A DNA stretch of 61,282 nt, filler included. It is 10 parts of 10 records of this genome, joined end to end, with 100 filler letters (N's around TTAATTAATTAA, not from the genome) between each part and the next. Parts side by side here need not be neighbours in the genome. Positions count along the whole stretch, not along the records: positions 1 to 7,269 come from SRR7504441_244; 9 more parts are not named here. One strand, given 5' to 3'. The position numbers were made by a program, and so were the translations under genes. The notes beneath the pieces were generated by a model. That model was not told where the DNA came from. It saw only the letters and a program-made list of their open reading frames with translations, and did no database searches. Positions 1 through 61,282 of this stretch are shown piece by piece. Positions within the stretch are counted from its first letter, which is position 1; every line of letters starts with the position of its first letter.

Positions 1-206
1 ACATTTTCGTAGACCTTTAACCGGTCATCGCTGTACCTGGGTACGGTTCTTCCCGCCCGAAGCAGAACTCCAGTTCTCCACAGATCTGACGGTCATCCAC
101 CAGCGGCCCGATCGGCTCGACGCTGATCGGTGGTCGGCCGAGCTCGTCCCACGCCTTGAAAGCTTCGAAGCGCTCGTCCTCCCCATACGTAATATAACGC
201 CAACGT

Positions 207-219
207 TAACGGTCCGTTA
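207..219. promoter_or_regulatory. TAACGG-T-CCGTTA palindromic motif pair upstream of nudC
   Basis: Ends 14 nt before ATG 234. Confidence 0.55.
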
Positions 220-233
220 CCAGAATCCCACGT

Positions 234-1444
234 ATGCTGGCCTCGCGAGCTCCGCGGTGCCGCCAAGCTGCCACGGCGCTTGGTCACCCGGGGGGCAGGC
301 TGCGGCTGCCTCGGCAGGTCTGGTCGGACTCGCCACTAGCGCTCGACCGGACCACCCAGCGGCGTCTCAGTCCGGGGGCCGACCCTCAGGCCGCCCAGCG
401 CTGGATTCGCCAGACCGCCCAGCTGCCCTCCTCCATGTTCATGTTCGTCTGCAACGGAAAGGTCGCCTTCGACAGCGGGGGCGGCCAGCGGATCGCCTGG
501 CGCGACTGGTCCGGCTAGCCTCTGCTGCCCACTCACTGGGTGGCAGCGCCGGGTCGGAACGGGCGATCGGGTCTCCGCTGGATGACGCTCTCTGCTTCCT
601 GCTCGGCTCGAGAGGCCGGCCGGGCGGGGGCGAGTCTGCGGACCCGGTGCTGGCTGGGGAGGGCTGGAGGTTCGCGCTGGACGCCTCAACGGTCCCAGAG
701 GACCAGCTGGGGCGAGCATTAGGGCCAGGCACCGAGCTGCTCAGCCCGCGCCAGCTGATGCCCTCGCTGGACCGGGCCAGCCTGGGCGTGATCGGGCAGG
801 CGGTGGCTCGGATGAGCTGGCACCGCGAGTCCGCCAGCCCATCGAGCTCGCATCCGGCGGCCGGCGGCCAATACCGCAGGGACACGGCAACTGGCCGTTT
901 TCTGTTCCCGAGGACTGACCCAGTCGCGATTATGCTTGTGCAATCCAAAGACGGGCAGCGCTGCCTGCTCGGGCGGACCCGGAAGCGGCACTCTAGCCGG
1001 ATGTACTCCTGCCTGGCCGGGTTTGTGGAGCAGTGTGAGTCGGTCGAGGATGCGGTCCGGAGGGAGGTATGGGAGGAGGCCGGGGTGCCGGTGGGCGAGG
1101 TCCAGATGATCGGGTCCCAGCCCTGGCCGATCGGCGGGGCCGGGCACGCCGAGCTGATGCTGGGCTGTCTGGCTCGGGCCGAGAGTGACCGGCTTTCGGT
1201 TGACATGGACGAAATGGCAGATGTTCGGTGGTTTTCGAGGGAGGAGGCTGGGGAGATGCTGTCTCGGAGCGCTAGCCCGGCCGATGACGGGCGGCTGATT
1301 GTGCCGGGCGAGTATGCGATCGCCCATCACTTGATCAAGACCTGGTACGAGGCCGAGCAACAGTCGACGGGGCCGGTGGTCTCTCCGGGCCCGGCGGCTG
1401 CAGTAGGGGCTGTGCTCGGCTTTGCTCTGGCAGCGATGCTATGA
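234..1444 (+). CDS. nudC: NADH pyrophosphatase / NAD-cap decapping Nudix hydrolase (NudC/NUDT12-13 family), 2 exons
   Basis: ATG 234. A GT-AG intron at 509-546 joins ORF 234-518 to the 257-1444 frame. Nudix box GFVEQCESVEDAVRREVWEEAG, FPRTDP and the diagnostic SQPWP motif are present. Confidence 0.9.
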
Positions 1445-1548
1445 CGAGTACTTCCTAAGTTCTTACAAACTTGTAGAGCATTAGTAAAACTAATGGCTGT
1501 TAACTCACTCTCTCTGTCTGCTTTCTCTTTTGCGTCCACATCTCGGCC

Positions 1549-3195
1549 CTAAAACTCGCTCAAGTTCGTTGAATTGGCTTCTGTTGTTGCTTTGCGAGAA
1601 CACCTCCCGTCCGGCTCGACGAATTCGTAGATAGACTTGGAGTACCAATGCGGCTGGTTGCGGGGCGAGTAGTGCCGCACCCGGCGCCCTCCCGCATCCG
1701 CTTGCCGCACCCACTCCTTCACGGCCTCAATCGGGTCTACGAGCACCGTGGCCTCGGGCTCAAGCTCCAGAAACTCGCCCCAGACCTGCCGCCGCAACCG
1801 GCCTGCAAAGGTACTCGGCCCGGCGGGTACTCCAGGCGACACCACCCCGATGCTGAGTTCTGCGTCGTTCGTGAAACCTGCTCTTTCTATTCCACACGAG
1901 CCTACAAGCCCAAACTCGTCGTCTATAATTAGAGTCTTTGAGTGCACGTAGATCTGGTGATCCGCGTCTCGATGGCTGCCAGGGAGACCAAGTGAGAAGA
2001 TTTTGACCTTGTCGGCGTGTGGGCTCTCGAGCAACGGTTTAAGCGCCTGATATTGGTAGTGCTGGACTGTGTCAGTGTACTCTGTCAAATTAATGTGCCC
2101 AAGTGCACCGACTGGTAGTGTCTGAACGGCCATGTCAGTTACAATCACAACCGCCTGCACATTGGGCAACGCCTCGGCCACGGCAAGCATGGCCTCATCG
2201 AACCACATAAACTGATCTGCCAGATAGATGTATTGCCTCGCCCTCGCCAGAGCCTTGTAAAACAGCGCGGCATAAGAGTACTCTCCCTTTGGTGCAAAGT
2301 CCCCGTAGCACCCGCCCCAGCACGGAGGACCCGACCGATCGCACCCAAACGTGCGGACAACCTGCACAGCCTCCGCCCCCGGAGCAGCCGGGACAGCTGC
2401 AGAAAAGCGGTAAGGCGGCGGTCTGCCAAACAGCGGATACGGCGACACTGGATCGTTCCACCTCTGCCAGAAAGTGCGCTCCACGTCGGCGGCGGCAGCG
2501 CCACGCAGAAGATACATATCTCCGTGCCACGGGAACCGGCGTACCGGATCCTGCGGCTGGATGGTTCTGTTTGGGTCGCGCGGATCGTGTTGGGCCGTGT
2601 CCCAACGGTCGTCCGCTATGTCCATCGAACCCACAAGCGCGACAAGCTCTCCTCGCCGCTGCACCGTCCAAATCTTCTCGTGATTCGACCCGCTCCCCCC
2701 GCCGATTCCAGCGTTGGCGTGTCGCCCATCGGGTGCGCAGCAGTACCCTCCGGTGCACCGCGCATTGTACTTGCGGCATGCGCTGAGCGCAGCCGCCTGC
2801 TGGAAGCTGTTGCTGGATATGAGCAGCCGGACGTGCACCCCCCGGTCCATGGCGCCGAACAGAACCGCGTCCAGCGACGTGTTGGCCGACGCGACCGGCT
2901 GGTTGCTGTCCGGCCGGAGCATAACCTGCCCGTCGATCTCCCAGAAGCTGGCGTGTATGTAGTCCCCGCGCGCGGTGCCTGTCAGCTCCTCAAACAGTTG
3001 GGACATCACCCTGTCGCCGTTCATCAGCGGCGTCACCGAGCTGTTGGGGCTCCAGTCGTGCACCAGCGTGCCCGACCGGTTGAGCGCCCCGCCCGAGGCT
3101 TGCAGCAGCTCCCCAGCCGTCAGGAACCAGTCCGGAGGTGCGGCTCCGGAGGCGGCGGCCAGCAGAGCCGCAGCAGCGATCCACGCGGCGGGCAT
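1549..3195 (-). CDS. Secreted phospholipase D family protein (two HKD-type motifs), intronless
   Basis: Signal peptide MPAAWIAAAALLAAASG. Motifs NHEKIWTV...GSMDIADDRWDT, PWHGD and YVHSKTLIIDD...GS. Confidence 0.88.
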   Translation of the reverse strand: MPAAWIAAAALLAAASGAAPPDWFLTAGELLQASGGALNRSGTLVHDWSPNSSVTPLMNGDRVMSQLFEELTGTARGDYIHASFWEIDGQVMLRPDSNQPVASANTSLDAVLFGAMDRGVHVRLLISSNSFQQAAALSACRKYNARCTGGYCCAPDGRHANAGIGGGSGSNHEKIWTVQRRGELVALVGSMDIADDRWDTAQHDPRDPNRTIQPQDPVRRFPWHGDMYLLRGAAAADVERTFWQRWNDPVSPYPLFGRPPPYRFSAAVPAAPGAEAVQVVRTFGCDRSGPPCWGGCYGDFAPKGEYSYAALFYKALARARQYIYLADQFMWFDEAMLAVAEALPNVQAVVIVTDMAVQTLPVGALGHINLTEYTDTVQHYQYQALKPLLESPHADKVKIFSLGLPGSHRDADHQIYVHSKTLIIDDEFGLVGSCGIERAGFTNDAELSIGVVSPGVPAGPSTFAGRLRRQVWGEFLELEPEATVLVDPIEAVKEWVRQADAGGRRVRHYSPRNQPHWYSKSIYEFVEPDGRCSRKATTEANSTNLSEF

Positions 3196-3365
3196 GAGTG
3201 TGTTAGAGTTCCCTCGAGCTCCCTGTGCTTTCAGTGTCTCCCCCCACTGCAGCTGGCTTTCAGTTGCCGTTACGTCTCCAACTGCAGCAGGGGCTACTCA
3301 CACCGCACTGATCAGGCGGGCACTCTCCGCGTTGATCGAGCGATCGCGCCTGCTCAGGCGCCTTG

Positions 3366-4407
3366 ATGGGGGCAGCCTGCTGCAATTCGGAGGATTCCGA
3401 CGTGGGCGAGAGCCGGTCGTACGAGGAGCAGGCCGAGCTGCGCGACGAGATCAGCGAGAAGCGCCGGCAGCAGGCCGAGCAGAAGGCGGCACAGCGCCGG
3501 CGCGACGAGGAGCAACGGCAGAAGCAGATCAACGACGAGCGGGAGCGGATAGAGAACCGGATGCGCGAGGAGGCCGAGTCGGCCGAGCGGTCCAGGGCCG
3601 AGAAGGATGCGCTGCAGGCCGAGCTGGAGGGGTTCGAGGCAAGCCAGGTGGGGGGTGGGGCCGGGGGCGGTGCGATGGCGGGGCAGGCGGCGGAGGATGC
3701 GGGGCTGGATGCCGAGCTGGAGACGCTGCGAGCGGTGCCGCAGACCCAAGACCAGATCAAGCAGCTGCCACCCGAAGAGATCAGGGAGAGGTCGTCCAAG
3801 CGAGCGGCCGGGGGTGCGAGCGGGGCTGGCAGGCTGCTCGAGACGCTCGGTCGAGGGGCCGGGAAAACAATTGATCGGATGAACGCCCGGTCGCAAGTGG
3901 CGCTCCTGCTCTCTAACTCGCCCTGGAAGCACGGGCTTAGTCACTATAAAAGCTCGGTGCAGGCGGTGGCAAAGCAACGGCTTGCGCGATGCGATAAGCT
4001 CTCGGACCTGGGGATGATTGAGCTGTTCGGAGGGCCAACCCGGGCGGACGGGGCACGGGCGATGGACCAGGCGGTGAGGGAATGGCGGTCCGAGTGGATT
4101 AATAAAGGCGTTGCGCTCGAGGTCAGTCCTCAGAAGAGACCGAGGAAGCAGGATAACGCCAGCGGCACAGGTGCTGCCCCCTGACCCGTGAGGAGTGGAG
4201 CAGTGCGATAGACGCACTGCTCTGTGCCTCGCGACAGGTTGGTTGTCTGACGGCTGGGCAGCGGCCAAGCCAACGGTGGTGAGTCGGAACGAGGACAAGC
4301 CGAGCCCAAAGGTGGAAGAGACGGAGGAGGAGTCGAATCAGGTGGAGGCGGCGCTGCGCGATTCGATGACCGGGGTGTCGAATTTCATGTCCAAACTGCT
4401 AGATTAA
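3366..4407 (+). CDS. Hypothetical coiled-coil protein, possibly N-acylated (MGAACC)
   Basis: 273-aa ORF with E/R/Q-rich helix. A probable intron at 4171-4237 joins it to the 4195-4407 frame. Confidence 0.55.
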
Positions 4408-4611
4408 ACCGACCAATTAATTAAAGTCCATTAGATCTTGGGCGAAGTTTTCATCAAGCCTAAATTAAGCCATCAGATGTGGGCGCCATAGTCCTTAGAT
4501 CACTAAACTGCTATCCTACGCTAGCGTGCCCATGCTCATGGCATGCTCATGTGACAGGCGAGCAAAGCCCCTGCTTTTTCGACCGTTCCGTTATTCTGGT
4601 CCCGCTGCCTG

Positions 4612-6369
4612 ATGCGAGCGTGGCTCGTGCTCTGGCTGGGTGCCGCGGCCGGAGGCTCGGACCGGAGCCTGGTGTTCATGAACGGGCTCTCTCGTCCGCT
4701 GGACATCCTTTGGGTCCCCGCGGACGGCGGCGCGCCGGTGCCGCAGGGCCAGCTCCCGCCGGCCCAGCCCAGCACCCCTGGCCAGTCGGTGATCGGAACC
4801 TACAAGGGTCACAGCTTCAGGCTGCGCGAGCCGCGCGGCGAGTTCATCTCCGGGCTGCTTACGCACGACGGCGGCCGCTACAATCTGGTCGCCGTGGCCG
4901 TGACGGGTCAGCCATCGCTCCTGGCCGCCGGAGAGCTCAGGAGGCTGGTCAGCAGTCAGGCGGCTGAGTGCGGCGCTGGGCCGACAGAGGCATGCGTCAA
5001 GGCGGCCGGTCTGCGGGCGGGCGGGATCGTGCTGCCAGAGCCGCTGGTGGACCAGCTGTGGCGAGAATACGACCCTGCAAGGATGGCACCCAGAGTGGTC
5101 CCGCCCGAGTCTGTGCGGCGGGAGGCCGGGCCGCAGGACAGGCTGGTGCTGCTCAACCGGGCGGATAAGCCGGTGACAGTCGGCTGGCTCTGGCTGGATC
5201 CAGAGGACTCTGCAGTGGATGGCTTCTCGCCTGAGAGCTCAGTGATGCCTGCAAGCGACAGCGTCACTGCAGAGCAGCAGCGAGGTGTAGGCAGCGTGCC
5301 TGCGGGTGTATCGGGCAGTGCGAGCGTCCTGATGGTCCGGGCTAGCCCCGGGCAGCGGTTCTTGCTCTCGACTGGGTCCGGTCGGAGCCTTGTAGCTGAT
5401 TATGGAGGCGAGATGGCGATTGTAGACTTGTTTGAACATGGAGGCCAGCTGAACGCAACGGTCAGGACCGAGGATCAGCTGAAGATGCAGCTCGGGAGGG
5501 TGGCCGATGACTGCTTAGTCGAGCAGGCCGGCCACGACTGGCCAAAGAGCAAGCCTGGCTGGTCGCGCTGTGTCTCCCGATCGCTGCGAGTTGAGTCTGT
5601 GGATCTGGATCTAGGCTCGCATTGGTTTAGGCAGCTTTGGGGCTCGCCCGATCACTGGTGGCTGTGCAATCACCGGCCAGCGGCCCGGCCACTCGCGAAC
5701 ATCAGCATCCAGCTCTCGGGCCGCACTCTCTCGGCAGAAGTGTTCCGAAGAGAGCCTTTGTTAGTCATGATGATACACGGAGTCGCCTCGACCAGCGAGT
5801 GCGCCTTGCTAGCCGAGCGCGGGATGAAGGGGCTGGGGATGGCGCACGTCGCCGGGGGCGGCCACTCGCGCACCCGCCGGACGCTTTCTAAGGACCTTTA
5901 CCCAGACCTGCAGGATGACGACTCGTTGGTAACGCAAATCGCTCGGAGGTTTTTCGAGCTGACCAGCGTGGTTACGGGTTTTGATCTGAAGCCGGAGGGG
6001 CAGGAGCCGATCAACTGGTTGCACTATTTAGGCGGGTATGAGTACCGGCCGCACTGCGACGGCGGGTGCGGACAACACAAGGTGCGGAAGTTTGACCGAG
6101 TGGCCACCACACTGCTCTACTGTCAGGCCGCCGATGAAGGCGGCAGCACCGTGTTCACCCGGGATCCGATCCGAGTGGTGCCGCGGGCCGGCTCTATGCT
6201 GCTGTTTACTTACGACTCGGATCCGACCAGTCTGAGCGAGCATGCGGCCTGTCCGGTGCTGGCAGGCACCAAGAGCACGGCGACTCAATGGTATCGCGAA
6301 GGGGTCAGCCTCAAACGGAACTGGGAGGGCAAGCCAGTCCGAATGAAGCGGGCAAGGGACGATTTATAG
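4612..6369 (+). CDS. Secretory-pathway prolyl 4-hydroxylase-like 2OG-Fe(II) dioxygenase with two N-terminal VHL-beta-like domains
   Basis: Signal peptide. P4Hc motifs YRPHCDG, RVATTLLY, GGSTVF, HAACPV, GTKSTATQW. C-terminal RDDL. Confidence 0.85.
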   Translation: MRAWLVLWLGAAAGGSDRSLVFMNGLSRPLDILWVPADGGAPVPQGQLPPAQPSTPGQSVIGTYKGHSFRLREPRGEFISGLLTHDGGRYNLVAVAVTGQPSLLAAGELRRLVSSQAAECGAGPTEACVKAAGLRAGGIVLPEPLVDQLWREYDPARMAPRVVPPESVRREAGPQDRLVLLNRADKPVTVGWLWLDPEDSAVDGFSPESSVMPASDSVTAEQQRGVGSVPAGVSGSASVLMVRASPGQRFLLSTGSGRSLVADYGGEMAIVDLFEHGGQLNATVRTEDQLKMQLGRVADDCLVEQAGHDWPKSKPGWSRCVSRSLRVESVDLDLGSHWFRQLWGSPDHWWLCNHRPAARPLANISIQLSGRTLSAEVFRREPLLVMMIHGVASTSECALLAERGMKGLGMAHVAGGGHSRTRRTLSKDLYPDLQDDDSLVTQIARRFFELTSVVTGFDLKPEGQEPINWLHYLGGYEYRPHCDGGCGQHKVRKFDRVATTLLYCQAADEGGSTVFTRDPIRVVPRAGSMLLFTYDSDPTSLSEHAACPVLAGTKSTATQWYREGVSLKRNWEGKPVRMKRARDDL

Positions 6370-6515
6370 CACTGCATGGCGTTTATCACATTTTTATTGA
6401 AAGGCTACTGTATACGTTTGTTTACACGTTTATCATCGGTATATTATTGGTTGTTAATGGTGCGTGTTTTTTTAGCGTGTTATTATCGTGACATTACATG
6501 TAGTGTGCGATACCA

Positions 6516-7269
6516 TTACGTTACGACACAGCCGGCACACGTCCTGGCTGGCCCCGCCTTCGCCACGTCAGGTATCCGCAGATCCCGGCGCCCGTCCTCG
6601 TCCATCACCGCCCCGGCCTCACTAGCCAGCATCAGCTTGACTGTAGATGCCTGCTGCGCTGCTAGCACTAGCGCGCTCTTCCCGTGGCTGTTGTGGCATC
6701 CGAGTGACCCACCTGCCTCCACAAGCATCCGAACCACTTTCTCATACCCCGACGGCTCGGCCTCCATCAGCAGGCGCCACTGCACCACCGTCTCGCACTG
6801 GGCACCGGTCAGCTCCACCCTGGGCACCACACGCGCACCATTTGGAGCAGCTGCGGCTCCTCGACAGCCAGCTCTGAGCAGGTGGCTGAGCAGAGCTCTC
6901 GCCACTGCGATACCTGCACGCCCTAAGCCTCGTGCCAGGCGCTGCCCAGGCCTGGGCCCGGTCGCGGTAGGCCAGCGTCTGTTCGGCCACGCTGGTGAAG
7001 CCCTGGAGCGCCACCAAGTGCAGCGGCGTATCCCCGTGCTGACCGGCGCCCTCGGCCCCCGCCGGGGCGGCGGCCGGCGCCTGGTTCTGCGCCGCGACGG
7101 CTGCGCCGGCCGCGAGCAGCAGCTGCCCATCCGTGGCACCAGGACAGCCCGGGCGGTGCCTTTGTGGACTCGGCGTCCCCGGCGCCAGCAGCCAGATGCA
7201 GCGGTGTGTTGCCGAGCTGTCCGCCGATTCAAAACTGGCGCGTTGCGCCGGCGCGCCATGTTGCGGGCG
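6516..7269 (-). CDS. Ankyrin-repeat protein (5' truncated, multi-exon)
   Basis: After removing short introns it reads LGNTPLHLAAGAGDAESTK-LLLAAGA, HGDTPLHLVA and HGKSALVLAA. Confidence 0.8.
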
Positions 7270-7369
7270 NNNNNNNNNNNNNNNNNNNNNNNNNNNNNNN
7301 NNNNNNNNNNNNNTTAATTAATTAANNNNNNNNNNNNNNNNNNNNNNNNNNNNNNNNNNNNNNNNNNNN
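7270..7369. other. Artificial contig linker
   Basis: N44-TTAATTAATTAA-N44, stops in all six frames. Confidence 0.98.
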
Positions 7370-7614
7370 TATCGACAGATACCGTTGGTGAGTGAGATGT
7401 TCGGTGCCGTTGATATAACGGTCCATCGGTGTAAGAGATTGAGGGAGTGGTATATACCCACGATAATTATACCCACGAATTCTCAATACTCCCGGCACTA
7501 AGATTTAATTTACCGCAAAGAATTACAAATCAATTCGAATGCTCTCTCTAGATCTATCCGAGTGTAGCATTTGAGCCAGTCTAAGGGTTGTCATGACACT
7601 GCATCCACGCTGTA

Positions 7615-9213
7615 TCAATCATAGTAATGCCCCCAAAAGTCGCATCGGTTGGTTTGGAATCCACCGAAGAGCACTGTTCGACTGGCATTGAAGTTGAGCA
7701 CCGCTTGGCCATTTGTCGAAGTATTGAATTGTGGCCAATGCAACGGCATGCCACTGGCCGGGTTTGGGTTGCCTCCACTTTTGGCGAATGCCAGCCAGAA
7801 GTTCATAACATCGTCTGATAGCTTGGTCTGTTCTTTGGTGAATGGGCTCTTCTGCCAGTCCCAGACAAACGGCATTTCGCTCCCGTGATAGTCTCCAAAG
7901 ATGCGCCCGACTAGCCCAGCCACCGGATAGTCAAAGAAGTACTGAAACGCAGGGGTGTGGCGGCTTGCTGCTTCTACTATGCGGCGGTTACTGCAGTACC
8001 AAAAGAAGTCTGTGGTGATGGCCTCGGCGATGGCGTTGTTACTGTCAAACCTCATCTTAGAGTAATAATCGACAATCGTTGCAGCTGATGAAGTGTTGAA
8101 AAAGTGGCTTACCACAGAACGAAGGCCGGACTCGGACAGGGGCAAGCGCACTCCAGGAACGATCAAAGGCAAAAGCAGCAGGAAAACGCTGCCTTCGTTC
8201 TTGTTTGTCCCTACCATGATTGGGACTGTCGGTGGAGATTGCCTCTTTATAGCTTCAAGTGGCCATTGAGCTATGATATCACCATCCAAAACCGGTGTCC
8301 AGCCAATCACTGGAGCGAGTTTTGGAAGTGTGCGGCTCGATCGGCTGCGCGATCGCGGGAACACGAGAGGCGCACAGGCCTTATCGACCGATAGTCTCTG
8401 CATACACGTGAGTGCTGAGGTGTGATTGCAGTCAACAGATTCAATCAACTCAGCAGCGATTGCTTCGGCCCTATCCGGGGGTTGAAGGAATGCTGACGAG
8501 TCGCACACGCCACTTTCCATGATTGCAGAATGGAAGAGGCCCTTCGAAGCTCGGGCCGTGATATGCGCGCAGACTGAGATGGCGCCAGCAGACTCCCCGA
8601 ACAGAGTAATGCGGCTGGGATCCCCGCCGAAGCGCGCGATCTCGCGAACCACCCATTGCATCCCTAGCCGCTGATCGAGCAGCCCCATGTTGCCTGCGAT
8701 GCCTGCAGCTGGCTGATACAGCCACCCCAGGGAGCCGACTCTGTACTGGATGCTCACTACGACCACGTTGCCCTTGATTGCCAGGTGAGTGCCGTTGTAT
8801 TCACCGCCACCGTACTGATCGCCCTCGATGAATCCTCCGCCAGGCAGCCACACCATCACTGGGAGCCTCGCGTCGGCGCTGGGTGCCGGCGTGTACACGG
8901 AGAGCGAGAGGCAGCGCTCTTCGGATCCCTCCAACAGGTTCAGCCCAGAGACCAGCGACATCTGCGGGCACTTGAAGTGCGCCGGGATCCTGCTCGCGTC
9001 CAGTGTGTCTCCCCAAGGCAACGCCTCCACCGGCGGCCGGAATCTGAGGCTGCCTACCGGCGGCCGGGCGTAGGGCAGGCTGTAGAAGGTGGTCAGCCCG
9101 CCGAGTTGGTCACCCCGGACCAGACCCTTGCTGGTGCGGATCACCGGCGGTAGGGCGAGCGAGTCCAGCGCCCAGCACACCACCACCAGGACGCCGGAAG
9201 CCCGGCCCACCAT
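7615..9213 (-). CDS. Secreted type-B carboxylesterase/lipase, intronless
   Basis: PYARPPVGSLRF, GGGF oxyanion loop, GESAG nucleophile, NEG and YHGSE triad residues, hydrophobic N-terminus. ATG at 9213. Confidence 0.92.
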   Translation of the reverse strand: MVGRASGVLVVVCWALDSLALPPVIRTSKGLVRGDQLGGLTTFYSLPYARPPVGSLRFRPPVEALPWGDTLDASRIPAHFKCPQMSLVSGLNLLEGSEERCLSLSVYTPAPSADARLPVMVWLPGGGFIEGDQYGGGEYNGTHLAIKGNVVVVSIQYRVGSLGWLYQPAAGIAGNMGLLDQRLGMQWVVREIARFGGDPSRITLFGESAGAISVCAHITARASKGLFHSAIMESGVCDSSAFLQPPDRAEAIAAELIESVDCNHTSALTCMQRLSVDKACAPLVFPRSRSRSSRTLPKLAPVIGWTPVLDGDIIAQWPLEAIKRQSPPTVPIMVGTNKNEGSVFLLLLPLIVPGVRLPLSESGLRSVVSHFFNTSSAATIVDYYSKMRFDSNNAIAEAITTDFFWYCSNRRIVEAASRHTPAFQYFFDYPVAGLVGRIFGDYHGSEMPFVWDWQKSPFTKEQTKLSDDVMNFWLAFAKSGGNPNPASGMPLHWPQFNTSTNGQAVLNFNASRTVLFGGFQTNRCDFWGHYYD

Positions 9214-9229
9214 TGGGAGATTCACGAAG

Positions 9230-9245
9230 CCGTTATTTTAAACGG
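9230..9245. promoter_or_regulatory. Inverted pair of AACGG motifs in a 70-nt bidirectional promoter
   Basis: CCGTTATTTTAAACGG between divergent ATGs at 9213 and 9284. The motif recurs at most gene starts. Confidence 0.6.
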
Positions 9246-9283
9246 AACCTGGGAGATCGGCCAGCCCCTGCCGCCAAGCTGCG

Positions 9284-11306
9284 ATGGGCCTCTGCACTAG
9301 CAAGAGCCGCGAGCCCCGGTGCGAGCCTGCCAGCCCAGCTCCCGCAGCCGCGGCGCCGGCCGACCTCGCGGCACTGGAGGCCAGCCTGGAGGCCGCGCTG
9401 AGGGCTGCCGAGCCGGTGCTGGTGCCGCTGCCGGCCGATCCGTGCAACTCGTCGGTGTATACCTGGGGCGGCGGCGAGTTCGGCCGGCTGGGCAGCGGGG
9501 ACGAGGAGGATCGGACCAGGCCGGGCCCACCGGTGCATGCTGACGAGCTTGCGGAGGTGGTCCAGATCTCGGCTGGAGGTGCGCGCTGGGCCGGACCCCG
9601 CGAGTCGAGGGGGGCAGGCTTCCACGGCGGGGCGGTGACGCGGGCTGGCGAGGTGTACATGTGGGGGCGTGGGATGCGGGGGCAGCTAGGGCAGCAGGCG
9701 GCGATGGATTATCTGAGCCCAGTGAAAGTAATTGGACTCAAAGGCACGATGCAGGACCTGGCCGTTGTGCGGGTGAGCCAGCTCTGCTGCGGCTGGTACC
9801 ACACGCTCTGCCTGACCGAGACTGGCCAAGTATGGGCGTTCGGATTAAATGAGGACGGCCAATTGGGGGTGCGCTCGAAGGAGGACAGTCTGCTACCCAG
9901 GAGAGTGGAGGCTCTTGACGGGAAGCAGGTGGTGCAACTCGCAGCCGCCAAGAGCACGAGCGGGGGCGTCACGCTCGGGGGGCTACTGTTTGTCTGGGGC
10001 ACCGGCAGTCAGGGCCAACTGGGCCTCGGGGAGGGGAGAGTGAGGGTTCCGCCGACCCAAGTGCCTGAATGGCAAGGGCTTAAGGACGGCCGGTTGCGAG
10101 GAGCTCTCGTGGTGCAGCTGTCGATGGGCGCGAGCCACACCGGCTGCATTGCCTATCTGGACGAGGACTGTAAGAACCTTTACGAGCCTTTTCGTCCAAC
10201 CAATGCGGGCACTCAGCTGTTCGTGTGGGGATCAGCGGCTGATCAAGGGCTTTGGGCCGATGCCAGTCCCTGGCTGCCCAAGCGAGTGCTCAGCGCGTCG
10301 CTGGAGGGCCGCAAGTTGGTTCAGTACTGTGCGGGCAACTCGATGAGCTTGCTGCTCAGCTCGGACGGCGCCGTGTTCACCTGGGGCCCATCCGGCAAGC
10401 ACGGCCAACTAGGGCATGGCGACGAGGACCGGAACTTGAGCCCGAAGCAGATAGCGGTGCTGGCTGGGCACCATGTGGTGCGACGGGCTCAGCGTGCGGC
10501 AAGGCTCAGCGTGCTTGCAGGTCCAGGTTGCCACGAGCTACACCGCGGGGCACTGCCTGGCGCTGACCAAGCAGGGCGAGGTGTCTGCGCCGCCTGGCCG
10601 GTCGGTGAGTGGCTGCAGGTGTGGGCTTGGGGCCGGGGTGAGCTCGGGCAGCTTGGGCTGGACGCGGCGGCACTCGAGATGCTGTGTTCGAGCTCGGACG
10701 AAGGGCCTGGCTTTGCGCCGGTGCCGCAACTGGTGGACCAGACTGGAATCCGAAGCGATGAGGAGATAGCTCAGGTGGCTTTGCTCGGCAGGAGATGTAC
10801 TCAGCTGCGTGCAGATCTGCGTGGGTGGCTGCACATCGGGCCTGATGACTTCCTCGGGATCGCACCCCGTGGCTGGTAGTACCTCGAGCGAAAGTAGCAG
10901 TATTCAGCTGCGTGCAGGCTTAGCGTACTTCAAGCACCGAACCAGCCATCTTCAGGGCATTCTAACAGAAGAGCGAGAGGCGCTCCACCGCATTGTCCAC
11001 GCCAGGGAGCTGGAAGCAAAGGCAGAGCGGGTGCGCAATTTATTAATTAATGGGTGCTAGTTGCGCAAGTTAGTCGGTGTGCAGAAAAAAGCGAAGAAGG
11101 ACAAGCGGTTGGATGAGAAGCGGGCAAGGGAGCGCGAGGAGCGAAAGGCGAAGAAAGAGAAGGTGCGGCAGCAAAAGTTCATAGCCGAACACTCGCAATA
11201 TTACGGGCGGCACTCGCAAGAAATGGCGGAGCAGCTCGAGCAGATGTACGACGAAGAGCAAGACATCAGACAGAAGAGGCAAGCCAAGCGAGCGGCGCAG
11301 CAATAA
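9284..11306 (+). CDS. RCC1-repeat protein with N-terminal acylation motif (MGLC) and C-terminal coiled coil, multi-exon
   Basis: Repeated VYTWG..G.LG, CGWYHTLCL and GQLGHGD motifs. Short introns restore the frame through ORFs 10473-10769, 10809-11060 and 11061-11306. Confidence 0.85.
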
Positions 11307-11477
11307 TCCAGCGATAAGCTTCGAATAGTGATAATCATTTGACTATTGTGCCGCCCGTATACCGCCTGTACTGTACACGTCGGCGCGGTGCAATTGGGAA
11401 ATCAACGGTGGTGGGAAACCTTAATAGACCATGATGACTTGTCGGCTCGAGCTCAGTCAGTTGACCAGTTTCACGCC

Positions 11478-13422
11478 ATGGTTGAGGAAGGCGACGCCCC
11501 GCTGCTCACAAAGCCTGAGGCCGAGGGTGATGAGACCGCCCATGAAATTGCTCCGACCGCCTGCGCTGATGAGGCCGTGGACAAGCCGATGCCCTTCTGT
11601 ACCGAGGCGTGGCAGATCCTGGCGCTGGCGATTCCGATCTTCCTGAGGTCCCGAGCCGACCGGCCTGACTGACTGGCCGAGCAGCTCCATGTCCTGGGTC
11701 GCTATGAAGACCACCGACTCGGCCCTGCTCGGACACGCCGGCACCAAGTGCGCCCGCCGCTCGCTCGCTCGATCGGGGCATAGGTACCTGGACGCCGCGG
11801 CGCTGAGCGACCTGTGGACCTCCTCGTTCGGCGTGTTCATCCAGGGCGGCGTGCTCGCAACGTTCTGTGGGCAGGCGTTGGGGGCGGGCAATCACGCGCA
11901 GGTCGGCATATGGCTGCAGGTCTCGCTGGTGGTGCTCGGGACCATTGCCCTCCCGGTGGGCGCGCTCTGGCTGGTGACCGGTCCGGTCCTGGAGGCCATG
12001 GGAGCCAAGCACTCCTCGGCCAGACTGGCCTGGTACTACGCAGCTGTGCTGTGCGGCGCCTTCCCGGCCCGCGTGATGTTCTCCCAGCTCCGTCAGTTCT
12101 TCTCTGCCCAGGTGCCCTGTGCCAGTCTGGCCCTGAGCTTTCTGGTAGAAAATCGTCGGACCCGAGGCCTACTGCTCGGTGGGCGGCGCGCTGCTCAATG
12201 CGCTGCTCGGGCTGGTTCTGGTGCTCGGTGTGGGCGTGCCGGACTGGTCTGGGTTCGGGTTTGTGGTCTGTCCCATCGTGACAGTGGGTGTCGAGTACTT
12301 TCAGTTTGGAACCTTCTGGGGCGTCACGTGCGTCTGGAAAAAGCTGCACCGGACCTGCTGGCCAGGCTGGCAGCGGAAGGAGGTCCGTTACCTGCGCGTG
12401 CATCGCTCGCACCGTGACTGCTTGGCCAGATCACGCTTGCGCGAGTCAAAGAGTACCTTAGGCAGTACCTGCCCGCCGCGCTTTCGCTGGCTTCCGACTT
12501 CTGGCGACTCTCAGCTATCGGCGCCGTGGCCGCTTCATTCGGGGAGAAGCAAGTGGGCGTGTTCAACGCGAGCTATCGCATCCTTTGGATGTGCATCATC
12601 TTCATTGGAGCAGTGGCGGGTGCCATTTCGATCAAGATGGCTCAGTCGCTCGGAGCGGGCTGTGGCCGCAGCGCCAGGCGATCCGTGGCTATCGGGCTAG
12701 CGATCCGGTGGACAGGCACAGTGCCATGACCGGGATCACAATGGCCTTCTGCTTGCTCGCTGGACTGGCTGTTGCGGTCTATCTAGCCATCAAGTGCGCT
12801 GCCGCTGCCTAAGATGCCAACAGCAGTGGCAGGCCTCTCGGGATGATCTTCACCACCGACGACGAGTCTCTCAAGATGTTTGTGAAGATCCGGATTCCGC
12901 TCGCCGCAATGATGGTGGTCATGAACATGGCGGTGCCCGCTGGCTGGCCCGACTGGTCAGCACGAGCCAGGTATTGCTCGAGAAAATCCCGATGGCCATG
13001 AAGCGCGCCCAGTCCGTGCTGTTCGTGGGCGTCATCGGCTCGTGGGTGGGCCAAGTGCCGCTGGTGGGCTCACCCAGCCCCCGGCCGGCCATCCGGGACA
13101 GGTGCTGCTGCTCGTCAAGTTCTGGCGGAAAGATCTGGTGGCGCTCTACACGGGCTGTGCTCTAGGGTACGGGCTGGTCTGCCTGCTGCTATTCGGGATC
13201 ATCATTCGGACCGATTGGGCGTACTACGCCACCGCAGCCAAGTGGGCCAACACACACGGGCTTGATCAGGTCGAGGTCGAGAAGATGCTGGTCAGCCAAA
13301 TCGGCCCGGATGGCAAGCGTACTTGGGTGGTCGATGAGAATGCGGGCGAAAAGGCTGAAGAGACCAAGAACGTGCTCTCCGAAGAGGACAAGAGTGCTCG
13401 ATACAATGAGGACAAGCCGTGA
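11478..13422 (+). CDS. MATE family efflux transporter, multi-exon
   Basis: ILALAIP, TDSALLGH, TFCGQALGAGN, LGAG and IFTTD motifs across ~8 short introns. Confidence 0.88.
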
Positions 13423-13770
13423 GAACAAAATCTGCAGATGCACGACAGAAAAAAAGCTGCAATGTAATGCCTCAATTGAGCTTGAGGCTCGTGTTTAATT
13501 TCCGTGGATGATACGTGGACATGATCTCTGGCTGTCTCGTACAAGTACATGACAATCATACTAACGGCATAGTTACGTAGCCAGCTAGCTACATTTAAGC
13601 TATGATGTCATGACACATTGTGCGGAATAAGTCGGAATTCTATGCAGCAATCGTTCGAATCGATCTTGAAGATTCTAACAGTTAAGCTGGCGACGTATTT
13701 CATACACTTCATTAATTAATGACTTTAAATGACTTGATCATGCATAGATTATACATAAAATGCCATTCAA

Positions 13771-15786
13771 TCATCCTTCAATGTATCCGCTATAGCAATC
13801 CCATCGGATATTAACGATATCACAAATGCACGAAAGCAAATGACCAGCAATGATGAACCCGTGGAATACATCGTGCGCCCCAATTGTCCGGCCGTCCCTT
13901 GGCACTTTGAGCACATATACAACAAAACCAGGCAGATAAGTAAACCAGATCGATGTGTGGGGAGCACATTTGCTTTCCAAATAGCGATGCACCATATATC
14001 CAAACAGGAACACAAACTGGACACCCAGGATGGCTTTGATAAGCACTTCGCCCACAACAGATAGCGATCCCTTCCGTTCAAACAACGCAAATGCAGCACA
14101 AGCGCAGCCGGCCGTCATCGCCCCGGACAGCGCCGCAAGGTGCCAGAATGGATCGACAAAGTGCAGATGCGCAGACCACAGACAAAACGTGGAGGTGAGC
14201 ACAGCAGAGATCCCTACAAAATCCCAACGGAGCCAGTTTGCCTCGTATTCTCGCAGCTCCGCCTCGCCAGCACCGCGCGGCGCCAGTTTGTCGCCGTTGT
14301 GATATCTATCGCTGAACAGCACGTTGAGCGTGGTGGCACAGGCCACCGTGACGCGCATCAGTGTCAGCGCTGCGTCAGTGCGCGTGGCCAGCAGCTCACA
14401 GCTGATGACGTACCCCACTGCCAGCACTGGCCAGACAGGCAGCAGCGCATGCATGAGTAGACCGCGGTACAGAGGCCGGGGCGCACGGCTGATGAAGTAC
14501 GGCACTCTGGGCTGGCCGCTGCCCACCACCGAATGCTCGACGCCCCACTCCGCGCCCTCGACGCCCCACCCGGCGCCACGAGCGCTGCGCGCCACCAGCT
14601 CGCTGCCCGTCAGCCCGAGGGCGGCTGCGCCCAGTAGCATGGCGACCATCCTCGGGATGCCGGCGAGGCCGTCGCCGAGCTCCAGGCGGGGCTGCCGCGG
14701 GTCGATCTCGGGCAGGTACGGTTGGTTGAGTGCCACAATGACGGCCGCCACCGCAAAAACCGTCGCGCCCAACCCCGCGGCCGCCAGCAGCTGAAGGACG
14801 AGCATGTCGCTGGGCTGTCGCACTCTCTGCACATTCGCTTGACCGTGTATTTTACGTAACGGATTTTCAGCTAGCGGCCATGCCTTACCTGATACAGACC
14901 CAGCTGCCTTACCTGAGCCCCAAGTCTCCTTCGTAGCCTTCTTCTCGAGCTCCGCACCGCTATTCAGCCTGCGCCAGGCCTTGCGCATCCCCCGCAAGCT
15001 GGTGGGGATCACATCCAGCACGTGGTAGACTGGTGCGAGAGAGGTTGCCACCGCGTGCGCTTTAAGCCACGTCGGCGAGTCTCCGTTGAAAACCTGCCAG
15101 ATCTCGCCGGTCTCCACGTAGACCAGATACGAGATCAGCACCATGATGAACCCGCACCGCGGCAGCTCGATCCAGCGCGAGATGTCGGCCCCACTGAGCG
15201 CCTTGACTGCGTGCATAGACTCGTTGAGCCCTGTCATCAGGTCGAGCGGCACAGTGCATCGGTAGGCTATCAGCGAGGGGCGGGTCGCATCAAACAGGAG
15301 CGGGATCCCCACAATGATCGCGAACGGCAGGTGGTGCAGCACAAACGTGGCCCGGGCCCACCGGCTCATCGGGGTGACGTCCCACTTGAGGGCCACGATA
15401 GCCTCGAGTGAATAGAGCGCGCACATGGCCAGGGTGGTGGCCCGGAGCTCCGCCTCGCGGGCCTCGGTGGCGCATGACTCGGTGCCGAGCAGTGCGAACC
15501 TCACCCCCTGGAGCCCGATACACACGTACGAGAAAAGGCTGAGCACGATGAGCCAGGTCGGGGCCGGCGGGAGCGGCCGGGTCTCGAAGAGCGACCGGTG
15601 AGCCGTGTGCCCGCACGACCGGGTGAAGAACACGGCCGACCGCGACTTGTACGCCATCTCCCACCCGATGATGAAGAGCAACGGCGCCGCCTCCAGCAGC
15701 CGCCCGAGCCCCGCCGACCAGAGCCCGAGGCTCGACGAGCTGCCCAGCCGGTCCGCCGCGATCAAGTATGAGAGCACCCCCCAGGC
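13771..15786 (-). CDS. Multi-pass membrane protein: TLC-like domain fused to PAQR/hemolysin-III domain (5' truncated)
   Basis: One 668-aa open frame. VLHHLPF..GLNES (TLC-like) and FSDRYH / LRWDFVGIS / AHDVFHGF (PAQR/CREST motifs). Confidence 0.7.
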   Translation of the reverse strand, partial: AWGVLSYLIAADRLGSSSSLGLWSAGLGRLLEAAPLLFIIGWEMAYKSRSAVFFTRSCGHTAHRSLFETRPLPPAPTWLIVLSLFSYVCIGLQGVRFALLGTESCATEAREAELRATTLAMCALYSLEAIVALKWDVTPMSRWARATFVLHHLPFAIIVGIPLLFDATRPSLIAYRCTVPLDLMTGLNESMHAVKALSGADISRWIELPRCGFIMVLISYLVYVETGEIWQVFNGDSPTWLKAHAVATSLAPVYHVLDVIPTSLRGMRKAWRRLNSGAELEKKATKETWGSGKAAGSVSGKAWPLAENPLRKIHGQANVQRVRQPSDMLVLQLLAAAGLGATVFAVAAVIVALNQPYLPEIDPRQPRLELGDGLAGIPRMVAMLLGAAALGLTGSELVARSARGAGWGVEGAEWGVEHSVVGSGQPRVPYFISRAPRPLYRGLLMHALLPVWPVLAVGYVISCELLATRTDAALTLMRVTVACATTLNVLFSDRYHNGDKLAPRGAGEAELREYEANWLRWDFVGISAVLTSTFCLWSAHLHFVDPFWHLAALSGAMTAGCACAAFALFERKGSLSVVGEVLIKAILGVQFVFLFGYMVHRYLESKCAPHTSIWFTYLPGFVVYVLKVPRDGRTIGAHDVFHGFIIAGHLLSCICDIVNIRWDCYSGYIEG

Positions 15787-15886
15787 NNNNNNNNNNNNNN
15801 NNNNNNNNNNNNNNNNNNNNNNNNNNNNNNTTAATTAATTAANNNNNNNNNNNNNNNNNNNNNNNNNNNNNNNNNNNNNNNNNNNN
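15787..15886. other. Artificial contig linker
   Basis: N44-TTAATTAATTAA-N44. Confidence 0.98.
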
Positions 15887-16192
15887 ATGGTTGTCTGTGT
15901 GCAGTTCCGAACGCAAGCAACCATGGTCTTCTCAACTCTCAACTATACGCCGTACCAGGGCACAAATTGCACCGAGTTCGGCGGGTCTTTCGGCAACGAC
16001 CGGGACCGAGCACCGTGGGAGGCCAGCGTGGTCATGAACTTTCCAGACCACAAGAAGAAGGAACTTAGCAGCCTGCTACTTAGCAAATCAACTAGCGTGT
16101 ATCAACACACCAGCTGCCCACAATTGGGCTACCCTACCGTCGGCGACTATGCCATCAGAACATTTGGGAGAGAGTACCATCAGCAAGCATAA
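15887..16192 (+). CDS. 3' part of a hypothetical protein
   Basis: Open frame from the contig edge followed by an AT-rich spacer. No recognised motif. Confidence 0.4.
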   Translation: MVVCVQFRTQATMVFSTLNYTPYQGTNCTEFGGSFGNDRDRAPWEASVVMNFPDHKKKELSSLLLSKSTSVYQHTSCPQLGYPTVGDYAIRTFGREYHQQA

Positions 16193-16484
16193 ACAAGCAC
16201 TACGTATACCAGTATTGCTAGTGGCCCACGGTGGCCCGAGAGGCGATTTGTAAACTCCGCTCAAATTAAATGACAAACTTGCATATCCTGGCGCATCCGC
16301 AGCTATATACGCGTTATCTGAGGACGCCGAGCCAGCGGTAATGCGTTATTGTATTGTACATACATGATGACATCATTAGACATATACATGTCATACTCGT
16401 ACTTAATCATATACTAAGTTAGCACTTGCGCGGCGACCTGCGCCGACTGACTATCAAAGAAATTGAGCGGACGCGCTTCGAGCT

Positions 16485-17660
16485 TCAATGCTCTGCCTGA
16501 TTGAGCATCTCCATCACTGCATCGAAATCGGGGCTTGGGGGCAGTCCAGCCTCCTCACTTGCATGGGTCGAAGACGCACGGTAAACCCGAATATTTGGCA
16601 TCGGGCCGTGAAACCCGCCGAGCGTATCCCCTCCTGCCCGGAGCTTGTCGCGGAGCAGCTGGACGTGTTCCGTTAGCCCTTGCCCACACATGATTGCCAC
16701 AGTCACGAGGTGATAGTCTTCGAGGTCACTTATACACTTGGCGATCAGTATCGGGATGTTCTTGAGCGCCTTCTCTGAGGCGTGTCCGTTAGGGGGCGCG
16801 TCAGCCAGATCGGCATTCTCGTGATCAGCCATCGCGAACTCGATGCACTCCACCACCGCACTCCGCCAGTCAGTGCGTGCAACTGTAAGCATCAGGCCCT
16901 GGCCGCCCTGGAAAGGGACAACCGAGGCGCGCAGCTCAATCTTGCGCTCATCGCCAGCTAAGCTCGCCTCCAGCGCTGAAGCAGCCTCCCCGAACCTTGC
17001 TGGCGTGTATATAAGAGCGTGCCGCTCCCAGTTAATCCAGCCTGCTGATAGCAGAGCAATCGTCTCAGCCGGGTACATCTCTCGCGCTAGCTGGTACTCG
17101 CAGATCTCCTGTTGTATCTCGGCCGCGGCCTGGCGCTGGCCCAGCGCCTGCAGCGCCTTGAGCTTGCGGTGGTGGGCTTTGACGTATTCCGGGTTGGCTT
17201 GGATTGCCTTCTCGGCCGAGACTAAGGCCTTGTCGGGCAGCCCAGCCAGCAGCAGCGCCTGGGCTTGGTTGGCCCAGGCGATCCCGGCCCCTTTGTTCGG
17301 GTAGGCGGCCACCCACTCGCCTCCCGTTGGCAAGGCCATTCTCCTGGGCGGCCTCGCCCCGGGCAGGCGTCCGGCTATGTTGCGCTCAATATCGTCGTGG
17401 TCGGCCAGATCGCGCTGGGGGGAGCCCGCCGGCCAGGTCTCCAGCGCTCGGACGAAGGCCTGGGTGAGCACCGCCGGCCCGTCGACCGCAAGCATCGCCG
17501 CTTGCTCGTACAGCTCCGCTGCCTTGGTGTGCTCTCCTTGAGCGAGCGCCTCGTTGCCTTGGGTCTTGACCAGCTCCCAGCCGTCGCCGGCCTCGCCCGC
17601 CAGGTGCTCCGCAGTGCTGAACTGCTTCCACTTCTCTGCAGTGCCCAAGCAGCCCAGCAT
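16485..17660 (-). CDS. TPR-containing protein, intronless
   Basis: KTQGNEAL..AAELYEQA, AWANQAQALL, AIQANPEYVKAHHRK. Confidence 0.8.
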   Translation of the reverse strand: MLGCLGTAEKWKQFSTAEHLAGEAGDGWELVKTQGNEALAQGEHTKAAELYEQAAMLAVDGPAVLTQAFVRALETWPAGSPQRDLADHDDIERNIAGRLPGARPPRRMALPTGGEWVAAYPNKGAGIAWANQAQALLLAGLPDKALVSAEKAIQANPEYVKAHHRKLKALQALGQRQAAAEIQQEICEYQLAREMYPAETIALLSAGWINWERHALIYTPARFGEAASALEASLAGDERKIELRASVVPFQGGQGLMLTVARTDWRSAVVECIEFAMADHENADLADAPPNGHASEKALKNIPILIAKCISDLEDYHLVTVAIMCGQGLTEHVQLLRDKLRAGGDTLGGFHGPMPNIRVYRASSTHASEEAGLPPSPDFDAVMEMLNQAEH

Positions 17661-17737
17661 CTCCGGCCAGACTCGCCTGCTGCCCCGGTGTCACGAGCTC
17701 CAACGGAAGCGCGGCGCCAAGGTGGCTGCGCTCAGGG

Positions 17738-18940
17738 ATGCGATACGGGCTGCTCGACGACAGCGAGGCGAGCGTGGCCCGGCGGTTCGGCCGGTATGCC
17801 CGACTGCGCGACGCCTCGGGACACGGGATCCGCCGGTTTCAGCGCGTGTCCCGCATCGCCCGGCAGAACCAGCGGGCCACCCGGAACCTGACCAGCGTTC
17901 CGCTCAACCAGACGAGAGCGGCGGTGCTGGTCGGCCTGCACAGCTACCAGGGGCAGGCACCGGGCTGGTCCGACCAGGGCTCACCACGGGACAGATGTGT
18001 GTGATTTTGACTGTGCGAGCCGGCGGGATAAGCCATTCGGGCGAAGTGATGAGGCCCCTGGGCCGGCCAGCCGGGAGCGGGCAGGGCAGGTGGCGCTCCC
18101 GGGAGGTAAGTTGGACCCCGAGGACCACCGGAGCGAGATCCGGTGTGCGCTGCGCGAGGCCAATGAGGAGATCGGGCTGGATCCGCGGCACGTGCGGGTG
18201 TTGGCCACGCTGTCCCCGATCGTCTCGCGCGGCTTGGTGATGGTGACACCGGTGGTGGGGCTGGTCTCGCCGGCGGCTATAGCCAGGCTTGTGCCCGCGC
18301 CCGGTGAAGTGTCCCGGGTGCTTTGGGGGGCGCCCGGAGGCTCACGGGCTGGTCGTAGGTGTTCCAGTGCCCGCTCCGCCTGTTTGTCAAAGGACAGGGC
18401 AGCGCGCGCAGGGTGCTCTGGAACGGTAGTGCCTCCTGCCGGCCGGGTGGATCATGAAGGCGGGCAGGTCTGGTCTTCTCGGTGCCTGGGTTTGAGCTGG
18501 CGCTTCCGGAGAGGTTTGATGCTGTCAAGATATGGGGGCTCTCAGCCAAGATCCTGATCAGAGTGGCCGAGCTGGCGCTTCACCTCAGAGCACGGCCGCA
18601 GCCGCTGGTTGCATCAGCCCCCGGGTGAGCTGGGAGTAGGACCAGCTGATTGGATTGGATTGTCAGTGCGCAAAAGGGTGAGTCGATGCTAGGTCAAGTG
18701 CAGCGATGGCTCCCAGAGCAATGGAGGACCGAACCTACAAAGCCCGCCGCCCGGGTGCGCCAGCGGCATTGTGTGCTACTGAGCGCGTGGCAGCCCAAGC
18801 CTCTGCTGCCGCCTCCCATGCCGCCCGGTTGCTGCTTTTGGCTATTTCAGACAGAGTTTGTCAAGGAACTTGAGTGGCTTGTGGAGGAGATGGCTCGTAT
18901 CAAAGCGACGCGGCGGCGGGATCGGCAAGCACGGCTATAA
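17738..18940 (+). CDS. Peroxisomal CoA diphosphatase-like Nudix hydrolase (NUDT7/PCD1 family), multi-exon
   Basis: AAVLVGL, ILTVRA..HSGEVALPGGK, ALREANEEIGL and IWGLSAKIL after splicing. The last exon ends ARL* (PTS1-type). Confidence 0.82.
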
Positions 18941-19158
18941 GGCTTTGAGCACGGCCCGGTTTGATAAACCACGGCTATAAAGCTGAGAGCTTTGTTCAAT
19001 TCGATCGAATGTAATCGTTTGGCTAGCTAGCGCTACGTACTCATACTGAATTTATTTATCGATAAGCGCCTCCTACGCAAGAGGATACTCACCAACCGCT
19101 CACCACGTATTTACAATGCTTCGAGTACTTACAATGCTTGTATTCTTAAGTAATCATT

Positions 19159-19364
19159 CTAAGAACATTCCGGAAACTTACCGATCTCAGCCGCAGGTAT
19201 GAATTTGCAATGGGCAGGTAACTCTTTGCATTCCGGAAAGTCTTTATGTCCAGCAGGTATGAATTTGCAATAAGCAGGTCTTTTCTTGCCTGAAGTAGGT
19301 TTCTTCGAAGGAGAAGGAGTGGGAGCAGGCGGCCTGTATGCGCCGTCTGGGCAGGTTCTCTGCT
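19159..19364 (-). CDS. 3' end of a protein with a duplicated Cys motif
   Basis: Frame absent from the ORF track: ...KKRPAYCKFIPAGHKDFPECKELPAHCKFIPAAEIGKFPECS*. Confidence 0.65.
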
Positions 19365-19464
19365 NNNNNNNNNNNNNNNNNNNNNNNNNNNNNNNNNNNN
19401 NNNNNNNNTTAATTAATTAANNNNNNNNNNNNNNNNNNNNNNNNNNNNNNNNNNNNNNNNNNNN
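19365..19464. other. Artificial contig linker
   Basis: N44-TTAATTAATTAA-N44. Confidence 0.98.
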
Positions 19465-19541
19465 GTGGCGGGTGTGGCAGGCTGCGGCTGGTTCGTCTTG
19501 CTCGATCTGGTCCTCGGCATCGATTCGTCCGTTACTCGCCG

Positions 19542-20548
19542 ATGGCTGCGCCAGGCGAGCACGACCAGTCGGCTGCGGATTGGGTGCTGGTGCCGCCGGA
19601 CGGGCCGGTGGAGCGGGTGGCGCTCGAGGTGGCCGAGCGGGTTCTCCCCCGTGAGCTCAAGCGGCTCAGCCCGGCCCAGCTGGACCGTCTGAACCAGGGG
19701 CTGGCCGCCAGCGACCCATCGCCCGACCGCCCCGAGCTGTGGCACCGGTTGGCCCTGGCCCACCTGTCCGTGCTCACCCACCCGCCGGCGGACGCGGTGG
19801 CCGACCTCCAGCCGGAGACTCCCGAGCGGGAGGTGAAGACCAAGGCCGAATTGTTCTGGCGGTGCTTGGTAGCGCTGCACGGAATGCCTTTGGCCCAGCT
19901 GGAACGGTTGCTCCCGAACAGACCGGACCTGGAGGCGTTGTGCCCCGGGCCGGAGGCGAGTGAGCCGGTCCGTCAGTTTGAGCGGGTGCGGGTCTGGCCG
20001 GGCGCACTGACCGTCGGGGCAGGCGCGGCTGATTCTTCCGTTCTTCTCTATGACCTGCAAGACCAGGGAGCAGATCCAACTCGAGAACGAGCGGCGGGCG
20101 GCCCGCGAGGCCGAAAAGGCCAAGCAGCAGGAGCAGGCCGAGCAGGCCGAGCAGGCGAGTCGGCCGGGTCAGCCAAAGAGCGCGGCGGCGCACTGCGCGA
20201 GCGCAGCCAACACAGCCAAGTGGGACAGCTTCGACGTGGATGCCGCGCTGGATGAGCTGGACAACGAGGAGGCGGCCCCGGCCAAGCATCGGGCCAAGGA
20301 GCCGACCGAGGCTGAGTTGGATGCCGAGCTGAAGGCGAAGCTGAGCGACCCAGGCCTGAGGGAGAAACTCCGGTCGGTGCTGGGGACTGCGGACGGCGCC
20401 GATCTGTTCGGAGGTGCGGGGGGGTAGGGGTGGGGGTGATTGTGGTGGTGCAGGGCTGACGGGCGCAGGGATTGACTTGGATGCGATTGTGGAGCGTCCG
20501 GAGGATGACTTTCACGACGGCCCTGTCATTGAGGAGGTCTTTGAGTAG
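19542..20548 (+). CDS. Hypothetical protein, multi-exon
   Basis: ORFs 19542 and 20050 are joined by a short GT-AG intron. Contains KWDSFDVDAALDELD and ends GPVIEEVFE*. Confidence 0.55.
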
Positions 20549-20773
20549 TCCTAAGCAATTAGTACGAGTCGTAAGCAAGAGTACATTGATTCTTATTATA
20601 ATCTGCTAGATAGTACATTTGATGTAACCGCCACACCGTCAGGGGCTAAACAAGGTGCTGCACTTTGGAGTGTTCGACTAACGACAAATCAGGCGCTGGT
20701 ACGTACTGGAAGCTGGCGGAGCACTGGTACATCTGACTGAGTTCTCGATGGCAACCGATTCCACACTGGCAAC

Positions 20774-22678
20774 ATGGATCCACCGTCTCCTGGCATCGTC
20801 TTCGGCGACGCCACCGGACACACCTTCGCAGTCCGCCGAGCCATCGCCGCCTGCTCAGCCTCGCCTCCCCTGGGCTCGGCGCTGCTGCATCTCACCCTGA
20901 CCATCTGCAACGATGCGGTCCCCCGGGACATCCGAATGGAGATGCGCATGCCCCTATCCGCGGGCTCTCGCGTGTGTGGCTTCGCAATGGAGGACGGAAA
21001 CAGCAACTGGATTGAGGCGTCCGCGGTGCCTAAACGTACAGCGGCAGCTGTCGCCTATAAGGAGCAAGAGCTGGGCAGGGAGGTTGCTACGTGCAAGGCC
21101 GTAGCAGATGGCAACGTCTTCGCCACCGATGTCTTTCCGATGCCCTACGGACTGGAGCGCCGTGTGCGTGTGACTGTGCTGAGCCCGTTGGTGGCGACTC
21201 CCTCTGAGCTCCTCCTGAGGCAGCAACTCGGGTTCCTCAGTGGCAGCACTCCAGTTGAGCTGACTCTCGAGGTCCACCCGCCAACTGATGGCGGGCGGGC
21301 AGTCTGCACTGGCGCCGGAGAGGCCGTCTTCAGCCTCCCGCTACCCCCACAGCTGCCGCCCCAACTGCTGCTCTCTCCGGCATTCGCCCAGCATTTCTGT
21401 ATGTCGCTACCTGCTGCTGCCGTCCAATCCGCACTCAGCTCCGTGGTGAACGCGGGCACAGCGCCAGTGGCAGCTGCACGATCTGTCGCGGTGCTCTGCG
21501 ACTGCTCTGCCAGCTGCCGGCTGCCCGGCCGCGCTGAATGGCAAGCCACCTTAAGAGCACTTAGCGCTGCCGAAGCCCGCTTCGATGTTTACACATTTGG
21601 GATCACACTGCGTCGAATCGGCATTGGGCTTGGTATCGAGGAGGCTGTTAGCGCGCTGTGTAGCGTCGAGTCTGATGGGGGCACATGGCTCTTCTCCACA
21701 CTGGAGCTCCTGCAGTCCTTGGAGCATGACAGAATCCTTGTGTTTTCAGACGGTGTTGACAGCTTTGGCCCCGAGGGCAGTGCTAAGTTTGGCGCCGGGC
21801 TGGACAAGAGCCGTTTACAGCGTCCTATTGACTGTGTGATGCTTGAAAGTGCTAGTGTCAAGCCCGCTGTGCTGCGGGGCCTGGCAGCTAGAAGTGGAGG
21901 CAGATTCTACAGCTCTGTGGCCGAATCGTGCAGAGGGCACCAGCAAGCATACATTCAGCGTGTGGAGCTGGGCTTGGAGGAGCCCCAGGATATATTCATG
22001 GACGAGGCACTACGGACTGTTCCAGATTGCCGGTTAACTGCCACGGCGTGGTCAACAAGTGGTGACGGAGGCACACTGGTTGTTACTGGCACACTCGGGG
22101 AGAGCACGCCAGCATGGTGCAAGGTCACTGTCGCACAGGAAGGCAAAGTTGCGGTTGTGCAAATACCTTGGACTGAGGCTCGTGCTGTCGAGTCAGAGAG
22201 CCTAGGTCAGCTGGTTGCACTGCAGCATTGCGAGCAGCTGCTTCGTGAATTGGATTTCATCTCCTTGGACCCAGAGTACACCCAGTCACATGGTGCAGAG
22301 ATTGCAATGCGGTACGGCGTAGTGTCCGCTCACACGACACTCCTACAATTGAATAAAGCAGTCCAGTTTGTGGACAATGAAATTGCTTGTCCACAGGGTC
22401 ACCCAGAGTACGAGACTTATGTCCAGTTAGTCCAAGAGCGTGCCGCCACCGAGCAAGAGCGTGCAGTAAGCAAACAGCAGGCACAGGCCACCAAACAGAG
22501 GGCCGTGCAGAGCATGCTCGGTGAGCTGCAGTCGTATTTTGATGCGCCAACTGTCGTGTCGTGCAAGAGAAGAAGAGAGAGTAGCTTTGGCAACAACTAT
22601 TCGCCAACATCTCCAAGCTACTCACCAACAGCTCCAAGCTACACACCGACATCTCCAAGCTACTCACCAACATCTCCA
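20774..22678 (+). CDS. VIT + von Willebrand A domain protein with C-terminal YSPTSPS heptads (3' truncated), intronless
   Basis: VIT-like MPLSAGSRVCGFAME..GNVFATDVFPMP. MIDAS-like DCSAS, DGGT, LVFSDG. RYGVVSAHTTLL, then heptads. Confidence 0.78.
22598..22678 (+). repeat. 21-bp tandem coding repeat (YSPTSPS YSPTAPS YTPTSPS YSPTSP)
   Basis: Four units directly visible, cut by the contig end. Confidence 0.95.
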
Positions 22679-22778
22679 NNNNNNNNNNNNNNNNNNNNNN
22701 NNNNNNNNNNNNNNNNNNNNNNTTAATTAATTAANNNNNNNNNNNNNNNNNNNNNNNNNNNNNNNNNNNNNNNNNNNN
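22679..22778. other. Artificial contig linker
   Basis: N44-TTAATTAATTAA-N44. Confidence 0.98.
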
Positions 22779-23067
22779 GATCACACACACGTGGGGTTTA
22801 GTTCTCCTGCGCGCGGGCAGCCCCATGCAGCCCCCGGAGTGGCAAAGAGGGCGAGTTACTGCGTAACTTAGAAGGGGACGAATAGCGAAGTTGTGGGCGA
22901 ATCGGAGGATCATAGGTGGGTGGTACGTGCCCGATATCCAGCGGCCGATACTGTACCGATACTGATTAAACGACTTGACCGATATCCATTAACAATAATA
23001 CAAGAAGTTTGTCGAGTAGTGTATTGTCGATTCGGACGCTAATACAGTAATAACATACATAGTGCAC

Positions 23068-26000
23068 TCAAATAATCGCCACCGGATCGTCAGCCGGCAT
23101 TTCAGGCCTAATCTCATCAACATTGCCTCCTCCACCGGCATTGCTAGCTTCAAGAATGGCCACAATCTCGTCGGGCGACGGGCGCTCGGTTGGCAAAGAA
23201 TCCCAACAACGATCCAGCAGCCCAGCCAGCTCCGGCCAGCAACCGGCCATCTCTTGCCCGGGGCTCGGGCTGCCAGTCCCCAGCAGCTGAGGCCGGCCTC
23301 CCGAGCTCACGCACTCGAACAAAATGAACCCAAAGCTGTAACAATCCGCCCCGAAAGGATCGAACCGGACCTTCACTTCCCTCGCGCCTGACACCCCGCT
23401 GAGCTTGGGGCGAAGGCTGTCGGTTACCGCCGTTGGCCTCGAAGAGCCCACATTGCTCAGGAGCCAGGTGGTAGGCGGTGCTGACGTCTCTCCCTGGTCG
23501 GACGGTGGCTCGCCTGCTGACCGGTATCACTGCAGTAACCCTTGGGGCTAATAAAGCGCTACAGTACATACTGCTATATATACTAGTACTTAGTAGTATA
23601 ACAGCAGTCGCCTGCTCTCTGAGTCACTGCTCTGCTCGCTAGGCTCCTCCCGAATAGATGCCGCGCTAAAGTCCGTTATACACGCCACCTCCGCGCTATC
23701 CAACAGAACATTCCGCGAATTCAAATACAAATGCGCCACCCCGATCCGGTGGAGTGTCTGCAGCCCGCGTGCCGTGTCCAGCGCCCAGCCGAGCCGCCGG
23801 GCATGCCTGACGCTCCTGTCTGTCTCAAGCCTGTGAGCTAAGTCGTTCCCATCGCAGTAACTCAGCAGCAACGCTGAGTGTGGCGAATCCACGCAAAACC
23901 CTAAAAAATCGACGATATGATTGGCACGGTTGCCCCCAGCCCTGTGCAACTGACTGCTGATATGCGCCAGCACCTGCCAAAATTCCGTTAAAGTCGGTTG
24001 GAGTGCCGTTGGAGCGTGCCTTGGCTTCGCTTAGGAGCGCTATTGTGGCCAAGTGCCGGGCCTTTTGGCTTTCTTGGTCTGGTTTGGGCTTTTTGATCAC
24101 CACTGCGACGGAGTCCTCGCTGGCCTCGAGCCTGATTAAACAGTGTTAACAGTTTAAATGAGTGTTAAGTCACCGCCGGGCGAGTGAAAAGTCGGGCAAG
24201 TACTTGCAAGGCACCCGACCTTTCCAGAGCTCGCACCCGCTGCCACAGTCAGTTAGGATTAAATTAAATGTCTTATTCACATCGACTGACTGATCAGCCG
24301 GCTCGAGCGCTTAGGGTAAGTATGGATTACTACAAGTACTTGAAACTACTATAGATACCAGATACCAGCATTGCTATACCCAAGTACTAAGCCACCTGTG
24401 CTCCCCGAGCTGAAGCTCTTCAGTCCAGTCGTGGTACTGAAGCCGGAAACGCCTCGAGTAACCAGACGCCCGGTCCACAAACACTGAAGAGATCAGCCGG
24501 TGCTGGTAGGCGTTCCAGTAAATCCTGTCCAAATAGCCAATTCAACCCCTAAAATACTAATTGTACTGTATATATTACTTTTGCTATTATTATTAGCATC
24601 AATTTCAAGCACCTGTGAAGCGTCAAATCGAGCAGAATTAACGGCACCGCCAGCAGCAACTCCGCGTGCCTGTCCGTTAGCTTCAGTTGTTTTCCGTTAA
24701 ACCGCCCACCGTATCCACTCAGCGGCGCACTGCATGCTGTAGATGTACTGGATGTTGCCTTGATCAGATAAACCTTGGCAGAAAGCGGTGTTGTTGTCTA
24801 GATTCCGGCCGTCGCATTCAAATGTGTCGACTGGTGATGGAGGAATGATCGACTCCATGAACGACCCTAGCTCGAGCTTATATATCATTGAGCATAGGTG
24901 TGACACTGCCAGAGCAACCGGCAGCTCTCAGGCCACAGATTTGTCAGTTGTATACCTGCAGTGAGCAAAATGACCACAATTGTGGCCACGCCGGATGCTT
25001 GGTGCGGCAGCGCTTCGTCCTGCGGCCCGGCGTGACCGCTAGCACCATAGCTCGGCACTAGCAGCGTACTCGTATGAATAGTGATTATGATTATGATGAT
25101 GATTATGATTTGCTAGCACCTCGGTAGGCTGATCCGGGATGCAAAGAAGATACCGCCCTAACTGGCCCATCATGCCACACATCGCCCGCATCCGGCCAGC
25201 CAACGTCATCTCCGCACTGCCGCAGAGCACCAGCACCACAAGCGCCACCTGTGTTAACAGCTCACTCCAAATAAGGAAGGTGTTGTTAACCCCAAGCAGC
25301 GCGAATATGCCTTCACCCGCTGCTGCCAGCCACTGTCTTAACGAGATATCATCGAGATATCCGTTGCGAAGCAGGAACAGCGATACTGGCACCGTTATAA
25401 TCGCATACGTTGCGGCCACCCTCCGGGCCCTGCCCCGTCCTAATCAGGCAACGTGACTTAACACCTTCCTATTTTGGCAGTGCAGCTTAACACCTCCCGG
25501 CGCCGTTGACAGTCGGGTAGGGCTCTACAAACAGGTAGGCGCAGTAGCAAAAGATCATGTAACTGCACACACCGTCGCCCATGAGCCCTGTCGGCTCCGG
25601 AAATTTCCCGTTAAATCAGCCCCAAATCAAACCGCAATTACCATTAAATTAGTCACAGCCCGCATCACCGGAGCGCTCTCACAATCGCCGACGGCACCGG
25701 CAGCGGCGCCGGGGCCCCGAACGCGTCGTACGATGGACTGCTGGCCCCGCTGCCCCAACGGACTGTCCGTTATCTATCTATACCCGGGCACGACCTGCTG
25801 TGCCCCAGCGAAAAGGCCAGAATCGCGTCCAGGAAGCAGTAAAACGTGAGCATCGTCCGGGCCTGTCCGTTAAAATCCGTTAAAATCCGTTAAAATCGGT
25901 TGGAGCGCACCTCGATCCGCTCGAGCGAGAGGAACGACTCCTGTCACGGCGGTTATTTGCGGTAGCCGGCGGTGCCATCGTGCCTGGTGATCGAGGTTAT

Positions 26001-26490
26001 GAACAAGCTCGAACTCGTAGTAAACGCTTCGAGTGGCGACCAGCAAGAGCAGCATCCACCAGCCGCGGACCTGGCCAACGGACTGTGCTAAAAATAGACG
26101 GACGGCACCATCCACTGCAGCCCGATGCAGCCGACAGTCTGCGACGGCACCTGCGGATATATTTAGACCCGAATTATGAATTAAACCGGGCACCTCGGTC
26201 CAAATACCGCCGCACGTGGTGTCCCCGTTCCCGCAACGAACCCACCTGGCCAACGGAATTTCCTAAAAATAGACGGCGGCCGCCGCACGGGCTGCTTTGT
26301 TCGTAGCCCCGGCAGCGGCTTTGCTCCCCGGTCGCCTGATAAGATCCCGTTACTCTCAACGGCCACCGTTGGCGCTATAACGGACAATACCGCGCCGCCG
26401 GGCAGCGCAGCTCCGCCCGTTGCGGACTAAACGGCCGGGGCTCACCTCCTTGTAGGCGATCACAGCCGCGACAGCTAGCAGGATCGGCAT
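23068..26490 (-). CDS. Multi-pass membrane protein with C-terminal TKL-like (pseudo)kinase domain, many introns
   Basis: VVIK, SEAK|VL, HIVDFLG, HLYLNSRN, TDFS, APE, DCYSFG and RCW..P..RP motifs. Upstream exons are hydrophobic. Putative ATG 26490. Linkage of the 5' exons is inferred. Confidence 0.6.
25867..25896. repeat. (CCGTTAAAAT)x3 tandem repeat inside an intron
   Basis: Directly visible. Confidence 0.9.
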
Positions 26491-26759
26491 CGCTACCTGC
26501 CGTCTGCCGCTCGGCGACGCTAAGAGAGAGAGGGGGGGCGCACTTTGGGGCGCAGCCGGGTGGCGCGGTGCATCCCCCGGGCGCTCGGCCGGTCCAGCGC
26601 CGGGGTGCTCGTCAGGCTGAACGTCAAACCCATCGCCTTGCGCTGCCCTCCCCGCCAGCTTCCAACGGCAATCAACGGCAATCTGAACGAAACGACGCTC
26701 GCCTAGAACCTAGCGGGTAGGACAACAATGTGTATGCGTCGTTTGTAACCGGCACCCTA

Positions 26760-26806
26760 TAACGGCCTATAACGGCCTCTAACGGCCTCTAACGGCCTAT
26801 AACGGC
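26760..26806 (+). repeat. Five TAACGG copies at exact 10-bp spacing (unit TAACGGCCT[A/C])
   Basis: TAACGG at 26760, 26770, 26780, 26790 and 26800. Confidence 0.95.
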
Positions 26807-26833
26807 AAGGGGCGGCGTTTATGGACATACGAC

Positions 26834-28296
26834 TTACATACGACTAGGGCTACTATAATTATGATCGCTATCATCCGCGGTGTTCGCGTACTGTTCTCGT
26901 ATAATCTCTATCATCACCAAGGGCCCCATCGGGTGCCTCTTCAGCATCATACGTACGAGTAGACATCTCACATCATCATCATCATCATCATCATCATGCA
27001 TCATCGACATCATCATTGCAAAAAAAAGTTGGCAGGGACCCACCCCACTCTGCTGCATCTCGACCGTATCACCCGGAGCACGCGCATGGCTGGCTGCACT
27101 CTTCAACTCGGCGGGGGGCGGGCGGAGCGCCTCGGCAAGGTGGCTTACCGCTTGGTCCAGCCAAGACCCTGCTGGTAGGTGTAGCCTAGCTCCGCCAGCT
27201 CCACCCGGGCTCGCGCCTGGGCGTCCTTCCCAACCTGGACATTCTCGTCCTGCGCGCTCAAGAAGTCTTCCCGCTTTGGGGTGGGGCCGAGAAGGGTCGA
27301 ATGACCTGGAGCCAAGGCGCCATGATGCAGGTTGTTCTTCACCCCGTCCACCGTCTTGAGGGCTCCCAACCAAACGTGGTCGGCAGTGGTCATGCTCGCT
27401 TCCGGTCCGCGCACAATGGGACGCATGGCCAGCAGCTGCTCGTCCACGTTCCCGTGCTGGTCGACTGCGAGCTTGCGAGTCTGCAAGAGCACATTGGTCA
27501 GCCCCTCCCCCCTCCCCCCGAGCTTACCTTGTGGGTCAGCAACAGCTTGCTAGTGGTGTTCCCTGGGCTGCCGTCCGGCTGCGGTAGAGCTTGGGTCACG
27601 AGGATCCGCTTGGTCTGGCCGGCCGTAACCGGGTACTCCGGCAGCTTGTTTTGCGGGTTGCCGCAGCTGTCCTGATGCAGCTCTACGAGGAGCTTGATGA
27701 GGGCAAAGTAGAAATGCCACGCCAACGACCGGGAGGATTGCCCAGACAGGTCCCAGCCAAAGCATCTCAAGAGAGCCTTGATCTCAGGAGGAATATCACA
27801 CTTCAGCGCGTCGGGCGGCGTCCCGGATCCATTCGTGAGGTGCCCTGACTCGCCAACATACATCTTCTTCTGAGTGAAAAACAAGCTGACCTTCTTGTCC
27901 TCCTGCGGGCAGCACTCTTTCACCCACTGGTAGGCTGTGTTGTGTGCCCAGCGGAACAGGAACAGAAGGGCCTGGTCGTCTTCGCCGTCAGCCGGTATGG
28001 CTGCTAGCTTGAGCTCTTTGCTGATGTGCTTAGCCAGGTTGTCTTGCTGAAACACGTTCCGTCCGGTCTCGCCAGGATGGGCGCAACACTCCCAACCCTT
28101 TTCCTCCGACTGCTGCTTGGTGGGAAGAAAGTCGGGGTCAAGCCGGTGCAGCGCCTGCCGTCTCTGTAGCTCCTGCCGCTTCTTTGCCAATTTGGCCGCC
28201 CGCTCTGCCAGTTCCTGCTCAGTCATCTCCTCGCGCTTGCGCTTGACCGGTTTTTGCTTCTGCTGGGCCTCCTTCAGATTGCGGTATTCCTGCAGG
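26834..28296 (-). CDS. Hypothetical protein (5' truncated, 3' end uncertain)
   Basis: ORFs 27498-28226 and 27145-27492 are joined by a GTAAG..TTGCAG intron. No family recognised. Confidence 0.5.
26971..26997. repeat. (CAT)9 microsatellite
   Basis: Directly visible. Confidence 0.9.
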
Positions 28297-28396
28297 NNNN
28301 NNNNNNNNNNNNNNNNNNNNNNNNNNNNNNNNNNNNNNNNTTAATTAATTAANNNNNNNNNNNNNNNNNNNNNNNNNNNNNNNNNNNNNNNNNNNN
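28297..28396. other. Artificial contig linker
   Basis: N44-TTAATTAATTAA-N44. Confidence 0.98.
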
Positions 28397-28580
28397 GGTC
28401 CCAACGCGCGCTGGATCCATCATTTTCAACGGAAGGATCTCCTTCTCAGCAGCTGCTACCGGTATAATTATACTCACTCGTACATCGCGCAAGCACAATC
28501 ATTATATATACATCGCGCAAGTAACTATATATAGTTCACTGTAAAACTGCAATGGTCTATCATAAAAGCTGCTATCTATC

Positions 28581-31500
28581 TCACTTTTTGTTGAAAGCGC
28601 CCTTCATCCAGCTACTGGAGTCGTCAGCTTCCTTCTCCAATGTGTCTTGCCGCTTCTTCATGGCACTCTCTATCAAGAACTGCATCCACATGCGTGTAAG
28701 CAAACCTCTACGCGCGCTAATCACCTCCCGGCACTCCTGCTCAGATGCACCGTTTTCCCTCATGTTCTTGAGCCTGCGCTTCTCCAATGGGGTCCTCTCG
28801 CCCTCCAGGAGTGCTAAGTGGTCCTCCCTGCACCCGCCGCCTTATTAAGTGCTACAGCCTCAGCGTCCACCTCAGCTTATCCAGCTGCTGCTTCTTCTCC
28901 TCCATTTCCATCTGATCATCCGCTGCACACACGTCAATAATCAGCGAGTGCGAGCCGCACTCTGAAGCTGAATTATCTTGTCGAATATTTGCTGCTCCTC
29001 GGAAGAGGCTCCCTTCTTGACCTGCACCCAACACAGTCGCATCTGCAGCCGTCATGCCCAGGGCGTTCCAATGCCGTTGTGTTAGGCGGTCGCTACTGTG
29101 GACTATGCGTACTCAGCCCAGCTTTCTCACCTCGTCCATCATATCTGTGGCCTGCTTGGCTCTGCTGGCCCCCTCTCGATCTACTACAGCCTTTTTAATC
29201 TACCACCATACCCTTACTCCGCGCCTCAGCAGTAAGATGCACCTCTAGGTATCTTGCGTTGACCTCAGCCTGTGGCGTACCAGCCTCGATCAGCTTGGCC
29301 ATACTGTCGACCTCTTCCGTAGTCATTCGCCGCCTGACCTCCACTTGCTCCTGCAATCGATGATCACACTAATTGCTCAACCCGCAGCCCAACCTTCTGC
29401 TGAAGCTCGGCGTACGCTGCACGGATATCTTCATCGCTCTTGCCCTCCTGCTGCAGCCCCTCCAGGTATTCATGGTGCGCAGGATCCATCCACTGCCGCC
29501 AGCCTGAGTCTATCCGCACAGCATTGAGTCACCTCTGGGCATTCATCGTGCTCTAGCGCTCGATTCATCTCAGCCAATGCTTGCTCCCTGTCGCCAGCCG
29601 ACATCTCGCTTATGGCCTTCATGTCATACAATTCACAGCCCTGCCGGTGCTGCTAGCAGCCGGCCAGCCAGTGTTCCGAACCTCTGGGAGGCCACTGGCC
29701 ACTGCATCGTATTTGGGCGCAGGCAGCATGCCAGCGTCTCGTGCCTTCTTCTTCTCCGCTTCATGCTTCTCCTTGGCTTCAGCCCCCGCCAGCTCGGCCG
29801 CATGGGCCTCCTCTTTAGCCTTTGCTATTTCCTCAGGGGTGTAAAGCCCTAGCACCAACAGTCAACTCTGCAGCTCCCCAGCTGCCCACCGCCAGACTCA
29901 TTGATTTTGCCAAACATGCCGCCGAATGCTTTGGCGCTCTTGGCTTTGGCCTGCTCATGTTCCTTCTTCAGCTGCTGAAGCAACTTGCGGGCTGGAGCAT
30001 TCTGCGGCTCCAGTTTGCACAGCTTGCGCAGAGTGGCCTGCAGGCGCAATCAGCCTCGGCCTGGTGAGCTGGGCACCTGGGCTTGTTTTAGCTCGCGGTC
30101 GCCCTGCTGGGCTTGTGCTAGGCGGTACAAGCCCTTGGAATTCTCAGGCTGGCTCCGCAGCACCAGCTGGCAGGCCTGGACAGCCCCGGCCCATTCCTTG
30201 AGCTTGATCGCCACGGCTGCAGCGTTTAACAGCCCAGCACGCCAAAGTTCGCCCGCCTCGCTGTCGGTTGCCACAAATGGGGCCGGCTCCGCCAGATCCT
30301 TGGCAAACCTTTTCAGCTTGCACAGCTGGATCTGCTGATCACAGTCGCTCTGCCCCCGCCGACTCACGGCCGTTCAAGCCGTTGCCGGCCACCAGCAGCC
30401 AGAGCAGTCTCAGATACTTGAGCATCGCCGGCTCGAGCTCGCCTGAGCTGAAAAAGCTGTTGCCGCGAGCCTTGAGGTCGTGGGCCCATGCCAGCCTGGC
30501 CGAATCAGCCAAGCCGTTCGGATTGTCGGCAGGCGCCAGGACAGAGTCCACCTGCATCCCGAACGGTCAGCAGGCATCAGATTCAGTCAGGTTAACAGTT
30601 CACACCTGGACTTCAAACTCTGCCACGCTCGCCTCTGCCAGCTGCACTCCCAACACTGCCGCCATGCCCTACACCAACCCTCCATCCAGCCGCCCGCCAG
30701 CGCATACCGCTGCCATGGCCGCGGCCCTGTCCGGGTCTTTGACTTGCAGCCGGAACCTCTCGCCGTTGAAGGAAGTGTGCAAGGCCTCCACCCAGCCTCC
30801 AGTCAGCCTGCACCGCCACGCTGACCGCGCCCCAGCAACCAGGGCTGCCTCGGATGCCCGAGCACTGTGCTGCGCGGCCGGTCCCAGGCGGAGAAAGCCG
30901 CACAACGTACTCGCATCTCCACCCTGCTGACGCTCAGCCACCGCGAGCCGCGCCCACCCACCTGGCTTCGTCACTATGCGGCTCCCTGTTCTTGGCCAGC
31001 GCTTTCTCGAGTGCCTGGCCCGCCTCGTCAACAAAGGCTCTGACGGCATCTATCTACCGTTATATCAGCCTCTGGCGGGCCCAAAGGCCGTTTAATCCAG
31101 TCTATGCCTTGCTCGACCCTCACGATCTGAATCAGCTCGACTAGAAATTCAGGCTTGCCAGCCACTAGCATCATCGCCAGCTCCCCGCGCATCATCTGGC
31201 GTACGCCGGCCGCCACCGGTGGTGGGAGCTCGCCCTGGTGCTGCTCAGACAGCTGCACTGTGCTTACTGGGACGTGTTCGGGGATTGTCCGTTGCTCCAA
31301 GCACTCCAGCTTCTGCCACCGGAGCTGCACTTCAAAACCTCCGCATGGCCGCATCCAGCCGCGTCCACGGCGGAGCTGTCGGCTGAGCCAGGTGCCCGCA
31401 GTCGTCTCGCGTGGCGTGACGTCCCTTTGGGGCTGCCAAGAAAGCATTTCGACTGTAGCCTCCGGCTCGTCAGCAGGGCCGAACCAGGCGCGCTGTCCAG

Positions 31501-32259
31501 GTACCATTGTCATGGCGGCTTGGTGCAGCCAGCCCTCGGCAGGCGGCTGGATCTGGAGCTGCTGCCTCTGCTCCTGCCCTGCCTGTGTGACGAGCAGTTC
31601 AACAAAGTCGGGTGGCTGAGGCAGCATGTTGATCGCCTGCTGCGGTTCGCCCGGCCTGATCACTCGCTTGAGCAGAGGGCTGTCCTCTGAGCCCACGTCG
31701 CTCACAGACAGGCAGTCCACCAGCTCCAGATCGAATTCGACCGGCCGGTCAATCGGCTCACCTACAGGCAACCCGGCCAGCACGGCGGCGGCCCGCTCTC
31801 TCGTCAGGCAACTGAACCGGGCGGTGGCCCCTTTGGTCATCGCCCGCAGTGTGGTGCACAGCCCTGGGTCGGTCTTACCCCCGGACAGCCTGGCCGAGGG
31901 ATCAGCCGGCAGCCCGGCCTGTGCGCGCACCTGATGTGCAGCTGCTCGCTCCATTGGCCACAGCTCAGCCGCCAGCCCTCCTCCACCCCGAGGGCCGCCG
32001 GCGCGTCCCCGCCGCCGCGGATGCGCACCACCAGTGTATCGTGCTCGCCGGGCGACCGGCTGGGGCTGGAGCCCTTGGCCAGCCGGGCGACCTGCAGGTC
32101 GTCGGCGCCGGTGTCGAATTCGCCGCGCGACCAGGCTAGTTCGACCGCCTCGCGTTCGACCTGCTCGGGCAGCTGGTCCCCGGGGCGGAGCACTCGGGCC
32201 CCGGGGATGTTGATCCCCGCCAGCACCTCGTTGATGTCCTTCTTCTTCTTGCCGCTCAT
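28581..32259 (-). CDS. Multi-FKBP-domain + TPR immunophilin-like protein with long helical C-terminus, multi-exon
   Basis: Degenerate FKBP modules (LRAMTKG..VEFDLELV, LLKRVIRPG, GVRQMMRGELA). TPR motifs LKARGNSFF, LLNAAAVAIKLKEW, NSKGLYRLAQA. The 3' part could be a separate gene. Confidence 0.65.
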
Positions 32260-32359
32260 CGCTGGTGGGAGGACGACTCGCCCTTCCGAGCGATTTCCGT
32301 TACGATAACTCTGCCAGTCATCCGGAGTCATGCCCGCGCTCCGGCCGTGGCCCACTCTC

Positions 32360-32459
32360 NNNNNNNNNNNNNNNNNNNNNNNNNNNNNNNNNNNNNNNNN
32401 NNNTTAATTAATTAANNNNNNNNNNNNNNNNNNNNNNNNNNNNNNNNNNNNNNNNNNNN
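32360..32459. other. Artificial contig linker
   Basis: N44-TTAATTAATTAA-N44. Confidence 0.98.
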
Positions 32460-34304
32460 CAGCATCCTGCTGGCGCTGAACGCCGAGCGATTCCTCAACC
32501 CGTCCGCCGAGGACGAGCAGCGCTGGCCGCGGGTGATGGTTTGGCAGACCCAGCACAGCTTCCTGGTGCGGGGCAGCCGGGTGGGCCACTCACCCGGGCT
32601 GGGCAGCTTCCGCTGCCGGAGGAGACCGGCACAGACAGCGTGAGGGTGGCCATGCTCGCCCGGGTCGGCCAGGTCGGCTAGCCCGGTGCAGCTGCAGCTG
32701 AGCGACCGGGCAGACCCGCGGGGACGCCAGCGCGCGTGCGACCTGGAAGCGCCCGCTCACCCGGCACACCTTCTTCGAGGCACCGGCCCAACTGGCTGCT
32801 GCCACTGAGCCAGCTGCAGCTCGAGAGCCTAGTCGGGAGCCGAACGGGCGGGGTGGGCAGCACTGCCTCAATCACGCACCAGCTGAGCCCGCCGGTCGGA
32901 GGGCGTGATATCAGCGGCCGGATCGCGCTCGATTTTGCCGGGAGCTACCCTCACCAGCTGAGCTATCTGGTGAGGCCGGGCCGGTGTGAGCAGCGAGCGG
33001 CGCTGCAGTTGAAAGGCTCGCTGTGGCCCGACGGCCCCAAGGCCGAGGCGGGGGTCGGGATGGGACTGAATGGGTGCCTGCCGGGCAGGCCAGCCGGCTG
33101 AGCCGAGGGGCAGCGAGCTTGGGGCCGAGGCCTCTCTGTCGACTGATGTCGAGACTCGGTTTGGGAAGACTACTGTGAGCCTAACCAGTCAGGTGCCGGG
33201 CGGTGGGCGGCCGGAGTGAGCGCGTGCAGTGGGACCAGGAGCAACCTCGGCTGCAGGCGGAGCTGGTGCGCAAGTTTGGCCGCGGGCAGGGGTACTGCAA
33301 AGCACGGCTAGGGCACGGTGGCTGCGTGCCGCTCGCTAGGCTCACTGGCACGCAGGGATGGCTGGCGTGGTGGTGATGGCGCCAGCGTCGGGGTTTACGC
33401 TGGTGCCGCCCACTGGCCCGGGCTGGGGCGACGGGCCGGCAGCTCGGGTTGGGGCTGGAGTTATCTGTTCAATACGGAATTCTGTGCCGGCTCCAGCTAC
33501 AGCGCTGGGGATACACTCTCCAGCTGCCGATAACACTGACCAGCGACACCAGCTGGAGCAGGTCCACGCTGTTCACGGTGCGCCCAGCGCCCGGCAGACT
33601 GCCGAACGGGCGGCTCAGGTGTTGACGAGCTACGCAGCAGCTGTCGGGCTGGCATCTGTGTTTATTTTTGGGCCAAACAAGCGGAGAAGGGAGCTTCGTT
33701 TGATGGCCGCCAGGTGGCCGAGTGGCGGCGCCTGCGGCCGAGCGGGTGTTGGCAGGAGCACGGCCACCAAGCGCAGGAGAGAAGAGGCTGAGAGTGAGAT
33801 GCACAGCGTAAGGCTGCTGGCCGAGAGCTCGCTGCAGCACGAGCGTGCTAAGGCAGCCCGGCTGAGCTGCGGCCTGTGAGCCGGAGGGCAGCCTGCTGGC
33901 GGGCTGGTCATCTCGCTGGCGCTGTTTGGGATCCTGCCAGAGGAGGCTGAGCTCGCACGGCTGTCAGTGGCGCAGGCGAGTTGGGATGAGGTTCTGGCTC
34001 AGAGTGGCTGACAGGTGGGCGAGCGAGTGGAGACCGGGCAGGAATACTTGGAAGTGACCGAGCAACTGCAGGCCATGGTGCAGGCCTCTGAGCTCTCGGC
34101 CAGCTTTGACATGGGCAATACCGGCCGGTGCGGGGTGGGATAGGCGGCGGCTGAGTGGCTGGCAGGCTGCTGGGGGTGTTTGATCCATGCCCGGAGGTGC
34201 CGACGGCGAGGAAGCAGGTCTACGTGGAGTGGCTGCTCGACGGGGGTACGTTCAAACGGACATATGAAGTTGACGAGCCGGTCACATTGCCGCCCAAGCG
34301 ATAA
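32460..34304 (+). CDS. DNAJC11: DNAJC11-like protein (C-terminal DUF3395 region), 5' truncated, multi-exon
   Basis: Spliced GGLVISLALFG, YLEVTEQLQAMVQASEL and GVFDPCPE..KQVYVEW..DEPVTLP*. Confidence 0.78.
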
Positions 34305-34642
34305 ATCTCGATCTAGTGCAAGGATTAGTCGAATGCCACTAGGATTTGTATGAGTACAAGTACTCGTGTCTAGATCAGCTTTAGATTGATCATCTAGATT
34401 AAATTCACATGTACAAGTGTAGTTGTTTATTTATTTCTAAGCTCTACTATTCGGCCTGATCGGCTCTATAATGATTTGAGAAGTGCACACACATCATCGA
34501 ATCTCGCATTTTTGCCATGATTTTTGCATGATTGAATAATATTGGCTATTCATCATGCATGACGTAACCTGCCGATACTAGGTGACGCAACAACACGTCA
34601 CCGCGACCTTGGCGGCACGACCTGGCTGGCCCAAGCCGCTAG

Positions 34643-35508
34643 CTAGCTGTCAGTGAGAGACGAGCTCAGCTTGCCATGGTTGCTGCCCCAAGACTCACCG
34701 ACAGCCACCGGGCAAGCCACACCGCACAGCCGGCACCAGCACCTCACCGCAAACCCTCTCGTCAAACGACAGAGCCAGCGAGCCTGCCGGTCGGCTCGTC
34801 GCCTTCCCGGCCAAAGGGCACCGTTGCCGCCGTGGAGCACTTCTCTCGCCCTTGGGACCACAGTTGCGCCAGGCTCGAGCTCAATGTCAGGATAGGCTTG
34901 GATAAACCAGGCGTCGTCCAATGCAAGCGCCTGGCCCCGCTAGCCCCCTCCCGCCGCCAGCCGAGTGGCACCTCCAGCGCCGATTCAATGCACATCCTAA
35001 CCCGACTGCCCTCCTGCGGCCGCCGTCAGCCGTGCGCCGGCCGGCGGTGCACCTCGGTGAGGGACTCCCGCTGTTGCCTCATGATGTGCGACAGCTTCTC
35101 AAAGTGGTCCTTGGCCCCGTTGACCTGGCAACCCGAAGCGGTGGGCCCAGCCGGAGGGCGGCGCACCAGCTCGTTGCAGCGGGCTTGCAGCTGCTCTTCA
35201 AGCCTCTTTCGCATGTTAGCAAACTCGTTCTTGATCCGGCCCTCCAGCTCCTTCAGACTCATATCCAGCCCTGCCACCGCTGCCAGGCTGCCGATCGCGC
35301 GGCGCACCGTTCATTGCGGTGCCCAGGTCATGATCGCAGCTATCTACCTCCGCCGCCCGCTTCTGCAGCGCCTCCACCTGTCCGGGTTGCTGGTCCAGGC
35401 TCCGGCGCCGGGGCGCACTTTCTCCTGGATGTCCTGCCGGAGCGGCCCGGCGCCCTTCTTGGCCCGCACCAGGGTACCTGGGGTTGTGGGGGAAGGCGGC
35501 CCGTCCAT
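34643..35508 (-). CDS. Hypothetical coiled-coil protein, multi-exon
   Basis: Helical exons (LKELEGRIKNEFANMRKRLEEQL) separated by short GT-AG introns. Confidence 0.45.
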
Positions 35509-35662
35509 CGTCAGAATGGTCAGATTCTGTTGTGAGCAGCTCGGCCCAACCGCTTCGGATAACGGACATATTCGAAGCAGACGGCCCGGAGAAGAGGGTA
35601 GCTGTAGCCCCAAAGCACAGGGGCGCGACCGGACGCCTCTACTGCTGCTGGTTCTCGCCGAA

Positions 35663-36854
35663 ATGGCCACTCGCTTGCTGCTGTCAGCAGTGCTGCCGGT
35701 GGTCTTTCTCATGTCGGCGGCAGCTCACAGCAACTTGATCAGGCCAAAGCCGCGGAACGCCATTGACAGCGAGCTCCCGGAATGGTCGGACGGCAATGCT
35801 CCGTACTATTGGGTGCCAAGCCTGGGCAAGGACGGCACCCCTTGCGCGTGCAGGAACGGCACTGATGTGTGCGCCCCCGCGCAGACTTGTTTGTGGTTCA
35901 GTGTTGGCTGCACGATTGGCTGCAAAGAGTGCGATGGCGGAGATAAAGGACCGGCAAACCCCAACAGGCAAGACCGGTGCGGCAGCGGCATGAAGGCCAC
36001 CGTCAACGATCCGAAGCACCGCACCGTCAACCGCTTCGCCGAGGCGGGCTCGGAGGCTGATTGGACCAAGTTCAATCCCTGGCGCGCACCCGGTTACGCC
36101 CCGGTGTACGACCCCTGTGGCCGTGCGAGCGGCTCGTACAAAGCGACTCCTGGAAAGGGCGAGTACACCGACACCAAATTTGCCAAATTGGGAGATCTTG
36201 GATCACGTGTGTTGCCCAAGTACGACACTGGCACGGTCTGGGTTGCTGGCAGCGTTGTTGAGACCATGACCAACTTCCGAGCTACCCACGGCGGTGGTTA
36301 CCAATATCGGCTCTGCCCCCTCAAAGCAAACCTTACCGAGGAATGCATGAAGCAAACACCGATGGCATTTGCTGGAAATTCAAAGTTGATGATCTGGAAT
36401 GGCAGCATTGTTGAGCTTGAGTCGGTGGACGTCTCAAATGGGACATTGCCCGTCGGAGGCACATGGCGGGTGGCAGGAATCCCATACATTGACGGCTACA
36501 ACAAGACAAACCCATGGGCTTCCCCTCCGCCGTGCGATGAGCCAGGCTACCCACATCACGCACCCGCAAATTGGGAGCTGGGGGGACATTGCTCGGGCGT
36601 CTGGACGAACAACATCACCATGTATGATTACCTTCGCGTCCCCGAGCACCTGAAGCCTGGCGAGTACGTCTTGGGATTCCGCTGGGACTGCGAGTCCTCG
36701 GTAAGTCCAAACCGCACCGGCGCGTCTGCCCGTAACTAACTAACTAAGTAACACATCTTTTCGTTTGTGCCGAGACTGACCTGACCACCAGGCGCAAGTT
36801 TGGCAGTCGTGCGCAGACGTTACGATCACGGCTCCATCATCAGTACAAGGTTGA
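35663..36854 (+). CDS. Secreted lytic polysaccharide monooxygenase, AA15-like
   Basis: Signal peptide ending AAA|H, HSNLIRPKPRN, THGGGYQYRLCP and GEYVLGFRWDCESS|AQVWQSCADVTI. Intron at 36701-36791. Confidence 0.85.
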
Positions 36855-36936
36855 AATCCATGTCTAGCGACACTGGTGGAGCTCCGGAGCCCCGAGGCCG
36901 GAGGAGGCCTAAACGATTGGGGTAAGCTCCATCAAA

Positions 36937-36981
36937 GACAGATTGTAATGTCGTACGACAGATTGTAATGTCGTACGACAG
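36937..36981. repeat. 20-bp tandem duplication GACAGATTGTAATGTCGTAC x2 plus partial copy
   Basis: Directly visible in the convergent spacer. Confidence 0.9.
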
Positions 36982-37251
36982 TCATACGTTTTCCTCCAGC
37001 CTGGGTACATACATGATTGTACGAGTACATGATTGTAATGTTAGATTCAATATTGTTTTGTAATGCTACAATAATGTTGTACGTACAAGCTAAAGAGACT
37101 CAAATCACTTTATTGGTAAACTAAACGTTAGCTTCTTAGAACTAAATTATAATTATGTGTGTGTGTGTCAATATCTATTTTAGAGGAGTTCCGGGACGGC
37201 CCTCCCCCCCCCGGAACTTGGATGAGATCATAATCATTCGTATACTCGTGA

Positions 37252-38869
37252 TCACTCCTCCCATGAATCGTCATTCTCAGCAGCACTGGGCGGAGTCGTG
37301 GTGTCATCGGTGCCATCAGCCACCACGCCTTCATCCGTTGTGTCGCCAGAGGCTTGCGCGTCTCCAGGGCTGTATGAAGTACATTTGCACACACACTGCC
37401 AGCCTTCGGAGCACGTCTTGGTTGTGGTCTTTCCATCGCAGCCCCCGCCGTAGTTCCAGGTCAAGGAAGCCTCCGTCCCGTCGTCGCTGACTCCACTTGC
37501 CAAGCAAGCCAGTGGCCGCGAGCTGGCGCATAGACCGCCGTTGCTAATAGAAACTGACGAGTACAGATCTCTCATGACTGATAAGCACACCGAATTGGTC
37601 GCAATATTCTCACATGTCTGGCTGCTGTCGGAGAGCGCCGTGCAGTTGTCGGCTGCGGAGGTGACCTTGTAACTTGTGCTGGTGTCGGCACAGGTAAAAT
37701 CGCTTGCCGGATTTACATCATTGCTGCAACTGTTCTCAGTGTAGTCAACGGTACACCTGGCACGTGTCAAGTCAGCATGCAAGGCGTCTATACCCGGCAA
37801 TGCCGTCAGTCGCAAAGGACCTACACTCACTCTCCGGGAGGCGCGTCGAACCAATTCTGCAGCCAGGCGACTCAGCTAAAACCGGATGGGATTGTACCTG
37901 AAATAATAGGATTTGCACCCAGTCCATCCAGACTTGTCGATGTCAATGTAATATGTGCCCGCTTCTGCACTCCCTACGAGGAGCGCCATCGTATGTGTTG
38001 TTCCATCGAGCACCACAGCGGCTGAGTCGGGTGCAGTTGTAGCGTAATAAGTGGCCATAAAGCGCACCAGGTTGTTGTCAGCCTCGCTCTCTACATGAGA
38101 GCCCGACGGAATCGGGTAGCTCTGGGCCGCCGCGACGGTCCCGAAGTTTTGGGTCCAGAAGTGACCGTTGTTGGCATATTGCTCGTTGGCTGTCCCATGG
38201 TAATAGCCGGTTCCGAGGCTATTCCATTGAGAATTGAATATGTTCTGACAATGGCCGGGGCTGTCCCACCAGCCGACCAGCAGAGACCGTATAGGAGAGC
38301 CGTACCTGTCCAGCCGTCAGTCCGGTCCGACGTTTGAGCTCTCAGTACCCGGCATTCACGTTCTCCCCGAAGTAGACCAGCCCCGGTACGTCGAAGCTCT
38401 GAATCCGGTTGCCAAAGTAAGCGCTGCCCCCAAAGAAGGGTGTCTTGTCGGCGCAGGTGTCGTGTGTGCAGGCGCAGCCGTTGGTGATGGCCTGCTCCCA
38501 CGAGTGCCACCGGGCCGCCTGACTGAGCCCGGAGTGGAACCAGACCGGTGCCAGCCTGCTGTTGTCCTGGTGGCACGCTCGGCTGAAGCTCCGCCACTTG
38601 GAAAACTCGGCGTCGAAGCCCTGCGGATCCGTCCGAGCGGCGTTCACGAGCGAGAGCTGCAGCCGCTCCAACTGGCTCGGGAAGCTGACCCGGTCTTGCT
38701 CTCCGCAGAGCGAGGAGCTGTCGGAGCCACAGGCGCAGAAGCTGCCGCATTGGTAGGCGTTGCCCGTCATGCAGGCCGGCTTGGTGTCGATCAGGTCGTA
38801 TGCGCCCCTGGAAACCGAAAGGCCAATGACCAAAACCAGCCCGCGGCCGAGCAGCGCTCCCGGCGTCAT
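37252..38869 (-). CDS. Secreted Cys-rich CAP/SCP-domain protein, multi-exon
   Basis: Signal peptide. LVNAAR, AARWHS, GENV, WWDSPGHCQNI and WTQNFG motifs. Cys-rich C-terminal half. Confidence 0.78.
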
Positions 38870-38984
38870 GCCCTTCGAGTAAAAGTTGCAGTTTCTTCAC
38901 TGCTGAGAATCACTGCAAGCCAAGGACGTGCGGCCGCTCGCTAGCTCGCAAGTTGGGCATGAGGGAAGCTGATAGGGTGTTGCC

Positions 38985-39084
38985 NNNNNNNNNNNNNNNN
39001 NNNNNNNNNNNNNNNNNNNNNNNNNNNNTTAATTAATTAANNNNNNNNNNNNNNNNNNNNNNNNNNNNNNNNNNNNNNNNNNNN
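38985..39084. other. Artificial contig linker
   Basis: N44-TTAATTAATTAA-N44. Confidence 0.98.
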
Positions 39085-39362
39085 GGCGGGGCCGGGTGTA
39101 CTGAGCGTGCGCTCTTCTGAGACGGGCTTCTACCGTAGTCCGGATCTGTTGTTGATCATGAGGAGTCAGATCCGTAGGGCCTTAGACTGAGACTGCAGGC
39201 GGCACCTGGACTCCTCGAGTCGCAGCCGCATCGGCCGCCGCTCCAATGCTGGCGACTGAGTCCAGCGCGGACCGAGTCTCTTTGGCGACGGAGCCACTTG
39301 ATGAACTTGAGGAACTCCGGTCGATGCCGTTACCACACGCCATAACGGCCGGCGGAAAGGAC

Positions 39363-40420
39363 ATGTCCACACCCGAAGCTGGTCCGGACCAAGCACCGCT
39401 CGACCCGGCGATTGAGAAGCGGCTCCGCGACGCCTTCAAGGTGGCCAGCGAGCCGCCGACTGACTCGAGCCGGTGCCAGCGGCACGACCTGAACGGGGAC
39501 TCGCAGCTGTCAGCGGACGAGCTGAGCGGGATGCTCAAGGGGATGGAGTACTGGGAGTGGAGCCTGCTCGACGCGGACCAGGACCACAAGGTGAGCGAGA
39601 AGGAGCTGATCGCGCTGGCCGGTCAGATCCTGGCCACCCGAGGAAAAAGACCGCTCGAGACCTTTGTGCAGGATTTTGAGGTCAGAGTGCAGGCCCGGGC
39701 CGTTGCCGAGGCCGGGGGCAGGATCTGGAGCCGCGACACTCGCTCCGGCCGAGCCAACGCAAGCAGATCGTCCAGATCTTCGGCGGAAAATGTGAGATCT
39801 TTGAGTCGGAGAGCCATCTGTTCACCACCCGCAACGGCCACCAGGCCAAGTCCTCCACGCTGCACATCGAGGGCGTGCTAGCCGGGTTTAAGCTGGCGTA
39901 CGGCAACACAGCGCTCGATTGCCTGCTGGGTGAGCTGGAGGCCATTCGGGTCCAGCGCGAGCTGCCGGCGCTCGGCTCCTCCGAGGTGCTGCAGGCCATG
40001 TGTGTGTACCTCGCGCTCAGGGCGGAGCTGATCAGCCGCCAGAGCTCGGACACGGAGCTCCGCTCCTCGCTGGGGAGCAGCCCCAGGTCTAGTGCAGGCT
40101 CGATGGTAATGCACGGCGAGCTGAAGATTGCCCAGTTGAACCGGCAATTTGGTACAAATACGACGCTCTGCAAGGTGCTCGATGACTACCAGTCGCAGAG
40201 CGATCCGCCAGAGCTTTGGTTGAGCGAGCGGATGCTGGTGAGGACCATCGTGAGCCTGGGGTGTGCCGAGGAGGCGGTTCTGGAGCTCGGCCAGACGGAG
40301 CCGATGAAGCTGCGGCTGTTGGAGGCGCGCAAGTGGCTCAAGGGCCGAATCCCGGTGGACAGTACGTCTGGGGATTGCGCCTTTTGTGGTGTGGTCAGGG
40401 ATGGCTGTCTAGTGATGTGA
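39363..40420 (+). CDS. EF-hand protein, multi-exon
   Basis: DLNGDSQLSADEL and DADQDHKVSEKEL loops. Start is uncertain (39246 or 39363). Confidence 0.7.
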
Positions 40421-40593
40421 TCAATACGTAATTAATGCTAGAATAGATTTACATATTCTATATGTACATGACATTGTATTCATTGTGTGCTTTTATTGAT
40501 GCTTTATCACGATAAAAAGCACATTTGAATCACAATCATGAGTACTTGTACTGTATGTATGCGGATGACTCTGACCCTCTTACGGATTGAGAA

Positions 40594-42773
40594 TTAAAAT
40601 GCCCAGTTCTTCTTCTTCTTCTTCTTTCCCTTGCTAGAATCATCGGGGTCCTCAGCGACCTTCTTCTTCTTCTTCTTCTTCTTGGTCGTGGCAGATTCAA
40701 CGATCTTCCTAAGCTCGTCCTCCTCCTGTGGTCTTGACTCTGGCTCCTCTGGCGCAGCCTCAGGCTTTTTCTTTTTCTTCTTCCCCTTCTTTGGCAGGTC
40801 TGAGCTCCCACCCGACTTGAACAGCTCGTCAATCTCCTTGGATGCCCCAACCCCGATCGCCAGACCCTCCGGCTCGTCTGGCTGCTCCGCAGACATCTCT
40901 ACCTTGCGCTTTTTACTGCTCGGTTTGGCAGCCTCGGCCTCTTGATCGCCGCCCCCGAATAGATTGTCTACACCCATCAAATCCTCAAACTGCTTCTTCT
41001 TCTTCCCTGCAGACTCTTCAGCCTGTTGCCACGCAGCCTCCCCAGCTTCGCGCCACCGACTCACTTTGCAGTTCCGCAGCACGAACCGGCCGTAGAAATT
41101 GCCCGACAGCCGGGCCTCGTCCGGAGCCAGCTCATCCACCATCTCGCGCTTGCCACCAATATCGCTTGCCTTGTACAGCGCTTCGAGCACCCTCGAGCCA
41201 AACTTATCGCACGCGAGCTCCGACAGCTTGCCTCGCAGCGCCTTGGCCACTTTCTTCTTAAATTTGGGCAGCGCTTCCGACCTGCGGGAACACCTCAAGC
41301 CAAGCCTTCAGATAGACACCTGAAGTAGCTTTCCATCGTATGGCTCCCAGTAACGTCTTTTGAAAGCTCCACTGCGGAGGCAGACGCCGCATCCGCAAAC
41401 CCCCTCGCCCAAGCCCGGGCCACTGTGCTCTCGAATAGCATCACCGTCTGCAGAATAGTGGCCCCTGTAATTTTGCGCCCTAGCAAGGCCTGAACCGCAT
41501 CAGCTGGCCCTTCGCAATCGAGCGCTGCGACTAGCTCAGTCAGCAGGTCTTGCTGTGACAGCCGCAGCCGGGCGCTCAGTTGCAAAAGCTCAAACAGCAC
41601 TCCGCCGCGCCCGAGCAGCGGCCGGACGTGCGGCAGGAGCTCCTGGATCACGCCCTTGGCCATACCCGGGTTATCGACTCTCTTGATGAGGCTTTGTAAG
41701 GGATAGTTTGCACACGGGTGCTCCGCAAGCTCGGCTAGCCGGGTGCGGAATATCTGGGCATGGATCTTGACAGCCAGCTCGTCCGAGGCGCACTGGACTG
41801 CCTTGTCAGCTACATGGCTCCCGACTGGGTCCATCAGCAGCTCCAGGTCAGCGTCAGCGTCAACTCCCATGATCCCGCTGATCATCCGGTCGGCCGGCGC
41901 GCCCGGGCACATCTGGAGCATCGCCTGGAGCACCGGCGCCCCGTGCTGGTGGTAAGCCAGCTCGCTGCCCATCGGCTCACCGGCTGGCCGGCCAGTGAGG
42001 CACCGAAGATCGTCGACCGAAGTCTCCTCAAAGTCTTTCACAAACGCGGCAGCCGTCGCCTCGAGTGCCGCGATCGGAGTGAGCTTGACTGCCTTGGCCG
42101 GCCGGCGGTCGTGTCCAGCGTGCTTTCGGTTGGTGCCGTGTTGCCGGACCTGAACCCGATGAGGCTGAGGGTGGTGAGGCGCACCTCTGGCTTGTGGCCC
42201 TGCAGCAGCTTGAGAACCGTCCGGAGCACGTGGCTCCCGTGGCAGTCCACCACCAGTACGCCCCACACCTCGCCCACCTTCTCGCACGCCTGCACCAGCA
42301 GCGGCCCCAGCTGCTTGCCCTCCGGCCGCTCCACCGCCTGCTGTTGCTCCTCCAACGCCAGCCCGAACAGCACCGCTGGCCCACGGCTCGCCCAGTCCGG
42401 CAGGCCGCGCACCCAGAGCAGTCTCGATCACATGCGACGAGAACCGGTCGGCACACAGGTCCGAGAGGCTGGCGGCCACCAGCAGGCTGCTCACAAAACC
42501 GTGCACCTGGGTTGGGTCGGACAGCTGGAGCACCTGCCGGCCTGGCTCGCCGGGCGGGGGTGGCCGAGCGACCTGTTCGAGGATCACGGAGCCCTCTCGA
42601 TGCCAGGCCAGCTTGGCGTGCACTTTATTGGTGTTGATGTCCTGCACCACGGAGCTGACGAGCGCCTGCTGCTCCTCCTCGGGCATCTCGCCCGCCTCGA
42701 TCAGCTGCTTGATCTCGCGGTAATACTTGAGCACATCGTGGCTCAGCGGGGCGCCCTTGTCCACCCCACTCAT
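40594..42773 (-). CDS. NOP9: Nucleolar protein 9-like Pumilio-repeat protein
   Basis: FSSHVIETAL, HGSHVLR, GSHVAD, ANYPLQ and DKFGSRVLE repeats with a K-rich tail. Five 35-39 nt introns. Confidence 0.85.
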
Positions 42774-42904
42774 GCTGCGGCCGGTCCTGCTCCGCTAGAG
42801 AGAGCCGACAGTCCGGTGTGCTTCGCGAGCGCGCCACGCAAAAGAGAGGTGTGCGCAGGCAGGGTACTCAGACAAGGCGCGTTGGTCCATTGGGCTGGTC
42901 CAGG

Positions 42905-43528
42905 ATGCGCAGGGGCGGGGAGGGCCTGTCGCTGTTGTTCCTCAGCCTGCTGGTGGCGGCGGTGACCATCGTGATCCTGATCGCGCTGGCTCTGTCCACC
43001 TCCGAGATCATGCAACTGCTCCACTGCTGCCGCCGCTGGCTCGAGCCCCGCCAGGGTGCCCCCAGCCCTCAGCAGCCGCCAGCCGGGGTGGGGACAGACC
43101 CGCCCGAAGACTATGAGTCGCACGTCTCGATCTTGCTAGCCCACCAGCGTCAGGAACTGGAGGCACCCAACCCACCGGCTGCAGTGATAATCACCCGGGC
43201 GCAGGCCGGGTAGCGCGGCAGCGGGATGGAGCGGCCAGAGCGCTCGCGGGAGTCAACATTAGTCTGGCCACCGGGCGACAGGCTCGGCTGAAGACTGCCC
43301 CAGCCTGGCGCGCTGCACTGCGGCCGGCGGGTGGAGAGCCAACTTGCCTCCTGGACTGCCTCAGCCTGCGGCCACTGTCGCACACCGGTCACGTGGTGTA
43401 TGGGAGCAGAGGTCGCGGAGCCTGACTGGCTTGAACATTGTACCTGTATCTGGCTACATCTATTTGGGAGCGCTCAAGATAACTATACGAGTAATCGTAC
43501 ATTTACGGTAGTACGTGGGTCAGAGTAA
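42905..43528 (+). CDS. Small single-pass membrane protein (3' end uncertain)
   Basis: Hydrophobic LSLLFLSLLVAAVTIVILIALAL after ATG 42905. Confidence 0.4.
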
Positions 43529-43677
43529 GGCTTGGATGGCTTACATGTAGTTTAGTATGAGTACATTTGTCTAGGTTGGGACGCATGGGCACTGGGCATA
43601 GGGCCGCAGCCATTCCTTAGTATATACGATTAAAAACCTCCAGATAGCACGATTAAACCGCTCTCGACCTCACAGTG

Positions 43678-44720
43678 TCATTTGCCGAGCCGGCCTGCGT
43701 GGTAGTCTGTGTTAGCTTGCTGAATTTCGGCTGCAGTGTTCATAACAAACGGCCCGCGAGCAGCGATTGGCTCATCAATCGGCTCGCCAGCTAACAGCAG
43801 CACGGACGTCTGTGGCTCAGTGGCCTGGATGACCACTGCCGAGCCGGCCTTCTCGAGTATCGCCACGCTCTGCAGCCCGAGCCGTTCGCCTTGCACTATG
43901 GCACCGCCCCTTCTCACGAAGAGCACCACATTGTTTCCAGGTACAGTCTCGAACAGAAACGGCTCGTCCGGCCTCTCGATCAGTATATCCCATAAATCCA
44001 CTTGAGTGAACGTGCTTGCCGGGCCGCGCACACCGTTGGCCTCGCCTGCAATCACCCTGATGCAGCCATACTCTGGCCCGAGCTCCTCGCCGCCCGGAGC
44101 CCTGAGCGGGGCCACAGCAATCTCCCGGGACAGAATCGGCTGGTATCGGGGTGGGTCCAACTTGTGCCGGGCCGGTAAGTTAAGCCAGAGCTGGCACATC
44201 TCAAACACGCCGCCTCGGGCGCTGAACTCAGTCGAGTGAAACTCCTCGTGGACAATCCCGCGAGCGGCGGTCATCCTGCCGTTATTTCTCAGCCAAACCC
44301 AACCCCAGCGCTGACCACTGCACGTCGCCGGGCCCGATCACCCCTCGGTTTCCAACAGAATCGGCGTGCTCCACCTCGCCTTGGAACGCGATCGTGATGG
44401 TCTCAAACCCTCTGTGAGGGTGCCGCCCCACCCCACGCCGGGCGCCACCGCGCTGGGCCGCGAACTCCTTCGGGGCGGCGTAGTCAAACATGAGGAAGGG
44501 CGACAGCTCACTTGTAAACGCCCGGCTCCCGAACACCGGGAACACGTAAAAGCCGTCCCCGACCCAGTGCGGGCGGGGACGCGGTACTACACTCTTGACA
44601 GCCTTCAGCGTGTGAGTGATTGGGCCGCGGACTGCGCGGACTGGCAGTTTGGTGTCGAGGCCGCGGTCTGCCCACACGCTGTTGACCGCCGGTTCCGTTG
44701 CCGAGAGTTACACCACGCAT
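43678..44720 (-). CDS. Pirin family protein (start uncertain)
   Basis: HWVGDGF, HPHRGFETIT, GDVQW|MTAARGIVHEE, QLWLNLP and GPFVMNT. One 40-nt intron. Confidence 0.92.
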
Positions 44721-45581
44721 GTACCTGTGCGAGTGCCAGCAGGCGTTCAACACGCCGCTGCAGCTGCGCACCCATCGCAAGCGGTGCACCGCGATCCCCC
44801 CCGCAGCCGCACCCCCCCCGCAGCCCGCCCCCGCGGCCCCGCCCGCCCCCGCAGCGCCACCCGACCCTGCACCGGCCCCGGCCCAGGAGTCGCGGGCCGT
44901 CGTGCCGGCGCAAAAACCTGTGCCCGAGCGCAGCGCACAGCCGGCCGGGCAGCAGCCGGAAAACAGCAGCAGCCGACCGGGCGGCAATCTGCCGGACCTG
45001 AACAGTCCAGCTTGGAAGGCGCTGGAAGCACAGGCCCGCGAGCATACCCGGGAGAAGAATGTCCAGCAGAAGGCCGCGCTAAAGCACGCCCGGGACGTGC
45101 GCGAGAAGGAGGCGGCGCAGGGCGCGCCCAAGGTGAGCCTGATGCAGAGCATATGCGAGATGCTCGAGGTGCGCGAGATGACAAAGCGGGCTGGGACCAA
45201 ATACGAAACCTATGTGTACGATCCGGCCCGTCCGGACTATGCCGCCGCGATAGACGACTTGAGCGCGGTGCTGGAGCAGGCGCCCCTGATCAAGAACTAC
45301 GCCTACTTTGAGGAAGCGGTCGCGGCGCTGGTCGATGATGTGGTTCTGTACTTGAGTGCGAAGCACCCGGATTACAAGGTGAGCCTGCTTAGCATAGTGC
45401 AGGCTATGTACATGGTCTGACCATGAAGGCGCAGGGCGGCCGACCACCCAAGCCTCTAGTGCGGGCACTGAGGCTGCTGCATGGCACGAAAGGCTACTCG
45501 GCCACGCTCATTGCTTCGATGTGCGATAAAGGGCTTAACGAGGCGCAACGAGGGGCAATCCTAGGTAATGGGGCTAGCTAG
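44719..45581 (+). CDS. Hypothetical protein with N-terminal C2HC/C2H2-like finger and Pro/Ala linker
   Basis: MYLCECQQAFNTPLQLRTHRKRC. A probable intron follows 45414. Confidence 0.55.
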
Positions 45582-45737
45582 CGAAATGTTTTCCGGTTAT
45601 ACATGTGGCCTAGGCTCGATTTCACGAATAAAGGTATCTATATCTAGCCAGCTGAATCATTTTTCTTGTCGACACCCCATAAAAGGTTAGTTAACTAGTA
45701 AAACGGGTTATGCGCCTTCTCAATATCCTGTTGGCAG

Positions 45738-47154
45738 CTACCACAAACGAAACCACGTCCACCACCACTCATACCTGCAGCTCCCGGCATGTAAGTACCA
45801 CATTGGGCGCATGACGACTCTGCCCTTTTTCTCTCTCTCTCCCGCCTTTCTCTCTCTGCTCGCTCTCTCCTCTCTTGCTGTTCCCGCCTTTGTCTCTCTT
45901 CCTCTTCTCGCTTTCTTGCTCCTCAAGCGCATTTCGGTGCAGAGCAAGCGGACAGCAGGTACCTCCGACGCATTGAGGCACAAACAGGAATGCTCCAAGG
46001 TGAAAACAGCCCTCAATTGTCACTGGCTCATGCACACGTATCTTCTTTATTGTGCATGCCTCGCAGCCGATGCACGCTGCTCCATCTTTTGAAATACGAG
46101 AACAAAACGGAATCACCTGCTTTTGCACGTGCCGAAACCGTGCTCTGGCAAGTTTTCGATTTCCGGAAGGCCAACCGACGACTCTGACCTCACAGCTGAG
46201 GTGAGACTGATCTTTCAGACTGTCGCATGTACTGAGGCAACTTCAAGCCAAATAGTGGCAATGCTACGAGGTGAAAATCTTAATGGAATGAGCTGGGCCC
46301 CGGCATTTGGCCAAGGGATGATGCGTTCTGTCAAGTGGTGGCACTCGTTGCTAGTTGGCCTACAGCCCCGATGGCTTGAAGCAAATGCAGCCACTGGATG
46401 TCTCCAACTGACACAGGTTGCCACGCGTGTTGTGAAGCAGCGGAAAACTAGCTTTTTTGAGTTTATTAGCCAACGGCAAAGTGCTGATGACTTCGAGTCC
46501 CATGGACCGAAAAGACTCGATCCACTCGTGCTGGGTCACAAAGCCATTATGCTGGCGGTCCATCTCCCAAAACAATGCCTTGGCCGAACGGCTCTTGTGC
46601 CGGATAGCCAGTTTGGAGAAAACTAGTTCGCAGGTGGCCTGCTCCAACAGCTCGTCTCGAAGTTCCCTGATTCGCTGGTGCGAGGGATGCCAAGGAGTCA
46701 TCTTGAGCGGCTCGAACGAGCTCACCCAAAAGTTCGGCGCCTTGATCCACGCCTCTCTGCTCGCGCCGTCGTCATAGCAGCTAGCAAAGTTGGTCAGCCG
46801 TGCTTCGGTCGGGAGCGGGGTGGCCGCCACCCCGAGTAGAGTCTTGGCATCCGCGGCGCGCTGACAGACCGCAGCACTGGCACACGGTTGCTCTGCCATA
46901 GCTACACAGCCCTGGAGCATCTGCCGATACCGATACGGAACGCTGCCGCGCTGGGGGCTGCTTACGGCCAGTTGGCTCCTGCTCAGGCTGTTCTGATACT
47001 CGGTGTCGGCCAGCCGGACAGTTTCCAAGTCCGGGTTGGCGGCGGTACCGTAGCTCGCGCTCCGCCAGTCCTCCGGCACGGTCTGGTCGCTCCTGCCCGA
47101 GAGCGCCGAGCGAGACCTCATTGGGCTCCCCTGCCAATGGCAGGTTGTCGACAT
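45738..47154 (-). CDS. Hypothetical EF-hand-containing protein, multi-exon (3' end uncertain)
   Basis: LFWEMDRQHNGFVTQHEW loop. Confidence 0.45.
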
Positions 47155-47254
47155 CGACAGTTATCCACAGAAATAGGTCGTCCGTTGGGAACGTTGCGGC
47201 AGGGCGATTCTATCGAAGCGCCGGGCTGAGCGCCGAAATCGCCCTGTATGAAGG

Positions 47255-47630
47255 ATGAAGCTTGAGGGGCCGATGAAGAAGGATGTGGGCGTCGAGCCGA
47301 CGCAGGATGCTTTTTCTATCCAGATGGTCGGAGTGCCTCCCCACCAGGGCGAGACAGGAGTGACGGTGCGGCCATCCGCCGGTGAGTTTCTAAGCTCGAG
47401 CCGGCACACAAGGTGCATGCGGAGGCGGACCAGTCGCCCCCTGCGGCGCCGACCGATCCCCCGTTGTTCGCCTGGTCAAATGTTTCGGTACTCACCAACG
47501 ACGACGTGCAGCTGCTGCAAGACATCACCGGGTGCCGCCGCCGTCGAGCTGTCTCAGGGGCTGGCGCAGGTACGTGCACCGGGGAAAGATGCTCGGGATC
47601 CTCGGAAGCAGCGGCAGCGGCAAGACCACC
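47255..47630 (+). CDS. ABCG-type transporter, 5' fragment
   Basis: Spliced FAWSNVSV..LLQDITG|YVHRGKMLGILGSSGSGKTT (Walker A) at the contig end. Confidence 0.8.
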
Positions 47631-47730
47631 NNNNNNNNNNNNNNNNNNNNNNNNNNNNNNNNNNNNNNNNNNNNTTAATTAATTAANNNNNNNNNNNNNN
47701 NNNNNNNNNNNNNNNNNNNNNNNNNNNNNN
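47631..47730. other. Artificial contig linker
   Basis: N44-TTAATTAATTAA-N44. Confidence 0.98.
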
Positions 47731-48437
47731 CTGGCTAAGTTGTACGTGGAAGACCAGGGCCGCGCCACCTGCAGTGTGCAGCATGGGGTTGCCGACACTG
47801 CCCGTAGGATCATCTCCCGGTTTAAGCAGTTCGCTTACCTTCGCAAAAATGAGGATATGTGGAGCTTCGTTCCACACTACCCTTATCCGCCGCCAGGCCG
47901 ACGCTGGGCAGTTGGGATGCAGGTGGCTTGCTGCTCTGCTAGTGCTGACTGTTGGTCAGGCCGGTGGCTCGGCGAACACCCGTCAGGTGATTGACAAGGA
48001 AATGGATGTCAAGGAAGCCGAAAAGGTGCCGAGCTCGCTGCAGCGTACATTCTTTGGCTGATAAATCTGTGCTGGTCCAGATTGCTTTAGTCAAAGCTGA
48101 TGAACTCTACCAAGAAGTTAAGGATCGTGACGGAATTAGTTATCCGCTCGACAAAATTGGACGGCAGCATTACGTAGACAGTACCGGCAAGCAAAATGAT
48201 AGGCTCACCATCCAACAAGAACAGCGAGTGGAGGGCACATGCGCTCTTTGTGAGTGCTACACCAATGTACACCATGCGGTAATTGCTGACGACGAGCTGC
48301 ACGAAAGCGATTCTCTTGAAAAAGATGCACAGCACCTACGCGAACTTGCAAGTTCAAATCGAGCACGAGAGCAGAGTGAAAAACCATGTGATTCACCGTG
48401 CTGCGACGAAAAACCTTCAATAGTACAAATAATCTAG
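47731..48437 (+). CDS. 3' part of a hypothetical protein, multi-exon
   Basis: Three ORF pieces joined by short GT-AG introns. Confidence 0.45.
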
Positions 48438-48580
48438 CAAATTACAGCACATGGTAATGGTAGCGAAGATTACAGCTAGATTACACTCATTACAAACTCA
48501 TTACAGCACATGATAATAATTCTAGCTAGAATTTGAAGTTTTAAATGGACAATGCTGGAATCTCCGGGCCTTTACGTACT

Positions 48581-49826
48581 TTAAGTTCGAGCCAATTTCA
48601 TTAGCTCCGTATTCACGCTCTCACGGATCTTCGAGAATGAGCATTCATTGGTACTTGCAGACAACCCATTGATCGGCATTTCATCAGTCGCATTGAGTAA
48701 CCCGCATGGTATGTCAGCAAGGTGTGGCTGCCAGCTCGGTTCATCCTGTGGTTCAGCCGGAGCTGTGGGCTTGAGTCGTTCCAGCTCTGCCCTCAATAGC
48801 TCCACGGTGCAGTCTTTCTGGCGAATCATCTCTAAATACCTGCCATTGGCTGAGCGTCTGGACAGTCAGCGCTCCAGTCACTGGCTATCAATCCTAGTGA
48901 GTTCTGTCTCCATTTTAGCGATCAGCTCAGCGTTTTGCTGCCGAGACGCATCTCGTTCGTCTGCCAGTGGCTCAGGCGGGGTCAGGCCGGCCCGCACCGC
49001 GATACTGCTCGGCCTGGCTCCGCAGGCTGTCCATCTCACCTGCCTGCTGGTTGTTGAGCGCCCTCAGCTGCTCCAGCTCGGACACCAGCAGCTCCTGCCT
49101 GCCCGTCAGCCAACCCCTCGCATGGCGAGCACGCCTCGCGTTGTCTGGCGGGGGCTTGCCGCTCGCTGTTGTCTGTCGCTGAGATCCCGGAGAGCAGTCG
49201 CGCGTGCTCTTGCTCCAGCTGGCCGGCCGAGGCCCGCTTGGCGTCCAGCTGACCACACGCGTGCTCACGCGCCTCAGCTGCCAGACCGGTTGGACTCAGC
49301 TCAGGGCTGGGGCACCGAGTGAGTGCAGCTGGGCCTGGAGCAGCTGCAGCCGCACTGGGTCAGACTCCTGCTGCACCCGCGAGTGCTTGTCCTCAATGTC
49401 GCAGTCGAGCACCCCGATCCGCTGCTGGATTGTGCGCGCGGCCGCTTCGGCCCGGCGCTGGTTGGCCAACACCCTGGCGGCCTGCCAGCGGCTCAGCTGG
49501 GCACCGGGCTCGGGCGCCTCCTGGGTGCAGATCGTCCTCGCGTCACCGCACCGCTGGCTTGGGGCCGGACCCCGCAGATGCAGATCACCGCTGGTTGTCG
49601 CCTCGGCCGCCCGGACCGGCCGGCCGGCCGACGGCGTTTCTCGCCGCTTGGACGGGAGGGCTGGTTCTGCACAGAAGTCAGCGGCAGCCCGGGCCAAAGG
49701 GTCACTGTTCACGTCGCGCGCGCGCAGTGGCCGGGAATGCGCCTTTCCCTTGGTGTGTCGGGCGATGGCTCCTGAGAGCTGCCCGACCTGCCCGAGCAGA
49801 TGCCCAATGTCGCCGTGATCCACCAT
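48581..49826 (-). CDS. Hypothetical coiled-coil protein, multi-exon
   Basis: Helical exons (ELLVSELEQLRAL, VELLRAELERL) with short introns. Confidence 0.45.
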
Positions 49827-50117
49827 TTGCTCCTTCAGGCCGACGTGTCCATGTAATTTGAGATCGTAGGAATTTCGTTTGCAACGGACTTCGACGAAAC
49901 TGACCTGTTGAGACACGTTGAGAGGTACAGCCGTTGTCTGTTGTCTAAGTAGCCAAGTGGTTCAAAATTCATGAATCTCACTAGACGCATCTACCGAGCC
50001 TGTAGCTTATGGCTAGCCTCTCCTTCGCGTAATCGTTACTGACTCTGAGCCAGCTCTGGATAAGCTTTGGAAACACTAGTGCTCAACTTTAAGCTTATAA
50101 CAATTAGTGTGTTAGTC

Positions 50118-51150
50118 TCAACAAGCATCACGGAAATCAAGAATCATGCCCTTTAAAGTGTGGTTGGGGATGAGCATGTGGCTCTCAAGCCTGAGCCCTG
50201 TCTTGGGCGACACCTTCCCGCCCATCTCACAAGCTCAGAGCCGGCTCACCCACCTCTGAAGTGCTCAACCATTTCTCTATGGCGGCTCTTTCATAGCTGT
50301 GCCCGTCCGCAGCGATCACCGGGTCCTGCCCCCGGGCTCAGGCGCGCCGGCCGGTCCACCACCTGCATTACTTCGAGGGTTATGGGGCACAAGAACCCAT
50401 CCGGCGGCTCCTCTGAATCCGGCCCGCGGGCCGCGCTTGGTGCGGGGGACGCCATCGGGGCCGCTAGATAGTCGGGCAGGGCTGGGGGCTCGTAGCCGGA
50501 GGGCCCGTGCACAGGCTGTTGGCTGACTTGGCTCGGCGGGGCTGGCGGCGGCGGTGGCTGGCCATAGAACGCTTTCAACTCAGCCCGGGATGCCTGCCGG
50601 CGGGCGCTGCTGTCCGATCCGCGGCTCGCCTGCCAATCGATGCTGCGGCCCACTGGTGCCGGCCCATCCTGCCCGGCTGGTTTGGGCCGGCTTAGGAGCG
50701 AAGTGGCCCGGAGCCGATCGAGCAGCTGCCCCCGGCTAGCCCGGCAAAAGGCCAGCCAGCCACCGCATCGGTGGTCACAGGCGGACTGAGCGTTCGGAGT
50801 GCGGCTCGCGCCACCTGCTCGCTGAAGCCCTCGGCGGCCGCCGCAGCCAGCAGAGAGTCCGGCCCGGCGAGCTCGGCCGCGATCAGCTCGTCGGAGAGCT
50901 CCGCCTCCCGGGCCAGCTCGTGCACCGTCTCGGCCAGCAGAACCGCCGGGTCCGGCCTCGGCTCGTCCGGCTGGGTGCGGTTGGGGGCCCAGCGCGGGGG
51001 TGCGTAGTCCAGCCGCTGGGCAGGCTGGGCCTGCCTGTGCTGAGCCAGCCGGGCCTGCAGACGGCTCCTGGCTGCGGCCACCTCGCTGTCGCTGGCCGGG
51101 GGCTGCTTGCCGCTGGACGACTCCTCGTCCTTGCTGCCCCCATTGCCCAT
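50118..51150 (-). CDS. U-box E3 ligase with UBA-like segment and N-myristoylation motif (MGNGGSK)
   Basis: Spliced PPDGFLCPITLEVMQ|DPVIAADGHSYERAAIEKWLSTSE|VSPKTG..LIPNHTLKGMI. Confidence 0.85.
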
Positions 51151-51242
51151 CACATCGGCGGCTCCCAGCAACACCCTGGCAGGCAGCCCGATCGTAACGG
51201 AAAGGAAGGTACCTGGGTTGCCTTGAAGGGTGGCGTGTTGAC

Positions 51243-52010
51243 ATGGAGGAGAGCCTGGCACCGTCGGGCGAGAGCCTGATCGAGCGCGGGGTATTCTACG
51301 CCGGCATCTTCCGGCCGGGCAGCCCCGACGCGCCGGAGCTGCTCTCGGAGATCGAGCTCAAGCCAGAGACCCACCGGCCAGCCGCGGAGCTGGTCCGGCA
51401 GGAGCAGCAGCGCAACCCTGGCCTGGTGCCCACCCCCAGTCTGCTCGGCCTGACCGGGGGCTGCCAGGCGACCAGCAAGAGCATTGCCTGTTTGGCGATG
51501 GAGCGCTGCAGCTGCTTTTTCAAAGTGGAGGCGCGGATGATCTTTGTGGCGATAGTGGACGACCAGGAGTTTGGGGCACGGAGAGCCAACGCGATGCTGG
51601 ACGAGATCTGCAGCAAGTTCAAGGTCAGATTCCAGGGCTCTGGCCACGACCAAGACACCCGAAAGTTCGACGCGAGTTTGAGGGCCGATGCCGAGTACTA
51701 TTCGGATGCAAGGAACAGCGTGAGCAGTAAGGAAGCCCAGCTGGAGGGGAAGATCAACGAGCTGAAGCAGTCGGCGCTGGACTCGGTCACGCTGGAGGTG
51801 GAGCGGCACGCCAGGATAGACCTGGTGGCAGAGACCTCGGAAGATCTGGTGGCGAGCACGACTAAATTCAATCAGACCGCCAGATCAATGCGCTGGAGCA
51901 TGTTTTGGAAGAACATCAAGTGCTGGTTAGCGGTTGGCGGGGGGCTGACAGTGGTATTGATCGTTCTATTGTTGGTTCTCTGTGATCCGAACTTTAGTAA
52001 ATGCAAGTAA
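51243..52010 (+). CDS. VAMP7: Longin R-SNARE (VAMP7-like), intronless
   Basis: Longin-type N-terminus, VERHARIDLV R-SNARE helix, MFWKNIK and C-terminal TM. Confidence 0.82.
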   Translation: MEESLAPSGESLIERGVFYAGIFRPGSPDAPELLSEIELKPETHRPAAELVRQEQQRNPGLVPTPSLLGLTGGCQATSKSIACLAMERCSCFFKVEARMIFVAIVDDQEFGARRANAMLDEICSKFKVRFQGSGHDQDTRKFDASLRADAEYYSDARNSVSSKEAQLEGKINELKQSALDSVTLEVERHARIDLVAETSEDLVASTTKFNQTARSMRWSMFWKNIKCWLAVGGGLTVVLIVLLLVLCDPNFSKCK

Positions 52011-52046
52011 ATCACACATGTTTATGTGCAGCCTATTAATTATTGC

Positions 52047-52904
52047 TCATTGCATAACGCAAGCGTGGCATACAGCCTGCGTCTCGCCTTTGAGCACCGG
52101 TGGAGCGGAGGTTGGATGTTCAATGCGATCGCCTTGGGCTAGACTGGACTGCCAGAGCGCACGTTTCTCATCCAAGCTCGCCTGGGTCTCGAACCCTTGC
52201 ATGATTCGCATTAATCGCCGTTGGGCGTCCTCTCCTACCAGCTGCTCCACGAGCCTGTTCAATGGGTTATTCGCCTCAAAGTTTTGTCGCAACAACGCAT
52301 CGCGCCACTCCAGCTCGCGTGACGGCGGCTCCAGCGCGGCCGCAGAGACCATCCGCAGCCAGCAGTCGACCATAAGCCGGAGCTTGCCGGCCACCTGCGC
52401 GTCCATCACCTGCTCGGAGCACTGACCGCACTGGGCCACCGGCGACAGAGTACTACGATAGAAAAGCGAGCCGTCGCCCACAAACGTGGGCGCGATCCCG
52501 GGCTGATGCCGCAGTTCGAGCGCCACCGGATTTAGCTCGTCGAACCAGTCCAGGTGCCGCGGGTGGGTGGCTAGGTCCCAGCGCGGGATCAGATCTGCGC
52601 AGAAAGAGACAGCCCCGGCTGGCTGATGGCTGATGGCTAGCCGGAGGCTGGGCGCTTGGATGGCGGCGCCGCACCAGCCCATCAGTCGCATCAGCGTTTG
52701 CTGCGGCTTCTGGACTTTCAACGCCACGAACCAGCCGATTCTGCTGTCCCTGGTGCGCCGGACTCGGATGGTGCCCGCCTGGGCTCCCGCGGCGTCGGTG
52801 ATGGCCCCATCCAGCGGCAGCTCCGGCCGCATGACGTCCACCAGCCGGAGCTGGCCGCTGATCCGATCCACCAGCTCGTGGTACACCGCCTCCGTCTTGG
52901 CCAT
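52047..52904 (-). CDS. Red chlorophyll catabolite reductase-like (ferredoxin-dependent bilin reductase fold), intronless
   Basis: ADLIPRWDLATHPRHLD, SLFYRSTLSPVA, VDCWL and RDALLR..LVG resemble RCCR motifs. Confidence 0.68.
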   Translation of the reverse strand: MAKTEAVYHELVDRISGQLRLVDVMRPELPLDGAITDAAGAQAGTIRVRRTRDSRIGWFVALKVQKPQQTLMRLMGWCGAAIQAPSLRLAISHQPAGAVSFCADLIPRWDLATHPRHLDWFDELNPVALELRHQPGIAPTFVGDGSLFYRSTLSPVAQCGQCSEQVMDAQVAGKLRLMVDCWLRMVSAAALEPPSRELEWRDALLRQNFEANNPLNRLVEQLVGEDAQRRLMRIMQGFETQASLDEKRALWQSSLAQGDRIEHPTSAPPVLKGETQAVCHACVMQ

Positions 52905-52981
52905 GCCCTCGAGCACCACAGTGATTCGGTCCGAGGACCAAGGTGCCGCCGGCTCCTTTTTCCGTTATTACTGAACTGTCA

Positions 52982-54323
52982 ATGGCTACTGCTGCAGGGG
53001 GTGAGGAGGAGGCGCTGGTGGGAGCGTTCAAGGAGGCTCTGGAGGAGGCCGAGGAGGTGGCAACTGCGGAGGCGCCCGCAGCGCCAGAGGAGGCTGCCGT
53101 CCACGAGGAGGCGGCAGAGCAGGCCGTGGAGCAGGCCGCAGAGCCGGGTGCCAAGGAGGACACTGAAAAGCCTGCCACGGAAGTCGCTGCCGACGACGAG
53201 CGTGGATCCGACCCCATGTGCCTCGCATCATAGTCAACTGCACATCAGCTGACATATCATGGGGGGCAGGTACGACTGTCGCAAGTGTGCGGTGTGCACC
53301 TTTCCTGTTATCTTCCAGTAAACTGAGTCCCAAGCCCTGCCTCAGCGTGCTCTCCTAACCCACTGACCGCCGTGGACTGGGCAGATGCACGTGGACGAGA
53401 TAGCCAGCTTCTGGTGCCCCGAAGAGAAACAGCAAGCCTGTGCACTCTGCTACACCAAGAAGGGGGATTTCGAAGGGCTGACGAAGCGACCGATCTGGGA
53501 CGCGTACGATGCTGCTAAGGTATGTGCAGCTTGGCTACTTCTCGAAAGTGGGTCCAGGACGAGCTGGGAGGGAAACTCGAGCAGGCCGAACAGACCCGTG
53601 ATGCCATTGAAAAGGCTCTATCAAACTTCCCTAATGCAAAAGACAGTATTTTGCAAGAGAGTGGTACGAAGACTGAGGAGTTAAAGGCATCGGTGCGGCC
53701 ACACAATGGCGACCACGTGCTCATTACCCGCTGATGTTACAGTTTGCGAGCATCCGACAACTCATAGACCAGCAAGAGCAAGAGTGGATCACGGCGCTCC
53801 AGGAAGCGCAAGCACAGCGGTTGGCACAGCTTGCTGAGCAGATGGAATACCTCTCGTTGGTGCCAGCCATGTTACGGTTCCAGCTCGACTAGGCTGGTTG
53901 CAGGTCCGCAACAAGATTGATTCTCAGCATGCTGATGCCAGTGAGCTCCTATATGACAAACCGAGTGCCTGCCTTGTTCACCAGAATACAATTTACTGTA
54001 TGACAGTGTGCGATTTCATGAAACAAGTCGACACTGAGCTAACCACTACGGAGAAGACACTGGTTAAGGTGCTGAGCGCAGTTTGCTGTGTGCCATGGCT
54101 CAACGGTGCACACAGGCAAAGGCACAAGAGACAGAGCCACCATCTGGTGCAGTGTTTGACCATAGTCCAGATACCTCCGAAGTCCTTGCTGCCTTAAGGG
54201 GATTGGCTCCGGACCTTGCCAAGAATTCCATTAATAAGCAGGAAAAGGCATTGGCGACTGGAGCCCGTTCTCCTTCGCAAGGGCCAGCTACAAAAGCACA
54301 GCAGTCTGCACATCCTGGAGTGA
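52982..54323 (+). CDS. B-box-like zinc-binding + coiled-coil protein, multi-exon
   Basis: Acidic N-terminus, MHVDEIASFWCPEEKQQACALC, then coiled coil. Confidence 0.55.
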
Positions 54324-54339
54324 ACGGGGTCCAAAAAGG

Positions 54340-55683
54340 TCAAGGAGGGAACCCGCCTGCAGCTATCAGCGATAAATCCCGATGCTTGAAATGTGGACTA
54401 TACTTCCTCCAGGTCATGCGCAAATTTATGCTCTGCACTGATTTCTCGTTGCTAGTCGTGAGCGTGGATAGTAACTCGGCATTGGTAATTTTTTGATGCT
54501 CCAGCTCGAGCCGTGTCTCCCCGAGATCGTTCACTGCTGCATCCCGTTCTTGAGCTACTGCTTGAGCTACCTCTGTTGAATGTGCTACTTGAAACTGACT
54601 CTCCGTGAGCCTGGCAGAAGAAGTAGATCTCGCAAAACGGTGAAACAGATCACTGACTGATTGAAATTCCAGCATGGTTGCGATCCTCTCTACTGCCATT
54701 CGGCACAATGTAACTTTTTCCAATGTCCATTGCCTTTCCAAAGCTTTGTGCATCGCATGGATATGTTTGGTCCAATTGTGCCTCATAGCCTTGAACTTGC
54801 GGCATATCTCCACACTTATCATTCCATGAATGACTGACTTCAAATTATAAGTGGCTGCGCACAATTTAGCATCGGCAACTTGCTGACCTGATTCGCTGAG
54901 TGATGCCTCATGAGACTCTGCGAGCTGTTGAAGTTCAAGCTTCATTGCTTGCCTCAGATTCAATGCAGATGGACGCTTCAAGCACAGCAGCCTTTTGCTG
55001 CAAATCGGCTTGTTGTTGCAATTGTTCGAAGTGGGCATCAGAACCCGACGCGTTCTGCTTCGCCAACGCAGTAAAATTAGTTGCAGTTGCCCTGTGAGCT
55101 GATGGCACCGGTTTGCAGCATTCATGATGACGCAACCCATGATTGTGTGGTGAGCTTCACAGTTATACCGCCAAGATCGCACCGCTAATTGGGTGGAGCC
55201 CAGCGACAACTCGACTCGGTGCCGCCAACGCAGCACCGCAGTCTGCGTTGACAAAATAGCACGCACCAGCACCAGCCTCAGGACAACCAGCGGGAGACAC
55301 AGGTGCTGCACGCCACCAAGGCGCTCCATGAGTGACAGCATGGAGTCCGCGGCCTGGTGCAAGAGCACCTGGCTGTCTCTGAGCGCACTGCCGGGCTGGA
55401 CGCGCCTGGCACGTTTCCTGAGCCACTGCTCGATGGATTCGGTTATAAGCTCGGCAGAGCTGCACAGTGTGTCGGTCCCGAATGCTGTTGAGAACAGCGT
55501 GAAGCAACGGCCATCTCGGCGCAGGCCGTCACACCCTGGGGACTGAGGCGTCGGAAGCGCTGCCACCTGGCTCAGCTCGGAGGTCTCTTGGAGCTCGGCC
55601 TCCGAGCTGGGCCGGGTCTGGGGCGCCAGGCACTGGGAGACGGACAGCCTCCTGAGCCGGACGATCTGATCGTCGGTGCTCAT
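54340..55683 (-). CDS. Hypothetical coiled-coil protein
   Basis: Long open frame. ATG at 55683 (MSTDDQ). Confidence 0.45.
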   Translation of the reverse strand: MSTDDQIVRLRRLSVSQCLAPQTRPSSEAELQETSELSQVAALPTPQSPGCDGLRRDGRCFTLFSTAFGTDTLCSSAELITESIEQWLRKRARRVQPGSALRDSQVLLHQAADSMLSLMERLGGVQHLCLPLVVLRLVLVRAILSTQTAVLRWRHRVELSLGSTQLAVRSWRYNCEAHHTIMGCVIMNAANRCHQLTGQLQLILLRWRSRTRRVLMPTSNNCNNKPICSKRLLCLKRPSALNLRQAMKLELQQLAESHEASLSESGQQVADAKLCAATYNLKSVIHGMISVEICRKFKAMRHNWTKHIHAMHKALERQWTLEKVTLCRMAVERIATMLEFQSVSDLFHRFARSTSSARLTESQFQVAHSTEVAQAVAQERDAAVNDLGETRLELEHQKITNAELLSTLTTSNEKSVQSINLRMTWRKYSPHFKHRDLSLIAAGGFPP

Positions 55684-55796
55684 CGGCCGCCCCCGTGCCC
55701 AGGCGCTGCTGCACGTACCCCTGCAGCACCCTGCAGCTGGCAGCACAACTGGAATAACGGCCACAGGCAGCTGACTGCCGGCCGGGAACTGAAAGC

Positions 55797-56932
55797 ATGC
55801 TCGGACACCCGATGATGAGACCGCCGATGATGGGAGGGCCGGCCCAGTTCGCTGGGCTGCCGCACCCGCCACCGTGGCGGCTGTGGGCCGGGCAGAGCGC
55901 ACCGGAGCCCGAGACCCCGGTGCTGGAGGTGGATCCGGGCTATTATTGCGTGGACCCGAACTGCCCAAAGGCAAAGTACGTGGCTTCCCGGCTGCCCGGT
56001 TTCGAGTTCAAGAACGTGCCCTCCTTCTTCGACGTCGGTGGCATCTGCGCCGACCCCAAGGTGCGGCCCCGCGCCGCCCGCCCGATCGGCGGCAGGCGCT
56101 AGAGATCTGCACCGACATCTTCGCCGAGCGGTGGCCCTGCCCAGGCCGGCCTGAGCCTTGACTGGCAGCTACCGCCGAATGAACGTGAGCTCAATCTGCG
56201 GACTGGACGCTCGCGGGTTCATCTTCGGTCCGCTGATCGCCCAGCGGCTGCAGCTGCCGTTCTTCATGCTCCGGAAGGAAGGTCCGGCTGCGGCCGGGCG
56301 GGCTCACTCGAGCCAGGCAAGCTGCCGGGGCCGGTGCTGGAGACCCCGTACGAGACAGAGTACTCGAAGGAGGTGCTGACCATCCCGTGCAACGCAGTGA
56401 GGCCGGGCGACCGGGTCGTGATCGTTGATGACTTGATCGCTACCGGCGGTGCACGACTGGCTGCCGGCCGACTGAGCGCTGATCCAGGCACCACGATTGC
56501 TGCGGCCAACCTGATATGCGAGGCGGGAGGCGACGTGGTGGAGGTGTGGGCCGGGAGGGCGGCTCGAGCCTGTCCATCCAGGTAGCTGTCATCACAGCGA
56601 TTGCATTCTTTAAAGGCTGGAGGAATTTCCGGAATTCGCTACCTTCGCTCGCAGAGGTACCCATCTTCAGTATCGTCGAGGCCACAGCAACACCTGCCAT
56701 GCCGGAAGGTGCGCCTAGGCGGTGGCGTGGTCAGCTGATTGGCTGCACAGGATCGACTGCGTCCTTTGTGGTCAAGGCCCAAAGCGAGGAGCACTGTGCA
56801 ATGGTAGAGGCGATGAAGGGTGCAGAGCAAGGATCGGTCTTGTGCAAGCGTGCTGACGGCAGCTATCATGCAGCTGTCCCTGACGCCAGTCAAATCAATG
56901 AAGCATACCTGCTAGAGGGAGCTGACCATTAG
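55797..56932 (+). CDS. APRT: Adenine phosphoribosyltransferase with N- and C-terminal extensions, multi-exon
   Basis: GLDARGFIFG, MLRKE|GKLPG, YETEY and VVIVDDLIATG|GT (PRPP motif). Six short GT-AG introns. Confidence 0.92.
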
Positions 56933-57074
56933 CCAATCGGAACAAGAAGAGTTCGCATTGGTCAGCCATCCGTTGTTGATCATGCGATTGTAGTTGGTGC
57001 TATTCTAGTGCAGCATATACGGCACAATGGAACCTTGTGCGAATACAAAGCACAATTTCAATCATAGAACTGTT

Positions 57075-57512
57075 TTAGTAGAGCTGGACATGGAGATCCA
57101 TGTTCCCAGAGGGTGAGTTGGGCGACTCTGCAGGCACCGGTTCTGTTGCCCACCTACTTAGATTATCCTTGAGAAGGTCTATAACCGCATTCGATTCCTT
57201 GTACGCCTCGTTCGGCAGAGTATCCAGATGCGGGATTGCGTCGTCGAATACTCGCTTGGCTACCTTCATTGCTTGGAGCCCATCTTTCAAAATCTCGTGG
57301 TAAAACACCGACAGATTGAGAGCCACGGCTAGCCGAGTGGCATTCCATGCTGGGAGCTGCTCCCGGCACAGCTGGTAAGAATCTAGGTATGCTGCTCTGG
57401 CGCGCTCTTTGTACAAGATGTGCAAAGCCTCGTTGGCTTCGTTCTGAAGTGGGCCCAGGTTGGCGCATCAGCTCCGTTCGTACCCCACCTACCCCCCGGT
57501 GGAGCTCCGGGC
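57075..57512 (-). CDS. Divergent 14-3-3 family protein, 3' part
   Basis: RLAVALNLSVFYHEI, FDDAI..LDTL..EAYKES, LLKDNL. Confidence 0.85.
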
Positions 57513-57612
57513 NNNNNNNNNNNNNNNNNNNNNNNNNNNNNNNNNNNNNNNNNNNNTTAATTAATTAANNNNNNNNNNNNNNNNNNNNNNNNNNNNNNNN
57601 NNNNNNNNNNNN
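57513..57612. other. Artificial contig linker
   Basis: N44-TTAATTAATTAA-N44. Confidence 0.98.
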
Positions 57613-58022
57613 TCCGAGCTCGAGCCGCAGCTTCCCATTGTGCCGAACGAGCGAGCCTCGATGTGAACTGCATAACGGAACAATGCCCACGCTGTCGAAG
57701 CTGCGCGGACAGGCCGGCCGTTCGACTCGTCGGCTCCGGCGATTGCTGGGCTCGGCGCTCAAGCACCGACGGGATCGCGCCACCACCCGCCGGCCCGCCG
57801 CCTCCGAGGCCGCCCCGGTGCCTTCCGGCGCCCACCTGCGCTTCCTGGCCGAACTGCCCGCGACTTGTGCCCTCGCGGGTCCGTTGGACTACAATCCACG
57901 GGCACGCCAGTCTCGCTACATGTAGTGGGCGTGCAAGGACGGTACGCCGGCACGAGTACGGTACTGTATACTTGTAGTACGTGCGCAGTACTTACGTGCT
58001 TTATATCATAATCGCCGACAAC

Positions 58023-60159
58023 CTAGGCTTGGCCATATAGAGCTGGGCTAGCAGACCCGCGGTCAGCCGTGACGGGGTGGATGCGCTCGAGGCTCCGGCC
58101 CGCCGTGCTCGTCATCGCGCTCACCCTTGTAGTAGTTGCCGTACTCTTCCAACAGGCTCTCGACCGCCTCGTCCTCCCGGTGGTACTCGCGAGCTTGCTC
58201 CAGCAGCTCGGTGGCCTGAACCCCCGCCAATTAACGCATCCTCCGCGCTGAGCTACCCGCGTCCGCTCGCCGAGTCGCCCGTGCACCTCAGCCAGCGCGA
58301 TCCAGTGGTCGGGAGAGCGCTTGTCGAGCTCGAGAGCTCGAGTCAGGCACTTCTGCGCCTGCTTGAACTCGCCTGCACACACTGAGCACAGCATCTTGCC
58401 AGCCGCACCTTTGTCTGTGTGCAGCCTCGCCTGCAGGTTGTGCGACGCAGCCTCCTCTGGCAGCAGCTCGACCGCTCTGCGGATGAATGTGGCTGCAGTC
58501 GACGAGAGCATAGCCCGGAGCGCAGGATCTGCACCGACTCAGCTGCGCAATCGGGAGGGCGCACCGGTTCCGGCGATCCCGCTGGCGTGGTCCTCCGGAT
58601 TGCCGTTGGCTATCTTATATAGCTGCTCCGCAAGCGCCACAGGGCCTGACACTGGCGGCCAGGTTCGTCCTGATTGCATCAGCTTCGCGAGGTGGCCGAT
58701 GCCCAGTTTAGCCATAGGTATGTCCTCCTGCTCGACAGGTCAGCCCAGCCCGGACGCAGCTCGCCTTCTCGACCGCCAGTTGCAAGAGAGTAGCTCCCAA
58801 ATTCTGGCGAGCCACCTGTAACCTTCACATCAGACTTGACTAGTATTGGCTCAGGCCTTGGAGGCCGGCCAAATCTCAACGGCAGCCCTGTAGCTGGCGG
58901 CGGCCTGGTGCAGCGCCGAGTGGGACGATTCCAAGCTGAGGGGCGCGGAAAGCTCGTAAACTTGATAGAAGATTTCTCCAACGTCGTTTTGAACTTTGGA
59001 GGAGCCTGGCTGAAGCTCGAGTGCCTTGAGGGCCAGACTGGCCGCCCGGTTCGCACCGGCCTGCTGCAGGGCGCGCGAGGCTTTGCCCTCGGTAACGGTC
59101 GAATTCTGAATCTCCTGCAGCTCACGGGCCTGACGAACCACCAAGTTGGCAAAAGTTATGTAGCTCTGGCAGAGAAGAGGGATCAGCCCGGGGGTGTTGC
59201 CGCCAGAGTTGGCCTTCTGGGCGAGTTTAGCCGTCACATGCTCCATCTGCTGCTCGTCGGTCAAGTTCCCGGGGGGACGAGCGGTGATCTGGCCGAGGGA
59301 ATCCTCGATCCCCCCGGGCAGCCCTCGATCCATCTTGTGAATAAGAACGTATGTCTTCATGGTCTCTACACTCCACCCGACCACCCAGCCCTCCGGCACC
59401 AGAAGACACTCCCCCGGCCGGACCACCACCCTGCTCCATCCGGGCTCCAGCTCTTCAGCCTGGGTGAACAAGGTCATCGGTTGATTCACCAACTGCACCC
59501 GGTCAGCGCTCGCGAGAGCCAATCGCACCGGATGAGTAATGTTGGGCGGCCAGAGCACCACGTGCATGTTCCCGCCTTCCATATTCGACAGCAGCTGCGG
59601 CGGGCCCACGTGGATCCCGACCCCGCTCCCCGGCGGCCCGGCGGCCATCACCGGGGATCCAGTCTCGAGCCAGGGCACTTGGACCGGCTCGGCCTGCCCC
59701 ACCGTCAGCCGCACCGGCCCCGGGGCACCGGCTGGAGCGGCTCGATCAGGTGCTCCGGCTCGGTGCAACTGCACCTGCGGCCAGTGAGCTCGAGCTTCGG
59801 GAGCGCGCCAACCCGTAGCTGGCGAGGCAGCCGCAAGTCTTGTACCGGGGGGCCTTCTTCAAGAACTGATGGAGCGAGAGCCGGCGGCCGGCTGTGGGGC
59901 TGGGCCCGCCCGGCACCGGGTGGCTCGGGCGGGTGTTGGCCGGTCGGTCCCTGGCCTGCCACGAAATCTGATTCATCAAGTCTCCGGGGGTGGCTGCGAT
60001 ATCCATCGACCAATGCCCGGCCCTCCCGGTGAACAGGCAGGGCTCGCCGGCTTGGAGCGCCGGGAGGGCCTCGTCTGCCGCCTGGTGGTTCTTCAACTCC
60101 CGGATCGTCGCGCCAGCCGCGGCGGCCAGCAGCCACAGCCCGCACACCACTCTCACCAT
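58023..60159 (-). CDS. Signal-peptide JmjC/cupin-like + TPR protein, multi-exon (3' end uncertain)
   Basis: GPPGSGVGIH..VVLWPP..VRPGECLLVPEGW and TPR-like ALKALELQP, RALELD. Confidence 0.65.
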
Positions 60160-60404
60160 GTGATGTCCCGAACGCGTTGCCGTTGAGGACCTACGATTGA
60201 GCCGTCGGGACGGACGAGTGTGCACAATTATTTATGCACAATTTGCAAGTGCGCAATATCATATGACGCATATATAATGACACAACCGGTACCGACCGTG
60301 CGGTAACTTTATCGACCAGCGAGCAATGTTCACAACATTGCTTCATTACCCGCGCTAGTCGAATAAGGTCTCTCCAGCATATCCCGAGCATGATCGCGAG
60401 CCCA

Positions 60405-61282
60405 TCAGTCAGCCGAACTTGCGATGCCCTCCTTCTCAAACTCGGTGAACGCCAACGGCTGCACGAACGACTTGAGCCCAAGCTTCCGGTGCTCCCGAGC
60501 CGACAGCCCCTTGGCCGTGATATCCTGCCCTTTTGCTCGCACCCTATACTCTACCAGCATAAACAGCCACCGGAAAGAACTTTTGCAGCTCGCACACAAG
60601 TTTATCGTGCAGCTCGGCCCACAGTCTGTGAGCCTCGCGAGCCTCCGGCCGCTCCTCCTCAGCGGAGCCGGCCACCTGCAGAGGGCTCGCACCCAGGCCC
60701 AGGGCGCAGCACCTGATGCAGCAACAGCCCGTCTGCATGATCGCGAGCCACGAGCGCGTCGTTGTACACCACCACCATGCAGTCCTCCAGCACCCGGGCC
60801 CTTTGCCGGCACCGCTCCACCTCAGCTTCCAACGGAGCCCTATCCGCTCGTAGCTTTGCCAGCAGCGCCTCGAGCTCTCGCACTGTTGCTCTCAGCTTGC
60901 GCAGCTCAATCAGCTCCTCGCGCTCCAGGCTCAAGCTGGCCCTCGCCTCGATCAGATCGGTGTCCACACTCCCCGATGGCGCCTTGAGCAGTTCCATCGC
61001 TACCAGCGCAGTCGCCATCTTCTCTTTGGCAGTCTCAAAATCCTTTCTCGCCTGCTCGAGTGCAACAGCGTGAGCCCGTCGCTCGGCCTCCGCCTGCTTC
61101 TCCAGCGCGGCCGCCGTCTGCTGCCACTCGTGCCGTGCTCGCTCGGAGGCCGCCAGCGCCTGCTGCAGCCCGTCCTGCTCCTCGGCGAGTACCGCCAGCT
61201 CGCGCTCAAGTCGAGCCTTCTCGTTCAGGTGCACCGCCAGCGCGGCCGCCATCTCGGCCTTGACATGGGCCACCTCCTGCGC
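60405..61282 (-). CDS. Coiled-coil protein, 3' part
   Basis: Long heptad-rich frame running off the window end. Confidence 0.55.

What the first reader, a model, noticed from the sequence alone, without database searches (positions are those of the whole stretch)
4612..6369. Prolyl-4-hydroxylase fused to two VHL-beta-like domains with an ER-retention-like tail: possible hydroxyproline writer-reader fusion
Seen: signal peptide, then LVFMNGLSRPLDILWVPADG..GQLPP..IGTYKGHSFRLR (from 4669), a second degenerate copy LVLLNRADKPVTVGWLW..ASPGQRFLL, a complete P4H catalytic set (HxD, H, K) and terminal RDDL. Known: the pVHL beta domain follows the pattern F.N...V..W...G.....L.PG....SY.GH.W..R and binds hydroxyprolyl peptides made by 2OG prolyl hydroxylases. 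Inference: product reader and writer on one ER-luminal chain. That would be a ubiquitin-independent VHL-hydroxyproline partnership that could give processive hydroxylation of secreted Pro-rich proteins and hint at the ancestry of PHD-VHL oxygen sensing. Similar architectures may already exist in other algae, so novelty is unverified.
Basis: partly seen in the sequence, partly recalled or inferred. Interest (0 to 1): 0.78.

Follow-up and report, generated by a model that had tools for sequence, protein, structure and literature searches.

The report
Prolyl hydroxylase fused to VHL-like domains
A probable dinoflagellate gene encodes a secretory-pathway enzyme that makes hydroxyproline, fused to two copies of the fold that the human VHL tumour suppressor uses to grip hydroxyproline, so the enzyme may hold on to its own product.

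Summary
Window 4612-6369(+) is one intact 585-aa ORF. It has a short hydrophobic N-terminus and a complete collagen/plant-type prolyl 4-hydroxylase domain: PF13640, with H481-x-D483, H544 and K554 aligned to solved P4Hs. It ends in RDDL.

The N-terminal 360 residues are a tandem duplication of a beta-sandwich-plus-helices unit (hhalign 95.9%, E 6e-9).

Unit 1 is a true but divergent VHL beta domain.
- Its profile matches 34 bacterial Pfam-VHL domains at 95.2%, P 2.6e-8. None of 150 shuffles comes near.
- Five of the six hydroxyproline-pocket positions are kept or conservatively replaced: W34, I61, T63, H67, F69. The Tyr98 equivalent is lost.

Unit 2 has lost the polar pocket residues, and Pfam's own VHL model misses both units.

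Full-length relatives were found only in dinoflagellates, and all six known C-termini end in [DE]L. A single-unit version lies on another eukaryotic metagenome contig (L130).

Hydroxyproline binding is inferred, not shown. The catalytic domain is not PHD-type, so the link to oxygen sensing is weak. I found no report of this architecture in four literature searches.

The parts
4612..6369 (+). Whole gene: single-exon ORF of 585 aa plus stop codon (P0001)
   Evidence: ORF list and translation. It aligns full-length to P0002 and P0003.
4612..4659 (+). Residues 1-16: short hydrophobic N-terminus, probably a cleaved signal peptide
   Evidence: Hydropathy peak at residues 3-13. Relatives P0002, P0003, P0004 and P0007 have similar hydrophobic N-termini. 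pLDDT is below 50. No signal-peptide predictor was run.
4660..4923 (+). Residues 17-104: unit 1 beta-sandwich, a divergent VHL beta domain. Pocket-equivalent residues are W34 (4711-4713), I61, T63 (4798-4800), H67 (4810-4812) and F69 (4816-4818).
4924..5127 (+). Residues 105-172: unit 1 helical sub-domain carrying Cys120 and Cys128
   Evidence: Helices in the AF2 models. It aligns with the helical part of unit 2, including both Cys.
5128..5469 (+). Residues 173-286: unit 2 beta-sandwich, a degenerate copy of unit 1 with a long low-confidence insert at about 197-234. The pocket Thr and His are replaced (A243, Q248); F250 is kept.
5470..5679 (+). Residues 287-356: unit 2 helical sub-domain carrying Cys301 and Cys320
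5689..6309 (+). Residues 360-566: prolyl 4-hydroxylase catalytic domain (double-stranded beta-helix). It carries H481 (6052-6054), D483 (6058-6060), H544 (6241-6243) and K554 (6271-6273).
   Evidence: Pfam PF13640 at 46.7 bits against a cut-off of 27. phmmer to B. anthracis P4H gives E 1.3e-13, with the ligand residues aligned. Human C-P4H-II alpha, Chlamydomonas P4H and PBCV-1 P4H also match. Foldseek on the full model agrees.
6355..6366 (+). Residues 582-585: C-terminal RDDL, a KDEL-like ER-retrieval candidate
   Evidence: Six of 6 family C-termini end in [DE]L: RDDL, SDEL, SPEL, RKEL, HNDL and TSEL. The residues before them vary in sequence and length.

Best explanation
The gene encodes a soluble, ER-retained prolyl 4-hydroxylase of the collagen/plant type.

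Its N-terminal 360 residues are a tandem duplication of a VHL-like unit. Each unit is a beta-sandwich followed by a small helical bundle with a conserved Cys pair.

Unit 1 is a genuine but divergent member of the VHL beta-domain superfamily. It keeps the core of the hydroxyproline pocket: Trp, Ile, Thr in place of Ser, His, and Phe in place of Trp.

The most likely mechanism is that unit 1 docks the enzyme on extended Pro/Hyp-containing stretches of secretory substrates. It probably prefers 4-hydroxyproline that the catalytic domain has just made, which would keep the enzyme on partly modified Pro-rich chains. Unit 2, which has lost the polar pocket residues, probably acts as a spacer or scaffold.

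Shown here: the ORF, the P4H domain and its ligand residues, the duplication, the homology to VHL, and the conserved tail.

Inferred: ER residence, peptide binding, preference for Hyp, and any processivity.
For: P4H domain and catalytic residues.

Internal duplication.

Fold of unit 1.
- The AF2 model has mean pLDDT 82, and about 88-96 in unit 1.
- In the unbiased search of 48,161 chains, the two VHL rows are the only 2 of the 50 listed rows with 20% identity or more. The next highest is 16%.

Sequence homology.
- The module-1 profile against 6 bacterial PF01847 domains gives 72.5%, P 3.2e-5. None of 120 column shuffles reaches that score.
- Against 34 bacterial PF01847 domains it gives 95.2%, P 2.6e-8, score 45.4. 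In 150 shuffles the mean is 10.0 and the maximum 18.4.
- The same bacterial profile finds human pVHL at E 2e-9.

Pocket mapping through.
- W88=W34, I109=I61, S111=T63, H115=H67, W117=F69. The pocket residue list comes from PMC6650433 (passages).
- W34, T63, H67 and F69 are invariant in 5 of 5 dinoflagellate-family members.
- L130 has Ser at the T63 position.
- The bacterial VHL domains also carry Thr or Ser there.

Language-model neighbours of residues 15-172 include two clusters carrying PF01847, both at 0.87, which is below 0.9 and so a lead only.

ER residence: [DE]L ends 6 of 6 family tails. There are paired Cys in both helical parts and two N-x-S/T sequons.

Precedent: pVHL binds COL4A2 only after ER prolyl hydroxylation (PMC13560369, passages). 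A VHL pocket can therefore read Hyp made by a collagen-type P4H.

Independent recurrence: L130 carries one such module upstream of a related P4H.
Against: - Pfam's VHL model does not hit the protein, its relatives or L130 at E<=10.
- HMMER profiles of module 1 do not find VHL among PDB sequences.
- The hhalign match covers only the first 48-49 columns, roughly the N-terminal half of the sandwich.
- The Tyr98 equivalent is not conserved.
- The structure is a prediction from only 7-8 sequences, and I could not inspect coordinates. Pocket geometry is therefore unverified.
- No binding or activity data exist.
- No substrate is known.
- RDDL departs from the canonical x-[DENQ]-E-L signal.
Confidence: 0.5

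Rival explanations
1. The VHL-like units are a substrate-binding region for unhydroxylated Pro-rich (polyproline-II) chains. They would be functionally analogous to the peptide-substrate-binding domain of the collagen P4H alpha subunit, with no preference for hydroxyproline.
For: - The Tyr98 equivalent is missing and Trp117 is Phe, so the pocket is not canonical.
- Collagen P4H carries a separate substrate-binding domain N-terminal to the catalytic domain (established knowledge, recalled).
- The position of the units N-terminal to the catalytic domain fits that layout.
Against: The two residues that hydrogen-bond the 4-hydroxyl in pVHL are Ser111 and His115. That role is recalled; the pocket membership is from PMC6650433. 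Their equivalents T63 and H67 are invariant in 5 of 5 family members. L130 has Ser/His there. That is hard to explain if no hydroxyl is read.
Confidence: 0.25
2. The units are generic luminal beta-sandwich modules whose VHL ancestry has no functional meaning. They might bind glycans (CBM-like or HGSNAT-LD-like), fold or scaffold the enzyme, or drive oligomerisation.
For: - The top fold match is the HGSNAT luminal domain, proposed in print to bind heparan sulfate (PMC11357348, passages).
- Unit 2 has lost the pocket yet is retained in all full-length members.
Against: - Identity to those folds is 7-15%, against 22% to VHL.
- Profile-profile homology to VHL domains is significant.
- The conserved residues of module 1 coincide with the VHL pocket rather than being spread over the fold.
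Confidence: 0.15
3. Unit 1 binds a hydroxyproline on another ER protein or on the enzyme itself. It would then serve regulation, retention or complex assembly rather than substrate handling.
For: pVHL uses the same pocket for protein-protein recruitment (established knowledge). The family lacks a canonical KDEL in 5 of 6 members, so an extra retention mechanism is conceivable.
Against: No candidate partner is known. The Pro-rich loop of module 1 (residues 36-57) is not conserved in sequence. This reading is pure inference.
Confidence: 0.1

Closest known systems
Human pVHL beta domain (Pfam PF01847; e.g. PDB 1VCB, 1LM8, 4AJY)
   Same: - Same spacing of F-x-N...W...L-P-P...I-x-[ST]-Y-x-G-H-x-aromatic.
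- Pocket positions W88, I109 and H115 are identical. S111 is Thr and W117 is Phe.
- The sandwich is followed by helices.
   Different: - It does not reach Pfam's model.
- Tyr98 is not kept.
- The loop between W34 and T63 is six residues longer.
- It sits in a secreted/ER-luminal protein, not a cytosolic Cullin-2 ligase.
- No superposition on the VHL alpha domain was obtained. The VIA alignments stop at residue 154-155.
- It occurs as a tandem pair fused to an enzyme.
Collagen prolyl 4-hydroxylase alpha subunit (e.g. human P4HA2, PDB 7ZSC), Chlamydomonas Cr-P4H-1 (2JIG), PBCV-1 P4H (5C5T), Bacillus anthracis P4H (5IAX)
   Same: The catalytic domain matches all of them, at E 1.3e-13 to 1.5e-6, with the HxD...H...K set. 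It shares the ER-luminal setting and an extra N-terminal non-catalytic region, as in the collagen enzyme.
   Different: - The N-terminal region is VHL-like, not the helical peptide-substrate-binding domain of collagen P4H (recalled).
- It has its own [DE]L tail instead of retention through a PDI beta subunit (recalled).
- Plant and algal P4Hs are type II membrane proteins without such modules (recalled).
Bacterial VHL beta-domain proteins (PF01847), e.g. the retron type X accessory protein (PMC7736814)
   Same: They are Pfam-defined VHL domains outside any ubiquitin system. They carry Thr or Ser at the Ser111 position and His and Trp at the 115 and 117 positions. They give the significant profile match to module 1.
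   Different: - They are bacterial.
- The domain lay at or near the C-terminus of the open frame in the six read in full. Frames holding a match ranged from 125 to 889 aa.
- They keep the Tyr98 equivalent and a Cys pair inside the sandwich.
- None of those examined is fused to a P4H.
- PMC7736814 (passage) states that their function is unknown.
HGSNAT luminal domain and AlgF C-terminal domain (transthyretin-like sandwiches)
   Different: Identity is only 10-15%. No shared motif was tested. No link to proline or hydroxyproline is known.

Membership tests
Prolyl 4-hydroxylase, collagen/plant type (2OG-Fe(II) oxygenase, Pfam PF13640) | Double-stranded beta-helix domain scoring above the family cut-off | tested here: met
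   PF13640 at 46.7 bits against a cut-off of 27, residues 470-562. The Foldseek top hits of the full model are P4H structures.
Prolyl 4-hydroxylase, collagen/plant type (2OG-Fe(II) oxygenase, Pfam PF13640) | Fe(II) triad His-x-Asp...His and the Lys that binds the 2-oxoglutarate C5 carboxylate | tested here: met
   H481, D483, H544 and K554 align with the corresponding residues of B. anthracis P4H (alignment printed). They are invariant in the 3 full-length sequences of A1.
Prolyl 4-hydroxylase, collagen/plant type (2OG-Fe(II) oxygenase, Pfam PF13640) | Closer to P4Hs than to HIF prolyl hydroxylases (PHD/EGLN) | tested here: met
   All 8 distinct PDB sequences matched at E<=10 are named prolyl 4-hydroxylases or procollagen-proline dioxygenases, or share their entries. 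No PHD/EGLN chain is listed.
Prolyl 4-hydroxylase, collagen/plant type (2OG-Fe(II) oxygenase, Pfam PF13640) | Formation of trans-4-hydroxyproline in peptides | not testable with these tools
   This needs an enzyme assay.
VHL beta domain (Pfam PF01847) | Match to the Pfam model above its gathering score (21 bits) | tested here: not met
   There is no PF01847 hit at E<=10 for the whole protein, for the 5 module-1 sequences or for the L130 module.
VHL beta domain (Pfam PF01847) | Profile-profile homology to sequences that Pfam's model does recognise | tested here: met
   Unit 1: hhalign gives 72.5%, P 3.2e-5 against 6 bacterial domains and 95.2%, P 2.6e-8 against 34. None of 120 and none of 150 column shuffles reach the observed score. 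Unit 2: not met on its own, at 0.2% and 3.2%.
VHL beta domain (Pfam PF01847) | Beta-sandwich superposable on pVHL residues about 63-154 | tested here: met
   [not shown]
VHL beta domain (Pfam PF01847) | Hydroxyproline pocket W88, Y98, I109, S111, H115, W117 (PMC6650433) | tested here: inconclusive
   Mapping through searches gives W34, I61 and H67 identical, T63 for Ser (as in the bacterial VHL domains), F69 for Trp, and Q45 for Tyr98 with no conservation. Geometry could not be checked because no coordinates were accessible.
VHL beta domain (Pfam PF01847) | Binding of 4R-hydroxyprolyl peptides | not testable with these tools
   This needs binding assays with Pro and Hyp peptides.
pVHL orthologue (substrate receptor of the Cullin-2 ligase) | Alpha domain with a BC-box that binds Elongin C; cytosolic or nuclear protein | tested here: inconclusive
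   The VIA superpositions end at VHL residue 154-155, so the alpha domain is not matched. The longer Foldseek alignments (about 150-165 columns) have rmsd about 15 Å. The signal-peptide-like start and the [DE]L tail argue for a luminal protein. The BC-box motif was not tested with a tool.
Soluble ER-resident proteins with a KDEL-type retrieval signal | N-terminal signal peptide plus C-terminal [KRHQSA]-[DENQ]-E-L (PROSITE pattern, recalled) | tested here: inconclusive
   RDDL does not fit the strict pattern and P0002's SDEL does. All 6 family tails end in [DE]L despite variable preceding residues. No signal-peptide predictor or localisation data were available.

The most novel reading that the evidence does not exclude
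This would be a natural hydroxyproline writer-reader enzyme. Unit 1 would specifically bind the 4R-hydroxyproline that the fused P4H domain has just made. That would tether the enzyme to partly hydroxylated Pro-rich secretory proteins and give processive or spreading hydroxylation.

It would also show that the VHL pocket served as a hydroxyproline reader in partnership with prolyl hydroxylases outside animals and outside ubiquitin ligases. The single-unit form in L130 would be the simpler, possibly ancestral, architecture.
Probability: 0.3. Interest if true: 0.8.

Novelty: new variant of a known kind. Interest (0 to 1): 0.64.

Why it matters
pVHL is the textbook reader of hydroxyproline, but it is known as part of a cytosolic ubiquitin ligase in animals. 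Here a divergent VHL beta domain with most of the pocket intact is covalently joined to an enzyme that writes hydroxyproline, inside the secretory pathway of a protist.

If the module binds Hyp, this would be the first writer-reader enzyme for this modification that I am aware of, comparable to chromatin enzymes that carry readers of their own mark. It would give a simple, testable model for how Pro-rich wall or matrix proteins become densely hydroxylated.

It would also widen the evolutionary picture of the VHL pocket. Public records name the two relatives that carry a name (P0003 and P0007) only 'Fe2OG dioxygenase domain-containing protein', and they carry only PF13640. The N-terminal units are thus unannotated at present.

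If the module does not bind Hyp, the finding is a new accessory-domain architecture for P4Hs with a small phylogenetic range.

Tried and rejected
Sequence-only detection of VHL failed.
- Pfam hmmscan at E<=10 found no VHL on P0001, on the five module-1 sequences or on the L130 ORFs.
- hmmsearch or phmmer of module-1 profiles A4 and A5 and of the L130 module against PDB sequences returned no VHL. The hits were ribosomal protein eS6 (E 0.17 and 0.029), YdhK and others, which I take as chance.

Searches for more relatives found few.
- The word-index search with A4 at similar lengths found nothing at E<=10 among 1331 candidates.
- The 'longer' search returned only the known family plus one weak row, P0009 at E 0.15.
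- The first Atlas call, on residues 1-370, gave no usable hit.
- The earlier-findings look-up by sequence found no look-alike.
- The genome-contig scan with A1 matched 34 pattern stretches, none a relative.

Whole-genome route.
- No genome is held for the window, so paralogue counts and a search for a canonical VHL in this organism were impossible.
- tblastn of P0001 against the window found no second copy.

Route to bona fide VHL sequences.
- PF01847 was not found in 3 of 3 handle genomes.
- It was not found in 401 of 401 genomes of the order around a Vibrio handle.
- It was then found in 5 of 401 genomes of the phylum over the cut-off, and in 44 of 301 genomes of one order.

Other comparisons.
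- Module 2 against VHL domains was not significant.

Expression.
- Three coded marine poly-A metatranscriptome runs from three studies each hold one contig of about 200 nt, with 2-3 mismatched letters each, inside the ORF.
- The shares are small (0.05-0.06) and contigs cannot show transcription, so this is not used as evidence.

Full report
**The gene.** Window 4612-6369(+) is a single 585-aa ORF that starts at the first possible start codon after the preceding in-frame stop. It aligns over 99% and 95% of its length with two full-length proteins. One is from a EukProt transcriptome (P0002, 36% identity). The other is from Durusdinium trenchii (P0003, 33%). The intronless model is therefore complete. 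Other members are a Prorocentrum cordatum protein (P0007) and several fragments. The window is about 52-65% G+C (2-kb windows) and is packed with long ORFs carrying eukaryotic domains. From the nearest relatives I infer a dinoflagellate. No genome is held for the window.

**The catalytic half.**
- Pfam finds only PF13640, at 46.7 bits against a cut-off of 27.
- Against PDB sequences, all 8 matches are prolyl 4-hydroxylases: B. anthracis P4H (E 1.3e-13), human C-P4H-II alpha, Chlamydomonas P4H and PBCV-1 P4H. H481-x-D483, H544 and K554 align to their metal and 2-oxoglutarate ligands. No HIF-PHD chain appears.
- Foldseek of the full-length model agrees. That model is poor in this domain because the alignment is shallow.

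**Secretory and ER features.**
- The N-terminus is a short hydrophobic stretch (residues 3-13). P0002, P0003, P0004 and P0007 have similar starts.
- All six family members with a known C-terminus end in [DE]L: RDDL, SDEL, SPEL, RKEL, HNDL and TSEL. The residues before them vary.
- Each helical sub-domain has a conserved Cys pair.
- I read this as a soluble ER-retained protein. That is inference.

**The N-terminal 360 residues.**
- An exhaustive HMMER search of residues 1-370 against 1.84 billion representative proteins found only 6 proteins at E<=0.001, all of this family.
- Residues 17-172 and 173-362 are homologous to each other: hhalign 95.9%, E 6.4e-9 over 133 columns. The match includes the sandwich and the first helices with their Cys. 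The region is therefore a tandem duplication of a beta-plus-alpha unit.
- AlphaFold2 on residues 1-370 gives mean pLDDT 82, and about 88-96 in the first sandwich.

**Is unit 1 VHL-like? Fold.**
- Foldseek lists dozens of pVHL chains at prob about 1 and E 1.5e-4 to 1e-3. PepT1/2 extracellular domains and the HGSNAT luminal domain also appear.
- HGSNAT-LD, AlgF and SPH are described in print as one unusual transthyretin-like sheet arrangement (PMC11357348, passages). Fold alone therefore does not single out VHL.
- Identity does. The VHL rows have 22%, while all other 48 listed rows have 2-16%.

**Is unit 1 VHL-like? Sequence.**
- HMMER-level methods fail.
- To obtain bona fide VHL-family sequences from a tool, I searched prokaryotic genomes with PF01847. 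The result was 0 of 401 genomes in one order, 5 of 401 over the cut-off across a phylum, and 44 of 301 in one order.
- A profile of six such domains finds human pVHL at E 2e-9, and the alignment is printed.
- The module-1 profile (five family members plus L130) matches those six at 72.5%, P 3.2e-5. None of 120 column shuffles reaches that score: the maximum is 23.4 against 31.0 observed, and the reversed template scores 9.2.
- With 34 bacterial domains the match rises to 95.2%, P 2.6e-8, score 45.4. None of 150 shuffles reaches it (mean 10.0, maximum 18.4). I dropped L136, the sub-threshold hit with stop codons.
- The dinoflagellate-only profile gives 90.9%.
- The match covers 48-49 columns, the N-terminal half of the sandwich, which holds all the pocket residues.
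- Language-model neighbours of residues 15-172 include two PF01847-bearing clusters at 0.87, which is a lead only.
- I conclude that unit 1 is a divergent member of the VHL beta-domain superfamily that falls below Pfam's threshold.

**The pocket.** PMC6650433 (passages) lists Trp88, Tyr98, Ile109, Ser111, His115 and Trp117. Chaining the printed alignments gives this mapping:

| pVHL | This protein | Note |
|---|---|---|
| W88 | W34 | identical |
| Y98 | Q45 | not conserved |
| I109 | I61 | identical |
| S111 | T63 | conservative; bacterial VHL domains also have Thr or Ser |
| H115 | H67 | identical |
| W117 | F69 | aromatic kept |

- W34, T63, H67 and F69 are invariant in 5 of 5 family members, at about 30% overall identity to the window's copy.
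- L130 has Ser at the T63 position. The bacterial VHL domains have Thr or Ser there.
- The Tyr98 position is Q, T, S, L and S in the five members aligned.
- Unit 2 has A243 and Q248 in place of Thr and His. It shows no similarity of its own to VHL domains.

**Relatives with other architectures.** 357 pattern matches gave 3 relatives.
- L129 is a Symbiodiniaceae-like orthologue fragment with an intron.
- L128 is a related P4H with an unrelated N-terminus.
- L130 is a 55%-G+C eukaryotic contig. Its first ORF has a signal-like start and one module (…FWV…INSYDTHKFMIR…). BLASTP against P0001 gives E 2e-5, and the family HMM gives E 6.5e-5. About 250 nt after its stop codon, in the same frame, lies a related P4H ORF. 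I read these as two exons of one gene; this is inferred.
- L130 has no second unit and no [DE]L tail.

**Mechanism.** The product of collagen-type P4Hs is the same 4R-hydroxyproline that pVHL reads (recalled). pVHL binds COL4A2 only after ER prolyl hydroxylation (PMC13560369, passages). The most economical reading is that unit 1 docks the enzyme on Pro/Hyp-rich extended chains, probably preferring Hyp. Unit 2 would be a degenerate spacer. Rival readings are a substrate-only (Pro) binding module, a generic or glycan-binding sandwich, or a partner-binding module.

**Novelty.**
- Four literature searches and one on dinoflagellate P4Hs found no description of a P4H-VHL fusion.
- Bacterial VHL beta domains are in print with unknown function (PMC7736814).
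- Earlier unchecked notes of this scan report VHL-like modules fused to bacterial peptidases, an anti-sigma factor and a protist calpain. A VHL pocket outside ubiquitin ligases is therefore not unique. Its fusion to the writer enzyme is.
- The catalytic domain is not PHD-type, so the link to the origin of PHD-VHL oxygen sensing is speculative.

Noticed in passing
window 1-61282: The window holds many long intronless ORFs with unrelated eukaryotic domains: NUDIX, phospholipase D, carboxylesterase, RCC1 repeats, HlyIII, TPR, VIT and PUF/NOP9. G+C is about 52-65% in 2-kb windows. This is an unusually intron-poor stretch for a eukaryote.
   Followed up: partly
window about 7270-7320: There is a run of N, an assembly gap, just downstream of the gene. 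It shows as X in ORFs 6376-7317 and 7133-7321.
   Followed up: no
L130 1599-3245 (+): On a metagenome contig of another eukaryote, one VHL-like module with Ser-x-x-x-His-x-Phe lies upstream of a related P4H ORF. It has no second unit and no [DE]L tail. The neighbouring gene on the other strand looks like a CCT chaperonin subunit, judged by eye and not tested.
   Followed up: partly
L128 965-2341 (+): A 458-aa relative of the catalytic domain (39% identity) has a signal-like start and a different, Cys-rich N-terminal region with no Pfam match. The same P4H clade has therefore recruited more than one kind of N-terminal module.
   Followed up: no
L131-L165 (unnamed bacterial genomes): In one order of Pseudomonadota, 44 of 301 genomes carry a Pfam VHL beta domain. 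In the six read in full it lies at or near the C-terminus of the open frame, and frames holding a match range from 125 to 889 aa. The consensus is strong (C...F-x-N...W-I-D...Y..L.PG...T-[FY]-x-G-H-P-W...G-x-C). One genome has two such genes side by side, and one 889-aa frame seems to have a second, degenerate copy.
   Followed up: partly
window 4660-4926 (module 1 profile): The only PDB sequence hit of the module-1 profiles is ribosomal protein eS6 (E 0.17 and 0.029), aligned around a G-H-x-x-R motif. I take it as chance.
   Followed up: no
window 3363-4184 (+): The upstream ORF of 273 aa starts with a Gly/Cys-rich N-terminus (an acylation-like start, judged by eye). It continues with a highly charged Glu/Arg/Gln-rich stretch and has no Pfam match.
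   Followed up: no
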